64,000 bases of DNA from Candidatus Hydrogenedentota bacterium (GCA_034669905.1 JAXMOL010000024.1:1-64000), one strand, 5' to 3'; shown: positions 1-64,000, counted from the stretch's first letter. Notes: generated by a model from the sequence alone, not told the origin. Made by a program: numbers and translations.

Positions 1-429
<429 letters not shown>

Positions 430-433
<4 letters not shown>

Positions 434-963
434 GAAAGGCCTTCGCTGTAGCTACCCGCCCCCCCCACGTCGCATCCGCGTTGTTGCACTGGATTTTGCC
501 CGCCGTTCTGCTGGTGACCACCTCAACCTTCGCACCCGTAAATCCGCACGCGGAGCCCACACCCGGACACCTCAGCGTGCTGGAGCTCCAGCAGCTGGTG
601 GACGCCATGCTACTGGCCGATCGGCGCCGAGGCACCAATAAGTCGACCAATGTGTTGGAACTTCAACGGGCCCTTCTCAATACGATCGCACCCGATGAGT
701 CTCCGGACGATTCCCCCACAGCACCCCGCGATGCCGGCGTCTTGCCCGTGCCAGCACGTTTTCTCCTTCCAGCCGTCCATTCGCCGCCCTCGGTGCTGGA
801 CGTCATTTCGTCGAACCAGGCGCCGACGGCAACACCACTTCCGACGGGTCATCTGCCCCCCCATGCAGGAACCCGCATGCGCTATCAGTTTCACCTGCTT
901 TCGAATGCGCCCCCCGCCGTGGGCTTCCTTTCGACGACACGTTTAGATATGACGACGACATGA
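430..963 (+). CDS. Small exported/membrane protein with two degenerate dockerin-like helices, a Pro-rich region and a C-proximal NAPP motif
   Basis: ATG at 430 overlaps the upstream TGA. Hydrophobic segment [13 protein letters not shown]; repeats SVLELQQLV and [21 protein letters not shown] near the C-terminus. Confidence 0.55.
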
Positions 964-984
964 ATTCAACATGGAGAAACAACC

Positions 985-1860
985 ATGAAAAATCAACACC
1001 CCTTATACCATCTGTGCATGGCACTGGCCCTTGCACTACTGCTGTCCCCCCTCTCCTGGGCCCAGGACAGCGACCCCTGGGAAATCAACGCGGACATCGA
1101 TAACGATGGCGTTGTAGGCCCTACGGATATCCAACATGTCATCAACGATGCCCTCGGCCTGAATGACCGGGGTCCCGATGCCGTGGATTTACCCCTGCGC
1201 CAATATGTAGTGGCCAGTCCCCGCGCGAGTCTCTCCCGCCTGCCCGGCGGTGCCGCCAATGGTGCCGAGGGCTGTGACACGGTCGGTGCGGCGAGCAATT
1301 TCCCCCGCCGCAATGGCCGCCTCCTGGTGCGCGACAACACGGGCATCGTCTTCCGGTATGACCGCAATGTAGAAGGCGTGTGGCATGACAACGCCTGCGG
1401 ATTGCTACGCTCCGAGCTCATTGTCCACATCCAACGGATCCCTGATCCCACGGAAGGTGATGACAGTAACACGGATGTCACAACCAGAATTGCCGAGGAA
1501 GAAACGGCCTGGCAGTTGCTGGGACGGGACGGTGCGGCCGGCCGGGGTTGCGGTCCTGCGGTGGGCACGGCCAACATTGGCGTGCGCCACCTCTTCGACG
1601 AACCCGGTGATTTCGTCGTGCGGTGTATCATCCGAACCTTCGCGATTCCGGAGCGGGAAATTGTGGAAGCCGGCGAAGCCGCCAGTTTCTGTGGCGCGAC
1701 CCGTGATGTCGACATCGTGTTGACCCACGTGCGCGTGATACCCCGCCGTGCCACCGATGATGACCTGAACTGGCAAACCGATGACGACGCCAATACCGTC
1801 GGTGCCCGATTCGGCACCCTCCTCGAAAAGGAACCGGAAAGCAGCGTCGAATTGCCGTAA
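985..1860 (+). CDS. Secreted protein with an N-terminal dockerin/EF-hand-like Ca-binding motif and a Cys-containing domain of unknown function
   Basis: RBS GGAG; signal peptide ending LSWA|Q; ADIDNDGVVGPTDIQHVINDALG; followed by a terminator. Confidence 0.8.
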   Translation: MKNQHPLYHLCMALALALLLSPLSWAQDSDPWEINADIDNDGVVGPTDIQHVINDALGLNDRGPDAVDLPLRQYVVASPRASLSRLPGGAANGAEGCDTVGAASNFPRRNGRLLVRDNTGIVFRYDRNVEGVWHDNACGLLRSELIVHIQRIPDPTEGDDSNTDVTTRIAEEETAWQLLGRDGAAGRGCGPAVGTANIGVRHLFDEPGDFVVRCIIRTFAIPEREIVEAGEAASFCGATRDVDIVLTHVRVIPRRATDDDLNWQTDDDANTVGARFGTLLEKEPESSVELP

Positions 1861-1890
1861 CCACTACGGTCTGAAATAACCCTGTAACCA

Positions 1891-1924
1891 CGGGCAGCCC
1901 GCCCTCTGGCGGGCTGCCCGTTTT
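1891..1924 (+). terminator. Rho-independent terminator
   Basis: Perfect 13-bp stem CGGGCAGCCCGCC-ctct-GGCGGGCTGCCCG followed by TTTT. Confidence 0.85.
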
Positions 1925-2042
1925 ACGTGCCGTTACATACGGGTTACATGACGCCGGGGTGGACTATGATAGCCTGTAGTCTGGCGCAGGATTGGAACAT
2001 CCGGTGGGCAAGGACGCCGCTACGGGAAGCAACGGGAAAAGC

Positions 2043-2753
2043 ATGAGCGGAAAGCGCATACTCGTAATCGAAGACGACCGGGCCATTCGGCGGGGTATTG
2101 TGGATGTCCTCGAGGTGGAAGGCTACACGACCTTCGAAGCCCCGGATTTCACCCAGGGAAAGGCCGTGGCCACCGAGGCCGATGTGGATCTGCTCCTCCT
2201 CGACCTGATCCTTCCCGACGGGCATGGCTTTGATCTGCTTGCCGCTGTGCGTGCCACCCGCCCCACCCTGCCGGTTATTGTGCTAACCGCCCTCGGCCAA
2301 GAGCGTGATCGGGTTCGTGGACTCAAGCTCGGTGCCGACGATTATGTGGTGAAGCCATTCAGCGTGAACGAACTCCTCGCCCGGGTGGAAGCCGTCCTGC
2401 GCCGTTCACCTGCCCGACCGCAGGATGTGTCCGTGCTCCAGATCGGCGACGTGACCGTAGATTTTGCGCGCTGCGAAATTCAGCATCCTGACGGAGAGCG
2501 CGTCGAGTTGTCGGTCCGTGAACTGGAACTGCTGCGCTATCTCGCCCAACATGGCGGTCGGGCCGTCTCCCGCGATGAGTTACTGCAGAACATCTGGCAT
2601 GTAGCGCCCCGGGCTATCCTGGAAACCCGCACGATTGATATGCACATCAAGCGGTTGCGGAAAAAGCTCCGGGATTCGGCCACCCAACCCACCCGCATCC
2701 TTACGGTGCGGGGTAAAGGCTATATGTTGGCCCACCCCGAGGCGGTCGTGTGA
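2043..2753 (+). CDS. OmpR/PhoB-family DNA-binding response regulator
   Basis: ILVIEDD, LLLLDLILPDG, GADDYVVKPF; winged-helix TRTIDMHIKRLRKKL...TVRGKGY. Start placed at ATG 2043. Confidence 0.93.
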   Translation: MSGKRILVIEDDRAIRRGIVDVLEVEGYTTFEAPDFTQGKAVATEADVDLLLLDLILPDGHGFDLLAAVRATRPTLPVIVLTALGQERDRVRGLKLGADDYVVKPFSVNELLARVEAVLRRSPARPQDVSVLQIGDVTVDFARCEIQHPDGERVELSVRELELLRYLAQHGGRAVSRDELLQNIWHVAPRAILETRTIDMHIKRLRKKLRDSATQPTRILTVRGKGYMLAHPEAVV

Positions 2754-4741
2754 AGCATCCCTTTCTCAGCATCCTGCTCCTCGCCCTCTGCGTTGGCACC
2801 GGTCTCCTGAGCATCCTCTGGCTCAGCAATACCATCCTCCAGCTGGACCAGACCCAACGGGATTACCAGGAGCATGGGGCGCGCGAGGAAAAAGTGCGGT
2901 TGGCCCTCTGGCGCATGGATTCGGCTCTGGGGCCCTTTATCGCCGCCGAGAGCATGCGACCCTATGAATTCTACAGCGCTTTCTACCGGGCCAGCGAGGC
3001 GGTAAACCCTTATACCAATGGGGTGTTCACCGCACCCGTGCTCCTACCCTCTCCCCTGCTCACCTATTCGTCGGAGTATGTGAAGCTACACTTTCAGATT
3101 GACGCCCGGGAATCGCTTCAATCACCCCAGGTGCCCCCGGAAGCCCAGCGTCTCCTGGCGGAGTCGAACTATCTCACGATCTCGGACATCGAGCGGGCGG
3201 TAGCACGCCTTGAAGAACTCGATGGGCAGCTCCAATACGACCCCTTACTCACGGCGCTTGAAGAAAACCAACGAAACGACGTGAGCGTGCCCCCAGGCCC
3301 TTCCTCGGCGGACCCCACCCCGGATATCCAGGCCCTCAGCAACAACGCCGAACTCTATTCGCGCATCAATCAGGCGGAAATTCATCAAAGCAACCTACCA
3401 CTGAAAATCGTCAACAAGGACGCGGGAAGTGGACGGGACGACGTGACAGGAGCCCCACAGCCGGATAGCGCGGGATTCGGTGGCGGCGGGGGTGGGTTCG
3501 GCGTACCCGGCACCCAAGGTGGCGGTGCGGGAGGATTCGGAGGCGGTGGGCAAGGCAACTTTCTCGATAGTGGCGTCGGGGTATGGCAAGGTGGTGAAGA
3601 CCTGCCGCAGCCCGACGTTCCCGTGCAATGGCAGGCACCGGAGGGTGGAGTGGAAGAGCCAATCATCCCCATTTGGTATGCCGACGAACTCCTGCTCCTT
3701 CGACGGGTACGCATCGGGGACGAAACAGTCCTCCAGGGGTGCTGGCTTGATTGGGACGCCGTGCAACGCTGGTTGGTGGGCCTCTGCGCCGACCTGCTGC
3801 CGGAAGCCCAGCTGGTGGCGGCCCCCGGGCGCATCACAGAAGACCCACGGGTGCCGGGGCGACAACTGGCCTCCCTCCCGGTTCGCCTGCTGCCTGGCGA
3901 ACTCCCGCCGCTGCTGGATTTTGCCGCCTCCCCGCTGCGTCGTTATCTCGTGCTGGCCGTCGGGGCCATTGCGACGGCCACCCTTGCCCTCACCGCACTG
4001 CTCTGGGGTACCCTTTCCCTGAGCGAGCGCCGCGCCCGCTTCGTCTCGGCAGTCACCCATGAATTACGCACGCCCCTGACGACCTTCCGACTGTACACGG
4101 AGATGCTCCTTGAGGGTAAGGTCCCGGATGAGCAAAAGCGCGATAACTACCTGAAAACACTCCATGCCGAGTCAAACCGACTTTCTCATCTGGTAGAGAA
4201 TGTATTGTCCTACGCGCGACTGGAACGTAGCCGCCCAGCCAGCCGCAAGGAAGTGCTCTCCGTTGAAGAGACCCTGGAGACCATCCTTCCTCGGCTGCAG
4301 CAGCGCGCCCATCAATGCACCGTCGAATTCCATACAGAACTAACACAAACCGATGTTTACGTGTGTATTGACCGGGAGATTGTCGGTCAGATTCTTTATA
4401 ACCTGACCGACAACGCCTGCAAATACGGAATAACCGATACAAAACAATATATATCGCTGATCCAGCGCTCCACGAGTCGGTATGTTGAGTTTTGTGTCCG
4501 GGACTTTGGCGTTGGGATCCGCCCTGCCGATGTGCGGCGTATTTTCCGGCCCTTTACGAAATCCGTGCAGGAAGCGGCACGGTCCGCACCGGGTGTCGGG
4601 CTGGGATTGGGGCTCAGCCGCCGCCTCGCCCGCTCCCAGGGTGGGCGTCTCTTCTTGGAGCCGGTCGACCGTGGGGCATGCTTCGTCTTGCGCCTTCCCC
4701 GCCATCGGGGGAAGGACGGGAATTCCGAGGCTACCGCCTAG
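2750..4741 (+). CDS. Membrane sensor histidine kinase with a Gly-rich periplasmic insert
   Basis: Two TM segments; H-box FVSAVTHELRTPLT; N-box NLTDNACKY; DFGVGI; GVGLGL; GTGA overlap with the regulator. Confidence 0.93.
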   Translation: MKHPFLSILLLALCVGTGLLSILWLSNTILQLDQTQRDYQEHGAREEKVRLALWRMDSALGPFIAAESMRPYEFYSAFYRASEAVNPYTNGVFTAPVLLPSPLLTYSSEYVKLHFQIDARESLQSPQVPPEAQRLLAESNYLTISDIERAVARLEELDGQLQYDPLLTALEENQRNDVSVPPGPSSADPTPDIQALSNNAELYSRINQAEIHQSNLPLKIVNKDAGSGRDDVTGAPQPDSAGFGGGGGGFGVPGTQGGGAGGFGGGGQGNFLDSGVGVWQGGEDLPQPDVPVQWQAPEGGVEEPIIPIWYADELLLLRRVRIGDETVLQGCWLDWDAVQRWLVGLCADLLPEAQLVAAPGRITEDPRVPGRQLASLPVRLLPGELPPLLDFAASPLRRYLVLAVGAIATATLALTALLWGTLSLSERRARFVSAVTHELRTPLTTFRLYTEMLLEGKVPDEQKRDNYLKTLHAESNRLSHLVENVLSYARLERSRPASRKEVLSVEETLETILPRLQQRAHQCTVEFHTELTQTDVYVCIDREIVGQILYNLTDNACKYGITDTKQYISLIQRSTSRYVEFCVRDFGVGIRPADVRRIFRPFTKSVQEAARSAPGVGLGLGLSRRLARSQGGRLFLEPVDRGACFVLRLPRHRGKDGNSEATA

Positions 4742-4845
4742 CAGTCGCGCCTCTCCACGGTGGCAAAGCACTCCCCCTTTCCGAGCACCCGTGACGTCCT
4801 GGGGAAACGCCGTCCCACTGCATCGAGCTCGCGTCGCGCATTTAC

Positions 4846-4877
4846 TTGTTGACAACAACTATTGTTTATGGTAGATT
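4846..4877 (+). promoter_or_regulatory. Sigma70 promoter of marR overlapped by a palindromic operator
   Basis: TTGACA (4849-4854), 17 nt, TAGATT (4872-4877) with an extended -10 TG. Palindrome TTGTT-GAC-AACAA (4846-4858) covers the -35. Confidence 0.75.
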
Positions 4878-4896
4878 TTAGTCAGCGAGGTTAATC

Positions 4897-5364
4897 ATGC
4901 CCAAATCACTACAAGATGAAATTAAACAGACCAAGCCCTTCACCAGTCTCGAGGTGGAAGCCTATCTGAATATCGTGCGCACCGAAGCGGCCCTGTCTCA
5001 GGCGGTTCATGGGTGTTTCAAGCAATATGGCATCACCCAGACGATTTACAATTTAATGCGTATCATTCGGGGCGGTCCCGATGAAGGGGTCCCCTGCTCG
5101 AACATCGCTGACCGACTGGTCGCCCGGGTACCCGACGTGACCCGACTCGTCGATCGGGCGGTGAATCTGGGACTGGTCATTCGAACGCGACCGGAAAACG
5201 ACCGGCGGGTGGTGCTCCTATCCCTCACCCCCAAGGGCCAGGACTTACTTGACCAGCTCGCGCCCCCGCTGGATGTCCTCCACCGGCAACAGATGGGTAC
5301 CCTGTCGGAGGAAGAGCTCCGGACCGTGATTGACCTGATGACCCGACTCCGGGCGGTCGAATAA
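4897..5364 (+). CDS. MarR-family transcriptional regulator
   Basis: PDVTRLVDR...GLVIRTRPENDRRVVLLSLTPKG winged-HTH signature; 155 aa. Confidence 0.92.
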   Translation: MPKSLQDEIKQTKPFTSLEVEAYLNIVRTEAALSQAVHGCFKQYGITQTIYNLMRIIRGGPDEGVPCSNIADRLVARVPDVTRLVDRAVNLGLVIRTRPENDRRVVLLSLTPKGQDLLDQLAPPLDVLHRQQMGTLSEEELRTVIDLMTRLRAVE

Positions 5365-5404
5365 TTTACATGCTCAAAACCAGCGCCTGACGCTGGCCAA
5401 ATAT

Positions 5405-5417
5405 TTGTTGTAAACAA
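5405..5417 (+). promoter_or_regulatory. Second copy of the putative MarR operator
   Basis: TTGTT-GTA-AACAA, the same TTGTT-N3-AACAA pattern as 4846-4858, 28 nt upstream of the nitroreductase start. Confidence 0.65.
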
Positions 5418-5444
5418 TAGTTGCACCTAACAAAGGAGAAGCCC

Positions 5445-6068
5445 ATGGACTTTGCACAGATTGCCGAAACACGCCGAAGTGTTAAACAGTTTGACCCCGA
5501 GACCGCCATTTCAGACGAGGAGCTCACCACCCTTTTCGAGCAGGTCGTCCTCACCCCCAGCTCCTTCAATCTCCAGCATTGGTCCTTCGTCGCGGTCCGC
5601 GATAAGGCGCTGAAATCGGCCATGCAGGAGATTGCCTGGGGACAGCAGCAGGTGAGCGACAGCTCGGTGGCCATCCTGGTTTCGGGCAAGCTGAACGCCT
5701 ATGAAGACGCTCCCACTATCTACGCGGAGACGCCCCCGTCGGTGCAGGACATGGTGCTCCCCATGATTGATGGTTTTTATCGGGAAAAACCACAATCTCA
5801 GCGGGATGAGGCGGTTCGCAGCGGTTCTTTGGCGGCTATGTCGCTCATGTATGCGGCACAGGATATGGGATTCTCGACAGGACCTATGATCGGTTTTGAT
5901 TCGGATGCAATGGTTAAGCTGCTGCATTTGCCGGAAAACCATATTCCCGTCATGCTCATCGTTCTGGGTAAGGGCGTGGGCGAATTGCGGCCCCGGGCCT
6001 ACCGACGTCCCTTATCGGAGGTCGTGAAACTCGATTATTTTGACGGGGAAAGTCTCGGCGGCGGTTGA
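5445..6068 (+). CDS. Nitroreductase family FMN-dependent oxidoreductase
   Basis: RBS AAGGAG; RRSVKQFD, TPSSFNLQHW, STGPMIGFD. Confidence 0.92.
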   Translation: MDFAQIAETRRSVKQFDPETAISDEELTTLFEQVVLTPSSFNLQHWSFVAVRDKALKSAMQEIAWGQQQVSDSSVAILVSGKLNAYEDAPTIYAETPPSVQDMVLPMIDGFYREKPQSQRDEAVRSGSLAAMSLMYAAQDMGFSTGPMIGFDSDAMVKLLHLPENHIPVMLIVLGKGVGELRPRAYRRPLSEVVKLDYFDGESLGGG

Positions 6069-6098
6069 GTTGGTCTGCCCCATGAAAAGGAGAATCGT

Positions 6099-6995
6099 TT
6101 GAAAAAAGCAACCCGTGACGCGGCCATGCTCTGGGGCATGGCCGCCAATATCACCCTCAGTTTAATCCTTTTGCGGCAGCTACAGGCCGAGGGACTGCAC
6201 CCGCTCCACGCAACCCTCTTTCAGGCCTTCGGGTGCGCCGCCTGCATTGCCCTCGTCGACCGGGGTGCCGTATCGCGAATAATCGCCTACCGGGGCAGTA
6301 TCCAATACTTTGTGATCGCCTCCCTGCTTGGCTTCACCATTCCGCGGCTTGTGGTCTCCGGTGCGGTTTCCCATACGGGAGTGGGATTGACCACCCTGGC
6401 CTTTACGCTCCCCCTGGTGGTGACCTATGTCATCGCCCTGGGGATGAATGTGGAGTCCTTTGACCGGAAGCGACTGGCCTTTCTCAGTCTCACACTGGTG
6501 GGTGCCGTGCTCTACGTCAGCACCCGGGGCGCCACGATGCATGCGGAGAGTCACTGGCTCTACATCCTCATGTTGGCCCCCATCGCCCTGGGAATCGGAA
6601 ACATCTACCGAAGCGTGGCGTGGCCCGGGGATTTGAGTCCGACCACCACCGCCCTGGCGACAGCGCTGTGCTCCTTGGTGACCTATGGGGTCCTTGCCGC
6701 CGTCTACCCCGCAGAGACGCCCCGCGCCTTCTTTGCGAGCGGCAGCCACCTGGTGCTCTTGCTCCTTTTCATGGGGATTGCGGGCAGCAGTCAACTCTTG
6801 CTCTTTCACCTCCAGCAATCGGCGGGGCCGGTCTATATTGGCCAATCCGGTGCCTTGGTGGTGCTCCTGGGTGGCGTCACGGGCGCCATTTTCTTCAACG
6901 AGCACTACAGCCTGATTACCCTGCTGGGCAGCGTGCTTATTGCGGCGGGGGTCTACACCTATTGCCGCTCCCGGGCCCTCGAGGGGAGCCACTAA
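6099..6995 (+). CDS. DMT/EamA-family transporter
   Basis: About 10 hydrophobic helices in two halves; SAGPVYIGQ...FFNEHYS...GSVLIAAGV; RBS AAGGAG and TTG start. Confidence 0.8.
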   Translation: MKKATRDAAMLWGMAANITLSLILLRQLQAEGLHPLHATLFQAFGCAACIALVDRGAVSRIIAYRGSIQYFVIASLLGFTIPRLVVSGAVSHTGVGLTTLAFTLPLVVTYVIALGMNVESFDRKRLAFLSLTLVGAVLYVSTRGATMHAESHWLYILMLAPIALGIGNIYRSVAWPGDLSPTTTALATALCSLVTYGVLAAVYPAETPRAFFASGSHLVLLLLFMGIAGSSQLLLFHLQQSAGPVYIGQSGALVVLLGGVTGAIFFNEHYSLITLLGSVLIAAGVYTYCRSRALEGSH

Positions 6996-7048
6996 CGAAC
7001 AAACGCGCGAGGCTGTGTTTACCGCGCCTCGGCGCAAACACAAATCAT

Positions 7049-7134
7049 CGTCATCCCCGCGAAGGCGGGGAACCAGAAGCGCGGACAAAGAGAACGGGGA
7101 TACCCACTGGATTCCCGCCTGCGCGGGAATGACG
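7049..7134. repeat. REP-like inverted doublet (GTCATyCCCGCG..GCGGG..CCAG family)
   Basis: CGTCATCCCCGCGAAGGCGGGGAACCAG (7049-7076) and near reverse complement CTGGATTCCCGCCTGCGCGGGAATGACG (7107-7134), between convergent genes. A partial third GGGAATGACGG follows. Confidence 0.8.
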
Positions 7135-7269
7135 GGGGTCGGAGTGATGCCGTCCGTAGGGGAATGACGGGGGGCGGCGCTTGTCGAATTACCTTACCCC
7201 TGCGCAAACGCGCGAGGCACCCATTGGAGGGACCTCGCGCGTGCACGTTTCGATACTAAGAGGAGGGCA

Positions 7270-8166
7270 TCAGGGAGCGAAGATGCGATCGTAGCGGCCC
7301 ATGAAGCGGCCACTGTCCACACTGACCGGGAAACGGTCGGCGGGGTACTTGATGAACTCCACGTGGCCATCGAGATAGAGCACATTGCCACCCCCTGGCA
7401 CGTGAGCGAAGGCACCGGCATTGGCACTGATGTGATCCCACATGAGCGGCACGTTGCTCGACGACGCGGCCGTCGCAGCCGGGTTGTTGATATCGGTAAT
7501 CAGAAAGCGCTCGATACCCTGTCGGAGGCGATAGAGGGTGTCTCCCCCACCGGCCTGGGTGCCGGCGTAGGTGGCCGACACCGTGAAGTCTTCATCACTG
7601 GCATCCCCGTTGGTGGCGATGTTTTCCAAGGCCAATTCGCCAAAGGGCGTGTTCATCATTTCCGCCGACGTGAAACGGTGGCCATTGGCAGCATCGGAGC
7701 CGAGGGTCCCCACCAGGGGGCCGAGCACGTTGACATCATCCATAATCATCCAGCCGGTGTAATCATAGGGACCGCGGGCCAGTTCCGCCGGTTCAATCAC
7801 GCCGTTATCATTCCCCTTGACACCGTCATACCGCGCCAGGGCCGAGCCCCGGGAATCCGACGGACACCAGACGGTTTCCAGGTCGGAGAGGTACTCGGGA
7901 TAGACGGCCGGTCCGTCAAAGATGTGCTCGAAACTCAGGTCACCGAAGACGTCAAAAACGAGGCGCGATGGATAGCGATTGCCCCGACTCTCGTTGGCAT
8001 ACATGGTCAGGGACAATCCGAGTTGCTTCAGATTGTTCTGACAGGATGCCCGCCGTGCCGCCTCCCGGGCCCGTGCCAGTGCGGGGAGCAGGATAGCTGC
8101 CAGGATGCCGATGATGGCGATGACCACCAATAACTCAATTAACGTAAAACCACTGCGAATACGAAT
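7270..8166 (-). CDS. Prepilin-type N-terminal cleavage/methylation protein with DUF1559 and an H-X9-DG-like C-terminal motif
   Basis: [67 protein letters not shown]. Start uncertain: ATT at 8166 after SD GAAAGGG, or GTG at 8238 or 8268. Confidence 0.9.
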
Positions 8167-8245
8167 TGCTATACCCTTTCGATGACTACTTGCTGCCGTA
8201 AGACTACCACAATCCCCCCTGATTTCGGGGCGTGGCACCCCGGCA

Positions 8246-8278
8246 ATTGTCCTTGGCCCCCTACGCACTTGTCAAGTG
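8246..8278 (-). promoter_or_regulatory. Putative sigma70 promoter for the prepilin-like gene, with a palindrome over the -35
   Basis: Minus-strand TTGACA (8275-8270), 18 nt, GACAAT (8251-8246). Perfect IR CACTT-GTC-AAGTG at 8266-8278. Confidence 0.4.
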
Positions 8279-8369
8279 TTAACCCCATAGAACAGCCCAA
8301 TATTCCCGGCGATAGCCGGTAACCGACACACGGGGATTTCCCGTCCAACCCTGTGGCATACTCTCCGCC

Positions 8370-8843
8370 ATGAAGATTCGTCCCTACAGGCCCGATGATG
8401 TTGCCGCGCTGGCCGCCCTCTACCGCGATGCCGTGGAAGGCCTGGGGGCCGCCGCGTATAGCCCCGAACAGATTGCCGTATGGGCTGCCTTTGCGGATGA
8501 GCACGCGGCCTTTCGGGCGCGGCTCACTGAAGGCTTCGCCCTGGTCGCCGAGATGGACGGTGCGCCCGCTGCCTTTTGTCACCTCCACCCCCTGGATCAC
8601 ATTTCCCTCCTCTACACCGCCACCCGCTTTGCCCGGCAGGGCCTGGCGACGGCCGTCTATCGCGGCGTGGAAGCCTACGCACGGGACCACGGCCAGACCC
8701 GGCTCAACACGGATGCCAGCAAGATTTCCAGGCCCTTCTTTGCTCGAGAGGGCTACACCGTTGTGCAGGTGGAACACGTCGCGCGGCTGGGTGTAACCTT
8801 TGAGCGCTACACGATGGCGAAGGGGTTGACCGACGGGGTGTGA
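8370..8843 (+). CDS. GNAT-family N-acetyltransferase (YafP-like)
   Basis: YSPEQIAVWA; acetyl-CoA motif FARQGLATA; DASKISRPFFAREGY. Confidence 0.88.
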   Translation: MKIRPYRPDDVAALAALYRDAVEGLGAAAYSPEQIAVWAAFADEHAAFRARLTEGFALVAEMDGAPAAFCHLHPLDHISLLYTATRFARQGLATAVYRGVEAYARDHGQTRLNTDASKISRPFFAREGYTVVQVEHVARLGVTFERYTMAKGLTDGV

Positions 8844-8888
8844 GGGGGGATTGTGGTTAGCCGATGTTTCACGGACGATCAGCTGTGT

Positions 8889-9064
8889 CGCCCTTTCAGG
8901 GCTTTGGGATTGGCGGCCATCGGTACCCAGGGCGTTGCCCTGGGCTGTCGGAACTGTGTAGGCCCTTCGGGCCGATGTGGGCGCACACACAGGACTATGG
9001 GATCGGAGGCACCTCTGTACCCAGGGCGTAGCCGCAGGCAAGGGCCGCAATGCCTCTTCGGGGC
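8889..9064. repeat. Array of short GC-rich palindromes (REP-like: GCCCTTTCAGGGC / ACCCAGGGCGTTGCCCTGGGCT / GCCCTTCGGGC)
   Basis: Hairpins at 8889-8903, 8925-8946 and 8961-8973, with degenerate copies at 9019-9039 and 9052-9064; intergenic. Confidence 0.7.
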
Positions 9065-9352
9065 GACAGCCGTGTTTCGTCCGAGCCGATTGGTGCTCAA
9101 CGATAGCGATAGATTCAGGTGGTCATCGTACCGCGTGTACCCGAATCGCACGAACTCTCGTACCTCGAGATCGCGCGGCACGTCGGGTATCAAATCGATT
9201 GCACCACATGAATGTCGCCTCTTCTCCGTGGCACCCTTCAAGGGAATTTTATTGGGCTAATAGCGCCATGCCTCCCGCCTTGCTTGCTCCTCCGTCAGGC
9301 GTTATTATCGAAAGTTCGTTTGGACGTTCGTAATTCAAGGAGAGAGCCGACC

Positions 9353-11830
9353 ATGTCCCGAATACACCCGATCCCTGTCTTTTTCACCCTCGCTGCGTTG
9401 CTGTTTTGCGCGGCGGGAGCCCAAGCCCTGGACCTGAGTAAGGCCACCGTCCTGCTCAAAAGCGACGATCCGGTGGTGGCGACGGCCGCGCGCGTGCTGG
9501 TGGAGGAAACGGACAAGCGCACGGGCATCACCCTGAACGTCACCGACATTTACCCGGCGGGCAAACAACCGCTCATCGTGCTCGCCATCGGCAGCCAAGT
9601 CGATGACCTGGAGAAATACCTCCCCCTCGACTTCACGATGCCTGAAAAGCCGGAGAGCTTTGCCGCTTTCACGACGACCCTCCCTGACTTCCCTGCGGTC
9701 GTGCTCGCAGGCCATGATGAGCCGGGAGTGCTTTATGCGGTGGGCCGCCTCTTGCTGGCCATGGAACTTCGTCCCGGGTCTATCATGCTGGACGACGACT
9801 TCAAAAAGGCGTCGGCGCCCCGCTATCCCCATCGGGGTCACCAGATTGGCTACCGCGCCCTGGCCCATTGCTATGATGCGTGGTCGGCAGAAACCTATGA
9901 GCAATACATGCGGGAGCTGGCTATCTTTGGTGCCAATGCCTTCGAAACGACGAGCTACAGCCACCCGGATGATATGGATAAACCCCACGCGAAATTAACC
10001 CGCGGCGAAATGTCGGCCGCCTGGTCGCGTATCTGTGCGGACTACGGTTTCGATTTCTGGATGTTCACCAGCGCCATGGGCGGTGAGGGGGAAACCAAGG
10101 AAGAGGAAGAAGAACGGATGGAACGGCTCTACACCATGCTCCGCTCCATCCCCCATCTTGACCACCTTTATCTCACCGGGGGCGATGGCAGCAGTCGCCA
10201 CCGTCGTCCCGACCTCATGTTTGAGACCCTGGAACATTTCGCCCAGGAGGCCCGGGCGATTCACCCGGCGCTCGGCATCTGGACCTCCAACCAAGGCGCC
10301 GACCCCGAGCAGAACAACTGGTTCTTCGACTACCTTCAGCGCGAAGAGCCCGAGTGGCTCACGGGGATAATCTATGGTGCGTGGAACCGCATCCATGCGA
10401 AAGAACAGCGGGAACGGACACCCGCCCGCTATCCCATCCGCCGCTATGATGACATTGGCCACGCGGTCCGTGCCCAATACACCATCCCCGAGTGGGACCG
10501 GGCCTATGCCCGCACGCTGGGCCGCGAGCCCTTCGCCCCCCGTCCCCGGGGTGCGGCCAACATCCACAATCTCTACGACCAATATTCCGACGGCTTCGTC
10601 ACCTATTCCGATGGCATTGGCGATGATGTGAACAAGTTTGTCTGGACGGCCCTCGGCTGGGACCCCGACCGCCCGCTGGACGATATTCTGTTGGACTACG
10701 CCCGCTTCTTTTTTGGCCCCGACATTGCCGAAGACGTGCGCACGGGCCTCTATCGCTTTGAAGAAAACTTTGACGAACCCATGGCCACCTGTGAGGGCGT
10801 CGAAAAAAACTACCGACTGTGGAAAAGCCTCGAAGAAAAAGCCGATGACACCCTCAAGGCCAACTGGCGCTTTCAGTCCTGCGTGATGCGCGCCACCTTC
10901 GATTACTACACCAAGATGCGTCTCCTCAAGGCCCTGGACCAGGAAGAACGGGCCCTCGCTGTGTTGCGGAATGCACCGACCCTGGGCGCGAAGAAGGCGA
11001 TTGCCGACGCACGCACGATTCTGGCGGAGTCCGACCAGGACGAGACGACGGATGTACTCCGGGAAAAGCTGGAATCGCTGGGTGCCGAGCTCTTTGAAAG
11101 CATTGGGGCCCAGTTGGATGTGAAACGCTATAAGGCCGTGCGTTCCGAGCGGGGGGCCATCCTGGAATTCCTGGACACGCCGCTGAATAACCGCCGTTGG
11201 CTGGAAGATGAATTCGACGCCATTGAGACGGGACGTTTTACCGCCACCATGCCCGAGGGCCAGGTAGAAGGAGACCTTGCGTTGGCACGGCTGGCACAAG
11301 TCGCCAACTGGGAAACGCCGGGGGAAGGCAGCTCTTACGATGACCTCGGCTTCCCCTGGAAACAACCCCACCTGGTGAAACAAAAGACCCAGTGGGAAGA
11401 CCCCGGCAGCCTGGAGAGTCCCCGTGAAGGCCACACGATGCAGCCCGACGACAGCCCCTATCGTCTTTCCTGGCTGGATGTGAGTGAGGCCCTCTGCGGC
11501 ACGCCCCTCCTCATGCACTACGATAATCTGGACCCCAAAGCCCGCTATCGGGTGAAGGTCACCTACTTGGGCCGCTACAACGCCACCATCCGCCTCACGG
11601 CCGATGAAAAATATCCGATCCACGGCTCCTATGGGAATACCCGTCAGGGCGTCCGCTATACCATCAACCGCGACAGCGCGGCGGTGCCGACCGATAACGA
11701 AGCACCGGTGACGCCGTTGGAGTTTATCATCCCCATGGAAGCGACGAAAGACGGCAAACTCGATCTCCGGTGGGACCGCGACACGGGCCGAGGGATTCAG
11801 ATTGCCGAGGTTTGGCTGCTGAAGGAGTAG
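9353..11830 (+). CDS. Large secreted putative glycoside hydrolase (GH20/GH67-type N-terminal domain plus an uncharacterised catalytic-like domain)
   Basis: RBS AAGGAG; signal peptide AQA|L; KPESF...VLAGHDEPGVLYAVGRLL...APRYPHRG is typical of the hexosaminidase/glucuronidase domain 2. Confidence 0.65.
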   Translation: MSRIHPIPVFFTLAALLFCAAGAQALDLSKATVLLKSDDPVVATAARVLVEETDKRTGITLNVTDIYPAGKQPLIVLAIGSQVDDLEKYLPLDFTMPEKPESFAAFTTTLPDFPAVVLAGHDEPGVLYAVGRLLLAMELRPGSIMLDDDFKKASAPRYPHRGHQIGYRALAHCYDAWSAETYEQYMRELAIFGANAFETTSYSHPDDMDKPHAKLTRGEMSAAWSRICADYGFDFWMFTSAMGGEGETKEEEEERMERLYTMLRSIPHLDHLYLTGGDGSSRHRRPDLMFETLEHFAQEARAIHPALGIWTSNQGADPEQNNWFFDYLQREEPEWLTGIIYGAWNRIHAKEQRERTPARYPIRRYDDIGHAVRAQYTIPEWDRAYARTLGREPFAPRPRGAANIHNLYDQYSDGFVTYSDGIGDDVNKFVWTALGWDPDRPLDDILLDYARFFFGPDIAEDVRTGLYRFEENFDEPMATCEGVEKNYRLWKSLEEKADDTLKANWRFQSCVMRATFDYYTKMRLLKALDQEERALAVLRNAPTLGAKKAIADARTILAESDQDETTDVLREKLESLGAELFESIGAQLDVKRYKAVRSERGAILEFLDTPLNNRRWLEDEFDAIETGRFTATMPEGQVEGDLALARLAQVANWETPGEGSSYDDLGFPWKQPHLVKQKTQWEDPGSLESPREGHTMQPDDSPYRLSWLDVSEALCGTPLLMHYDNLDPKARYRVKVTYLGRYNATIRLTADEKYPIHGSYGNTRQGVRYTINRDSAAVPTDNEAPVTPLEFIIPMEATKDGKLDLRWDRDTGRGIQIAEVWLLKE

Positions 11831-12076
11831 GCCGGTCCTGTGGTATGGCGTGGAAAGGACCTGGAGGACGGAAAGGACATACGATTGGGGGCATGACCGG
11901 TGGAGCCCCCATCATCGTTGCCATGGAGAATCACTACTTGATTGCCTACCCCATAACGGGTACTATTTCTGGCTAGTGTATTTGGGTCAATCGTCGGTCC
12001 GTCTGTGAGACGTGTTAGCGGACCGTTCATTCAACATGTTTCATCGGGCTGGTGAGACAGGAGAGAAAGGTAGGAT

Positions 12077-13591
12077 ATGAGTGAAGAAAAATCTGCCGGC
12101 ATAGAGGCGCATCAAAAACGCCTCTTCTGGGGCTGCTTCGTAGCCCTGATTGCCACAGCCTTTGGCTTTGTTGTGCGCTCCATGGTCATCAATGACTGGG
12201 CGACGGAGTTCGGGTTCACCGAGACGCAAAAAGGCGAGTTGTTTGGTGTGGGACTGTGGCCCTTTGCAATCAGCATCATCCTCTTCAGTTTGATTATCGA
12301 TAAGATTGGCTATGGCCGCGCGATGGTCTTCGCCTTTGCGTGTCACGTCATCTCCGCCATCCTGACGATTTTCGCCACCGGCTACTGGATGCTCTACATC
12401 GCGACCTTCATCGTGGCGCTGGGTAATGGTACCGTTGAGGCCGTTATCAATCCCGTGGTGGCAACCATGTTCCGCAATGAGAAGACCAAGTGGTTGAATA
12501 TCCTCCACGCCGGCTGGCCCGGTGGTCTCGTCATCGGCGGTATTATGGCCATCGCACTGGGCGCCGATACGGACTGGCAGATCAAAGTGGGACTCATCCT
12601 GATCCCCACGGTCATCTACGGTATTATGCTCTTCGGTCAGAAGTTTCCCATCCACGAACGGGTGGAGTCCGGTGTTTCCTACATCGCCATGCTCAAGGAA
12701 GTGGGTATCATTGGTGCCCTCATCGTGGTATCGCTGATGACGGCGGAAGTCGGGCGCGTATTCGGGTTCCCGTGGGTGCTTGAACTCGTCATCATCGTCG
12801 CGCTGGTGGGTGTCTATGGCTTCTACGTCAAATCCCTGGGCCGTCCCCTCTTCGTTTTCATGCTCCTTATCATGATGCCCCTCGCCACGACCGAGTTGGG
12901 CACCGACGGCTGGATTACGCCGCTCATGGAACCGGAGATGGAAGAGCTTGGCCTTCAGGCGGGCTGGGTACTGGTGTACACCTCCTTCATCATGATGGTC
13001 CTTCGCTTCTTCGCGGGCTCCATTGTGCACCGCCTCTCTCCCCTGGGACTGCTGGCCGGTAGCGCCATCATCGCCGCCTTAGGCCTGGTTTTCCTTTCCA
13101 CGGCCACAGGCGTCATGATTCTCGCTGCAGCAACCCTCTATGCCTTCGGTAAGACCTTCTTCTGGCCGACCATGCTGGGTGTGGCTGCGGAGCAGTTCCC
13201 CAAAGGTGGCGCGCTTACGCTCAACACCCTTGGTGGTGTGGGCATGCTCGCCGTCGGTATCGTCGGTGCGCCGTTCCTCGGCTACATCCAGGATACTTCG
13301 GTAGCTGCAAAACTCCAGGCGGAAAATGCGCCGGTATTCGAAAAGTATGCCGCGCCCAAGACGACCATCTTCGGTGGCATCGTTGCCCTGGACCCGGAGA
13401 AAGAGAAGGAAGCAACAGAAGAAGAAGCGGCCGCTATCGCACCGCTGAAACGTCAAGCCACCAAAGGTGCCCTGAAAACCGTTGCTATCTTCCCGGTTAT
13501 CATGCTGGTCTGCTTTGTCATTCTCATCGTCTACTTCAAGTCGAAGGGCGGTTATAAAGTGGCCCATATCGATGCCGATCCGGCTGGCTAG
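12077..13591 (+). CDS. MFS transporter (sugar/fucose permease-like)
   Basis: About 12 TM helices; motif A IIDKIGYG; GNGTVEAVINP; GKTFFWPTMLG. Confidence 0.88.
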   Translation: MSEEKSAGIEAHQKRLFWGCFVALIATAFGFVVRSMVINDWATEFGFTETQKGELFGVGLWPFAISIILFSLIIDKIGYGRAMVFAFACHVISAILTIFATGYWMLYIATFIVALGNGTVEAVINPVVATMFRNEKTKWLNILHAGWPGGLVIGGIMAIALGADTDWQIKVGLILIPTVIYGIMLFGQKFPIHERVESGVSYIAMLKEVGIIGALIVVSLMTAEVGRVFGFPWVLELVIIVALVGVYGFYVKSLGRPLFVFMLLIMMPLATTELGTDGWITPLMEPEMEELGLQAGWVLVYTSFIMMVLRFFAGSIVHRLSPLGLLAGSAIIAALGLVFLSTATGVMILAAATLYAFGKTFFWPTMLGVAAEQFPKGGALTLNTLGGVGMLAVGIVGAPFLGYIQDTSVAAKLQAENAPVFEKYAAPKTTIFGGIVALDPEKEKEATEEEAAAIAPLKRQATKGALKTVAIFPVIMLVCFVILIVYFKSKGGYKVAHIDADPAG

Positions 13592-13618
13592 AAGTCACCT
13601 GTCCCCTTAATCCCACAC

Positions 13619-13653
13619 CGCCCTGTGTCCCCCTCGGACACAGGGCGTTTTTT
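13619..13653 (+). terminator. Rho-independent terminator
   Basis: 12-bp stem CGCCCTGTGTCC-ccctc-GGACACAGGGCG followed by TTTTTT. Confidence 0.85.
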
Positions 13654-13769
13654 CTTGAGTATGACGCCAAACGCTACGTTCGCTGGTCTTAGTTGTATCG
13701 CCACGGGATGGGGTGGCACTATGAACCGCATTCCTACGACACGAAACTTTGCCTGAGAGAGGCCCCTGT

Positions 13770-14825
13770 ATGCTCCGCACCCTGTTACGGATTCTTACGC
13801 TTACCCTGTTGACTCTTTGCGCCATCGGTGGCTGGTGGCTCTTCCTGGATGGCCGCGCACCCGCCGTCCGCACCGACCTTACCCGCATGCCCGACACCTT
13901 CGGCGCACCGCCGGAAGGCTACCCCACCGAGAATGCCCTCATGGCCGCCTTTGCCACCGGGACACTCGACCTGTTGGACCGGGAAGCCCCTGTGGACGTC
14001 CCGGATGGGGTCATCGAGGAATTGGACATCACCTATGGGCAGGAGGGCGACATCGCCCTGAAGCTGGACCTGTACCGTCCCGAAGTATCCACGACACCCC
14101 TGCCCGCGGTCCTCTTTATTCATGGGGGCGGTTGGACCAAGGGGGACAAATCGGACTATAAGTTCTACGCCGCCAAACTTCCGTTGAAGGGCTACGTGGT
14201 GGCGACCATGGGCTATCGCTTCGCCGATGTGGCGGGCTTTCCCGGCTGCGTGTCGGATACCAAATGCGCGGTACGCTGGCTTCGGGCGAATGCCGAACGG
14301 CTGGGCATCGACCCGAACAAGATCGCGGTTGCTGGCGGCTCGGCGGGGGGCTATCTGGCCATGATGGCCGGCTACACCAGCGATGTGCCGGAATTGGAGG
14401 GCAATGGCGGCAACCCCGATGTGAGCAGCGCGGTGCAGGCGGTCATCGACCTCTACGGTCCCACCGACTTCACCACGGAAGTCGCCAAGGTCCACCCGAC
14501 CATTACGAATTTCATGAAGGTGTCCTACGCCAAGGAGCCGACGCGCTATGAAGAGGCCTCTCCCCTCTTTCACGTGGACGCGGGTGACCCGCCCACCTTC
14601 ATTATCCAGGGGACGCTGGACACCCTCGTTACCCCCGACCAGTCCGACGCGCTGGCGGAAAAATTTCAGGCCCTGGGGGTAGACTACTGGTATGACTGCT
14701 ACCCCGGCTGGCCCCACACGATGGATGTGGCCCGGCCCGTCAACGAGCGGGTGCAGGAGACCCTCCACGCCTTCTTGCAACATGTCTTTTCGGAACCCAA
14801 CGAACCTGTGAGTACACGCCCATGA
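13770..14825 (+). CDS. Membrane-anchored alpha/beta hydrolase (HSL/BD-FAE-like esterase)
   Basis: N-terminal TM; FIHGGGW; nucleophile GGSAGG; QGTLD; catalytic His in GWPH. Confidence 0.9.
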   Translation: MLRTLLRILTLTLLTLCAIGGWWLFLDGRAPAVRTDLTRMPDTFGAPPEGYPTENALMAAFATGTLDLLDREAPVDVPDGVIEELDITYGQEGDIALKLDLYRPEVSTTPLPAVLFIHGGGWTKGDKSDYKFYAAKLPLKGYVVATMGYRFADVAGFPGCVSDTKCAVRWLRANAERLGIDPNKIAVAGGSAGGYLAMMAGYTSDVPELEGNGGNPDVSSAVQAVIDLYGPTDFTTEVAKVHPTITNFMKVSYAKEPTRYEEASPLFHVDAGDPPTFIIQGTLDTLVTPDQSDALAEKFQALGVDYWYDCYPGWPHTMDVARPVNERVQETLHAFLQHVFSEPNEPVSTRP

Positions 14826-15910
14826 AAAAGATAATTCTTCGTATCCTTGGTACCCTACTCCTTTTGGCCCTTCTGATTGGTGGCTGGTGGCTCTTCATTG
14901 ATTCTCGTCCCCCGGCTCAGCGTCCAGACCTTGTCCGCATTCCAGATGAGTTGGGCCCGCCTCCCGAGGGCTATCCGACAGAAAACCTGATATTGACCGC
15001 CTTTGGCTTGCAGGCGTTGGGGCTCTACGACATGGAGCTTATTGACCGCGATGTGGCGGCATTGCCGGTGCCCGCTGGTGTAATCGAAGAGACCAACGTC
15101 GTCTACGGCACGGGCGGTGGCAAAGAACTGGCTCTGGATCTCTATTATCCAGAAGGCTTACGGGCCCCCGTTCCAGCCATTATGTTCATCCACGGCGGCG
15201 GTTGGCGGAGCGGGAAGCGTCAGGATTACAAGCTCTATACCACCCAGTTTGCCCAAATGGGCTACGTAGTCGCTACTGTCAGTTACCGACTAGGGGAAGA
15301 GGGCTACTTCCCCAATTGTGTGGAGGACGTGAAATGTGCGGTGCGTTGGATACGGGCCAATGCCGAACGCCTGCACATTGACGACGAACGCCTGGCCGTT
15401 ATCGGTGGTTCGGCGGGTGGTCACCTTGCCATGATGGTGGGCTTTGCCAGCGACGTACCCGAATTCGAAGGAACGGGGGGCAACGAAGGAGTGTCCAGTG
15501 CCGTCGCTGCCGTTATCGACATTTACGGGCCTACGGATTTCACGACGGGCCCCAACCGCAATCACCACCTTCTCACCGACTTCATGCAAGGCACCTATGA
15601 AGAACTACCCGACAAGTTCAGGAAAGGGTCACCGCTGTTTTATGTGGACGCCGACGACCCACCCACGCTGATCATTCATGGTACGGTGGACAGCCTGGTG
15701 CCGGTGCGTCAATCCGACCTGTTGGCAGAGAAGTTTCAGGAGCTGGGGAACTACTACTGGTACGACCGCCTGGATGGCTGGCCCCACGCCATGGATGTGG
15801 CCCAGGTCGTCAATGACCGGGTGGTCCAGGTCACCACGGCCTTCTTGGAAGAAGTCTTCGGGGGGCCGAGTCCCAAGGCCACGGCAGAATTGGCTACGCC
15901 TGCCGAGTAA
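14822..15910 (+). CDS. Membrane-anchored alpha/beta hydrolase, tandem paralog of the upstream gene
   Basis: FIHGGGW, GGSAGG, HGTVD, GWPH; shares GGWWLFxDxRxPAxRxDLxRxPD and PPEGYPTEN with the upstream gene; ATGA overlap. Confidence 0.9.
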   Translation: MKKIILRILGTLLLLALLIGGWWLFIDSRPPAQRPDLVRIPDELGPPPEGYPTENLILTAFGLQALGLYDMELIDRDVAALPVPAGVIEETNVVYGTGGGKELALDLYYPEGLRAPVPAIMFIHGGGWRSGKRQDYKLYTTQFAQMGYVVATVSYRLGEEGYFPNCVEDVKCAVRWIRANAERLHIDDERLAVIGGSAGGHLAMMVGFASDVPEFEGTGGNEGVSSAVAAVIDIYGPTDFTTGPNRNHHLLTDFMQGTYEELPDKFRKGSPLFYVDADDPPTLIIHGTVDSLVPVRQSDLLAEKFQELGNYYWYDRLDGWPHAMDVAQVVNDRVVQVTTAFLEEVFGGPSPKATAELATPAE

Positions 15911-15917
15911 CGCAACG

Positions 15918-15951
15918 AAAAACGGACCCCGTCGAAAGGCGGGGTCCGTTG
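15918..15951. terminator. Terminator hairpin between convergent genes (probably bidirectional)
   Basis: AACGGACCCCGTC-GAAA-GGCGGGGTCCGTT, preceded by an A-run. Confidence 0.75.
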
Positions 15952-15974
15952 TACGGTCAGTTTCTTTGATGCGT

Positions 15975-17276
15975 TCAGCTCGCGACACAAACCACGTTCT
16001 TGCCCTGCCCTTTCGCACTGTAAAGTGCATCATCTGCCGCACGAATAAACGACGCCACGTTCATCGATGACTTGTACTCCGCCACGCCGATACTCATGCT
16101 CGTACCGTAATTCTCAATCTGCTCAAACTTCTCGCGCATCCGCTCGGCCACAACCATGGGGCCACCATCCACAAACTTGTGCAGGAGCACGGCAAACTCG
16201 TCGCCGCCACAACGGAAGCCCTCATCGTAGGCCGTATTTCGTATGCTGGCGGTGATCACTTCGCCCACTGCCTTCAGCAGTTCATCACCCACCTGGTGTC
16301 CATGGGTATCGTTACACTGTTTGAAATTATCCAGATCTATCATGAGTAACGCCAGTCTTGAATCCACCTCATCGGCGCTACTCACGGCCAGTTCGATACG
16401 GTTGCTGAAGGAGCGCTTGTTGAGTAATCCTGTCAGTGCGTCGGACTGGGCGGCCTCGGCCAGGCGGTGCTCCACTTCCCGTTTTTCGGTCATGTCACGA
16501 AAGGCCAGAAAGATAAACTCCTCGCCGTCCGCCCCTACCATTGTCACGGTTGCGTCCACGTGGATGCCCGTGCCGTTGCTCCGCACCACCTGAAGATCTC
16601 CGATGGTGCCCTTTCCGCTCCGCTGGCAGACACCCATCCACAGATTGAATCGTTCGCGGTCAGACTCGATTAAGAACTCTACAAAATTGGTGTTGAGCAA
16701 CTCCCCCTTGCTCTTCCCCAACAACGAACACATGGCGTCGTTGGCATCTTCAATGACAAACCCGTCTAATGTGAGAAGCAGCTTGCCGTCCATGCTCAGA
16801 TCGAACAAGCTCCGATACTTCTTGTGGGCCACTTCCAACTCATGGCGCATGCGGCGCTCATCCAATACGCGCATCAATTTGGCAATGAGTTCTGCGGCCA
16901 GAAACGGCTTGTTCAAAAAGTCTTTGGCGCCCACCTCAATGACTTCCACATAAGGAAATTCACTGGGATAGCCGGTCATGGCGACGATATGCATCGCGGG
17001 CCATTCGGCATTCACCCGTTCAATAAGATCCAGCCCATGGACGCCGGGCATTCTCATATCCGTGAGAAACACGTCAAAGGGCTCCTCGGACAACCGGGTA
17101 ATTGCTTCATCCCCCGAGGAAACCACGGACACCGTACACCCGAACACCTTTTCAAGGGTGCGACTCACCAGCGCGACGATACTCTCTTGATCATCGGCGA
17201 TGAGAATCCGTGCATCCTGGTAATGAAAAACTTCTTTGACCACAACAGACACTCCATCCCTGTCCCGCGGAAACAC
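15975..17276 (-). CDS. REC-PAS-GGDEF diguanylate cyclase (start uncertain)
   Basis: ILIADD...FLTDMRMPG...FLNKPF; PAS-type linker; DALTGLLN; DLDNFKQCNDTHGHQVGD; RCGGDEF. Confidence 0.92.
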   Translation of the reverse strand: MFPRDRDGVSVVVKEVFHYQDARILIADDQESIVALVSRTLEKVFGCTVSVVSSGDEAITRLSEEPFDVFLTDMRMPGVHGLDLIERVNAEWPAMHIVAMTGYPSEFPYVEVIEVGAKDFLNKPFLAAELIAKLMRVLDERRMRHELEVAHKKYRSLFDLSMDGKLLLTLDGFVIEDANDAMCSLLGKSKGELLNTNFVEFLIESDRERFNLWMGVCQRSGKGTIGDLQVVRSNGTGIHVDATVTMVGADGEEFIFLAFRDMTEKREVEHRLAEAAQSDALTGLLNKRSFSNRIELAVSSADEVDSRLALLMIDLDNFKQCNDTHGHQVGDELLKAVGEVITASIRNTAYDEGFRCGGDEFAVLLHKFVDGGPMVVAERMREKFEQIENYGTSMSIGVAEYKSSMNVASFIRAADDALYSAKGQGKNVVCVAS

Positions 17277-17490
17277 TCTGAAGAGCCCACCGCGTCGAAA
17301 CTACTTGTACAACCGACTCCCTGTAACCAACCGCAACTCCACGTGCACCCGTGTCGATATCGAAGTGTCAACTATGACTTCCCTGATCATCACTGTATCG
17401 ATGCAATATCATAACATGCCCCCAATGACGATCGCCTCGTTTTTTTTGAGATCCGTTCCAAAACTGGTGGTTTCAAAGCGATATGCTGAC

Positions 17491-17538
17491 AAAAAAAACG
17501 CCGGATGGGCGACTGCCACCAGGGGAGTCGCACATCCG
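17491..17538 (-). terminator. Probable terminator of the degP-like gene
   Basis: Imperfect stem CGGATGgGCGACT...AGTCGCaCATCCG with an 8-nt A-run on the left (U-tract on the minus strand). Confidence 0.6.
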
Positions 17539-17579
17539 TGCGCGGTAATCGGGGTATGAGGAAAAAACTGGTATGGAGC

Positions 17580-18977
17580 TTAAGGAACTTTGATCACGGT
17601 GATATCCGGACTCGCGTCGCCCCGGGCATACCGCACCAGGATCGACTTGTTGGCTCCACTACGTTCTTTCACCAGGGTTTGAAAGGCGTCGACTGATGCG
17701 ACCGGTATTTGCGCAGCTTCGGTGATGCGATCACCCACCCGAATTCCGGCCTCGTCGGCGGGGCTACCTGCAACCACATCCATCACAAACAGGCCCCCTT
17801 CCTCCTCTGGAATACCAAACTCCTTACGCAGTTCTGCGTCCACTTCACGGAGCTGCATCCCGAGAATGGGGGCCACCTGCGGAGCGGCCTGTTCTGCGCC
17901 GTTCCACTCGCCCAGCACCGTCTGAAGCTCGATACTTTCGGCATCGCGCCAGACTTCGATCATGACTGTTTCTCCGGGAGGCAAGGAGGATATCTTTCGA
18001 ATCAGGGCACCGGCATTCTCAATGATCTCGCCGTTCACCTTGCGAATGACGTCATAGACGTGGATGCCATCCCGGGACGCCGGCGTATTGGGTCGAACGA
18101 CCTCCACCAGGGCCCCTTTGTCATCCGGGAGCCCCAGGGCCGAAGCGATACTGCCCGTGGCATCATCGATTTGGACCCCGAGAAATCCGCGGGTTACTTT
18201 GCCGTCGGCAATGAGGTCGGGCACGATATTCTTCACTTCATTCACGGGGATCGCGAATCCTATCGAATTGGCCCCCCAGATAATCGCGATATTGATCCCG
18301 ATCACTTCCCCATCGATATTGCAGAGTGGGCCGCCGCTGTTTCCGAGATTGATGGCGGCATCGGTCTGCACCAGGTTCTGAAAACGAATCCCCTGGGCTT
18401 CCAGGCCCCACAAGTTGTTCCGACCCAGTGCACTGATGTGGCCAAAGGAAAGGGACCCTTCAAAGCCCCGTGGGCTGCCCATCGCAATCGCGAACTGGCC
18501 CACCTTCAGGGTGTCCGAATCCCCGAGCACGGCCGGCATGAGCGGTTCATCGGCGTCGATCTTGATAACCGCAAGGTCCGTATCCGCATCCGCACCCACC
18601 ACCTTCGCCTCGTACCGTTTTCCATTGGAAAGCAGGACTTCAATCTTCTGGGCGTCGGCAATCACATGGTTATTGGTGACGATATGGCCTTCCACATCAT
18701 AAATAAAACCACTTCCCGTCGCCAGCGGACGGGTTTCGCCCCGCTGCCCTTCGGGCACAGGGGCACCGAAAAACTGGTGTAACTCATCGAGTTCTTTTTT
18801 TCCCCGGGGCATCGCGTTCCCTTCCGTCTCGATGGAAACGACGCAGGGTCCCACTTCTTCGTGGAGGCGCACAAAGCTGTCTTCAATTTCCCGTAAAATA
18901 GGGCTGCGGGCATGACACAGTGGCGCCAGGAAGGCGGCGAGTATGGCCCCGGTGAGGATTATCCTATAACTTCTCAT
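17580..18977 (-). CDS. degP: Do/DegP-family periplasmic serine protease with two PDZ domains
   Basis: GSGFI, VTNNHV, DLAVIK, QTDAAINLGNSGGPL; PDZ RGFLGV and LGMQL; signal peptide. Confidence 0.88.
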   Translation of the reverse strand: MRSYRIILTGAILAAFLAPLCHARSPILREIEDSFVRLHEEVGPCVVSIETEGNAMPRGKKELDELHQFFGAPVPEGQRGETRPLATGSGFIYDVEGHIVTNNHVIADAQKIEVLLSNGKRYEAKVVGADADTDLAVIKIDADEPLMPAVLGDSDTLKVGQFAIAMGSPRGFEGSLSFGHISALGRNNLWGLEAQGIRFQNLVQTDAAINLGNSGGPLCNIDGEVIGINIAIIWGANSIGFAIPVNEVKNIVPDLIADGKVTRGFLGVQIDDATGSIASALGLPDDKGALVEVVRPNTPASRDGIHVYDVIRKVNGEIIENAGALIRKISSLPPGETVMIEVWRDAESIELQTVLGEWNGAEQAAPQVAPILGMQLREVDAELRKEFGIPEEEGGLFVMDVVAGSPADEAGIRVGDRITEAAQIPVASVDAFQTLVKERSGANKSILVRYARGDASPDITVIKVP

Positions 18978-19100
18978 TCATCTATCTCCTGACCTGGAGG
19001 CATCTCGGATACCATCACCCGGTCGTGCTGCTCTCGTGTCTCTATGTATTCCTGCCACACCGTTTTTCATTGCGACGGTGTGATTTCCCTGCCGCTGCGA

Positions 19101-21794
19101 TTACCCATCGGCCTGTCCACGCGCATGAAAAACGCTTTCCAGTGCCGCCTGAATGGACGCCTGCATGGCCCCGTCGACTACCTTCGCATCCCCCAATCGA
19201 ATATAGAAGGCATCACGAACCTGTCGTGCATCCGTCACCACATGGGAAGATTGCAAATCGATTCCAAACCCGGCAAGCACCCGGGCAATGTCGTAGAGTA
19301 AGCCGGTTCGGTCGCCGGTTTCAATATCCAAGACCGTATCGGTGCGGGATGCCTCGTTGTCGAAGCTGACTCGGGTCGGTACGGGGACCCGTACTTTGTT
19401 AAATCCAAAGAGCCGATTCCGCGATTTATCCACAAATTCCTGTACCGGCTCCTCCTCGAGCAGTACCCGGGCCAAAGTACGGTTCAGGGTCTTCACCTGC
19501 CCGGCGGTCAGCGCGCGCCGATTCGCCGCATCGATGACGGTGAAACTGTCCACCGCGAATCCATCGGGCGTTGTAAAAACGGATGCCCGCCGCACATCGG
19601 ACAACTGGGCCGTCAAACAGCCCGCGATTTGCGCAAACAGGCCATGCCGATTGCGGGTACACACCACCACATCGCTGGTACCCGTGTCTTCTCGTGCATC
19701 CACGCGAACCGCAAGCCCATGGATGCGGGCCTCTTCCAGACAGGCCATGTGGGACACGATCTGTGCCGGGCTGAATGCCACAAAGTAACGCTCGCCCAAC
19801 TGTCTGAGATGACCTTCGATGTGGGGGCGTAGTTCCTCCGGCGCCAGTTCTTCTATCGTCCGCGCCTTGGGTGAACTCCAGAATGCCTCATCGAAGGGCG
19901 CGCGTCCCAGGAGTAACTGCTCGGCCTTCAAATAGAGTTTCGCCAGGAGGGCACCCTTCCACTCCGTCCATACGTTGGGACCCACCGCACTCAAGTCGGC
20001 GTAGGAGAGCAAGAGCAGGGCCTGAAGCCGCTCCAGGGCACCCATGGTATGGGCAAACTCCGCGACGATATCGAGGTCATCGGTATCCCGGTACATGGCG
20101 ATATGGTTCATGGCCATGTGGTGCTTCACCAGGAACGCAATGCGCTCAATATCGTCTTCGGCCATGCCCATTCGCCCACCGATTGCCTCTACCAGGCGCA
20201 CGCCTTCCTCGACGTGCTCCTCCCCACTGACCTTTCCCAGATCATGACAAAGAATGGCAATAATGAGGATATGGGGGTCCCGCAGATGTTCCAGGGTTCG
20301 TTGGAGCAAGTGACCGATAGGGCCTTCCGCGTCGCCGACCGCTCCGATAGCTTCTACCGCACGGAGCGTATGTTCATCGACGGGATAACTGTGAAAATCT
20401 TCATACCGCACCACGCCATCCACATCGGCGTACTCCGGGATATAGGCGCCAAGCAGCCCCGTCTCTGCCGCCTGTCGCAGGGCCATTCCCGCGTGGAGTG
20501 GGCGACTGCACAACGCAACAAAGAAGCGGCGCACCAAATCGTCGCGCCGAAAGGCCTCGCCCACGAGCGCAAGATTTCCCGTGACGCGCTCCCGGCTGAT
20601 ATGGTCGAGGGGCACCTGACGGCGGCAACTTTCCCACATGATTTCCATCAGGCGGGGAGGATACTCGGCGAACCATTGGGGATCTTCAGCGCCAATACTG
20701 AGCTCCCCATTCACCACCGTGACCCGTCCACGGGAAGCCAACCCCCGGGTAGCCTGGGCGTTCCCGGCCAGGTCGGCAATCCCCACCACCAGGCGGAGCA
20801 TACGCCGCACCAGGCGGGCGGCGCTGTAGTAGTCCTTCATGAAGCGATCAATCGCCGCTTGCCCATCGTCGCCATAACCCAGTGCCGCCGCGACATGCTT
20901 TTGATGGGCGAAGGTGAGCCGATCTTCTGCCTTACCCGTGTAAAAATGAAGCTCGTTTCGGACGCGCCAGATAAAGTCCAGGCTCTCCTGAAAATAGAGG
21001 TTGTCTTCCGAACGCAGCTCGCCCAACCGTTCCAGGTCATCGAGGGTAACCTGCCCACGGCGGAGCCCAACGATCCAACGGGCCACGTGGGCGTCCCGCA
21101 GTCCCCCCACATTCTCCTTAATGTCGGGCTCCGGGTTGTGGAGGTCCCGGTGTTCCTCGGGCAGGGATTCCAGCGTTTCACGGTTGCGGAGAAAGGCCAG
21201 CAAGGCGGCCTCCTGTTTACGTTGAATCGCTTCGACACCCCGCTCCAGGGCACCGAACACACCGCTATCACCCCATACCAGCCGGGCCTGCATATAGCTC
21301 GTCAACACTTCCGGCTCCGAGGCCGCCAGGGCACGGGCTTCCTTCACGTGCTGAAAGATGTAGCCCATCTTGAAACCCACATCCCAAAAAGTCGGGACGA
21401 GATAGTCGTTGAGATCGCGGAGGGCCTGGTCTTGCCGTCCCGTGTAGAGGAAGCAGAGATCTAAATCCGAGCGGGGACTGAGCTCACCGCGCCCGTAGCC
21501 CCCCAGGGCCACCAGGGCGATTCGGCGGCGCAAACGGGGCGAAGCCGATATCTTCGCCAGGCCAAACTGTACAATACCCTGGACCAGCGTATCCGCCGCT
21601 GCCGTGAGATCATTCAGTACGCTCCGCCCCGAGGAGCCGGCCTGATGGCGAACACGGGCTCCCTCCCAGGCCTCACGATAGAATTGGGAAATGGCCTTAA
21701 CGCGGGTCCGCTGGGGACAGGTGCGAAACAATACGGAATCCTGTTCCGCGAAACGGACCAGCTCCGAAAAATCGTACTCGGAAACGTCACTCAC
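19101..21794 (-). CDS. glnD: [Protein-PII] uridylyltransferase/uridylyl-removing enzyme
   Basis: GGYGRGELSPRSDLDL; EPDIKENVGGLRD; FHSYPVDEHTL; HD motif LCHDLGK; two ACT domains (RNRHGLFAQI, DRTGLLYDI). Start placed at GTG 21794. Confidence 0.93.
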   Translation of the reverse strand: MSDVSEYDFSELVRFAEQDSVLFRTCPQRTRVKAISQFYREAWEGARVRHQAGSSGRSVLNDLTAAADTLVQGIVQFGLAKISASPRLRRRIALVALGGYGRGELSPRSDLDLCFLYTGRQDQALRDLNDYLVPTFWDVGFKMGYIFQHVKEARALAASEPEVLTSYMQARLVWGDSGVFGALERGVEAIQRKQEAALLAFLRNRETLESLPEEHRDLHNPEPDIKENVGGLRDAHVARWIVGLRRGQVTLDDLERLGELRSEDNLYFQESLDFIWRVRNELHFYTGKAEDRLTFAHQKHVAAALGYGDDGQAAIDRFMKDYYSAARLVRRMLRLVVGIADLAGNAQATRGLASRGRVTVVNGELSIGAEDPQWFAEYPPRLMEIMWESCRRQVPLDHISRERVTGNLALVGEAFRRDDLVRRFFVALCSRPLHAGMALRQAAETGLLGAYIPEYADVDGVVRYEDFHSYPVDEHTLRAVEAIGAVGDAEGPIGHLLQRTLEHLRDPHILIIAILCHDLGKVSGEEHVEEGVRLVEAIGGRMGMAEDDIERIAFLVKHHMAMNHIAMYRDTDDLDIVAEFAHTMGALERLQALLLLSYADLSAVGPNVWTEWKGALLAKLYLKAEQLLLGRAPFDEAFWSSPKARTIEELAPEELRPHIEGHLRQLGERYFVAFSPAQIVSHMACLEEARIHGLAVRVDAREDTGTSDVVVCTRNRHGLFAQIAGCLTAQLSDVRRASVFTTPDGFAVDSFTVIDAANRRALTAGQVKTLNRTLARVLLEEEPVQEFVDKSRNRLFGFNKVRVPVPTRVSFDNEASRTDTVLDIETGDRTGLLYDIARVLAGFGIDLQSSHVVTDARQVRDAFYIRLGDAKVVDGAMQASIQAALESVFHARGQADG

Positions 21795-21817
21795 GTGCTG
21801 TACTGCTCTCTTCCAGA

Positions 21818-22543
21818 TTAGTTTGGAAAGGGCAACGCCACGTTTTCGAGGTGGGCGCTCTCTACCCATCCCCGTTGACCACTGCCCGTTTCAATCCGGG
21901 TCCATCCCCGGCTGCTAGTCTCCAGGACGACCCGGTCTCCCGCGTGCAAGACATCGCGTATCACATCCCGTGTATCGGGACCGTAGCGCACGGGAAGCTC
22001 TTCGGCCACCACCATGGCGCTATCGGGCGCACGGGCCAGGGTAAGCACCAGGGCCAGCACTACCAGAGTAAATCCGACTGACAGGACTAAACGGTATCGC
22101 GCCATGGTGGGGGGCCACCATAGGACCACCGCCAGTATACCCCAGACCGACCACCATAAAACCAACGCCAGTCCCCGAAGTCCCCACCGGGAAGGTGCCG
22201 TATTGCCCTTCCAGGGAGATCGAAAGCCGGGCGGTAACGCGGACAGGTCATCGGAGACGGCGGCAATCGCCTCGATTCCCCGAAGGGCAGGGCCATAACC
22301 CGGTGCCGTATCCAAAGCGCGCTCGAAGTTCAACAGGGCGTAGCCCCTGTTTCCGGCATGAAAATAGGCCGTCCCCAGGTTGTAAAATACAGGCGCCTCG
22401 CGCACCCCTGCCGTGACCAATTGTTCGTAGGCGACGATGGCGTCATCTACCCGATTTTCCTGGTATGCCGTGTTCCCCTGCTGAAAAAAATCATCGTATA
22501 CCGTTCCGGTGACGCAAAGGGCAGTCAGAAGAAGAAAATTCAC
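21818..22543 (-). CDS. batE: BatE-like TPR + TM + SH3b protein
   Basis: FQQGNTAYQ...YNLGTAYF...NFERAL TPR; two TM; VRYGPD...GWTRI...RGWV SH3-like end. Confidence 0.7.
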   Translation of the reverse strand: MNFLLLTALCVTGTVYDDFFQQGNTAYQENRVDDAIVAYEQLVTAGVREAPVFYNLGTAYFHAGNRGYALLNFERALDTAPGYGPALRGIEAIAAVSDDLSALPPGFRSPWKGNTAPSRWGLRGLALVLWWSVWGILAVVLWWPPTMARYRLVLSVGFTLVVLALVLTLARAPDSAMVVAEELPVRYGPDTRDVIRDVLHAGDRVVLETSSRGWTRIETGSGQRGWVESAHLENVALPFPN

Positions 22544-23943
22544 CTCCCGTCCTCCCTATGGGCCAGGTAGGTCAATGCCCCGATAACCCGTTGGGCCTGC
22601 TCCCGTGTTTCATCGGGCGTGGGCACCGCCGAACTGAAGCGTGCAGTTTCGCACCACCTCAGCACACCGCCGACGGTCCCACCGAGCGCGGGCCCGTGGT
22701 CCCGCGCCAGGGCCTCTTCCAGCTCCGGGGCACTCATCCCGGCCGTCTTCAAACCGGTCGCATAGCGGATTTCCTGCAGGATAGCCTGGCGAAGGCCATT
22801 CACCGACCCTTCCTCGCCCATGGCCACTTCGATGCGGCGGGAAACAGTGCTCCCGGTCCCCGCCAAATACGCACGGCGCTTCCGGAAGGCGAAGCCCCAG
22901 ATCAGGAGAAAGCACACCACCGGCACCAGACTGAGACCGGTGAAATAGCGGATACGAAGCCACGGCCTATCCAGCGGCGGCAACTGGGCCACCACGGGAA
23001 GACGGCCATCTCCCATCGCCATCAACTCGGGGGGAAAGCGTTGTCCCACCCCGCCCACCACGACGAGTTCTTCCGTCTCCCCGCTGGCGGCAACTGCCAG
23101 GGTCATGGCCTCACTTTCAACGGTTTTGTAACGCTTGGTGGTGGGTGAGAAAAAGGTCATGGATAGGGGAGCAAGGGTATGCTCACCCGCTTCCAGCGCA
23201 ACAAGTTCATAGGTGAAGCGTTTCAGGAACTCCGGCTGCCGGGCTTCCGGAAAGAGCACCGAGTCCACAGGCACTTCACGGGCACGATACCAGGGTGCCG
23301 CCTGCAACTGGGGCGGACGAAGGGTCTGGGGATTCCCGCTGCCATAGACGTCCACCTGCATGGAGAATGGCAAGCCCTGTTGCACTTCCGGCGCCACGCT
23401 TGTCTGCAGGGTGAAGGCCCCAATCGCGCCGCTGAAATCCGCTGGGGCCGGGGGCAAGGGCAGCACTTCGATGGTAATCGGGTCGGTCTTTTTGTCCACA
23501 TCGATGGACCGCGCGCCTTCACTTGTAAATCCCCGGGCCATGCCCTGCCACCGCCACGCACCGATGAAGAGCTTTCCTGACCGGGTCGGATAGAGATTAA
23601 TACGGTAGGTCGTCACGATATAGGCGAAGCCATTGCGGGTTTGTTCATGGATCTCTTTTTGGGGCTCCTCGGAGAAAAAGCCTTCCATCTCCGGCAATCG
23701 TACCGCACTGGTCTTGTAAAAATTCTGTACCCGGATACCCCGGAATTTGAGTTGGCCAAAGGTCAAGGTGAGCTGCACCTCTTCACCGAGATAGACGGTC
23801 TTCTGATCCACTTCGCTATCGAGAAAGATCACTTCCTCCAGCGTCGGCAGCGCCACCTGCGCGAGTCGGATGGGTGTTTCCTCGGCGATGGCCGATAGAC
23901 TACCGACCCCGATCAGACTGATGAGAACGAAACGAATCACCAC
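22540..23943 (-). CDS. batD: BatD-family protein
   Basis: Signal peptide; VDQKTVYLGE; ITIEVLPLP...FSGAIGAF; GSGN; FFSPTTKRYKT; C-terminal TM. Confidence 0.78.
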   Translation of the reverse strand: MVIRFVLISLIGVGSLSAIAEETPIRLAQVALPTLEEVIFLDSEVDQKTVYLGEEVQLTLTFGQLKFRGIRVQNFYKTSAVRLPEMEGFFSEEPQKEIHEQTRNGFAYIVTTYRINLYPTRSGKLFIGAWRWQGMARGFTSEGARSIDVDKKTDPITIEVLPLPPAPADFSGAIGAFTLQTSVAPEVQQGLPFSMQVDVYGSGNPQTLRPPQLQAAPWYRAREVPVDSVLFPEARQPEFLKRFTYELVALEAGEHTLAPLSMTFFSPTTKRYKTVESEAMTLAVAASGETEELVVVGGVGQRFPPELMAMGDGRLPVVAQLPPLDRPWLRIRYFTGLSLVPVVCFLLIWGFAFRKRRAYLAGTGSTVSRRIEVAMGEEGSVNGLRQAILQEIRYATGLKTAGMSAPELEEALARDHGPALGGTVGGVLRWCETARFSSAVPTPDETREQAQRVIGALTYLAHREDGR

Positions 23944-24770
23944 CAGCTCTCCCGAAACTGTGTTGTTCCCCGATGCCCGCGGGATGCCGCCTGCTCACGG
24001 CGATCCACCTCCTCCAGGGCACGCAGGATGCCCTCCAGGTTGGCGAGCTCCGGCGGCAGGGGCTCCTCCCCTTCTTCGACACGGCCCCCATCTCCCGGTG
24101 GCGGCAACGTAGCCTCGGGCGCGTCTTCCTCCTCCTCTTCCGGCATGGGATCGGGTTCTTCGGTGGGCGTGGGCGTCACGTCGCTATCGCCGGAGCCACT
24201 TCCCGAACTTTCCCCGGCGACCTGGTCGGGATTATTGCCGCTGGAGGACGACGAAGACTCCTGGGATTCGCCCGCGCCTGCCTGCCCCCCACCTTCCTCG
24301 GGCATTTCGGCCACACTCATCACCACGATCATTTCCCCCGCAGGCATGGACAGGCCCCGGAACACCATGCCGTGTCCTCGCTTGGCCCGTCCGGTAACCC
24401 GCAAGGCCTCCACCACCTGGTCATCCTTTTTCATGTCAATATGGGTTTCCAACACGACCTCCCCCGAATCGGTCAGTCGCATGGGGCGTCCATGAAAAGA
24501 ATAGATCGTCCCCAACCGTACGCTCGCCTCTTCTCCGTAGGGGATGCTGATTTCGTGGTAGGCCACTTCCCGATAGGTATCATAGGGCAGGGTATCCAGG
24601 AAGTCCCGCACGGGCGCCAGGCTCGGGTCACTTTCCATGGTGCTACGCCCTTCATCGGTGCCGTGGATGGCCAGCAGGCGAATGCGCTCGGGCTCTTCGG
24701 GGGTCGTCGGCTCCAGTTCCTTCTGTCCCAGGAGACACAGGGCTATCAGGGTTGCAGCGAGCAGTCTCAT
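23937..24770 (-). CDS. Exported protein with an acidic linker and a BatC-like C-terminal helix ending in Trp
   Basis: Signal-like N-terminus; S/E/P-rich linker; LEGILRALEEVDRREQ...FRESWW; overlaps both neighbours in the operon. Confidence 0.7.
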   Translation of the reverse strand: MRLLAATLIALCLLGQKELEPTTPEEPERIRLLAIHGTDEGRSTMESDPSLAPVRDFLDTLPYDTYREVAYHEISIPYGEEASVRLGTIYSFHGRPMRLTDSGEVVLETHIDMKKDDQVVEALRVTGRAKRGHGMVFRGLSMPAGEMIVVMSVAEMPEEGGGQAGAGESQESSSSSSGNNPDQVAGESSGSGSGDSDVTPTPTEEPDPMPEEEEEDAPEATLPPPGDGGRVEEGEEPLPPELANLEGILRALEEVDRREQAASRGHRGTTQFRESWW

Positions 24771-25459
24771 GGTGCCTCCTCCCCACGGCCCGGCAAACGC
24801 AGGATCACCGTGCTCCCATCGATAACTTCCGCCGTTGCCTGGGGTATCTGGGTCGTGGCCGCATCCACCGCACTGTTGGCCGGGGGCGGTTCTGACTCCC
24901 CTTCTTCCTCCTCTTCCTCGGCCCGGGGCGGGTTTTGTCGGAGCATACTCAGCCGATAGCGCCCGTAGTCAAGATTCCGTTGCGCCTCCTCAAAGTCTGG
25001 CTCGTCCGCCACCAAATCGGTCAGCAGATCGACCGCACGCTGCAGGTTCTGGACCCGGTCCTCGTAGCGATCCGCCGCCGTCAAAAAGCCATCTCGTTGA
25101 AACAGCACCGTGGCACTGTTAAACCGTGCCGCAGGGCCCAGGCCCTCCGGTTCCATCTCGTCTACCCGTGCGAAGGTCTCGTGGGCCTTATCCAGCTGCC
25201 GCAGGGCCTCGCCCTGCGAACCCGGCACCGACAGGACGGTGGCAGTAGCCTGTTGGGCCCGGGCAATCTGAAAGAGCAGCGCAGCATCCTCGGGATAGTC
25301 CACCCGCTCGGACAGCAATGCGCTCAAGGCCGCTTCGGCGCGTCCCGCGTGCAGTTGAAATTCGGACGCACGGAATGTTTCCTCGGGCGCCCGTGTACCC
25401 TGGCATCCCGTCCATAAACACCCGATCGCGAGGGAAAGTATCAAGGCAGCGTAGCGCAT
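24767..25459 (-). CDS. TPR lipoprotein (BatC-like N-terminal part)
   Basis: ATG 25459 overlaps the batB stop; lipobox WTG|C; ARFNSATV and EAQRNL TPR-like helices; acidic tail. Confidence 0.65.
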   Translation of the reverse strand: MRYAALILSLAIGCLWTGCQGTRAPEETFRASEFQLHAGRAEAALSALLSERVDYPEDAALLFQIARAQQATATVLSVPGSQGEALRQLDKAHETFARVDEMEPEGLGPAARFNSATVLFQRDGFLTAADRYEDRVQNLQRAVDLLTDLVADEPDFEEAQRNLDYGRYRLSMLRQNPPRAEEEEEEGESEPPPANSAVDAATTQIPQATAEVIDGSTVILRLPGRGEEAP

Positions 25460-26529
25460 CACGGCCCCTCCTTTTCGGAGCCCGGCGCCCGCGCCAGGCG
25501 GGGCATGAGAATGAGCCACAGCGCTTCGGCCGCAAAAAACGCGACGGCAAGGGCCAGGGGCCACCGATAACGATTGGTGCGCTGAAGTCCAGGACCCTCA
25601 TCGGAAGATGCCCCATCGAGGAAGGCAAGTTCTCGCTGAATCACACGAACGTCATCATCGCCCAGCGTACTCCGCACATAAACTCCACCACCGGCCACTG
25701 CAATATCCGAAAGGGCATCTTCATCCAATCGGGAGTGGTGGCTGCGATCCGATACGCCGTTACCTCGGACCTGGCGCATCCATTGGGGCAAGGTAACTTC
25801 TGCGCCGTCGGGGTCACCGATGCCGATGACCATGATCGTACTCAGCGGCGCGAGTTCGTGGGCCGCCTGTTGGGCATCACCGGTTACGGCTTCGCCATCA
25901 CTCACCAGCAACACCGCCCGGCCTGAACCGCCGCTTGCAGCCCCTGAAGTGGCATCCCCCGAGAAGATTTTCGCCGCTTCATAGAGGGCCGCCTCAATGT
26001 CGGTCCCTTCTTCCGAAAGAGTATCCGTGTCCACCGCATGTAGTACCGTCATGAAATAGGCATGATCGTTCGTGAGTGGGCACTGGAGGGCTGCACCGCC
26101 GGAAAAGGCTATGAGGCCAAATCGGTCTGCGGGATTCTTCAGCACCAGATCGGCGATCTTGCGGCGGGCTCGCTCCAGGCGACTCGGTGCCGGATTGACC
26201 GCGTTCATACTCTCCGAGGTGTCGAGCAAGATCAGAAACTCACGGCTCCCCCGGGCCTGGGCGGTCGCATCTGAACCCCAATGGGGACCCGCCATGGCCA
26301 GGAATAGAGCGAGTGCACCCAAGAGCACCAGGTAATTGAGGGGCCGCCGTAGTGCCTGGCGATAGCCGATAGATATGCGATCCAACATCACGGGGGACAC
26401 AAAACGGGCCAGGCGTTGGGCACGCCGCCGCTCCAGCCACGCCAGTATTCCCCCGAGGCACAGCCCGAGCAGCAGCATGACAGCGAGCACGGTGCCCAGG
26501 CTTCCCATGGTGAAGTACAGGTCGCTCAT
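25459..26529 (-). CDS. batB: BatB-like vWA domain protein
   Basis: AMAGPHWG; MIDAS DTSESM; PSRLERAR; QCPLTND; LVSDGE; SRLDEDALSDIA. Confidence 0.82.
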   Translation of the reverse strand: MSDLYFTMGSLGTVLAVMLLLGLCLGGILAWLERRRAQRLARFVSPVMLDRISIGYRQALRRPLNYLVLLGALALFLAMAGPHWGSDATAQARGSREFLILLDTSESMNAVNPAPSRLERARRKIADLVLKNPADRFGLIAFSGGAALQCPLTNDHAYFMTVLHAVDTDTLSEEGTDIEAALYEAAKIFSGDATSGAASGGSGRAVLLVSDGEAVTGDAQQAAHELAPLSTIMVIGIGDPDGAEVTLPQWMRQVRGNGVSDRSHHSRLDEDALSDIAVAGGGVYVRSTLGDDDVRVIQRELAFLDGASSDEGPGLQRTNRYRWPLALAVAFFAAEALWLILMPRLARAPGSEKEGP

Positions 26530-27575
26530 GGCAGCACCTCAAACCAGATGCGTCGACTGAAGACCGCCCCGCCGAGCAGCAGCGCGCCCAGAAGAATCCA
26601 CGGGGTGTGGGCCTCGTCATACTCGTATACATCGCCCACCTCCATGTCGGTGGCTTCGAGGGTGTTGATGGCGTTGTAGGCTTCTTCCAGCGATGTGGCG
26701 TCGGTGGCCCGATAGTAGGCCCCGCCGCTGATTTCCGCGATCTGTTTCAAACTGGCTTCGTCAACCGAATCACCTCGTTGACGCGCTGCCGCCGCGACCG
26801 ACCCCATCCGTTGGGCATCGGGAAGGGGCCCCACACCCAGGGTATAAATTCGCATGTCGTAGGCCGCCGCAAGATGGGCCGCGGTTACCGGGTCGAGTTC
26901 ATTGCGATTGTTCATTCCGTCCGTAAGCAGCACGATGACTTTGGACTTCGCCTCACTCTTACTAAGTCGCCGCACCGCCAACCCGATAGCGGAGCCGATG
27001 GCCGTACCGTTCTTATGGCGCTCCCGATCGGAGGCCGGTTGGGCTGCGGCAATCTCGAATTCCAACACGCCGTAGTCCAGCGTCAGCGGACAGGCCGTCC
27101 AGGCGATGCCAGCATAGAATATCAGTCCCAGTCGATCCACGCCGAACCGTTCTTCGGGCACCAGGCGGCGGTTTGCGATGAAGTTCCCTACCGCAATCTT
27201 GGTCACATCCAGTCGATTGGCATCCTCGGACCCGATTCGGAAGTCTCTCTCGCCCATACTGCTGGACACATCCACGCAGAGCATAATATCCACTACGTCC
27301 GCCCGATCTTTCCGAATGCGGAAGCCATCCATGGGGCCCGCCAGGGCCACCAACAGGGCGAGCAGGCCAAGGCAACGGAGGACGGCAGGCAGGTGACGGG
27401 TCCAGGCCCGGCGTCGGTGGGCCAGCTCCTTCAGCCGCGACCCCGTGGAAATAACCAGGAGCCCCGGGGATTTGCGAAGCACTTCAACGATCAACAACAC
27501 GATGGGCAATGGCACGAGATAGAGCCAGGCCGGCGTACGCAGGATATCGAAAAAGAACGGGTCGTACTGCATCAT
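26526..27575 (-). CDS. batA: BatA-like vWA domain protein
   Basis: DIMLCVDVSSSM; CPLTLDY; GTAIGSAIG; SEAKSKVIVLLTDG; GGAYYRATD. Confidence 0.85.
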   Translation of the reverse strand: MMQYDPFFFDILRTPAWLYLVPLPIVLLIVEVLRKSPGLLVISTGSRLKELAHRRRAWTRHLPAVLRCLGLLALLVALAGPMDGFRIRKDRADVVDIMLCVDVSSSMGERDFRIGSEDANRLDVTKIAVGNFIANRRLVPEERFGVDRLGLIFYAGIAWTACPLTLDYGVLEFEIAAAQPASDRERHKNGTAIGSAIGLAVRRLSKSEAKSKVIVLLTDGMNNRNELDPVTAAHLAAAYDMRIYTLGVGPLPDAQRMGSVAAAARQRGDSVDEASLKQIAEISGGAYYRATDATSLEEAYNAINTLEATDMEVGDVYEYDEAHTPWILLGALLLGGAVFSRRIWFEVLP

Positions 27576-28525
27576 GCCGCCGACTCCTGCTCAGCGGGCT
27601 CTTCCACCGTTTCCCCGAGATCATCCACGTCCCGTATGAAAGCGATCACAGAGTCGGCCTCTTCCATCATCTGCGATATGGCGGGTTGGCGCAACGCGAA
27701 CTTTACGCCATCAAAGGAACGCAGGAGCGCAACGAAGGCCTCAACCTGGGGATCGCTGAGTACCGTCTCGACACCCAGTGCGTTGGCCACTTCGGGCGTC
27801 GAACGTTCATGCACGTGCACCCGAAATCGCTCGGAGACAAAATCGCGAAGAATGTCCGAAAGCTCCACATAATACGCCTCCCCCCGAACCCGCCGCTTAT
27901 CGAGACGGCCAACCAGTTCCCGTACCCGCATTTCGGCCACCTGCCCCGGCGTCGCGGGCCCGCGCTGCCGTCGCACGTAGAGCACCCCAGCCATGGCGGT
28001 GCCTGCCAGGAGCAATACGATACCCCCGATAAACAGTGTACTCATGGGGAGGTGAGGCATACGGGCCTGTGCTTCTTCCAGACTCAACAAAGGAAGGGGC
28101 TCCGCCACAGCGGCCCGCTCTGCTTCGGTCAGGTCCCTGACTTCGAGCACCACCGGCACCACGTCTGCCACCTGCTTTCCCGCTATCTGTACCTGCGCGG
28201 CGGGCAATTCATAGCGCGCCACCCTCGATGGTACGAGGTGAAAGACCTGTGTGAATGCTTGCCGACCACCACCCAACACCCGGGAATGGCTTTCCCCCCG
28301 CTGCACCGCCAGGCCCGGCATGCTTTCCGCCCAGGGCGCAACCACGACGGCGGCGTCCACGGGCGCATTGACCCGAATCGTATAGGTCGCCACCTGGTGA
28401 AAAGGAATCTCCGTGGGCGCGAGTTCACCCGTCGCCGTTACATCCTGGGCAAAGACCGGCATCGCACGGGCCACGAGCAATAGCACGAAAGGCATCATGA
28501 CACGATAGTGCTTCCGAGTCTTCAT
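27572..28525 (-). CDS. Bat-operon membrane protein (Ig-like domain, TM, cytoplasmic helical domain)
   Basis: Signal peptide; TM; YYVELSDILRDFVSERF...ERSTPE...DGVKFA; typical position between DUF58 and batA. Confidence 0.72.
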   Translation of the reverse strand: MKTRKHYRVMMPFVLLLVARAMPVFAQDVTATGELAPTEIPFHQVATYTIRVNAPVDAAVVVAPWAESMPGLAVQRGESHSRVLGGGRQAFTQVFHLVPSRVARYELPAAQVQIAGKQVADVVPVVLEVRDLTEAERAAVAEPLPLLSLEEAQARMPHLPMSTLFIGGIVLLLAGTAMAGVLYVRRQRGPATPGQVAEMRVRELVGRLDKRRVRGEAYYVELSDILRDFVSERFRVHVHERSTPEVANALGVETVLSDPQVEAFVALLRSFDGVKFALRQPAISQMMEEADSVIAFIRDVDDLGETVEEPAEQESAA

Positions 28526-29415
28526 GCGAGCATACGCCGTTCGCGCATACGAAAAAAGCGGTGGAGGGCGCGCACGTAGTCCTCTTCCACTTCGAGGGCG
28601 ATGAGGTCTACCCGCAATCGTTCCATCAGGGCGCGGCGGGCTTCCAGGCGCTGCAGGGCCTCGGTGGCGTAGTCCTCCCGAACTGACAGTCGGCGGGTAT
28701 CCACAATGGCCTCTTCGCCCGACTCGCTGTCCCGCACCGCAATGACGCCCACATCCGGTAGGGTCAATTCCCGGGGGTCGTCAATGGCCACCGCGATGGT
28801 GTCGTGTTTCCGGCGGGTCATGCGCAGGGCTGTCTCGTAGTCTTCATCCATAAAATCAGAAATCACGAAGACCACCGCGCGCCGCTTGACCACCTGGTTG
28901 AGATAGTCGAGGGCACGGGCAATGTTGGTTCCCCGTCGGCTCGGCTCATGACAGAGTATTTCCCGAATCACGCGGAGGACATGCTTTCGTCCCTTCTGGG
29001 GACGAACGAATAGTTCCACTTCGTCGGTAAAAATGAGCAGCCCCACCCGGTCATTGTTTTTGATGGCGGCGTGGGCCAGCACGGCGCCCAACTCGGCCAC
29101 CAGCTCACTCTTATAGCGGGTGCCGCTGCCAAAGCGCCCCGACGCGCTCGCATCCACCACCAGCATGACGGTCAATTCCCGTTCTTCGGTCATGATCTTG
29201 ACGTGGGGGTACCCCGTGCGGGCCGTCACGTTCCAGTCGATAGCGCGCACATCATCGCCGGGCACGTATTCGCGGACTTCCTTAAAGACCATGCCCTGGC
29301 CTTTGAAGACACTCTCGTATTCGCCCGACAACAGATCGTTGACGACCCGCTGTGTCTTGATGCGGATACGCTGTATCTGCGCCATGACCGATGCTGGAAT
29401 AGTCGTGCCGTCCAT
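28522..29415 (-). CDS. DUF58 domain protein (MoxR-associated)
   Basis: SVFKGQGMVFKEVREYVPGDDVRAIDWNVTAR; EERELTV; VISDF. Confidence 0.93.
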   Translation of the reverse strand: MDGTTIPASVMAQIQRIRIKTQRVVNDLLSGEYESVFKGQGMVFKEVREYVPGDDVRAIDWNVTARTGYPHVKIMTEERELTVMLVVDASASGRFGSGTRYKSELVAELGAVLAHAAIKNNDRVGLLIFTDEVELFVRPQKGRKHVLRVIREILCHEPSRRGTNIARALDYLNQVVKRRAVVFVISDFMDEDYETALRMTRRKHDTIAVAIDDPRELTLPDVGVIAVRDSESGEEAIVDTRRLSVREDYATEALQRLEARRALMERLRVDLIALEVEEDYVRALHRFFRMRERRMLA

Positions 29416-29439
29416 ACTGCCTGTCTAGCCTTTCGCCCG

Positions 29440-30426
29440 TCAGGGGACGGGAACGGTCTCAAGGATTTGTTTGATGATGTGCTCGGGCGTAACCCGTTCG
29501 GCCTCGGCCTCGTAACTTTCTTTCACCCGGTGGCGGAGCACATCCATGGCGATCTGTTTCACATCGTGGGGATAGACGTTGCCCTCCCCCTGCAGAAAGG
29601 CCATGGCCCGTGCGCCCTGCTGGAGGAAGAGTGTGGCCCGGGGCGATGCGCCGTATTCAATCAGGTGTCCGATAGCAAGCCCGTAGTTCTCGGGCTTGCG
29701 CGTGGCCTGGATGATATCGACGATGTAGTCTTTTATCTTGGAATCGATGTAGATGTCGTTCACCACCTCCCGCGCCTCCAACACTTCCTGGCGGGTTACC
29801 ACCGGGTCAACGCTCCGCTGGTGCAAGAGGTCCACCCGATCCATGATGGCCCGCTCCTCGTCTCGGGAGGGATAGGTAATTTTTACCTTGAGCATAAAGC
29901 GGTCCACCTGGGCCTCGGGCAAGGGGTACGTGCCCTCGTGCTCGAGGGGATTCTGGGTCGCGAGCACCATGAAGGGCTCTTGCACATGGAAGGTTTCATC
30001 GCCAATCGTGACCTGGCGCTCCTGCATCACTTCCAGGAGGGCGCTCTGCACCTTGGCCGGTGCCCGATTGATTTCGTCGGCCAGCACGATGTTGGTGAAC
30101 ACGGGCCCCTTGCGGACGGAAAAATCGCCGGACTTGGGATTGTATATCTGGGTACCCAACAAATCTGCGGGCAAGAGGTCGGGCGTAAACTGGATACGTT
30201 TGAAGTCGCAGGCCAGCGCACGGGCGAGAGCCGTGACGGCGGTGGTCTTGGCGAGTCCGGGTACGCCCTCGAGCAGCACGTGTCCGTTGGAAAGCAGGCC
30301 CACGAGCATGCGCTCTACCATGTAGGTCTGGCCCACCAGGACGTTTTCCAGGCTCTTCCGTAGCCTGCGCACCAGGGGGGCCTGCTGGGCAACCCGTTTT
30401 TTTATCGCCTCAATATCACTCGCCAT
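29440..30426 (-). CDS. moxR: MoxR-family AAA+ ATPase
   Basis: LLEGVPGLAKT; RIQFTPDLLPAD; LADEINRAPAKVQSALLE; ATQNP; YPLPEAQVDRF; GASPRA. Start at ATG 30426. Confidence 0.95.
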   Translation of the reverse strand: MASDIEAIKKRVAQQAPLVRRLRKSLENVLVGQTYMVERMLVGLLSNGHVLLEGVPGLAKTTAVTALARALACDFKRIQFTPDLLPADLLGTQIYNPKSGDFSVRKGPVFTNIVLADEINRAPAKVQSALLEVMQERQVTIGDETFHVQEPFMVLATQNPLEHEGTYPLPEAQVDRFMLKVKITYPSRDEERAIMDRVDLLHQRSVDPVVTRQEVLEAREVVNDIYIDSKIKDYIVDIIQATRKPENYGLAIGHLIEYGASPRATLFLQQGARAMAFLQGEGNVYPHDVKQIAMDVLRHRVKESYEAEAERVTPEHIIKQILETVPVP

Positions 30427-30653
30427 GGCCGCTACTCCAACAGGTTTGCTTGGGGAATACCGCCGGGTTCGCCCGATAGCGACCCAAACGCCCTGTGAAT
30501 AATTTACCAGTTCAGGGGTACTTTTCCCAACCATAACGGGTCCAAACTTGCAGAAATAGCCCGTTACCACGTACATTTTAGAGAGAATTATGCGAACTCA
30601 ATGACAATTGCCGCCGCTGTGCGGCCCAATTTTTCAACCAGGGGAAACCAATC

Positions 30654-31421
30654 ATGGCTCATGAAATTGACTATCGTATTTTTGGGGATGATATGCAGGC
30701 CGTCGAGGTGGAACTCGACCCCGGGGAAGCCGTGCGTGCCGAAGCGGGCGCCATGCTGTACATGGAACAGGGCATTGAAATGCAAACCTCGACCGGCGGG
30801 GGCCTCTTTAAGGGGCTGAAACGCATGGTCACGGGGGAGAGCTTTTTCATCACCTCCTTCATGCACAACGGCAACGGCAAGAGTCACGTGACCTTCGCGG
30901 CACCCTATCCCGGACGCATCATCCCCCTCGACCTCACCCAGTTCGGTGGCGAATTCCTCTGCCAGAAAGACGCCTTCCTCTGTGCAGCGGAAGGCATCGA
31001 GGTCAACGTGGCCTTTACCAAGCGCATCGGCGCGGGGCTCTTTGGCGGGGAAGGCTTCATCCTCCAACGCCTTCAAGGCGACGGCCTCGCCTTTGTGCAC
31101 ATCGGGGGAACGGTTATCGAAAAAGACCTGGCACCGGGCGAAAAACTCCGGGTCGACACCGGTTGTGTCGCAGCGTTTCAAAGCTCGGTGGACTACAACA
31201 TCCAGATGGCCGGGGGCTTCAAGAATGCCCTCTTCGGCGGCGAAGGCCTCTTCCTGGCCACCCTGACCGGCCCCGGCAAGGTCTACTTGCAGACCCTGCC
31301 CTTCTCCCGCCTGGCCGACCGTATCGTGGTCGCCTCCCGCACGAACAAGGGTGAGTCCAAGGGCGTCGCGGGTATCGGTGGCAGCATCGTCGGTGGCCTG
31401 TTGAGCGGAGACGGCGACTGA
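30654..31421 (+). CDS. TIGR00266/AIM24-family protein
   Basis: GDDMQAVEVELDPGE...AEAGAM; TGESFF; FGGEGFILQ; LFGGEGLF; GPGKVYLQTLPFSRLA. Confidence 0.9.
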   Translation: MAHEIDYRIFGDDMQAVEVELDPGEAVRAEAGAMLYMEQGIEMQTSTGGGLFKGLKRMVTGESFFITSFMHNGNGKSHVTFAAPYPGRIIPLDLTQFGGEFLCQKDAFLCAAEGIEVNVAFTKRIGAGLFGGEGFILQRLQGDGLAFVHIGGTVIEKDLAPGEKLRVDTGCVAAFQSSVDYNIQMAGGFKNALFGGEGLFLATLTGPGKVYLQTLPFSRLADRIVVASRTNKGESKGVAGIGGSIVGGLLSGDGD

Positions 31422-31494
31422 GTAAACCCTGCGGGACTATGCAGCGTCCTTTGAACGAAGGGGACGGTCCAAAAGGACAACTACGACCAGGAAC

Positions 31495-31598
31495 GGGGAC
31501 TGCACCGACGTCATCAACCGGTCTTCACGTACGGACGCCCGGTGCTGCAGTGGTGGTGGCTTCCCGGCCACGCAATCGTGATAGTCGGGGCCGTCCCC
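31495..31598. repeat. 104-bp element with 15-bp imperfect terminal inverted repeats (copy 1)
   Basis: GGGGACTGCACCGAC...GTCGGGGCCGTCCCC (13/15 complementary); identical ends recur at 38776-38880. Confidence 0.75.
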
Positions 31599-31603
31599 CT
31601 CTC

Positions 31604-33049
31604 CTAAAAGTCCACCTGGAATCGGGTCTGCAGGATATGGACATCGCCCTCAAAGCCCCGCCCGCGCCACCTGCCTGACAGCGACGGACCGTCTCGTGTA
31701 ATCGCTCCGCGGGTATAGTTGAGCATGACCCGAGAGTGGGAATTGAGGTACCAGTTGAGGCCCGCCGTCCAGTTGGCTTCCCTTCCCCCCCGGAGATAGC
31801 CGTCGGAAAGGTCCAGGTGGGAATAGCGGAGGGCCACCTCCCAGGCACCCCATCCCCCCCCTTCCTTCAGGGAGAAATTCTGTGCCGGACGTATGCGCCC
31901 GAAGACGCCTTTTCCGCGGTCATAGGGCCGCTCCTCTCCGCTAAGGAGATAGCTTGCCGCCATATAGTAGCCGTCGAATTCGCTGTGCACGCCATCACGC
32001 AGGGAAAAATTGGTGAAGGTCGTGCGCCGAACGGAATCGACACCCGCCCGAACATATTCGCCCTGCAGCGAGAAAGCTCCCCATTTCAAGGCGGCCTCCA
32101 GTCCGATCAAGTCCACGTCTTCACTTTCGAAAAGGCCCGTATCCACATAACGAAACTCCGAAAGATGGGCCTCCGGCCGGGCACGCAGGCGCATGGCCCC
32201 ATTACGCGGTCGGTGGCTGTAGGCGGCCCCCAGATGGAGGAGCCGCTGCCCCTCCGCGGCATACCAGGGTAAGCCGGTCACGCGGGCCGTCACCGAATAG
32301 TCGCCATCGTCGCTCCCGTTTCCATAGTCATCGGTGGTGCGAAATACGCCGGCGGCCCAGGTCATTCGTTGCTGCAGCACCTGGTTCCGTAGCATCACCC
32401 CCGTATTCCTACTGGGCACGAAGGACGACAACAATGGCCGCTCCAGAAAGGTGATGGAATTGTCACTGATCAATTCATCCAGGCCGAAAGGTTCCTTAAA
32501 GTGACCCACGCGGATGTGACCCACCACCGGTACATCCGACAAGGCCATGTATACATCCTTCAAGTCAGAATCCCCGTCCGCGAAATCATACTCGGCTTTG
32601 AAGGATACGGCGTCATAGAGCAGCCCGGAAAGGTAGAGACGGGCGCGCCGAAATTCGGTGCCGTCCTGACTGTTTCCAAAGGCCCGGGCAATCGATGTGT
32701 CCTGCTTGAACCAGGCCCAGTCCTGATGAATCCGCCCGCCCAGGCGCAGCTTGAAACGGCCGTCTTCCGTCTCCATGCGCACGCCATCTTTCCAATAGAC
32801 CCGCATATCCTCGGGAGCCGCTACCGGCGCTGGCGGGGTAGTGGCTGGCGCTGCCGCCTCGGAGACGGGGGCCTCTTCCTGCGCATCGAGACGCTCTTCC
32901 AGGTGCTCGACACGGCGTTCGAGACGCTTGACCATCTCCAGCAGAGCCCGCTCCCGGTCCGTCAGGGGTGCCTCCTCGGCCGTCCCATTCACACAGGAGG
33001 CCACCACAACGCAGAGCAAAAAACAGGTAACCGTGGGAAAATACTTCAA
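31604..33049 (-). CDS. OprO/OprP-family anion-selective porin
   Basis: Signal peptide and coiled coil; FRRARL; GHFKEPFG; FLERP; ARPE; GAWEVALRYS; GLNWYLN; C-terminal FQVDF. Confidence 0.9.
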   Translation of the reverse strand: MKYFPTVTCFLLCVVVASCVNGTAEEAPLTDRERALLEMVKRLERRVEHLEERLDAQEEAPVSEAAAPATTPPAPVAAPEDMRVYWKDGVRMETEDGRFKLRLGGRIHQDWAWFKQDTSIARAFGNSQDGTEFRRARLYLSGLLYDAVSFKAEYDFADGDSDLKDVYMALSDVPVVGHIRVGHFKEPFGLDELISDNSITFLERPLLSSFVPSRNTGVMLRNQVLQQRMTWAAGVFRTTDDYGNGSDDGDYSVTARVTGLPWYAAEGQRLLHLGAAYSHRPRNGAMRLRARPEAHLSEFRYVDTGLFESEDVDLIGLEAALKWGAFSLQGEYVRAGVDSVRRTTFTNFSLRDGVHSEFDGYYMAASYLLSGEERPYDRGKGVFGRIRPAQNFSLKEGGGWGAWEVALRYSHLDLSDGYLRGGREANWTAGLNWYLNSHSRVMLNYTRGAITRDGPSLSGRWRGRGFEGDVHILQTRFQVDF

Positions 33050-33074
33050 GAGACCAGACCTCGGGGTAGATTTG

Positions 33075-33100
33075 CTAACACAATCCTAACAATTGGAACA
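33075..33100 (-). promoter_or_regulatory. Pho-box-like 11-bp-period direct repeat upstream of the porin
   Basis: Gene sense TGTTAG-gattg-TGTTAG (plus-strand CTAACA at 33075 and 33086), with a weaker third half-site. Confidence 0.45.
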
Positions 33101-33141
33101 CAGGTCGCCGGGTGTTATCCATAGCGGTCAGTCCGCTCCCC

Positions 33142-34158
33142 CTACTCTTCAAAGGCGGAGCGAAAAGCCTGTGTCACCTGACGGCCATCGCGACGGGCGA
33201 CCACTTCGGCGATGCGCGTGCGCCACGAAGGGGCGCCCCGATAGATGGCCAGTGCCTCCACGGCGGCGGCGGCGTAGGGCGTGGCCTCATCTTCCACCAC
33301 GCCCAAAAGGAATTCGATGGCCGCCTCATCCCGTGTCAGGGCCATGGGCAAGAGGAAGAGCAGCAGGTCGGGACCGCCCGGCGATTCATAGGCCCGCCGC
33401 AAGATGGTAAAGGAATCTGGCAGGCGCGCTTCGCCGATGGCCAACGCGGCCCCTTCGGCCACGGTCGCCTTTTCCGAGCGGAGGAAGCCGGCCACGAAGT
33501 CCAGGGAGCGCTCCGGGGCAATGGCCATCAGACCTTGCAACGCCGAGGCGATAATATCGGCATCCTCCTCATCGGGACGCAGAAGCCGGCCCGGTCCCCC
33601 CCCTTCGCCCAGCCTATCGGCCAGGACCACCATGCGCAGGAGCAATTCGGCCTCCGGCGTTTCCGTGCGCCCCAGACTTTCCACGGCCACCCGCCGCGTA
33701 CGGGGATCGCGATCCATCACCAGCGAAGCGGCCACCAGGTATTTGTCGGTGTAACGACATTCGAGCAGGCCCTCACCACACACGCCCCGCAAGACCGCGG
33801 CCGTGTCTTCGCTCCCCCCATACACCGGCTCGGGTTGGACGTACGCGATACCCCGCAGATAAACCTCGGGCTCCCGGTGTTCCAATGCCACAAGGGCCTC
33901 AATAATAGAACGTTTTGCCGCACAGCCGGGATCGCGCTTCACGGGGTCTTTCATGAAGTATTCGAACGCCACCGTCAAGTCGGGAACAAGGCCCTTCGCC
34001 TTCCATTCGCCCGCCAGCCGTGCGGCCCGGCCAACGACATGGTTACTACGGTGGGCCAGTAGCGCGCGCAATTGCTCGACACCCACAGCACCTGGCTCTT
34101 CCTGCTCCATGGCACGCAAGGTATCGAGGGCTTCTCGGCTAGGATCTTTTTTGGGCAT
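33142..34158 (-). CDS. HEAT/PBS-lyase-like repeat protein
   Basis: Repeated helical units such as DRDPRTRRVAVESLG, VAEGAALAIG and AAAVEALA; DPVKRDPGCAAK. Confidence 0.7.
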   Translation of the reverse strand: MPKKDPSREALDTLRAMEQEEPGAVGVEQLRALLAHRSNHVVGRAARLAGEWKAKGLVPDLTVAFEYFMKDPVKRDPGCAAKRSIIEALVALEHREPEVYLRGIAYVQPEPVYGGSEDTAAVLRGVCGEGLLECRYTDKYLVAASLVMDRDPRTRRVAVESLGRTETPEAELLLRMVVLADRLGEGGGPGRLLRPDEEDADIIASALQGLMAIAPERSLDFVAGFLRSEKATVAEGAALAIGEARLPDSFTILRRAYESPGGPDLLLFLLPMALTRDEAAIEFLLGVVEDEATPYAAAAVEALAIYRGAPSWRTRIAEVVARRDGRQVTQAFRSAFEE

Positions 34159-34239
34159 TGCGGAACACTCTTGCTTTCGATGGCGTTGAATCTATGGGGT
34201 AAAATGGGACGTCCATAATTCCACAACACGAGGTTCAAA

Positions 34240-34497
34240 TCACAGCCCCGGCGCTAAAACGTCGGGAAATGGGCGCCCCATCGAACAGGACGGCTCTGAG
34301 GGGTGGCCTTCCGTTTCCAGACCCATACGATAATCCGGACAGTGGATTACGACGGGTTCATCGAGCGTTTTCGCCCAGACGGTGATAACGCCCTCATCAG
34401 CGACGTAGTACTGGGAAGGCGTCATCCCCTAGAGCAGCACGGGCACCACCAGTACCCGCACGATACCCGCTATAAGGCGGCGCCTGGCGTGGTCCAT
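34240..34497 (-). pseudogene. Possible remnant of a small secreted protein gene with an in-frame TAG
   Basis: MDHARRRLIAGIVRVLVVPVLL, TAG (34431-34429), GMTPSQYYVADEGVITVWAKTL..., all in one frame. Confidence 0.2.
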
Positions 34498-34814
34498 GAA
34501 TTCTATCAACGTCTCCCGAAATCTTTTCGGGCTTCTGCGGTGGCGTCCCGGAAACCTGGCTGTAACCTATCCCGCCGTCAGAAAACTTTCTTTCGAAACG
34601 TACTATATTCGCGTATGCAACGCAACACAAGCTCACTGCCTTGGCTTTCCCTCCGCCCGGCGTTTTCCCTTCGCCCTACATTGAATACCGCCCTCGCCAA
34701 ATGGCAGCATGATCCTTTAGACTGATCGGGTCAGGGAGCCCCGCGTCGGGCTGACGCATCGGGGCCCTATCGTGCCAGACCGGTTCACTCGTGTCGCAAA
34801 CGAAGGAAGATGCC

Positions 34815-37010
34815 ATGACCACCGCCCGTATGCTCTGTTGTCTCTCTGTGTTCTTTTTCTGCGTTGTTACCACGCCCGTCGAGGCCGACACGACACACCA
34901 TCCCCGACCCGCCGGATTCTCTGAAGCAGGCACCGAAAGCCCACCTCCCGGCCTGAGTTTTCAGGGAGTCCGTGAGGACGCGAAGTACACGGTCGATATG
35001 GTTGCGACCTTCCCAAAGACAGCCGTGGTCCCCGCAAAAGTTGCCGCAGTGTCCGTCAATGGGCATGCCTTGGACACCTACCTGGTAAAGAACGCCAACA
35101 TCTTCAATGGGCACCGGGAAGTCCACGGCACGGAAGACATCAGCGTCTCGCTCTATGAGGGCTGGGAACCCGGCGAAGAGTACACCGTCGAAATCACTCT
35201 GGCCGCCCGGCAGGGAGACGATGTAACCCTCACGACCAAGGCCACGGCCCCCGCCGAACGGGCCGCGACCGGCGGCATTGGTTTCGGTGCGCCTTCCCCG
35301 GAGTTCCCCTACCACCACGTGACCATGGGCTTTGCCAAGGAAGCCATCGCCCCGGGCACGGTTACCCGGGTCGAAGTGGATGGCGTGTGGAACCGGGATG
35401 CCCGCTTTTTTAACGAAGGCATTCAGGACCCCGCCTCGGTAGAAGGCAGCAAGGGCCTGGAAGGTGAAAGCTATAGGGGCGAAATCGATGGCGCGCGGGC
35501 CTTCCGCGTGGTCGCCCCCTGTGTGTGGACCAATGGCTCGAAACACACCATAAAGGTCACGGTCGCCGATGCGGACGGAAAAGAAACAGTCTACGAACAC
35601 GCCGGCACCGCGCCCGCTACCCGAGGCCATTGGAGTGATGCCTGGCCCCATGTCATTGCCCTCGTGGTCCATGAAACGGCCGGCATCCGGCGGGATGGGG
35701 AGCCGATCCATGCGACCATCGGGCCCTACGCCGATGACTTCGGTCCGGAGACCAGCCCGATTAAAGTGGTGACCTATGACCCCACCCACCCGAAGGCGGG
35801 CGACGATGGCTATGTGGTCGCCCCCCACCAGATTGTTGAAGTCAGCGAATGGCGCGATGAAGCCATGCTCAACGCGGAAGAAAAAGACGCCGAGACGGGG
35901 GAGCTGATTCATCGCTACGACCCCACGACGACGGTCGAGTTTGTGTTCCTTGCCGATGTGCAGCAGTATGAGAAGAAGGTCTACCAGGTGCTCTATGGCA
36001 ACCCGGCGGCCCAACCCGATGCAATGGAAAGCGACTTGACCGTCGTCCAACATGATGGACTCGGCGAAAACGTTAAGAACTCCTACTACGCCATTGAGAC
36101 GTCTGCCAATAGCGGCGCTGTCGAGACGGTCACTATTCACGACGGTGATGAACCGGTGTTGCTGGAGCACAAGCTGGAGACCAATGGCGCGGTTCATTGG
36201 AATCCCGGCGTCTATTCGCCCCCCACGCCCTGGGTGCACGTGAGCGACTGGGAAAACCCCGATGCCGCCCGGCTTTCCGGCCCCCTCATGCACCGGACGC
36301 GCCACCATGCGCTCCTCCCTTTCATGGACACGGCAAGCGCCCACGTTTCCTATACCTTCTACGCGGGCCAGCCCTATATCCTCCAGACGTCCCTGCTGGA
36401 AGTGCTCGAAGACATGTTTGTTGCGGCGCTCCGCAATGGGGAAATGGTGTTTAACCATGCGGTGCTCAATGAATTTGTCTGGCTCGACGAGATGGGCGTG
36501 GTCCAGAGCCTGATGATTGAGGGCACGAAGGAACACCCCGTGCACGCCATGGACTTCCCGGCGGACACCCCCTGGATGGCCTTTGTGAACCGCGAGCAGA
36601 AAGTCGGCTTTGCCAACATCGCCCTGAGCTATGAAAACACCAACCGCTACGGCGACCCCGCGAGCGTGGCCCAGCCCTATTTCTACATTCAGAACGGCCC
36701 ATGGATCTATTGGTCCCGCCCCATGGTCTACCCCTTTGCCGGCAACAATATGACCCGCCTCATGAAGGTGCGCAAAGGCAGCATGTACTATGAAAAGAAC
36801 GCCTGGGTTCCTTTCCGCTTTGCCGACGGCGACAATCCCTATGCCGAGATTGAGCGCCTGAACAAACAACTCCGTGCTCCCCTCAAGGTCATGGAGTGGA
36901 TGGCCACCGACAAGCGCGCGCCGGAAGGTTGGATTATGCCGATTCTCACCATGCCTTTTGATGAGGGTGTGGCCGGTCAGGTAGGCAGCCAGAAAGCGGG
37001 AGACGAATAA
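34815..37010 (+). CDS. Large secreted beta-rich protein of unknown function
   Basis: RBS GAAGGA; signal peptide VEA|D; HETAGIRRDGEP; GAVHWNP; LRNGEMV; paralogous to the next gene. Confidence 0.8.
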   Translation: MTTARMLCCLSVFFFCVVTTPVEADTTHHPRPAGFSEAGTESPPPGLSFQGVREDAKYTVDMVATFPKTAVVPAKVAAVSVNGHALDTYLVKNANIFNGHREVHGTEDISVSLYEGWEPGEEYTVEITLAARQGDDVTLTTKATAPAERAATGGIGFGAPSPEFPYHHVTMGFAKEAIAPGTVTRVEVDGVWNRDARFFNEGIQDPASVEGSKGLEGESYRGEIDGARAFRVVAPCVWTNGSKHTIKVTVADADGKETVYEHAGTAPATRGHWSDAWPHVIALVVHETAGIRRDGEPIHATIGPYADDFGPETSPIKVVTYDPTHPKAGDDGYVVAPHQIVEVSEWRDEAMLNAEEKDAETGELIHRYDPTTTVEFVFLADVQQYEKKVYQVLYGNPAAQPDAMESDLTVVQHDGLGENVKNSYYAIETSANSGAVETVTIHDGDEPVLLEHKLETNGAVHWNPGVYSPPTPWVHVSDWENPDAARLSGPLMHRTRHHALLPFMDTASAHVSYTFYAGQPYILQTSLLEVLEDMFVAALRNGEMVFNHAVLNEFVWLDEMGVVQSLMIEGTKEHPVHAMDFPADTPWMAFVNREQKVGFANIALSYENTNRYGDPASVAQPYFYIQNGPWIYWSRPMVYPFAGNNMTRLMKVRKGSMYYEKNAWVPFRFADGDNPYAEIERLNKQLRAPLKVMEWMATDKRAPEGWIMPILTMPFDEGVAGQVGSQKAGDE

Positions 37011-38776
37011 TGATGCCATCACTTCTCAAACCTATGGTAGCAATCATGACAGTGGCACTGTGGACCGGCGGCATGACTTCGGCCAACCCGGCCGTGTCTG
37101 TAGAGCGGGGCCACGATGTGGGCGATGGCCAGGTGCTGTATGACACGCCCTATGACCCGAAAAACGTTTCGGAGATTTCCTTCTACGCGCCGACGACCGC
37201 CCACCCCTTCTATGAAATTGTCGTTCCCATGGGGGACTGGAGTGACGGCTCGTCGGCTACGTTCAGTGAAGTTTCTGTCAATGGTGTGAACTGCGAATCC
37301 TACTATGTCTTCGTCGATGGCTTCGCCCACGTCCAGAGCGGTTGGTTGACGCGAGACAGCGCCACCGCGAAAAACGTCGTGTTGGTAGTGCGCAGCCTTT
37401 GGCACAATAACGCGGCGGTGACGATTGACGTGACGCTCTCCGCCCAGGACAATGACGGCAAGACCATCACTGTGGAAAAGCAATACACCGCGAAAGCACC
37501 CGGGAATGGGGGCGGCCCGGAAGGGTGGCGGCGCTATCAATCGGTGGTATTGGAAGAGAAAGCCGGCTTGGCCCGCCATCGGGAGCCAGTCGAATTCTCC
37601 ATCGCGGCCCGTGCGGAAAACTGCGGCGACCTGGAAAAGGAACTCCGGGTTTATGCGGTGGACCCCGTGACGCAAGGACTGGAGGCCTTGCCCTTCCAGA
37701 CCTTCAACCCCGGAACATTTGGCGGCACCCCACCGGGCACGGCCAACGACAATTATCTCCAGCACCCGAGCCAATTCATTGAAGTCGTAACGCTGGCGTC
37801 CGTCGGTGCAAATGGGAAGAACGTGTTGGTCGTGTGCTATGACAACCCGGAGGCCGAGGCGCTTCCGGCACCCCGCAGCGACCTGAAAGTCACCGGCGAA
37901 TCCCTCAACGCGCTGGTGGAAAACAAGTACTTTGCCGCCAAGCTGGATGACAAATCGGGCCAGATTGCCTCCTTCACCTTGAAGGGGCGTTCGGCCAACC
38001 CCGTTCCCCTGCTGACCAACAGCCAGAGCGGTGCCCTCCATTGGAACCCCGATTCCTTTGGCGACAATGGGCTATGGGGCCATACCTTTTCCTGGGACCC
38101 ACCCGAAAAAACCGTGGTCACCACCCGGGGCCCCCTCATGTTCCGCATTACCAATAGTGGCCGCATGCCGGGCTACACCCCGCAGATCTGGGCCTCGGTC
38201 ACCTACACCTTCTACGCCTACACGCCCTATGTGAAGGTCACCACTTCGATGGAAGTGCGCGAGACCTTCAACGCCAACGCGATCCGCAACGGCGAGGTCG
38301 TCTTGGATACCCACCTGGTCGATCACTTCGTTTGGGAGGAGAAAGATGGGAGCCTGAAAAAGATTCGCACCCTGCACGGCCCCAACTGGCAGGATGAATG
38401 GTCGACCCGCGTGGACGCCGACATCCCCTGGCTCGCCATGACCAATGAGGCGGATGACTACGGCATTGGCGCCATCAATATTGTGGCCACCACCTTCAAT
38501 CCCCATTCGGGCGAAGCTACCTTGCACCGTCCGGCCTACTACCTCTACTACCACCATTTCTGGGGCACGCCCCTCACCTATTTCACCCGCGGCTGGGTCT
38601 ACCCCTTCAGCGACTACCAGCGGGGCCCGATTATTACGGTGAAGCCCGGCTCGACCTACTTCGAGAAGATGGCCTTGATGCCTTTTTTCCTGTGTGAGGG
38701 TGATATCCGATATCAGGCCATCACGAGAATGAGCATGGCATTGAAGCAACCCCTGGAGCAGCGTTGGGGAAGGTAG
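37010..38776 (+). CDS. Secreted beta-rich protein of unknown function, distant paralog of the upstream gene
   Basis: TAATG coupling; signal peptide; EEKAGLARHREP; GALHWNP; VTYTFYA; IRNGEVV; YFTRGWVYPF. Confidence 0.8.
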   Translation: MMPSLLKPMVAIMTVALWTGGMTSANPAVSVERGHDVGDGQVLYDTPYDPKNVSEISFYAPTTAHPFYEIVVPMGDWSDGSSATFSEVSVNGVNCESYYVFVDGFAHVQSGWLTRDSATAKNVVLVVRSLWHNNAAVTIDVTLSAQDNDGKTITVEKQYTAKAPGNGGGPEGWRRYQSVVLEEKAGLARHREPVEFSIAARAENCGDLEKELRVYAVDPVTQGLEALPFQTFNPGTFGGTPPGTANDNYLQHPSQFIEVVTLASVGANGKNVLVVCYDNPEAEALPAPRSDLKVTGESLNALVENKYFAAKLDDKSGQIASFTLKGRSANPVPLLTNSQSGALHWNPDSFGDNGLWGHTFSWDPPEKTVVTTRGPLMFRITNSGRMPGYTPQIWASVTYTFYAYTPYVKVTTSMEVRETFNANAIRNGEVVLDTHLVDHFVWEEKDGSLKKIRTLHGPNWQDEWSTRVDADIPWLAMTNEADDYGIGAINIVATTFNPHSGEATLHRPAYYLYYHHFWGTPLTYFTRGWVYPFSDYQRGPIITVKPGSTYFEKMALMPFFLCEGDIRYQAITRMSMALKQPLEQRWGR

Positions 38777-38880
38777 GGGACTGCACCGACGTAGCCTACT
38801 TCGTGGAGCAAGTACACCCCCCGTGGCCCTGCACCCCGATTGGCGTGAGATTCGGGCAAGAGACAGTCGGGGCCGTCCCC
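38776..38880. repeat. 105-bp element with the same terminal inverted repeats (copy 2)
   Basis: GGGGACTGCACCGACGT...AGTCGGGGCCGTCCCC; an extra right-end variant GTCGGGACCGTCCCC lies at 38918-38932. Confidence 0.75.
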
Positions 38881-38931
38881 CTCCTCAAAGCGGCGTCTCA
38901 CGTGTCGAGTCGCGATCGTCGGGACCGTCCC

Positions 38932-39828
38932 CTATTCCGCCGACAGGGCTTCGTCAAACCAATCCGCCATGACGGCCACCTCTTCGTGAATTGTCGGCCA
39001 CGGGTGCCCCCCACCGGCCTTCACAATAAGCGTCGCTGCGTGACCAGCGTCTTTGAGGGCCTTCACCATAATCTCAGACTGCTCCAACTTGACCCGCTCA
39101 TCCGCATCGCCATGGATGAACAAGAAGGGCGGTGTCTTGTCGTTGATTTGATGGGTCGGCGACAGCTCCTTGGCACGCGCCGCAATTTCTTCGGGCGTTT
39201 TACCATCAAAGCCATCGTAAAAAAAGAAGGGGGCCAATCGACGCAAGGGCCCCTGACTCCAATCGACCAGGGTAAAATCTGTGGGCGGAAAAAACACGGC
39301 CGCCGCGGCCACGGTGGTGTCAAAGGCCCCATAAGGTCCCTTGTTGGTCGGCCCCTCCGCCGTCACCGCCGCATAGGTTGCCAGATACCCGCCCGCCGAC
39401 GCACCGGTAATACCCAGCCGCTCCGGGTCGATGCCGTATTCCTCCGCATGGCCCTTCACCCAGCGGATCCCCATTTTTACATGAGCGTTCATCTCTTGCC
39501 CGGTGTATTTCGTGATGGAACCGGGACGCACCGCAAAAACCGTATAACCCTTTCCACAATAGATGTTGTACATCTGGGCATCTTTGTGGTCATTGATCTT
39601 GCCGCGGTCGGAATAGAAGGCCCCGCTCGCCACATCCACAATCGCGAGGCCATGGCCCGGCAGCGCTTCGTCCTTCTCTTTGGGCACAAAGACATCCAGC
39701 AGCAGACCCGTGCCGTGCACCTCTGTAAAAACAATATTCTCGTGCTGGGTGTAGGGCACTTCGGCCGGGGTGGACACCAGCAAAACCGCAGTGAACAACA
39801 GCGTCAAGGCAACACGTATCGCTATCAT
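38932..39828 (-). CDS. Secreted alpha/beta hydrolase (esterase)
   Basis: RBS AAAGGAG; signal peptide; GASAGG; HGDAD; GGHPW. Confidence 0.87.
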   Translation of the reverse strand: MIAIRVALTLLFTAVLLVSTPAEVPYTQHENIVFTEVHGTGLLLDVFVPKEKDEALPGHGLAIVDVASGAFYSDRGKINDHKDAQMYNIYCGKGYTVFAVRPGSITKYTGQEMNAHVKMGIRWVKGHAEEYGIDPERLGITGASAGGYLATYAAVTAEGPTNKGPYGAFDTTVAAAAVFFPPTDFTLVDWSQGPLRRLAPFFFYDGFDGKTPEEIAARAKELSPTHQINDKTPPFLFIHGDADERVKLEQSEIMVKALKDAGHAATLIVKAGGGHPWPTIHEEVAVMADWFDEALSAE

Positions 39829-39953
39829 AGCTTCTCCTTTAGGGGTCGAAAACCTGACGTCCAGCATACCACGAACTCAAGTTCGCCACCGCCAAAAAAA
39901 TTGGCCCCGAACCCAAAGAACCGGAATTCGAGGCCAATTGTTACGCTTTCGTG

Positions 39954-46571
<6,618 letters not shown>

Positions 46572-46957
46572 GATACCCCCTCCCGGAGACTGCCGTAATT
46601 CAGTTTTCCCAAGAAACTTTACCGTGTGATTGTAGCAATATGTGACGCGGAAGACCAGCAAAAACATCAAACTGTAAACTATTGACAGTAGAACAGTTAC
46701 AACGCTTGCCAAACCCCGGGCCAATGGGCTATATTCGTTGCGTACTTGGGCACAGAGCAAGGCGCTCTATCAACCGGGGGAGCCACTGCTGTGGACACGC
46801 AAAGAGCAAGCGACCATATGGGACGGTCTGGCATACCGTCTCATCACGGCGTGGTCCAAACGCAGGGATCACGATGGGCGTTTCAATATGTCGTAATCCC
46901 CCGCAAGAGGGCCATACAGGCCACCACCCACTACCGTTCCGAGGGAGTTTAACCATC

Positions 46958-49675
46958 ATGAACCGATTGAAACGCGTATTGGGTCCCTGGGGAATTTGTC
47001 TCGCGGTATTGCTTGTCGCCGGAAGCGCTCTGGGCCTCGCGCGCTCCATCTGGGAATTTAACCCCTTCGCCCTGCGGAACGGAGCCACCCAGGCCTCCTG
47101 CCAGAACAACCTGAAGCAGGCCGGCCTGGCGATTCATATGTACTTCAACGAGTCACGGGGGGGCGACTATCCGCTTTTGAGTGATGAAGCCAACAACATT
47201 TTTTTCCATTGGCAGGAACTCTACCCCCAGTTTATCAACGACCGCGATGTGTTCGTATGTCCGGGTCCGGCAGGCGATGCCCCCGCCAACACGTTTACCG
47301 ATAAGTACTATGTCTATACAGGCTATTTCCTCCGCAATCAGGAGGACTTGGATGCCTTTGCAAGCGCCTATACGGCAGAGGTTGCAGGCGATGCCGATTT
47401 CACAGAAAACCTGCCCGGCCCCTCGAGCTACGGTGAGGAAGTCTACCGCCTTAAGGATGGTATCGAGCGTTTTTTCATTACCGATATTAACGATCCCAGC
47501 GGATATTACAAAATCCGCTCCGAGACGCCCGTAATGTGGGAGTGGCCCGACAACCACGACGCCGGTCATGGTGCCAATGTTCTGTATCTGGACGGCCACG
47601 TGGAATGGGTAAACTACGGAGAGAAGTTTCCGGTAACCGAAGAAGCAACGGCCACCCTTGCGGCACTGGCCCTCTACACGCCGCCGACGGATTGGGGAGA
47701 AAACGGTGAATACGTTTCGGACTATGCAACCATCAGCCCTTTCCCCAGCAAGTGCATCAACAACATGAAGCAGATTGGCCTGGTAAATGCCATGTTCTCC
47801 AACGAGTCGGCAGGCGAAGCATTCCCGCCACTCAGCAGCGAAGGCGGCCGGCTTATGTGTGACGCAGAATCGGTCCACCCCGAGTACATCAATGATCCGA
47901 TCGTGTATAACTGTCCGGGACGTGTCGCGTCTGAACCCACCGCGCATTTTGACGACAAGGACTACGTCTACCTGGGCTATCTCATGATGACGGACGGCGA
48001 CGTCCAGCAATTCGCCACTGCGTACAACCAGACCATCGGCGCAGGCGGCGATTTCACCGGTGATTTAACTATCAGCACCAGCTATGGCCCGACCATGTAT
48101 CGCATACGCGATGGGGTTGAGGAATTCGTCGAAATAGAAATCACCGAGCCGACGCAAGATCAGATAACGACCAGTGACATCCCTGTACTGCTGGAGTGGC
48201 CGGAGAATCACGAGGGGAATAGCGGTGGTCATGTCCTCTTCATGAGTGGTCGCGTCGAGTGGATGCCCTATCCCGGTGAATTCCCCATGACCGAAACGAC
48301 CATCACCACCCTGCGGGCCTTGGCGCAGAACACGCCCGCTACGACTTGGGCCGTGGAGCCTCCCCGTCCGGAACCCTACCTCTACATTGGGGAATGCAAC
48401 AATATCTTGCGTCAATGGGGCCTTGTCGACCGCATGTATTCCAACGAATCCCAGGGACAGTTTTGGCCGCCCCTCTCCCTCACCCCCGGAGAACTGGCTC
48501 CCAGAGATGCTGAAGTCTATCCCGAATATGTAGCGGATCGATACTTGGGAGCCTGTCCAGGAGCCGAAGACGAAGGGGAGGTGGAACATTTCGATGACCG
48601 CCATTACGTATATCTCGGCTACGCCATGTTGAACGACAGTGACATGCAGCAATTCGCCACCGCCTATAGCGCCGAAATCGCAGCGGGCGGGGATTTTTCT
48701 GAGGACCTTGTCATTTCGAGCAGCTACGGCGATTCGCTGCTCCGCCTGAAAGAAAACGTCGAAAGTTCCATCGTCATAGACAATGGCAACCCCATTTACC
48801 TGACAGCGGCCCGTCGGGACATCCCCGTCATGATTGAATGGCCCGGCAATCACGAAGGCCAGACCGGCGGCAATGTGCTCTACCTCGATGGCCATGTGGA
48901 GTGGCACGACTATCCGGGCGAATTCCCCATGACCGAGGCGACCATCACTGCATTGGATAGTATTGCCGACTGGACACCAACAACGGCCTGGACCGTGCCG
49001 CGTTTCCCCGGACCCCATGATGAATATGACCACGCGCTGTGCGCAGGCAACGAAAAGCAATTCGGTTATTCGTTCAAGATTTACGCCAACGGCGCAGAGG
49101 GAGAATTCTATCCACCGCTCTCGACCACGGCTGGAAACCTGATGACAGAGGATGCCCGATTCCTGCGCTATTATCTGCGCGACACACGCCGTATGAATTG
49201 CCCTGGCTCGCCGAATGCCTATCGCCAACCCACGGTCGCCGACCACAGTTACGCCTATTTGGGCTACCTCGTTTACAATCAGGAGACGCTGGAGCAGTTT
49301 GCGACTGCCTACCAGCAACAAGCGGCCGGGGGCGGTGACTTTACGGAAGATCTCGTGCTGGGCGAAGAGACCATTCCCCGACTCCGGGAAGGTATCGAGC
49401 GTTTTCTAATCACCGACATTCACGACCCGGGGCTCTCCTTCCCCTCCCAACGTAACATTCCGGTGCTCGTGGAATGGCCAGACAACCACGGCCAGATACG
49501 CGGTGGTAACGTGCTCTATATGGACGGGCGTGTGGAATGGCTCGATTACCCCAGCACCTTCCCCATGACCGAGGAAGCGATGGATATCCTGACTGCGCTC
49601 GCGGGAAGAGGCCCTATCCGGCCTGCAGCCCCGCCCCGGGAAAGCACGCGCCTGGAAGCCCTCTCCGGCGGCTGA
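46958..49675 (+). CDS. Secreted protein made of four tandem DUF1559/H-X9-DG-like units
   Basis: RBS GAGGGAG, ATG 46958; Sec-like signal. Units begin at Cys codons 47099, 47753, 48395 and 49040. Each has CxxN..Q.G...YxN, CPG, YxYxGY, WPxNH, GxxVLY/FxD/SGxVEW and FPxTE. Confidence 0.9.
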   Translation: MNRLKRVLGPWGICLAVLLVAGSALGLARSIWEFNPFALRNGATQASCQNNLKQAGLAIHMYFNESRGGDYPLLSDEANNIFFHWQELYPQFINDRDVFVCPGPAGDAPANTFTDKYYVYTGYFLRNQEDLDAFASAYTAEVAGDADFTENLPGPSSYGEEVYRLKDGIERFFITDINDPSGYYKIRSETPVMWEWPDNHDAGHGANVLYLDGHVEWVNYGEKFPVTEEATATLAALALYTPPTDWGENGEYVSDYATISPFPSKCINNMKQIGLVNAMFSNESAGEAFPPLSSEGGRLMCDAESVHPEYINDPIVYNCPGRVASEPTAHFDDKDYVYLGYLMMTDGDVQQFATAYNQTIGAGGDFTGDLTISTSYGPTMYRIRDGVEEFVEIEITEPTQDQITTSDIPVLLEWPENHEGNSGGHVLFMSGRVEWMPYPGEFPMTETTITTLRALAQNTPATTWAVEPPRPEPYLYIGECNNILRQWGLVDRMYSNESQGQFWPPLSLTPGELAPRDAEVYPEYVADRYLGACPGAEDEGEVEHFDDRHYVYLGYAMLNDSDMQQFATAYSAEIAAGGDFSEDLVISSSYGDSLLRLKENVESSIVIDNGNPIYLTAARRDIPVMIEWPGNHEGQTGGNVLYLDGHVEWHDYPGEFPMTEATITALDSIADWTPTTAWTVPRFPGPHDEYDHALCAGNEKQFGYSFKIYANGAEGEFYPPLSTTAGNLMTEDARFLRYYLRDTRRMNCPGSPNAYRQPTVADHSYAYLGYLVYNQETLEQFATAYQQQAAGGGDFTEDLVLGEETIPRLREGIERFLITDIHDPGLSFPSQRNIPVLVEWPDNHGQIRGGNVLYMDGRVEWLDYPSTFPMTEEAMDILTALAGRGPIRPAAPPRESTRLEALSGG

Positions 49676-49737
49676 GTCCGCCTGACCAGGCCCGTAGCGG
49701 GCCAGCGTCCGCCGTGTTTTGATTCGGGAGTGAGCCC

Positions 49738-50616
49738 TTGTTAGAACTACCCTACGCCCTGTCCGCCTTGTGCGCCCTCACGGCCGCATTCCTGGGCTGG
49801 CGCTATGGCCACACCCTCTACCAGCGGGGCGTGCGGCTCACCGGGCAGATTCGTGTCCGGGATTGTCCCCTTATCCCGGTCGTATTGGGCCTCTTTCTGG
49901 TCGCCCACATCCTGACGTCCACCGTCACGGGAAACCCCGTCGTCGGATGGGCCCTTCCCCTCTGGCTGGAATACTACCTCACCGTCCTCTTGTGGGCCAT
50001 GAAGGTGGCCTTCGCCGCTTTTCCACTCGGCGCTATCGGCACGGTCAGCTATCTCGAAAAACATCGCTTTCGCTATCCCCTGTTGCTGTTCTGCGGGGTC
50101 GTCGTCCTCAGCATCGATACCCTGATCCGGCTCTCTGTGCAGCCCTATCTGGAAGACATTACCCATCGGACCAAGAACGGGGTCATCCTCCAGTCCACGC
50201 CCTCCACCTGTGCCGCCGCGTCGGCGGCCAATATAGCCCGCCACTTCGGCATCGATGTGGATGAAGCCCACATGGTCAAGCTCCTCGGCACCACGTGGGC
50301 CGGCACCAGCCCCGCACAACTGGTCTATGGCTTCGAAGCATTGGGCCTGACGGCGACCAAGGCCTATTCCCAATCGCGGGATATCCGCGAGATCCAGCCT
50401 CCCGCCATCCTCTTCGTCCCGGTGGGCGAGGAACCCGATGCCCATGCTGTCGCCTACATGGGGCCACGGCCGGGAGGCTTTGCCATCTGGGACCCCAGCA
50501 GTGGACCCCAGCTGAAATCCAGGGAACAAATCCAGAGCCATTGGGGTGGGCGGGCCATCGAAGTGCAGACCGATTCATCGGGCCGTGTTGAGCAGGATCC
50601 ACGTCGGGTGATATGA
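49738..50616 (+). CDS. Membrane protein with a C-terminal C39-like cysteine peptidase domain
   Basis: About 4 TM helices, then LQSTPSTCAAAS (Q, Cys), GTS, AHAVAY (His), IWDP (Asp), WGGRAI. Confidence 0.8.
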   Translation: MLELPYALSALCALTAAFLGWRYGHTLYQRGVRLTGQIRVRDCPLIPVVLGLFLVAHILTSTVTGNPVVGWALPLWLEYYLTVLLWAMKVAFAAFPLGAIGTVSYLEKHRFRYPLLLFCGVVVLSIDTLIRLSVQPYLEDITHRTKNGVILQSTPSTCAAASAANIARHFGIDVDEAHMVKLLGTTWAGTSPAQLVYGFEALGLTATKAYSQSRDIREIQPPAILFVPVGEEPDAHAVAYMGPRPGGFAIWDPSSGPQLKSREQIQSHWGGRAIEVQTDSSGRVEQDPRRVI

Positions 50617-50760
50617 TCCCCTCTTGCGTGCGCTTCGGGTTGAGCAATCCGTGGGAACAACCGTTATAAAAGGCGGTCTGCGCGCACGACGGGCCCTGTG
50701 GGAGCGTTCCGATAATCGGGCCCTCGCCCCATCCCCAGTATTTGGACAAGGAATCATCGT

Positions 50761-52011
50761 TTGAAAACCCTCACCGTCAAAGTCCGCGAAGACCATCTCG
50801 AGACGATTGCCAAGACGAAACCCATGACGGCAATCGCCGAGCTCATCTGGAATGCGCTGGACGCCGAAGCCACGGAAGTGAAAGTGGTCTTCGACCAGAA
50901 CGAGCTGGATGGTCTGGAGGGAATTCATATCATCGACAACGGCACCGGACTACACTACGACGATGGCCTCATGGTCTTTGAGAGTCTGGGCGGCTCCTGG
51001 AAGCGTCCCAACGGTCGTACCCACGCACTCCGACGGGAACTCCACGGAAAATACGGTAAGGGCCGCTTTCGGGCCTTCACCCTGGGCTCCCATGCCAGTT
51101 GGAACACGGTCTACGAAGAAGCCGGGGACCGCTACGCCTTTTCCATTTCCGGGACGGCAAGCACCCTGGGCCAGTTTTCTATCACCAATGCCAAAGGCGC
51201 GCAAGGCGCCCCCACGGGCATGACCGTTTCCATCCTCAACCCGCCACTGAATTGCGGGGTGCTGCTCGGCGTCAAGGCACTGCAGGAAATCACCGATATC
51301 TTCGCCCTCTATCTCCGCCAATACCCCGGCGTGCGGCTAATCTACAACGATACGGTCATCGATCCCGCCAATGCGGAACAGGGCTTCAGTCGCTATCCCC
51401 TGGAAGAAATGGTGATGGAGAATGGCGAACGTGTCACGGCAGAATTGGAGGTTGTCGAATGGAACCTCCCCGGCAAGCGGGGCGTCTATCTCTGTGACGA
51501 GCACGGGTTCATGCGCCACAACGCCCTGCCGCGCCTTCATTTTCGCGGATTCAGCTACACGGCCTACCTGAAGTCTTCCCATATTACGGTGCTTGACCGG
51601 GAAGGGCTCCTCCAGGCGGGCGAGCTCTGCTCCGATGTACGCCAACTTCTGGATCGGGTACGGGCCAAATTGCGGGAACATTTCACACTGCAGGAAGCCA
51701 AGCGCGCGCTGGACACGCTGGAGCAATGGCAGGCGGACGAAATATATCCCTACCACGGCAGCAGCCGGGATGACGCGGAGTCGAACGAGCGACGCATCTT
51801 CGACATTTACGCGACCCACCTCCACCAGATTTTCCCGGAGTTCTCGAGCGCCAGCCTGCGCAGTAAGCGGCTGACCCTGTCGCTGCTAAAGGAACTCGTG
51901 GCCTCCGAGCCCACACGGGTAGCCCGTGTCTTAGACCAGGTGGTCGAATTCCCGGAAGAGAAGGAAGAGGCCGTCCTGGAACTCATGCACGGACAGGCCG
52001 GTCCCCACTAA
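50761..52011 (+). CDS. GHKL (HATPase_c_3, MORC/MutL-like) ATPase
   Basis: AELIWNALDA (N-box), IDNGTG (G1), GKYGKGRF (G2), TGMTV (G3). Confidence 0.85.
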   Translation: MKTLTVKVREDHLETIAKTKPMTAIAELIWNALDAEATEVKVVFDQNELDGLEGIHIIDNGTGLHYDDGLMVFESLGGSWKRPNGRTHALRRELHGKYGKGRFRAFTLGSHASWNTVYEEAGDRYAFSISGTASTLGQFSITNAKGAQGAPTGMTVSILNPPLNCGVLLGVKALQEITDIFALYLRQYPGVRLIYNDTVIDPANAEQGFSRYPLEEMVMENGERVTAELEVVEWNLPGKRGVYLCDEHGFMRHNALPRLHFRGFSYTAYLKSSHITVLDREGLLQAGELCSDVRQLLDRVRAKLREHFTLQEAKRALDTLEQWQADEIYPYHGSSRDDAESNERRIFDIYATHLHQIFPEFSSASLRSKRLTLSLLKELVASEPTRVARVLDQVVEFPEEKEEAVLELMHGQAGPH

Positions 52012-52036
52012 ATTGCCCGCGCAATTTGCGCCGCCT

Positions 52037-53284
52037 TCAGGACGGTGAAAAGGTGAGCACGGGGTCGGCGTTGGGCGTATGGGTAAGGGGTTCCAACGCA
52101 GCCTGGAGACACTCCGGCACCCCAAGGACAGACTGGCGGGCCCAGATTTCCGAGGCCTGCGGGTGGGCGCCCACCTGGGCCTTGGCTTTCAACGCCGTGC
52201 GGCCAAAGTCGATGCGTCGACACCCCATATTCAGGGCGTCCTCTATCACGGCATGGAGCAACGCAGGTAATACGGGCAGGCCAACACACCGCTCCCGATC
52301 CCAACCGAGACAGAAACACACTGCCGTATCCCGATCACGCACGGTGAATACGAAGGCATCCAACTGTCCGTCTGAGAACAAGCCGCTGCATCGGAACCCC
52401 CCATCGCCCAATTCGGCACCCAAGGCAGGCAGGAATGCTTCCGGAAGGGGGGCAAATGCCCGCCGGTTCTTCTGTTGAATGGCCTGGTAGAGGGTGTGCA
52501 TCCGATTGGCGTGCGGGGCAATTTCGCGTATCCGCTGGACTTGAATCTGGGCACGGCTCAAGTCCCGCGCCACACGATAGGCCCCCATCCGATGACGCAC
52601 GTTCAGGTTTTCCAGGTAATCTTTATACGTTTTCCAACGGTCCGGCATGGAAAGCACCATCGTGGCGTTGGCGTCTACCCGCTGATAGTGACAGGAACGG
52701 AGTGCGCGGGTATCGAAGGCCAGGGTCGACTGCACATCTTTGATGAGCACACTATCGAAATCAGCGACCATGCCTTCCTGATGAAATACCCGCTCCAGAA
52801 ATCCAGTGATGGCCGGCCACAGCAGCCCCATGTCCGCATCGGGATGAACGGCGGCCCCGTGGAATCCGCCGGCGAAAAAGTCGCCACACAGCAGGATTCG
52901 CTGACGCTTACGGGACGTGGTGGGGACTCGGTAGAGCCACTCGGGGTCCGATGCAGGACCCGTGGCACCCGCCGACGACACCTCACCCGGGACTTCGGAG
53001 GGTACGCCCAGTAAATGGGCCACCACGGCCGCGATTACTTCTTTGCCGGAGTAGACCAGTCCATAGCGGGTTGACAGTGCCCGAGGGCCCTGTTCTTGTA
53101 AAATCCGCTGGTATGCGGGAGAGAGAAAAAGTGACTGGCCGGCCGTCAGGGCCTCCCAATCCTTTTCATTCAAGAATTCCAGCCGGTCGGCCACGGCGTA
53201 GGAATACGTTGCCCCACCCCTTCGAATCCCCTTTGCCAGCTTGCGAGACACCCCATTCCGTAGACTTCGTTGTCGGGTACGCAC
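52037..53284 (-). CDS. GNAT-superfamily protein (FemAB/BcsL-like acetyltransferase)
   Basis: WKTYKDYLENLNVRHR; LHAVIEDALNMGCRRIDFGRTALKAKAQVGA. Confidence 0.72.
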   Translation of the reverse strand: MRTRQRSLRNGVSRKLAKGIRRGGATYSYAVADRLEFLNEKDWEALTAGQSLFLSPAYQRILQEQGPRALSTRYGLVYSGKEVIAAVVAHLLGVPSEVPGEVSSAGATGPASDPEWLYRVPTTSRKRQRILLCGDFFAGGFHGAAVHPDADMGLLWPAITGFLERVFHQEGMVADFDSVLIKDVQSTLAFDTRALRSCHYQRVDANATMVLSMPDRWKTYKDYLENLNVRHRMGAYRVARDLSRAQIQVQRIREIAPHANRMHTLYQAIQQKNRRAFAPLPEAFLPALGAELGDGGFRCSGLFSDGQLDAFVFTVRDRDTAVCFCLGWDRERCVGLPVLPALLHAVIEDALNMGCRRIDFGRTALKAKAQVGAHPQASEIWARQSVLGVPECLQAALEPLTHTPNADPVLTFSPS

Positions 53285-53472
53285 TAACTCTGCCCTTTCC
53301 CATCGTCGTCACCCCGTTCGCGTGGGAGCTATCCCGTCCACGAACGTCACCGGATCGCCATGTGTTCCCAAGTGACACGCCGACCCAACCGATTTATGGG
53401 TAACAATCTTCCTCTCACCAACCTGCGCTGCCGTTTCATCATAGCCTAAGTGCCCCCACTTTGCAATGGTTT

Positions 53473-54726
53473 TCAGGGATTTTCGCAGCCCGCCCCTACC
53501 GACGCCTGGGGCAGCTCCTGCGCTTCCCGATCGCGCACGCCGATAAGATAGAGAATCCCATCCAGCCCCACCGTGGACAGGGCGTGTTGCGCATGCTTTT
53601 TCACCAAGGGCTTCGCACGGAAAGCGATCCCAAGCCCCGCAAGTCGTAGCATGGGCAAATCGTTGGCCCCATCGCCAACGGCTACCACCTGATTCAGGCT
53701 GATGTCCTCTTCCTCGGCGAGAAGGCGCAGGCACTCGGCTTTCTTGTCGCCATCGACAATATCACCGACAACGCCCCCGGTCAGTTTTCCATCGGCGATC
53801 TCGAGTTCATTGGCAAAGACATAGTCGACGCCGAGCTTCTTCTGCAGATAGTTTCCGAAGTAGGTGAATCCCCCCGAAATGATGGCCGTCTTATAGCCCA
53901 GTTGATTCAGGGTACGCAATAGACGCTCGGCCCCGTCCGTAAGGGGCAGTTTTTCGGCGATTCCCGCCATGACCGACACATCCAACCCCTTGAGCAGGGC
54001 CAGGCGCCGGCGAAGACTCTCCTGGAAATCCAGTTCGCCCCGCATTGCGGCTTCGGTAATGGCAGATACCTCTTCCCCCACCCCGGCTGCAATTGCCAAT
54101 TCATCAATCACCTCGGTCTGAATCAGCGTAGAATCCATATCGAAGGCCACGAGGCGACGGTGGCGGCGATACAAATCATCCGCCTGAAAGGCAATATCGA
54201 TGCCCGTTTCATGGGAGAGTTCGAGAAAACGGGTGCGCAATGCGTCGGCGTCCTCGGCGATACCCCGCACCGACATCTCCACACAGGCATAGGGGGCGCG
54301 GATTTCATCTTCCATAGGGATTCGCCCTGAAAGCCGATGGATAATATCGATATTCAGGCCGTGCATTGCCAGGAGTTCGGTTACCGCGGCAATGTGCTCT
54401 GCCTCAAGCCGCTCTCCAAGCAGGGTGATAATATGGCGCGCTTTCCCCTGTTGCCGCACCCAGTTTTCGTACTCATCCAACGGGACCGCTTCAAACTGTA
54501 TGTGCACATCCAATTCGTGGGCCTTGAACAGGAGATCTTTGAGAATGGGGGCCGAGTGGGCAGACTCGGGCACCCGCACCAACATGCCCAGGGACAACAT
54601 CTTATGAATAACTGCCTGCCCGATGTCGAGGATAGTGACATCGTATTGGGCCAGAACGCTGCTGAGGGAGTGGGTTACGCCGGGGCGGTCCTCGCCATTG
54701 ACGCTGATGAGGAAAATCTCGTGCAT
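53473..54726 (-). CDS. serB: Phosphoserine phosphatase with two ACT domains
   Basis: GEDRPGVT; HAD motif FDMDSTL; ITEAAMRGELDF; ISGGF; GDGANDLPM. Confidence 0.95.
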   Translation of the reverse strand: MHEIFLISVNGEDRPGVTHSLSSVLAQYDVTILDIGQAVIHKMLSLGMLVRVPESAHSAPILKDLLFKAHELDVHIQFEAVPLDEYENWVRQQGKARHIITLLGERLEAEHIAAVTELLAMHGLNIDIIHRLSGRIPMEDEIRAPYACVEMSVRGIAEDADALRTRFLELSHETGIDIAFQADDLYRRHRRLVAFDMDSTLIQTEVIDELAIAAGVGEEVSAITEAAMRGELDFQESLRRRLALLKGLDVSVMAGIAEKLPLTDGAERLLRTLNQLGYKTAIISGGFTYFGNYLQKKLGVDYVFANELEIADGKLTGGVVGDIVDGDKKAECLRLLAEEEDISLNQVVAVGDGANDLPMLRLAGLGIAFRAKPLVKKHAQHALSTVGLDGILYLIGVRDREAQELPQASVGAGCENP

Positions 54727-54816
54727 GGATACTTCCAGAATGGGAAAGGCTGAGGGTAGGATGGTTGCGGCCCGTATGCTACGTGGGATCCCCCCTGAAA
54801 TGCAAGATTTCGACGC

Positions 54817-55536
54817 CTAAAGCGCCTGCAATGCCTGCTCGATATTCTGATAGAGACGGGGTAACCACGGGGGCGAATCGGGCCCCGGAGCGGCCTGCTC
54901 CACCACAAGAAGGTCCACCGGGGCAATGATTACCGGCACGGTCCTGCCCACATCGACGACCAGGGTGAACAGCTCCTCGATGGCGGGATCACCCATCGCC
55001 AGGCAACCGACGGAGGCGGTCTGACCGTGGATATAGATGTCACTGCCCGGCTCGTGGCGCCCCTCCTCGCGGGCCCTTTCCTGATCCCACGCATTGGGAA
55101 AATTCAGCCGCATGGAAACATAGAAGCGACTGTTGGGATTCAGCCTCTCAATTTCGTAGATCCCTTCGGGCACCTGACGATCGCCTTCCCGCAATTTGGG
55201 ACCCAGTTTTCCACTTTGCCCAAGGACGGGATAATCCTTAACCCGCTGTAGGGCACCGTCCGAGGCTCCCGCAAAGACCGAAAGTCGCCGTTCGTCCTAG
55301 ATTGCCACCAGGCACAGGCGCTCCGGCGGATAGGTCACGCCCGCCTCATCAAAATCCATCCTCAAACGGGAGCGCGCCGACGCACCAAACTGCTCGAGTC
55401 GGCTCTGCACCGTTTCCTCCCCCTTAAGTCGCTGTATCACCGAAGTTCCGCTCCGCCGCAACGGGGCCTGAAAGACCACTCCTGCGAAGAGAAGCAACAG
55501 CAAGCCCCAGCGCATTCGCCCCCGCAGATATTTCAC
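54817..55536 (-). pseudogene. L,D-transpeptidase (YkuD/YafK-like) interrupted by an in-frame TAG at 55299-55297
   Basis: ORFs 55297..55923 and 54817..55194 share a frame: LVAI*DERRLSVFA...SGKLGPKLREGDRQVPEGIY...NPNSRFY...IYIHG..SVGCLAM. GTG 55536 overlaps the upstream stop. Confidence 0.85.
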
Positions 55537-56000
55537 AATCCATCCGCCAGACCAAACTGCTTCATATGGTGCGTAAAGTGGCGCCGGTGAAACAGCTGCC
55601 ATTGCCCCGGTGTCAGCGGACCAAAGAATGGATGCATCCGGGTCGGCAATTCGGGCGCACCAAGACGTGCGACATAGGTATCGACCGTGTCCTGAAAGGT
55701 TTCCAGTGTCACGACCGGAAAGAGCATTTCCTGGGACACCCCTTCGGGGCGCGGCAGTTTGATGCCCCGTGGGATCTCCCGGAGCCCATAAAGGACCACG
55801 TGTCGGAAGATATGTTTTGTCTTGAAGTTTCCCCGAAAGGGCATCTCGGGACCTTGCCCCAAGGTATAGTTCAATGTCTGGTTGAGGTGTCCAAGTACCT
55901 GGCCCCGGGTCATCTCCCCCCACTCGGGTGTCACATCCTCTGCGAGACTTGCGAAACGTCCCTTTGCCAACTCGCCGAATGCCCTGTCGAATCGTTTCAT
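55533..56000 (-). CDS. DUF1569/DinB-like protein
   Basis: RBS AAGGA, ATG 56000; WGEMTRGQVLGHL; HPFFGPLTPGQW..FHRRHFTHHMKQFG. Confidence 0.85.
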   Translation of the reverse strand: MKRFDRAFGELAKGRFASLAEDVTPEWGEMTRGQVLGHLNQTLNYTLGQGPEMPFRGNFKTKHIFRHVVLYGLREIPRGIKLPRPEGVSQEMLFPVVTLETFQDTVDTYVARLGAPELPTRMHPFFGPLTPGQWQLFHRRHFTHHMKQFGLADGL

Positions 56001-56132
56001 CTTCGTTTCCTTACGTGTAAGGCCTCCTGAGCCCAGGTCAGCCCATTGTAAGGCGGGAGACAACGGCCATTGCAAGTACAGCAAGTGTACCGCTTCATTG
56101 CGCGTTGGCAACGCCCCTGCTAAAATGCGGCG

Positions 56133-57341
56133 ATGAATTCCTTTCGCCTTGAAATCACCCCGGCCCTCGCCCGGCACATGTCCTACGACAAATTCCCCAA
56201 CCGCCCGGTTCGTATGCTCGTCCTGGAAGGGAACTACTGGGTCGATCAGGCCTGCGCGCGGGCGGCACGGGCCATGGGATGGCAGGTCCAGTGTGTTCCG
56301 GTAAAGATGATCGGGATTATGCCCCGGGAGATGCTGAAGGACCTCTTTGAGGCCATCGTCACCCACCAGCCCGACTTTGTCTTGTCGGTCAATCTCAGTG
56401 GGATGGATGTGGAAGGGATGTTGGCCCACTTCCTGGCCGATTTGCAGGTACCCCACGCCACCTGGTTTGTGGATGGTCCCCGGGCCATCATGGCAGGCAA
56501 TCTCTCCTCGGTAACCCCCTACTCCGTCGCCATGACCTGGGAACCCGCCTATGTCCCCTTCCTGGAATCCTGCGGATTCGCCGATGTGTTCGTGGCGCCC
56601 CTGGCGGTCGATGAAACCCTCTTCCTGCAAGCCCCCTTTCGAAACCACATCCATCCGCCCACCTTTGTGGGCGATTCCATGATTCATCATGCCGAAAAGG
56701 AATGGGCAATCATCCGGGAGAATGAATCGCTGAAAGACGCGGTTGAAGCCGCCTTTGACGCTGGACGGGTCGACCGGACCCATTTCGCTGACGGGGTCCA
56801 TGCCGTGCTGGGTGAAGGAGCTCCCGCCCTGGATGCCGACGCCTTGTACCACGCCGAACGCATCTTCTTTATCGACGGCACCCGCCGGCTGCGCCGTGCC
56901 CTGGTGGAAACCCTGGCCCCCGAAGGTCTTCACGTGCGGGGCGACGTCTATTGGCAGTCCATTACCCCCCAGTGGGGGGAGCCGGTGAAGTATGAAACTG
57001 AGCTTCCGGCCTTCTACCGCGACTGTCCGGTCAATCTGAATACCACCAGCGTACAGATGGCGACTACGGTTAACCAGCGGGTCTTTGACTGCCCCACGGC
57101 CGGCGGCTTTCTCCTGACCGATGAGCAGGCCCATCTTCATGAGCTCTTTGACGTTGAGCGCGACATTGCGACCTACCGCACGTTGGAAGAAGCCCGGGAA
57201 AAGATGCAATGGTTCCTCGCCCACCCCCTGGCCCGCAAGGAATTCATCGAGCGTGGCCAGAAACGCATTCTCGGGGAACATACCTACACCCACCGGCTCA
57301 ACGCCATTGTCGCGCGACTCAAAGAGCGCTTCGGCACCTGA
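56133..57341 (+). CDS. CgeB-like glycosyltransferase (GT-B)
   Basis: TWFVDGP; PLAVD; NQRVFDCPTAGGFLLTD; EHTYTHRL. Confidence 0.85.
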   Translation: MNSFRLEITPALARHMSYDKFPNRPVRMLVLEGNYWVDQACARAARAMGWQVQCVPVKMIGIMPREMLKDLFEAIVTHQPDFVLSVNLSGMDVEGMLAHFLADLQVPHATWFVDGPRAIMAGNLSSVTPYSVAMTWEPAYVPFLESCGFADVFVAPLAVDETLFLQAPFRNHIHPPTFVGDSMIHHAEKEWAIIRENESLKDAVEAAFDAGRVDRTHFADGVHAVLGEGAPALDADALYHAERIFFIDGTRRLRRALVETLAPEGLHVRGDVYWQSITPQWGEPVKYETELPAFYRDCPVNLNTTSVQMATTVNQRVFDCPTAGGFLLTDEQAHLHELFDVERDIATYRTLEEAREKMQWFLAHPLARKEFIERGQKRILGEHTYTHRLNAIVARLKERFGT

Positions 57342-57352
57342 GCCCCGCCACG

Positions 57353-57381
57353 AAAAAGCCCCGCTCCCGGAGGAGCGAGGC
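57353..57381 (-). terminator. Probable terminator of typA
   Basis: GCCCCGCTCC-cgga-GGAGCGAGGC with a flanking AAAAA, between convergent genes. Confidence 0.6.
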
Positions 57382-57416
57382 GTGTGTTCTCTTTGCAGGG
57401 TGTCGGTTTCGGCCAA

Positions 57417-59312
57417 CTAGACCGTGGCGGTCCGACGTTTTTCGTCCCGTTTGCGCTCTTCCGCGTTCAACACGGCCTTACGCACCCGGATGCCTTTGGG
57501 GGTAATTTCCACCAGCTCGTCGGGGGCAATCCACTCCAAGGCGGTATCGAGGGTAAGTTCCCGGGGAACTTCCAGGCCGGCGCTGTGGTCTTTACCGGAG
57601 GCACGGTGGTTGGTGAGGGCCTTCTTTTTGGTCGGCTTGCAGGGCATGTCGCCCGGGCGGGAATACTCGCCGATGATCATTCCTTCATAGACACCCACCA
57701 TGGAGCCGATAAAGAGGGTGCCACGCTGCTGGAGGTTTTCCAGGCTGTAGGTGGTGCTCTGCCCCGTTTCCATGCTGATCATAGAGCCGCGCTTCCGCGT
57801 GACCACATCGCCGCACCAGGGGCCGTAGCCTTCAAAGCGGGAGGCCATAATCCCCAAACCGCGGGTATCGGTGAGGAACTCACCGCGATAGCCAATGAGG
57901 CCACGGGTAGGAATACGGAACTCCAGGCGCACAATGCCCGATTCTTCGGTATGCATGTGGGCCAACTCGCCCTTACGGGCCGCCAGCTTCTCAATGACCA
58001 CCCCCTGGAATTCCCCAGGCGTGTCCACGGTCAGCATTTCGATGGGTTCCAGGGGCTTGCCGTTCTCATCCCGGTGAATAATCACCTCCGGGGGGGAAAC
58101 GCAGAGCTCCATACCTTCGCGACGCATTTCCTCCAGAAGAATGGCCAGGTGGAGTTCGCCGCGGCCGGAAACCTTGAGGGCGTCGCCCCGTTCGGTTTCT
58201 TCCACGCGCAGGGCCACATTGGTGCGCATTTCGCGCTCCAAACGCTCTGCGATCTTACGCAGGGTAACCGCTTCACCTTCCTGTCCGGAGAAGGGCCCGT
58301 TGTTCATCATGAAATTCATGGAAACAGTGGGCTCTTCAATTTCCAGCGGGTGAAGAACGTTATCCAGGTCTTCGTCTGAGAAGGTATCGCCAATATTGAT
58401 TTCAGCCGGACCCGCGATCGTCACAATGTCGCCCGCCTGCACAATGTCCACCGCTTCGCTTTCCAAGCCCCGGGTCACCCAGAGGTAGGTACACTTCTCG
58501 GTTTTGTCGCTGGTGATGTCCCACTCACGTTCGTTGTGAAAATCATCGTGGTGCGCCAGTTTCTCACCAATCCACTCGGTGGATACGCGGCGGAACTTAT
58601 CGCCCTTACGCAGGCTTCCCTGCAAAACCCGACCCATTCCCGTACGACCAATGTGGTCACGCCAGCCAATGGTGCTGACCTGCATGAGGAAAGGCGCTTC
58701 GGGATCACCGGAGGGCGCGGGCACTTCTTTGATGATGGTTTCGAAGAGCGCTTCCATGCCTTCATGGGCGTCGTCTTCCAGGTCACGCACCAACCAGCCT
58801 GCCAGGCCGGAACCGTAGAGTACCGGGAAGTCACACTGCTCATCCGTCGCACCCAGTTCCACAAAGAGATCGAAGGTCTTGTCCAGTGCGATGTCGGGCT
58901 GCGCCTGGGGACGGTCCACTTTGTTGACGATAACGATGGGGCGGTAGCCCAGGCGAAGGGCCCGCGTCAGTACATAGCGGGTCTGGGGCATGGGGCCTTC
59001 ATTGGCATCCACCAACAGCAACACGGAGTCGACCATCGACAGGGTCCGCTCTACTTCACCGGAGAAATCCGCGTGGCCGGGCGTGTCAATAATGTTAATG
59101 GTGTAGTCTTCCCACGCCACCGTGCAGTGCTTCGCCCGGATGGTGATACCCCGTTCCCGCTCCAGTTCGTTATTGTCCATAACCCGCTCTGTCACCGCTT
59201 CATTCTCACGGTACACCTGGGTGGCCCCGAATATACTGTCGATCAGGGTCGTCTTACCGTGGTCAATGTGCGCGATAATCGCAAGGTTACGGATCTTTTC
59301 TATGGTACTCAT
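57417..59312 (-). CDS. typA: Translational GTPase TypA/BipA
   Basis: [66 protein letters not shown]. Start at ATG 59312. Confidence 0.96.
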
Positions 59313-59599
59313 GAACGGAACTTCTCCTGAGTCTTCCGGCACCACACCTGTGGCGTAGCTCGGAAAACCGGGTGTTAGGGTACGATGGCTGGGGAGCCGA
59401 CTGTCGCTGATTGCTCCCACGAAAGGCAGGGATCGGGCGTGTAGAAAACGCAAATGGACGCACTACGAGTCCCGGAATTGTACCTGCTGATCATAGTAAA
59501 TGGCAAGTTTTTACGGGGGGATATTGGGGCAATACGATTGCAGTATTGTTCGGGAAAATCGCCTCAAGTCGCCCCAAACCCGGCCCTGGGCCCCCGGCA

Positions 59600-61030
59600 C
59601 TACGCCAGAATGTCCCGAACCACGTGGCCGTGCACATCGGTGAGCCGGTAATCGCGCCCCTGATGACGGAAAATAAGCCGCTCGTGATCCAGGCCCAGCA
59701 AATGCAGCATCGTGGCATTTAAATCGTGGACATGAACGGGGTTGGTGGCCACGTTATAGCAATAGTCGTCGGTTTCGCCATAGGTCAGGCCGCCCTTCAC
59801 CCCCCCGCCCGCCATCATCACGGAGAAGCAACGCCCGTGGTGGTCACGGCCGTAATTCTCCGCACTGAGTCCGCCCTGGCAGTAAGAAGTCCGCCCGAAC
59901 TCGCCGCCCCAGATGATCAGGGTGTCATCGAGAAGGCCCCGCTGCTTCAGGTCGCGGATGAGCCCCGCCGTGGGCTGATCCACATCCCCGCATTGGAGGG
60001 CAAGGTCTTTGGGGAGGTTCCCGTGTTGATCCCAGCCACGATGATAGAGCTGGATGAAGCGCACGTCCCGCTCCGCCAGGCGGCGGGCAAGAAGGCAATT
60101 CGCCGCGAAACTCCCCCGTCGATGGACCTCCGGGCCATACATGTCGAGAACAGATTGGGGCTCCCCCGAGATATCGGCCAGCTCAGGCACGGAAAACTGC
60201 ATGCGATAGGCCATTTCATACTGGGCGATGCGGGCATTGATCTCCGGGTCGGCGAACTCGTCGAATTGAGCCTGGTTCAGCGCCGCTGTTGCATCAAGCA
60301 TGCGTCTGCGGGCCGTGTCGTTAACGCCGGGCGGATTGGCGAGATAGAGCACGGGGTCACCACTCGGACGAAGCGTGGTGCCCTGGTGTTCGGAGGGCAG
60401 GAATCCAGCGCCCCACAGGTTCTGACGAAGGGGTTGGGCGGGCCGACCGGAGCTGCCCATGGATACCAACACAACGAATCCCGGCAGGTCCTGGTTTGCG
60501 TTGCCCAGCCCATAACTCATCCAGGCACCGAAGGAAGGACGGCCCGGCTGCTGGCTTCCCGTCTGCATAAAGGTCATGCCGGGGTCGTGGTTAATGGCTT
60601 CCGTGTGCATGGACCGGATGATGCAAAGATCGTCGGCCATTTCGCCCATATGGGGCAACAACTCGCTCATCCACTGGCCACTCGCCCCCTTCTGCGCAAA
60701 GGAAAACCGGGAGGCGGCCACGGGGAAGGCGCTCTGGCCGGACGTCATGGTGGTGAGGCGCTGTCCCTGCCGAACAGACGGCGGCAGCTCCGAGCCGTGA
60801 AACTTCGTCAGGGAGGGCTTGTAGTCGAAGAGCTCCATCTGGGAGGGGCCACCCGATTGGAAGAGGTAGATCACCCGTTTGGCCTTCGCCACGTGCCGGG
60901 TAGGCGTGCCCGCCCCCCACGCGGGGCCGCCCAGTAAGGCACCGAGGGCCGCCACGCCAATACCGGCACTGGAACAGCCGAAAAATTGTCGTCGGGTTAG
61001 GAGCTGTTCGTGTGCTTGTCGGGGGTCCAT
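59600..61030 (-). CDS. DUF1501 domain protein (sulfatase-like fold) with a Tat-like signal
   Basis: TRRQFF; AKRVIYLFQSGGPSQMELFDYKP; GWDQH; WGGEFGRT; GRDHH; RLTDVHG. Confidence 0.92.
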   Translation of the reverse strand: MDPRQAHEQLLTRRQFFGCSSAGIGVAALGALLGGPAWGAGTPTRHVAKAKRVIYLFQSGGPSQMELFDYKPSLTKFHGSELPPSVRQGQRLTTMTSGQSAFPVAASRFSFAQKGASGQWMSELLPHMGEMADDLCIIRSMHTEAINHDPGMTFMQTGSQQPGRPSFGAWMSYGLGNANQDLPGFVVLVSMGSSGRPAQPLRQNLWGAGFLPSEHQGTTLRPSGDPVLYLANPPGVNDTARRRMLDATAALNQAQFDEFADPEINARIAQYEMAYRMQFSVPELADISGEPQSVLDMYGPEVHRRGSFAANCLLARRLAERDVRFIQLYHRGWDQHGNLPKDLALQCGDVDQPTAGLIRDLKQRGLLDDTLIIWGGEFGRTSYCQGGLSAENYGRDHHGRCFSVMMAGGGVKGGLTYGETDDYCYNVATNPVHVHDLNATMLHLLGLDHERLIFRHQGRDYRLTDVHGHVVRDILA

Positions 61031-61050
61031 GGCCTTGGTCCTGTACGTCG

Positions 61051-64000
61051 TTAAAATTGGCTGACCGCAGCATCGGTGTTAAGGAGGGCGCTGGCGACCA
61101 TTGTCCAAGTCGCAAGCTCGACGGGGTCAAGCTCCTGGTTGTATGTTGATTCGCCCGTTTCCACGAGTGCCCGGGCAGCCGCGGGGTCGCTACGGTAGTC
61201 GGCCTGTTGCGCTTCAACAAGTCGACGAAGGGCGGATGCCTCGGCGGCGCGCGGTGAACGGGAAAGCACGAGCATAGTGGCGTGGGCAATACGTTCCCCC
61301 GTGTCCGATCCCGCCTCTTCCATAACGCGGCTGGCGATGGCGCGGGCTGCTTCGACATATTGAATGTCATTCATCAGGACAAGCGCCTGAAGGGGCGTGT
61401 TGCTCTGGCCGCGCTGGGCCGTACAGACATCCCGATTGGGCGCATCAAAGAGCAGCATGCCCGGTGGCGCGGCCGCACGCTTCCAGAAGGTGTAGAGACT
61501 CCTTCGATACAGGGCGCTGCCATGCTCCTGAATATACTCCTGGGCCGTGTAGCGCAGTCCCCCACCCCCATAGGCCACGTCCCGCCAGAGCCCTTCGGGC
61601 TGATAGGGCTTCACACTCGGGCCACCCAGCACTTCCACGAGAAGTCCGCTTGCGGCCAAAGCACTGTCCCGGATTTGCTCGGCCTCCAGACGATACCGGG
61701 GCCCCCGGGCCAGGAGTCTATTCTCGGGATCGCGGTCTGCCAACTCGGTACGGATTCGGGAGGCCTGGCGGTAGGTGGCCGACGTCACAATAAGCCGTTC
61801 CAGGGCCTTACTGTCCCAGCCGGACTCGATGAAGGAGCGGGCCAGCCAGTCGAGTAATTCGGGATGGCTGGGCCGTTCGCCTTGTACCCCGAAGTCATCG
61901 GAGGTCTTCACGAGGCCCACACCAAAGTAGCGCTGCCACGCCCGATTCACCGCGACCCGCGCCGTGAGAGGATTCTCGTCCGCCACCAGCCACTGGGCGA
62001 GGCCCAGGCGATTGGGCGGCGCCCCTGCGGGCCAGTCGTTGAGGGCGGCGGGCACCGCCGGCTCAACCAGATCACCCAGCTGATCATATTCACCCCGAAT
62101 GAGGATGTGGGTCGGGCGCACCTCCGCGCGGTCCTCCATGACCATGGTCGTCGGAATCGCCTTCTCCAATTCGCCCTGTGCCCAGCGAAGCTCCTGCTCT
62201 TTCTCGTAGAGGGGTGCCCCGTCCGGCCAGTGGCGGCTTCGGTAGTGGCCGCGCAGCAAGGCAACCTCCTCCTCGCCCCGCGCGGACACTTCACGAAGTA
62301 GCGCGGCTTCGACGGACAGCGAAAACCTGCCCAGTTCTTCGCCACGTCGCGCGAAGAAGAAGGTCGGCGCATTAAAATCGTAGTAGTCGACGGTCTTCAT
62401 GAGCAGGGAATTCTCCCCCTCCCGCAAGTCAATCGTCACGGGAGATGGATGGGCTCCCACCTCACCCCGCTGGGCCGCTTTGTCGAAGACCAAACGTCCA
62501 TTCACCCACAGGCGCACGGCGTTCCGGTTATCAAGAGAGAGGTCCATGCTTCGGGGTGACGCGGCAGTGACGACGCGATAAAAGTAGTTCGCGCAATTCT
62601 TTCCGTCGACACGATGGGCTACTCCATCGGGAAGGCCGCCCTCGGGCACTTTCCACCGGGCCGCGCCGTCGCCATCGGTCTCCGCGAGGTTAAGGTGCTG
62701 CGGGTCGACGTGTTCGGTGTTGAGGGCCTCATCACCGCTTTTCGCTACATGGGGGCCATTGACATGCCAGGGGCCCAGGGATGCGGGCAGGTACGCGGGC
62801 TCGTTCGTGAGTCGTAGCCGCAGTCGACTGGCCACGGCTGGAAGTGCGGTGCCCTGCACCACGATGCGGATTCGGGTACGCTCGGCAAGCCCCATGACCT
62901 GGCCCAGGGAGAGTATGGCAACGTCATGGGTATTCCCTCGCCACACCTTTTCGGCGTCGCCGTCAATCAGGCGATTTCCCTCGGGCGTCGATGCAGTCAC
63001 CTGCACAAAAGAAACGGGAACCTCCTCCCCCGACGGGGACGTGACAAAGAGGGCGATTTCCGAAAGGGCCACGGGAGTGGCGGTTCCGCCTTCGCCGACC
63101 TCCGGGAGCACGTCGAGACGGAGCGCGGTGACCGTCGTCAACGCCGTTGCTCCGTAGAGGGTGAGTGTTGATGGGTCTTGAGCTCCAGCGGGCGGTACTG
63201 CGACGGCTTCCATGGCCCGCCATTGCTCCGACACGGCCCCACGCGCCCCCACTTCCCAGTCTCGTTGCGCCGCATCCACCTCAGGAATGGGGCGTAGCAT
63301 CTCTTCCTTTAGGGCTGCGAGCTTGCGCGCCAATCGTGCTGTCTCTTCTTCTTGCTCGGGGAGTGGTGCCTTGATTCGGGGCAGGGAATTGCCATCGAGT
63401 TCCGTACCGAAGAGTTTGGATTCCTCTTCCGTCCCGTTGTTGAAGAAGGCGTAGAATTCGTAGAACTCCCGCTGGCTGATCGGGTCGTACTTGTGGTCGT
63501 GACACTGGGCGCACTTCATCGTGAGGCCCAACCACGTCGTGGCCGTGGTGTGACTTCGGTCCACCACATTCTCCACGCGGTACTCTTCAAATATGGCCCC
63601 GCCCTCCATCATGATGGGGTGGTTCCGGTTGAAGCCCGTGGCGATGCGCTGGGCCAACGATGGCTTGGGGAGAAGGTCGCCCGCCAGTTGCTCGATGGTG
63701 AACTGGTCAAAGGGCATGTTGTCGTTGAAGGCGTCGATGACCCAATCGCGGTAGCGCCACATGGTCCGCTCAATATCGGCCGCGTAGCCGTTTGTATCGG
63801 CGTAACGGGCGAGGTCAAGCCAGTAACGGGCCCGATGTTCCCCGTAACGCGGCGAGGCCAACAAGCGCTCCACCAGCGCGCCGTAGGCATTCGGATCCGG
63901 GTCCTTCACAAAGGCGTCCACCTCGGCGGGCGACGGTGGCAGGCCCGTCAGGTCCAGACTCAGCCGCCGTATGAGGGTGTAGCGGTCCGCCTCCGGGGAA
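61051..64000 (-). CDS. DUF1549/DUF1553 planctomycete cytochrome c domain protein (5' partial)
   Basis: LDLTGLPP; SPRYGE..ARYWLDLARYAD; heme motif CAQCHDHKYDP; NPLTARVAVNR; HPELLDWLA; TPLQAL. The frame is open to the window end. Confidence 0.93.
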   Translation of the reverse strand, partial: SPEADRYTLIRRLSLDLTGLPPSPAEVDAFVKDPDPNAYGALVERLLASPRYGEHRARYWLDLARYADTNGYAADIERTMWRYRDWVIDAFNDNMPFDQFTIEQLAGDLLPKPSLAQRIATGFNRNHPIMMEGGAIFEEYRVENVVDRSHTTATTWLGLTMKCAQCHDHKYDPISQREFYEFYAFFNNGTEEESKLFGTELDGNSLPRIKAPLPEQEEETARLARKLAALKEEMLRPIPEVDAAQRDWEVGARGAVSEQWRAMEAVAVPPAGAQDPSTLTLYGATALTTVTALRLDVLPEVGEGGTATPVALSEIALFVTSPSGEEVPVSFVQVTASTPEGNRLIDGDAEKVWRGNTHDVAILSLGQVMGLAERTRIRIVVQGTALPAVASRLRLRLTNEPAYLPASLGPWHVNGPHVAKSGDEALNTEHVDPQHLNLAETDGDGAARWKVPEGGLPDGVAHRVDGKNCANYFYRVVTAASPRSMDLSLDNRNAVRLWVNGRLVFDKAAQRGEVGAHPSPVTIDLREGENSLLMKTVDYYDFNAPTFFFARRGEELGRFSLSVEAALLREVSARGEEEVALLRGHYRSRHWPDGAPLYEKEQELRWAQGELEKAIPTTMVMEDRAEVRPTHILIRGEYDQLGDLVEPAVPAALNDWPAGAPPNRLGLAQWLVADENPLTARVAVNRAWQRYFGVGLVKTSDDFGVQGERPSHPELLDWLARSFIESGWDSKALERLIVTSATYRQASRIRTELADRDPENRLLARGPRYRLEAEQIRDSALAASGLLVEVLGGPSVKPYQPEGLWRDVAYGGGGLRYTAQEYIQEHGSALYRRSLYTFWKRAAAPPGMLLFDAPNRDVCTAQRGQSNTPLQALVLMNDIQYVEAARAIASRVMEEAGSDTGERIAHATMLVLSRSPRAAEASALRRLVEAQQADYRSDPAAARALVETGESTYNQELDPVELATWTMVASALLNTDAAVSQF

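Follow-up and report, generated by a model that had tools for sequence, protein, structure and literature searches.

A conserved four-head protein of leaderless DUF1559 pilin-like heads, apparently undescribed, in Candidatus Hydrogenedentota

Introduction

In planctomycetes and their kin, the DUF1559/H-X-DG proteins form one of the largest families of paralogues and are assumed to be pilins. Passages in three reports treat DUF1559 as a large set of paralogues whose function is unknown (PMC10632474, PMC4807772, PMC2754498); Planctopirus limnophila is given there 68 DUF1559/H-X-DG proteins, two of them essential (PMC10632474), and Tuwongella is credited with 91 family members that carry a prepilin motif (PMC8567305). 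The class III helix at the start of a prepilin is the assembly interface of type IV filaments, according to the relevant section of a 2014 review (PMC4471445).

Four described systems come close to the protein reported here. The DUF1559/SBP_bac_10 (PF07596) and TIGR04294 (pre_pil_HX9DG) prepilins have a homologous head, with the same cysteine helix and C-terminal DG motif. The passage on Tuwongella immobilis in PMC8567305 lists three Sec/SPI proteins with an SBP_bac_10 domain and no prepilin motif, two of which turned up in every cell fraction; that the leader can be lost is therefore already published. These proteins share with ours a DUF1559 domain, an ordinary signal peptide and the missing prepilin motif, but they belong to another phylum, and the passage describes no domain repeats, structure or family for them (PMC8567305). 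More than one pilin fold per chain, by duplication or fusion, is known from Clostridioides difficile PilJ (PDB entry 4ixj), the only dual-fold pilin named in the section of the 2014 review on this subject; PilJ, however, is a minor pilin with just two folds and so counts as a class III filament subunit (PMC4471445). Finally, four distinct heads come together in the HIJK tip, and Streptococcus sanguinis PilB and PilC use pilin scaffolds in adhesion, but in the account available the HIJK heads are separate chains, each with its class III helix, and adhesion by PilB/PilC comes from grafted non-pilin modules (PMC10628169).

Here we describe a protein with four such heads in one chain, encoded in a 64,000-nucleotide stretch of Candidatus Hydrogenedentota DNA (the window). 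The initial annotation knew of no description of this architecture, and our search of the literature, mostly open papers, likewise found none of a multi-head DUF1559 protein or of a four-head array. The four-head architecture is real and conserved, and apparently undescribed.

Gene and repeat structure

The gene encodes 905 residues and contains four units of about 200 residues each. Its features and the single-head comparator, in window positions, are as follows.

46941..46947, plus strand: Shine–Dalgarno-like GAGGGAG, 10 nt before the ATG (from the sequence)
46958..49675, plus strand: four-head protein gene (P0002), 905 residues, start shared by homologues
46958..47035, plus strand: N-terminal signal, residues 1–26, with a basic N-region, a hydrophobic stretch and Ala-Leu-Gly; predicted signal peptidase I type, not class III
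47081..47680, plus strand: unit 1, residues 42–241, pilin-fold head, Cys48/Cys101
47735..48334, plus strand: unit 2, residues 260–459, Cys266/Cys319, SGR in place of DGH
48377..48976, plus strand: unit 3, residues 474–673, Cys480/Cys533
49022..49612, plus strand: unit 4, residues 689–885, Cys695/Cys748, distinct tree clade (SH-aLRT 99)
7270..8166, minus strand: comparator prepilin (7270 prepilin), single head, with N_methyl, PF07596 and TIGR04294

The first cysteines of the units are residues 48, 266, 480 and 695 (in CQNNLKQ, CINNMKQ, CNNILRQ and CAGNEKQ), the CPG cysteine is kept in all four, and the units follow one another at 654, 642 and 645 nt, exactly as annotated. The linkers (TPPTDW, TPATTW and TPTTAW) are 23–27 residues long. 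Pairwise identity among the units is 39–49% over 195–199 aligned residues, far above chance, and RLxxGIERFxITDIxxP is common to units 1 and 4 and the 7270 prepilin. The repeat, its cysteine motifs, the TPxTxW linkers and the link to the 7270 protein were thus all annotated correctly. The conserved DG end stood only in part: the SG of unit 2 (GHVLFMSGR) is real, but it is a private change, since SG is found in one of 30 homologous unit-2 sequences; unit 4 has DGR; and the distance from His to DG is 11 residues in all four units (10 in the 7270 prepilin), a literal X9 being absent. Compared with the DUF1559 prepilins, the protein differs in its four heads, its lack of an N_methyl leader, its His-X11-DG spacing and its shorter inserts.

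Four head matches and no N_methyl match in an HMM check had been named as support for the array. The latter part held, but only unit 1 passes both head models alone. Against PF07596 (cut-off 23.3 bits) the whole protein scores 32.1 and unit 1 25.9 bits, over about 24 of the 268 model positions (6–27), with 15 bits for unit 2 and no match for units 3 and 4. The TIGR04294 scores (cut-off 19) are 40.6 for the whole protein, 20.3 for unit 1 alone, and 16.1 and 12.1 for units 3 and 4. A profile built from the four units retrieves annotated prepilins, and a search with unit 1 found 1,430 proteins, PF07963 and PF07596 being present in most of the 120 matches listed.

Conservation over 117 units is high at His200, Asp212 and Asp115 (97% each), Arg164 (96%), Glu216 (95%) and His214 (93%), and at both cysteines (97%), while the variable ten-residue windows have mean conservation of 0.36–0.51 compared with 0.68–0.81 in the C-terminal motif. 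One reading of this pattern is that the individual heads bind a metal or a small solute, or act catalytically, through the Asn-His, the Asp-Gly-His, the Glu, Asp115 and Arg164, four heads raising the capacity. The 93–97% conservation of these candidate residues, the sensor-like fusions of leaderless heads described below and a passage that calls the PF07596 family solute-binding (PMC2754498) would agree with it. Against this, unit 2 has lost Asp and His and unit 4 His while the reading frame is undisturbed, the structural matches are to pilins, and a structural role would suit the position of the motif, in a β-meander turn common to all the family's prepilins. We regard a binding or catalytic site of this kind as quite unlikely.

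Fold and packing

The model of unit 1 was computed from 119 single-head homologues, mostly prepilins, and has a pLDDT of 88.9. When it was compared with 48,161 solved chains, rows 1–21 were all type IV pilins or pseudopilins, the best being Thermus PilA4 (Z 5.6, r.m.s.d. 3.2, 97 residues aligned) and Vibrio EpsG (Z 5.4, r.m.s.d. 3.0, 94 residues aligned). A Z of 5.6 is middling, and the alignment covers about half of the unit; we make the pilin-fold claim because the structural list is consistent and the sequence is linked to prepilins, and not for the Z values. Unit 1 models as a type IV pilin head, with α1-C on an antiparallel β-meander. The four-head protein matches PilJ with a Z of only 3.3, and differs from it in its four heads and lack of a class III signal. 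Foldseek with the unit model gave no match at E 0.001, and rescoring of its 528 chains gave one row, PilV, with Z 4.9; a search of the Atlas returned only unnamed or DUF1559 clusters, at 0.90–0.92. No solved structure of a DUF1559/H-X-DG head was found, a sequence search of solved structures giving matches to pilin leader helices only.

The full-length model, for which 32 family members were used, has a pLDDT of 84.2 and a pTM of 0.70 and shows the same secondary structure in all four units; together with the unit-1 list, this agrees with the earlier proposal that the units fold like pilin heads. The pTM lies above the value of about 0.31–0.38 expected for freely moving domains, a baseline that is a rough estimate, and the model therefore implies packing. 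Unit 4 is predicted to pack near unit 1 in a fixed arrangement. In seven of 50 structural rows a single pilin chain aligns across unit 1 and residues 712–723 of unit 4. A two-chain prediction with residues 36–468 and 469–890 (score 0.02, mark 0.32) has no bearing on packing either way. Model confidence is low at linker residues 250–260; the linker Trp is conserved and confidently modelled.

N-terminus and export

The protein was annotated as having a Sec-like N-terminus without a class III signal, and this was borne out. No N_methyl (PF07963, TIGR02532) or GFxxxE match occurs in the 905 residues, in which the hydrophobic stretch precedes the Gly; no prepilin motif lies in the 104 in-frame codons 5′ of the ATG; and the motif is absent from all 32 members of the four-head family. 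An upstream start at 46682 was ruled out, as it brings in no prepilin motif and the homologues begin at 46958. With no prepilin motif and no α1-N helix for any head, the protein cannot be a filament subunit by the accepted assembly rule. Sec export with signal peptidase I cleavage after Gly26 is predicted. All 17 homologues with the same N-terminus have the −3/−1 small-residue pattern at the aligned place, although this pattern is permissive and the homologues are kin. Residues 2–65 form two helices in the full-length model, like a pilin stick, which would be compatible with an uncleaved anchor.

Within the family the four-unit cassette directly follows the signal peptide in 17 members, an Ig-like region in ten and another domain in one; four are truncated. 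Nine of the ten Ig-preceded members contain, besides a membrane segment, a second signal-like segment placed internally, and in none of these nine does a membrane helix adjoin unit 1; P0020 has an added C-terminal membrane anchor. If the N-terminal helix remained uncleaved, the protein would be a type II inner-membrane protein whose four heads face the periplasm, as in the single-head membrane paralogues. Most leaderless single heads do follow a membrane helix, and the model runs the hydrophobic helix on into α1-C, but the conservation of the −3/−1 pattern (17/17) and those family members that have a C-terminal anchor, or whose internal signal lies at a distance, argue for cleavage; we find retention of the helix improbable.

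The mid-chain pair in P0016, P0017, P0019, P0023, P0026, P0027, P0029, P0031 and P0032 (mostly at about residues 125–190) consists of a Pro-led membrane segment with a basic tail and the second signal-like segment. The pair is flanked by two Ig-like regions, as though a single gene encoded two exported products. The mid-chain segment of P0017 has a weak, below-cut-off match to NF033207 midcut_by_XrtH (E 0.44).

Distribution of the four-head family

The homologue search found 59 proteins among 7,999 scored candidates. The four-head family comprises 32 members including the query, with identities of 42–65%, and all named homologues are from Candidatus Hydrogenedentes/Hydrogenedentota. Four units are present in 30 members (one unit being cut short in four of these), the other two are fragments with three, and none of the 32 has five. 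The nearest neighbour of a unit is one at the same position for 112 of 117 units; unit 4 forms a clade (support 99), and units 2 and 3 mix in the tree. A search for multi-unit homologues in related genomes had been proposed, and the 31 found keep four position-specific units; because the family sets overlap and their members are kin, these counts are not independent. Three longer proteins (1,585–4,525 residues) cover at most 24% of the query, which is weak evidence, and no longer array is therefore indicated. The gene has a patchy distribution, occurring in eight of 135 Hydrogenedentota genomes from three families, and a complete genome of the same genus lacks it.

Leaderless heads and their fusions

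The unit profile matches 62 ORFs in this genome: 47 prepilins, 13 single leaderless heads, one three-head protein and one four-head protein. The statement that DUF1559 proteins are normally prepilins with an N-methylation motif holds for 47 of the 62, but with 15 head-bearing ORFs lacking the prepilin motif the leaderless form is no exception in this phylum. As leaderless heads are common here, the four-head protein is less singular than first thought.

In a quick, unrooted tree of 99 rows, made without bootstrap, the 47 prepilins and one degenerate copy are split from all other heads (SH-aLRT 99), and this branch separates the units of the four-head protein from all 47 prepilins of the genome. 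The quick tree suggests that the four units belong with the leaderless heads and not with the 7270 prepilin, although shorter inserts may help this grouping. Descent from the 7270 prepilin is unsupported, as that protein falls on the prepilin side. The 7270 gene has no ATG, GTG or TTG near its leader, and at the usual distance after GAAAGGG there is an ATT (window 8166–8164, minus strand), at which it may start; the database copy (P0169) has 285 residues and no N_methyl domain.

Among the best 150 of 3,651 clusters at 50% identity, found with a profile that favours leaderless heads, none has a prepilin motif before the head. One head is present in 132 of these clusters, two in eight (some of them fragments), three in four, four in five and none in one. 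Multi-unit forms, with 17 of the best 150 clusters and eight of 135 genomes, are thus not common, in line with the earlier view; distant tandem forms may occur in other phyla.

The leaderless head also stands at the C-terminus of BlaR1/M56, sigma-70 and zf-HC2 proteins, where it is predicted to be an extracytoplasmic domain; further fusions join it to TPR, ankyrin, DUF3352, DUF4190 and carboxypeptidase-regulatory domains. The C-terminal extracytoplasmic place in such regulators is usually that of an input or binding domain, and these fusions of the same head argue for a binding role.

Several arrangements of leaderless heads were observed. P0035, P0037, P0188, P0191 and L025:2928–7619 are BlaR1/M56 peptidase proteins with two or four leaderless heads, the M56 protein P0035 having four more distant heads that are separate from the four-head family. 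In this genome (G000), genes for single leaderless heads, each preceded by one or more membrane helices, lie in tandem at C57:16074–19806, C18:26353–29736, C23:62498–64199 and C5:123929–125998, with three consecutive on C57 and a similar run of four in L027. At G000 C63:34943–36556 and C5:124829–125998 a leaderless head ends a sigma-70-like protein and a putative zinc-binding anti-sigma factor (assigned by eye); homologues of the sigma-70-like head protein carry PF04542. An independent three-head membrane protein with a Pro-rich N-terminal region is encoded at G000 C36:32415–34679 (minus strand), and three heads are kept in four clusters.

Locus, neighbour and allele variation

The four-head gene diverges from a gene for a large surface protein.

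46572..46957, no strand: divergent intergenic region, 386 bp, sequence unconserved among four aligned loci
39954..46571, minus strand: head-to-head neighbour and candidate partner, with (Pfam) a signal peptide, β-helix, TSP3, LRR, cadherin/Ig, EF-hand and a C-terminal membrane segment

The alignment of the four loci contains no shared intergenic element. One sigma-70-like match lies at 46706–46735, promoter and terminator counts being about those of chance, and an Rfam scan of the window gave no matches. The neighbour is a surface protein of 2,200 residues in which two long runs of the Gly-Glu dipeptide, three LRR blocks and the EF-hand precede the membrane tail; its length and middle domains vary among relatives (1,445 residues with PKD in L021).

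The N-terminal region of the neighbour (E 1e-50) is found at four places in three of 135 genomes, two of them in one genome, and at all four it is head to head with the four-head gene; the fifth copy of the four-head gene in the genus is at a contig end. At the same threshold the neighbour is absent from the four cassette-bearing genomes outside the genus. The pair occupies different sites in different species, and simple joint inheritance may account for the linkage.

How similar two alleles are does not track how closely their hosts are related. In G007, SerB and the ATPase are 94% and 95% identical, yet the allele is 52% identical over 472 residues; in G003 the corresponding values are 84% and 81%, with 64% for the allele (65% and 73% for units 3 and 4). 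The four-head gene has a dN of 0.29–0.45 compared with 0.03–0.08 in flanking genes, with dS near saturation and dN/dS well below 1, so that diversifying selection is unproven. Positive selection was considered and is unsupported, dN/dS being below 1. The substitution pattern would fit old alleles exchanged under purifying selection.

Downstream, 49738–50616 (plus strand) encodes a stand-alone membrane protein that contains a C39 peptidase domain, lacks an ABC domain and is present in nine of nine genus genomes. The gene follows the four-head gene here and in two close relatives and is not adjacent to it in G001 and G003, by which it was ruled out as the processing enzyme. The initial annotation had offered a processed polyprotein as one of three functions; in this reading the chain would be cut at the TPxTxW linkers into four separate heads. 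The C39 gene where it is adjacent, the 23–27-residue linkers and the low confidence at residues 250–260 could be taken to favour this, but besides the want of adjacency in G001 and G003 the linkers have no known cleavage motif, their Trp is conserved and modelled with confidence, and the pTM of 0.70 suggests packing. Processing into single heads is highly improbable.

No pilus gene lies beside the four-head gene at any locus inspected. Elsewhere G000 has eight full-length matches to PilB/GspE-like ATPases and one match to a prepilin peptidase; 63 ORFs of the whole genome have the [12 protein letters not shown] motif. The protein might instead be a single-chain mimic of a tip, its four position-specific heads copying a HIJK-type complex of four minor pilins, docking through head–head contacts on a type IV filament or type II pseudopilus, and presenting or chaperoning cargo, for example the β-helix/LRR neighbour. 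The unit number fixed at four with position identity, the compact full-length model, the ATPase and prepilin peptidase matches, and the proposal that HIJK presents effectors at the tip (in a passage of PMC10628169) speak for docking. Known tip subunits, however, each retain the class III helix, as far as the relevant passages go (PMC4471445, PMC10628169), pilus genes are missing from the inspected loci, and related two- and three-head arrays are parts of BlaR1-type membrane proteins, for which a tip role is hard to imagine. Docking on a pilus is in our judgement unlikely.

Conclusions

The annotated idea of a concatenated, non-polymerising head array stood as regards pilin-fold heads, the absent class III signal and the Sec-type N-terminus; of its three functions, multivalent binding fits best. 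We put at about 0.5 the probability that the protein is exported and serves in the cell envelope, off the pilus, as a compact multivalent binding protein, this being a candidate function. Cleavage after Gly26 would release an acidic protein of 879 residues (133 Asp/Glu, 51 Lys/Arg) to the periplasm or the cell surface. One predicted Cys–Cys bond would close each head, and the packed heads would keep fixed positions, unit 4 lying close to unit 1, as in the one model. The conserved C-terminal β-meander (WPxNH-X11-DGH..EW..YP..FPMT) would serve as the scaffold, specificity would come from the variable α–β loop and the segment after RLREG, and avidity from the four heads. In the genus the protein may act with the β-helix/LRR neighbour, as its binding partner or on the same target, and alleles may swap between species, like those of variable surface proteins. 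A tentative and more specific form, which we hold to be unlikely, is a single-chain four-headed pseudo-tip: a closed unit without a pilus that recognises the β-helix/LRR neighbour or its target and is swapped as an allele.

The four-head protein, the leaderless subfamily and the regulator fusions argue that the DUF1559 head is an independent binding module. The protein is predicted to be soluble and has a candidate partner next door, so that structure and binding are directly testable, which gives a handle on an orphan family. If the pseudo-tip were true, this would be the first protein to consist of leaderless pilin heads alone, and it would offer a ready-made soluble handle on DUF1559 binding.
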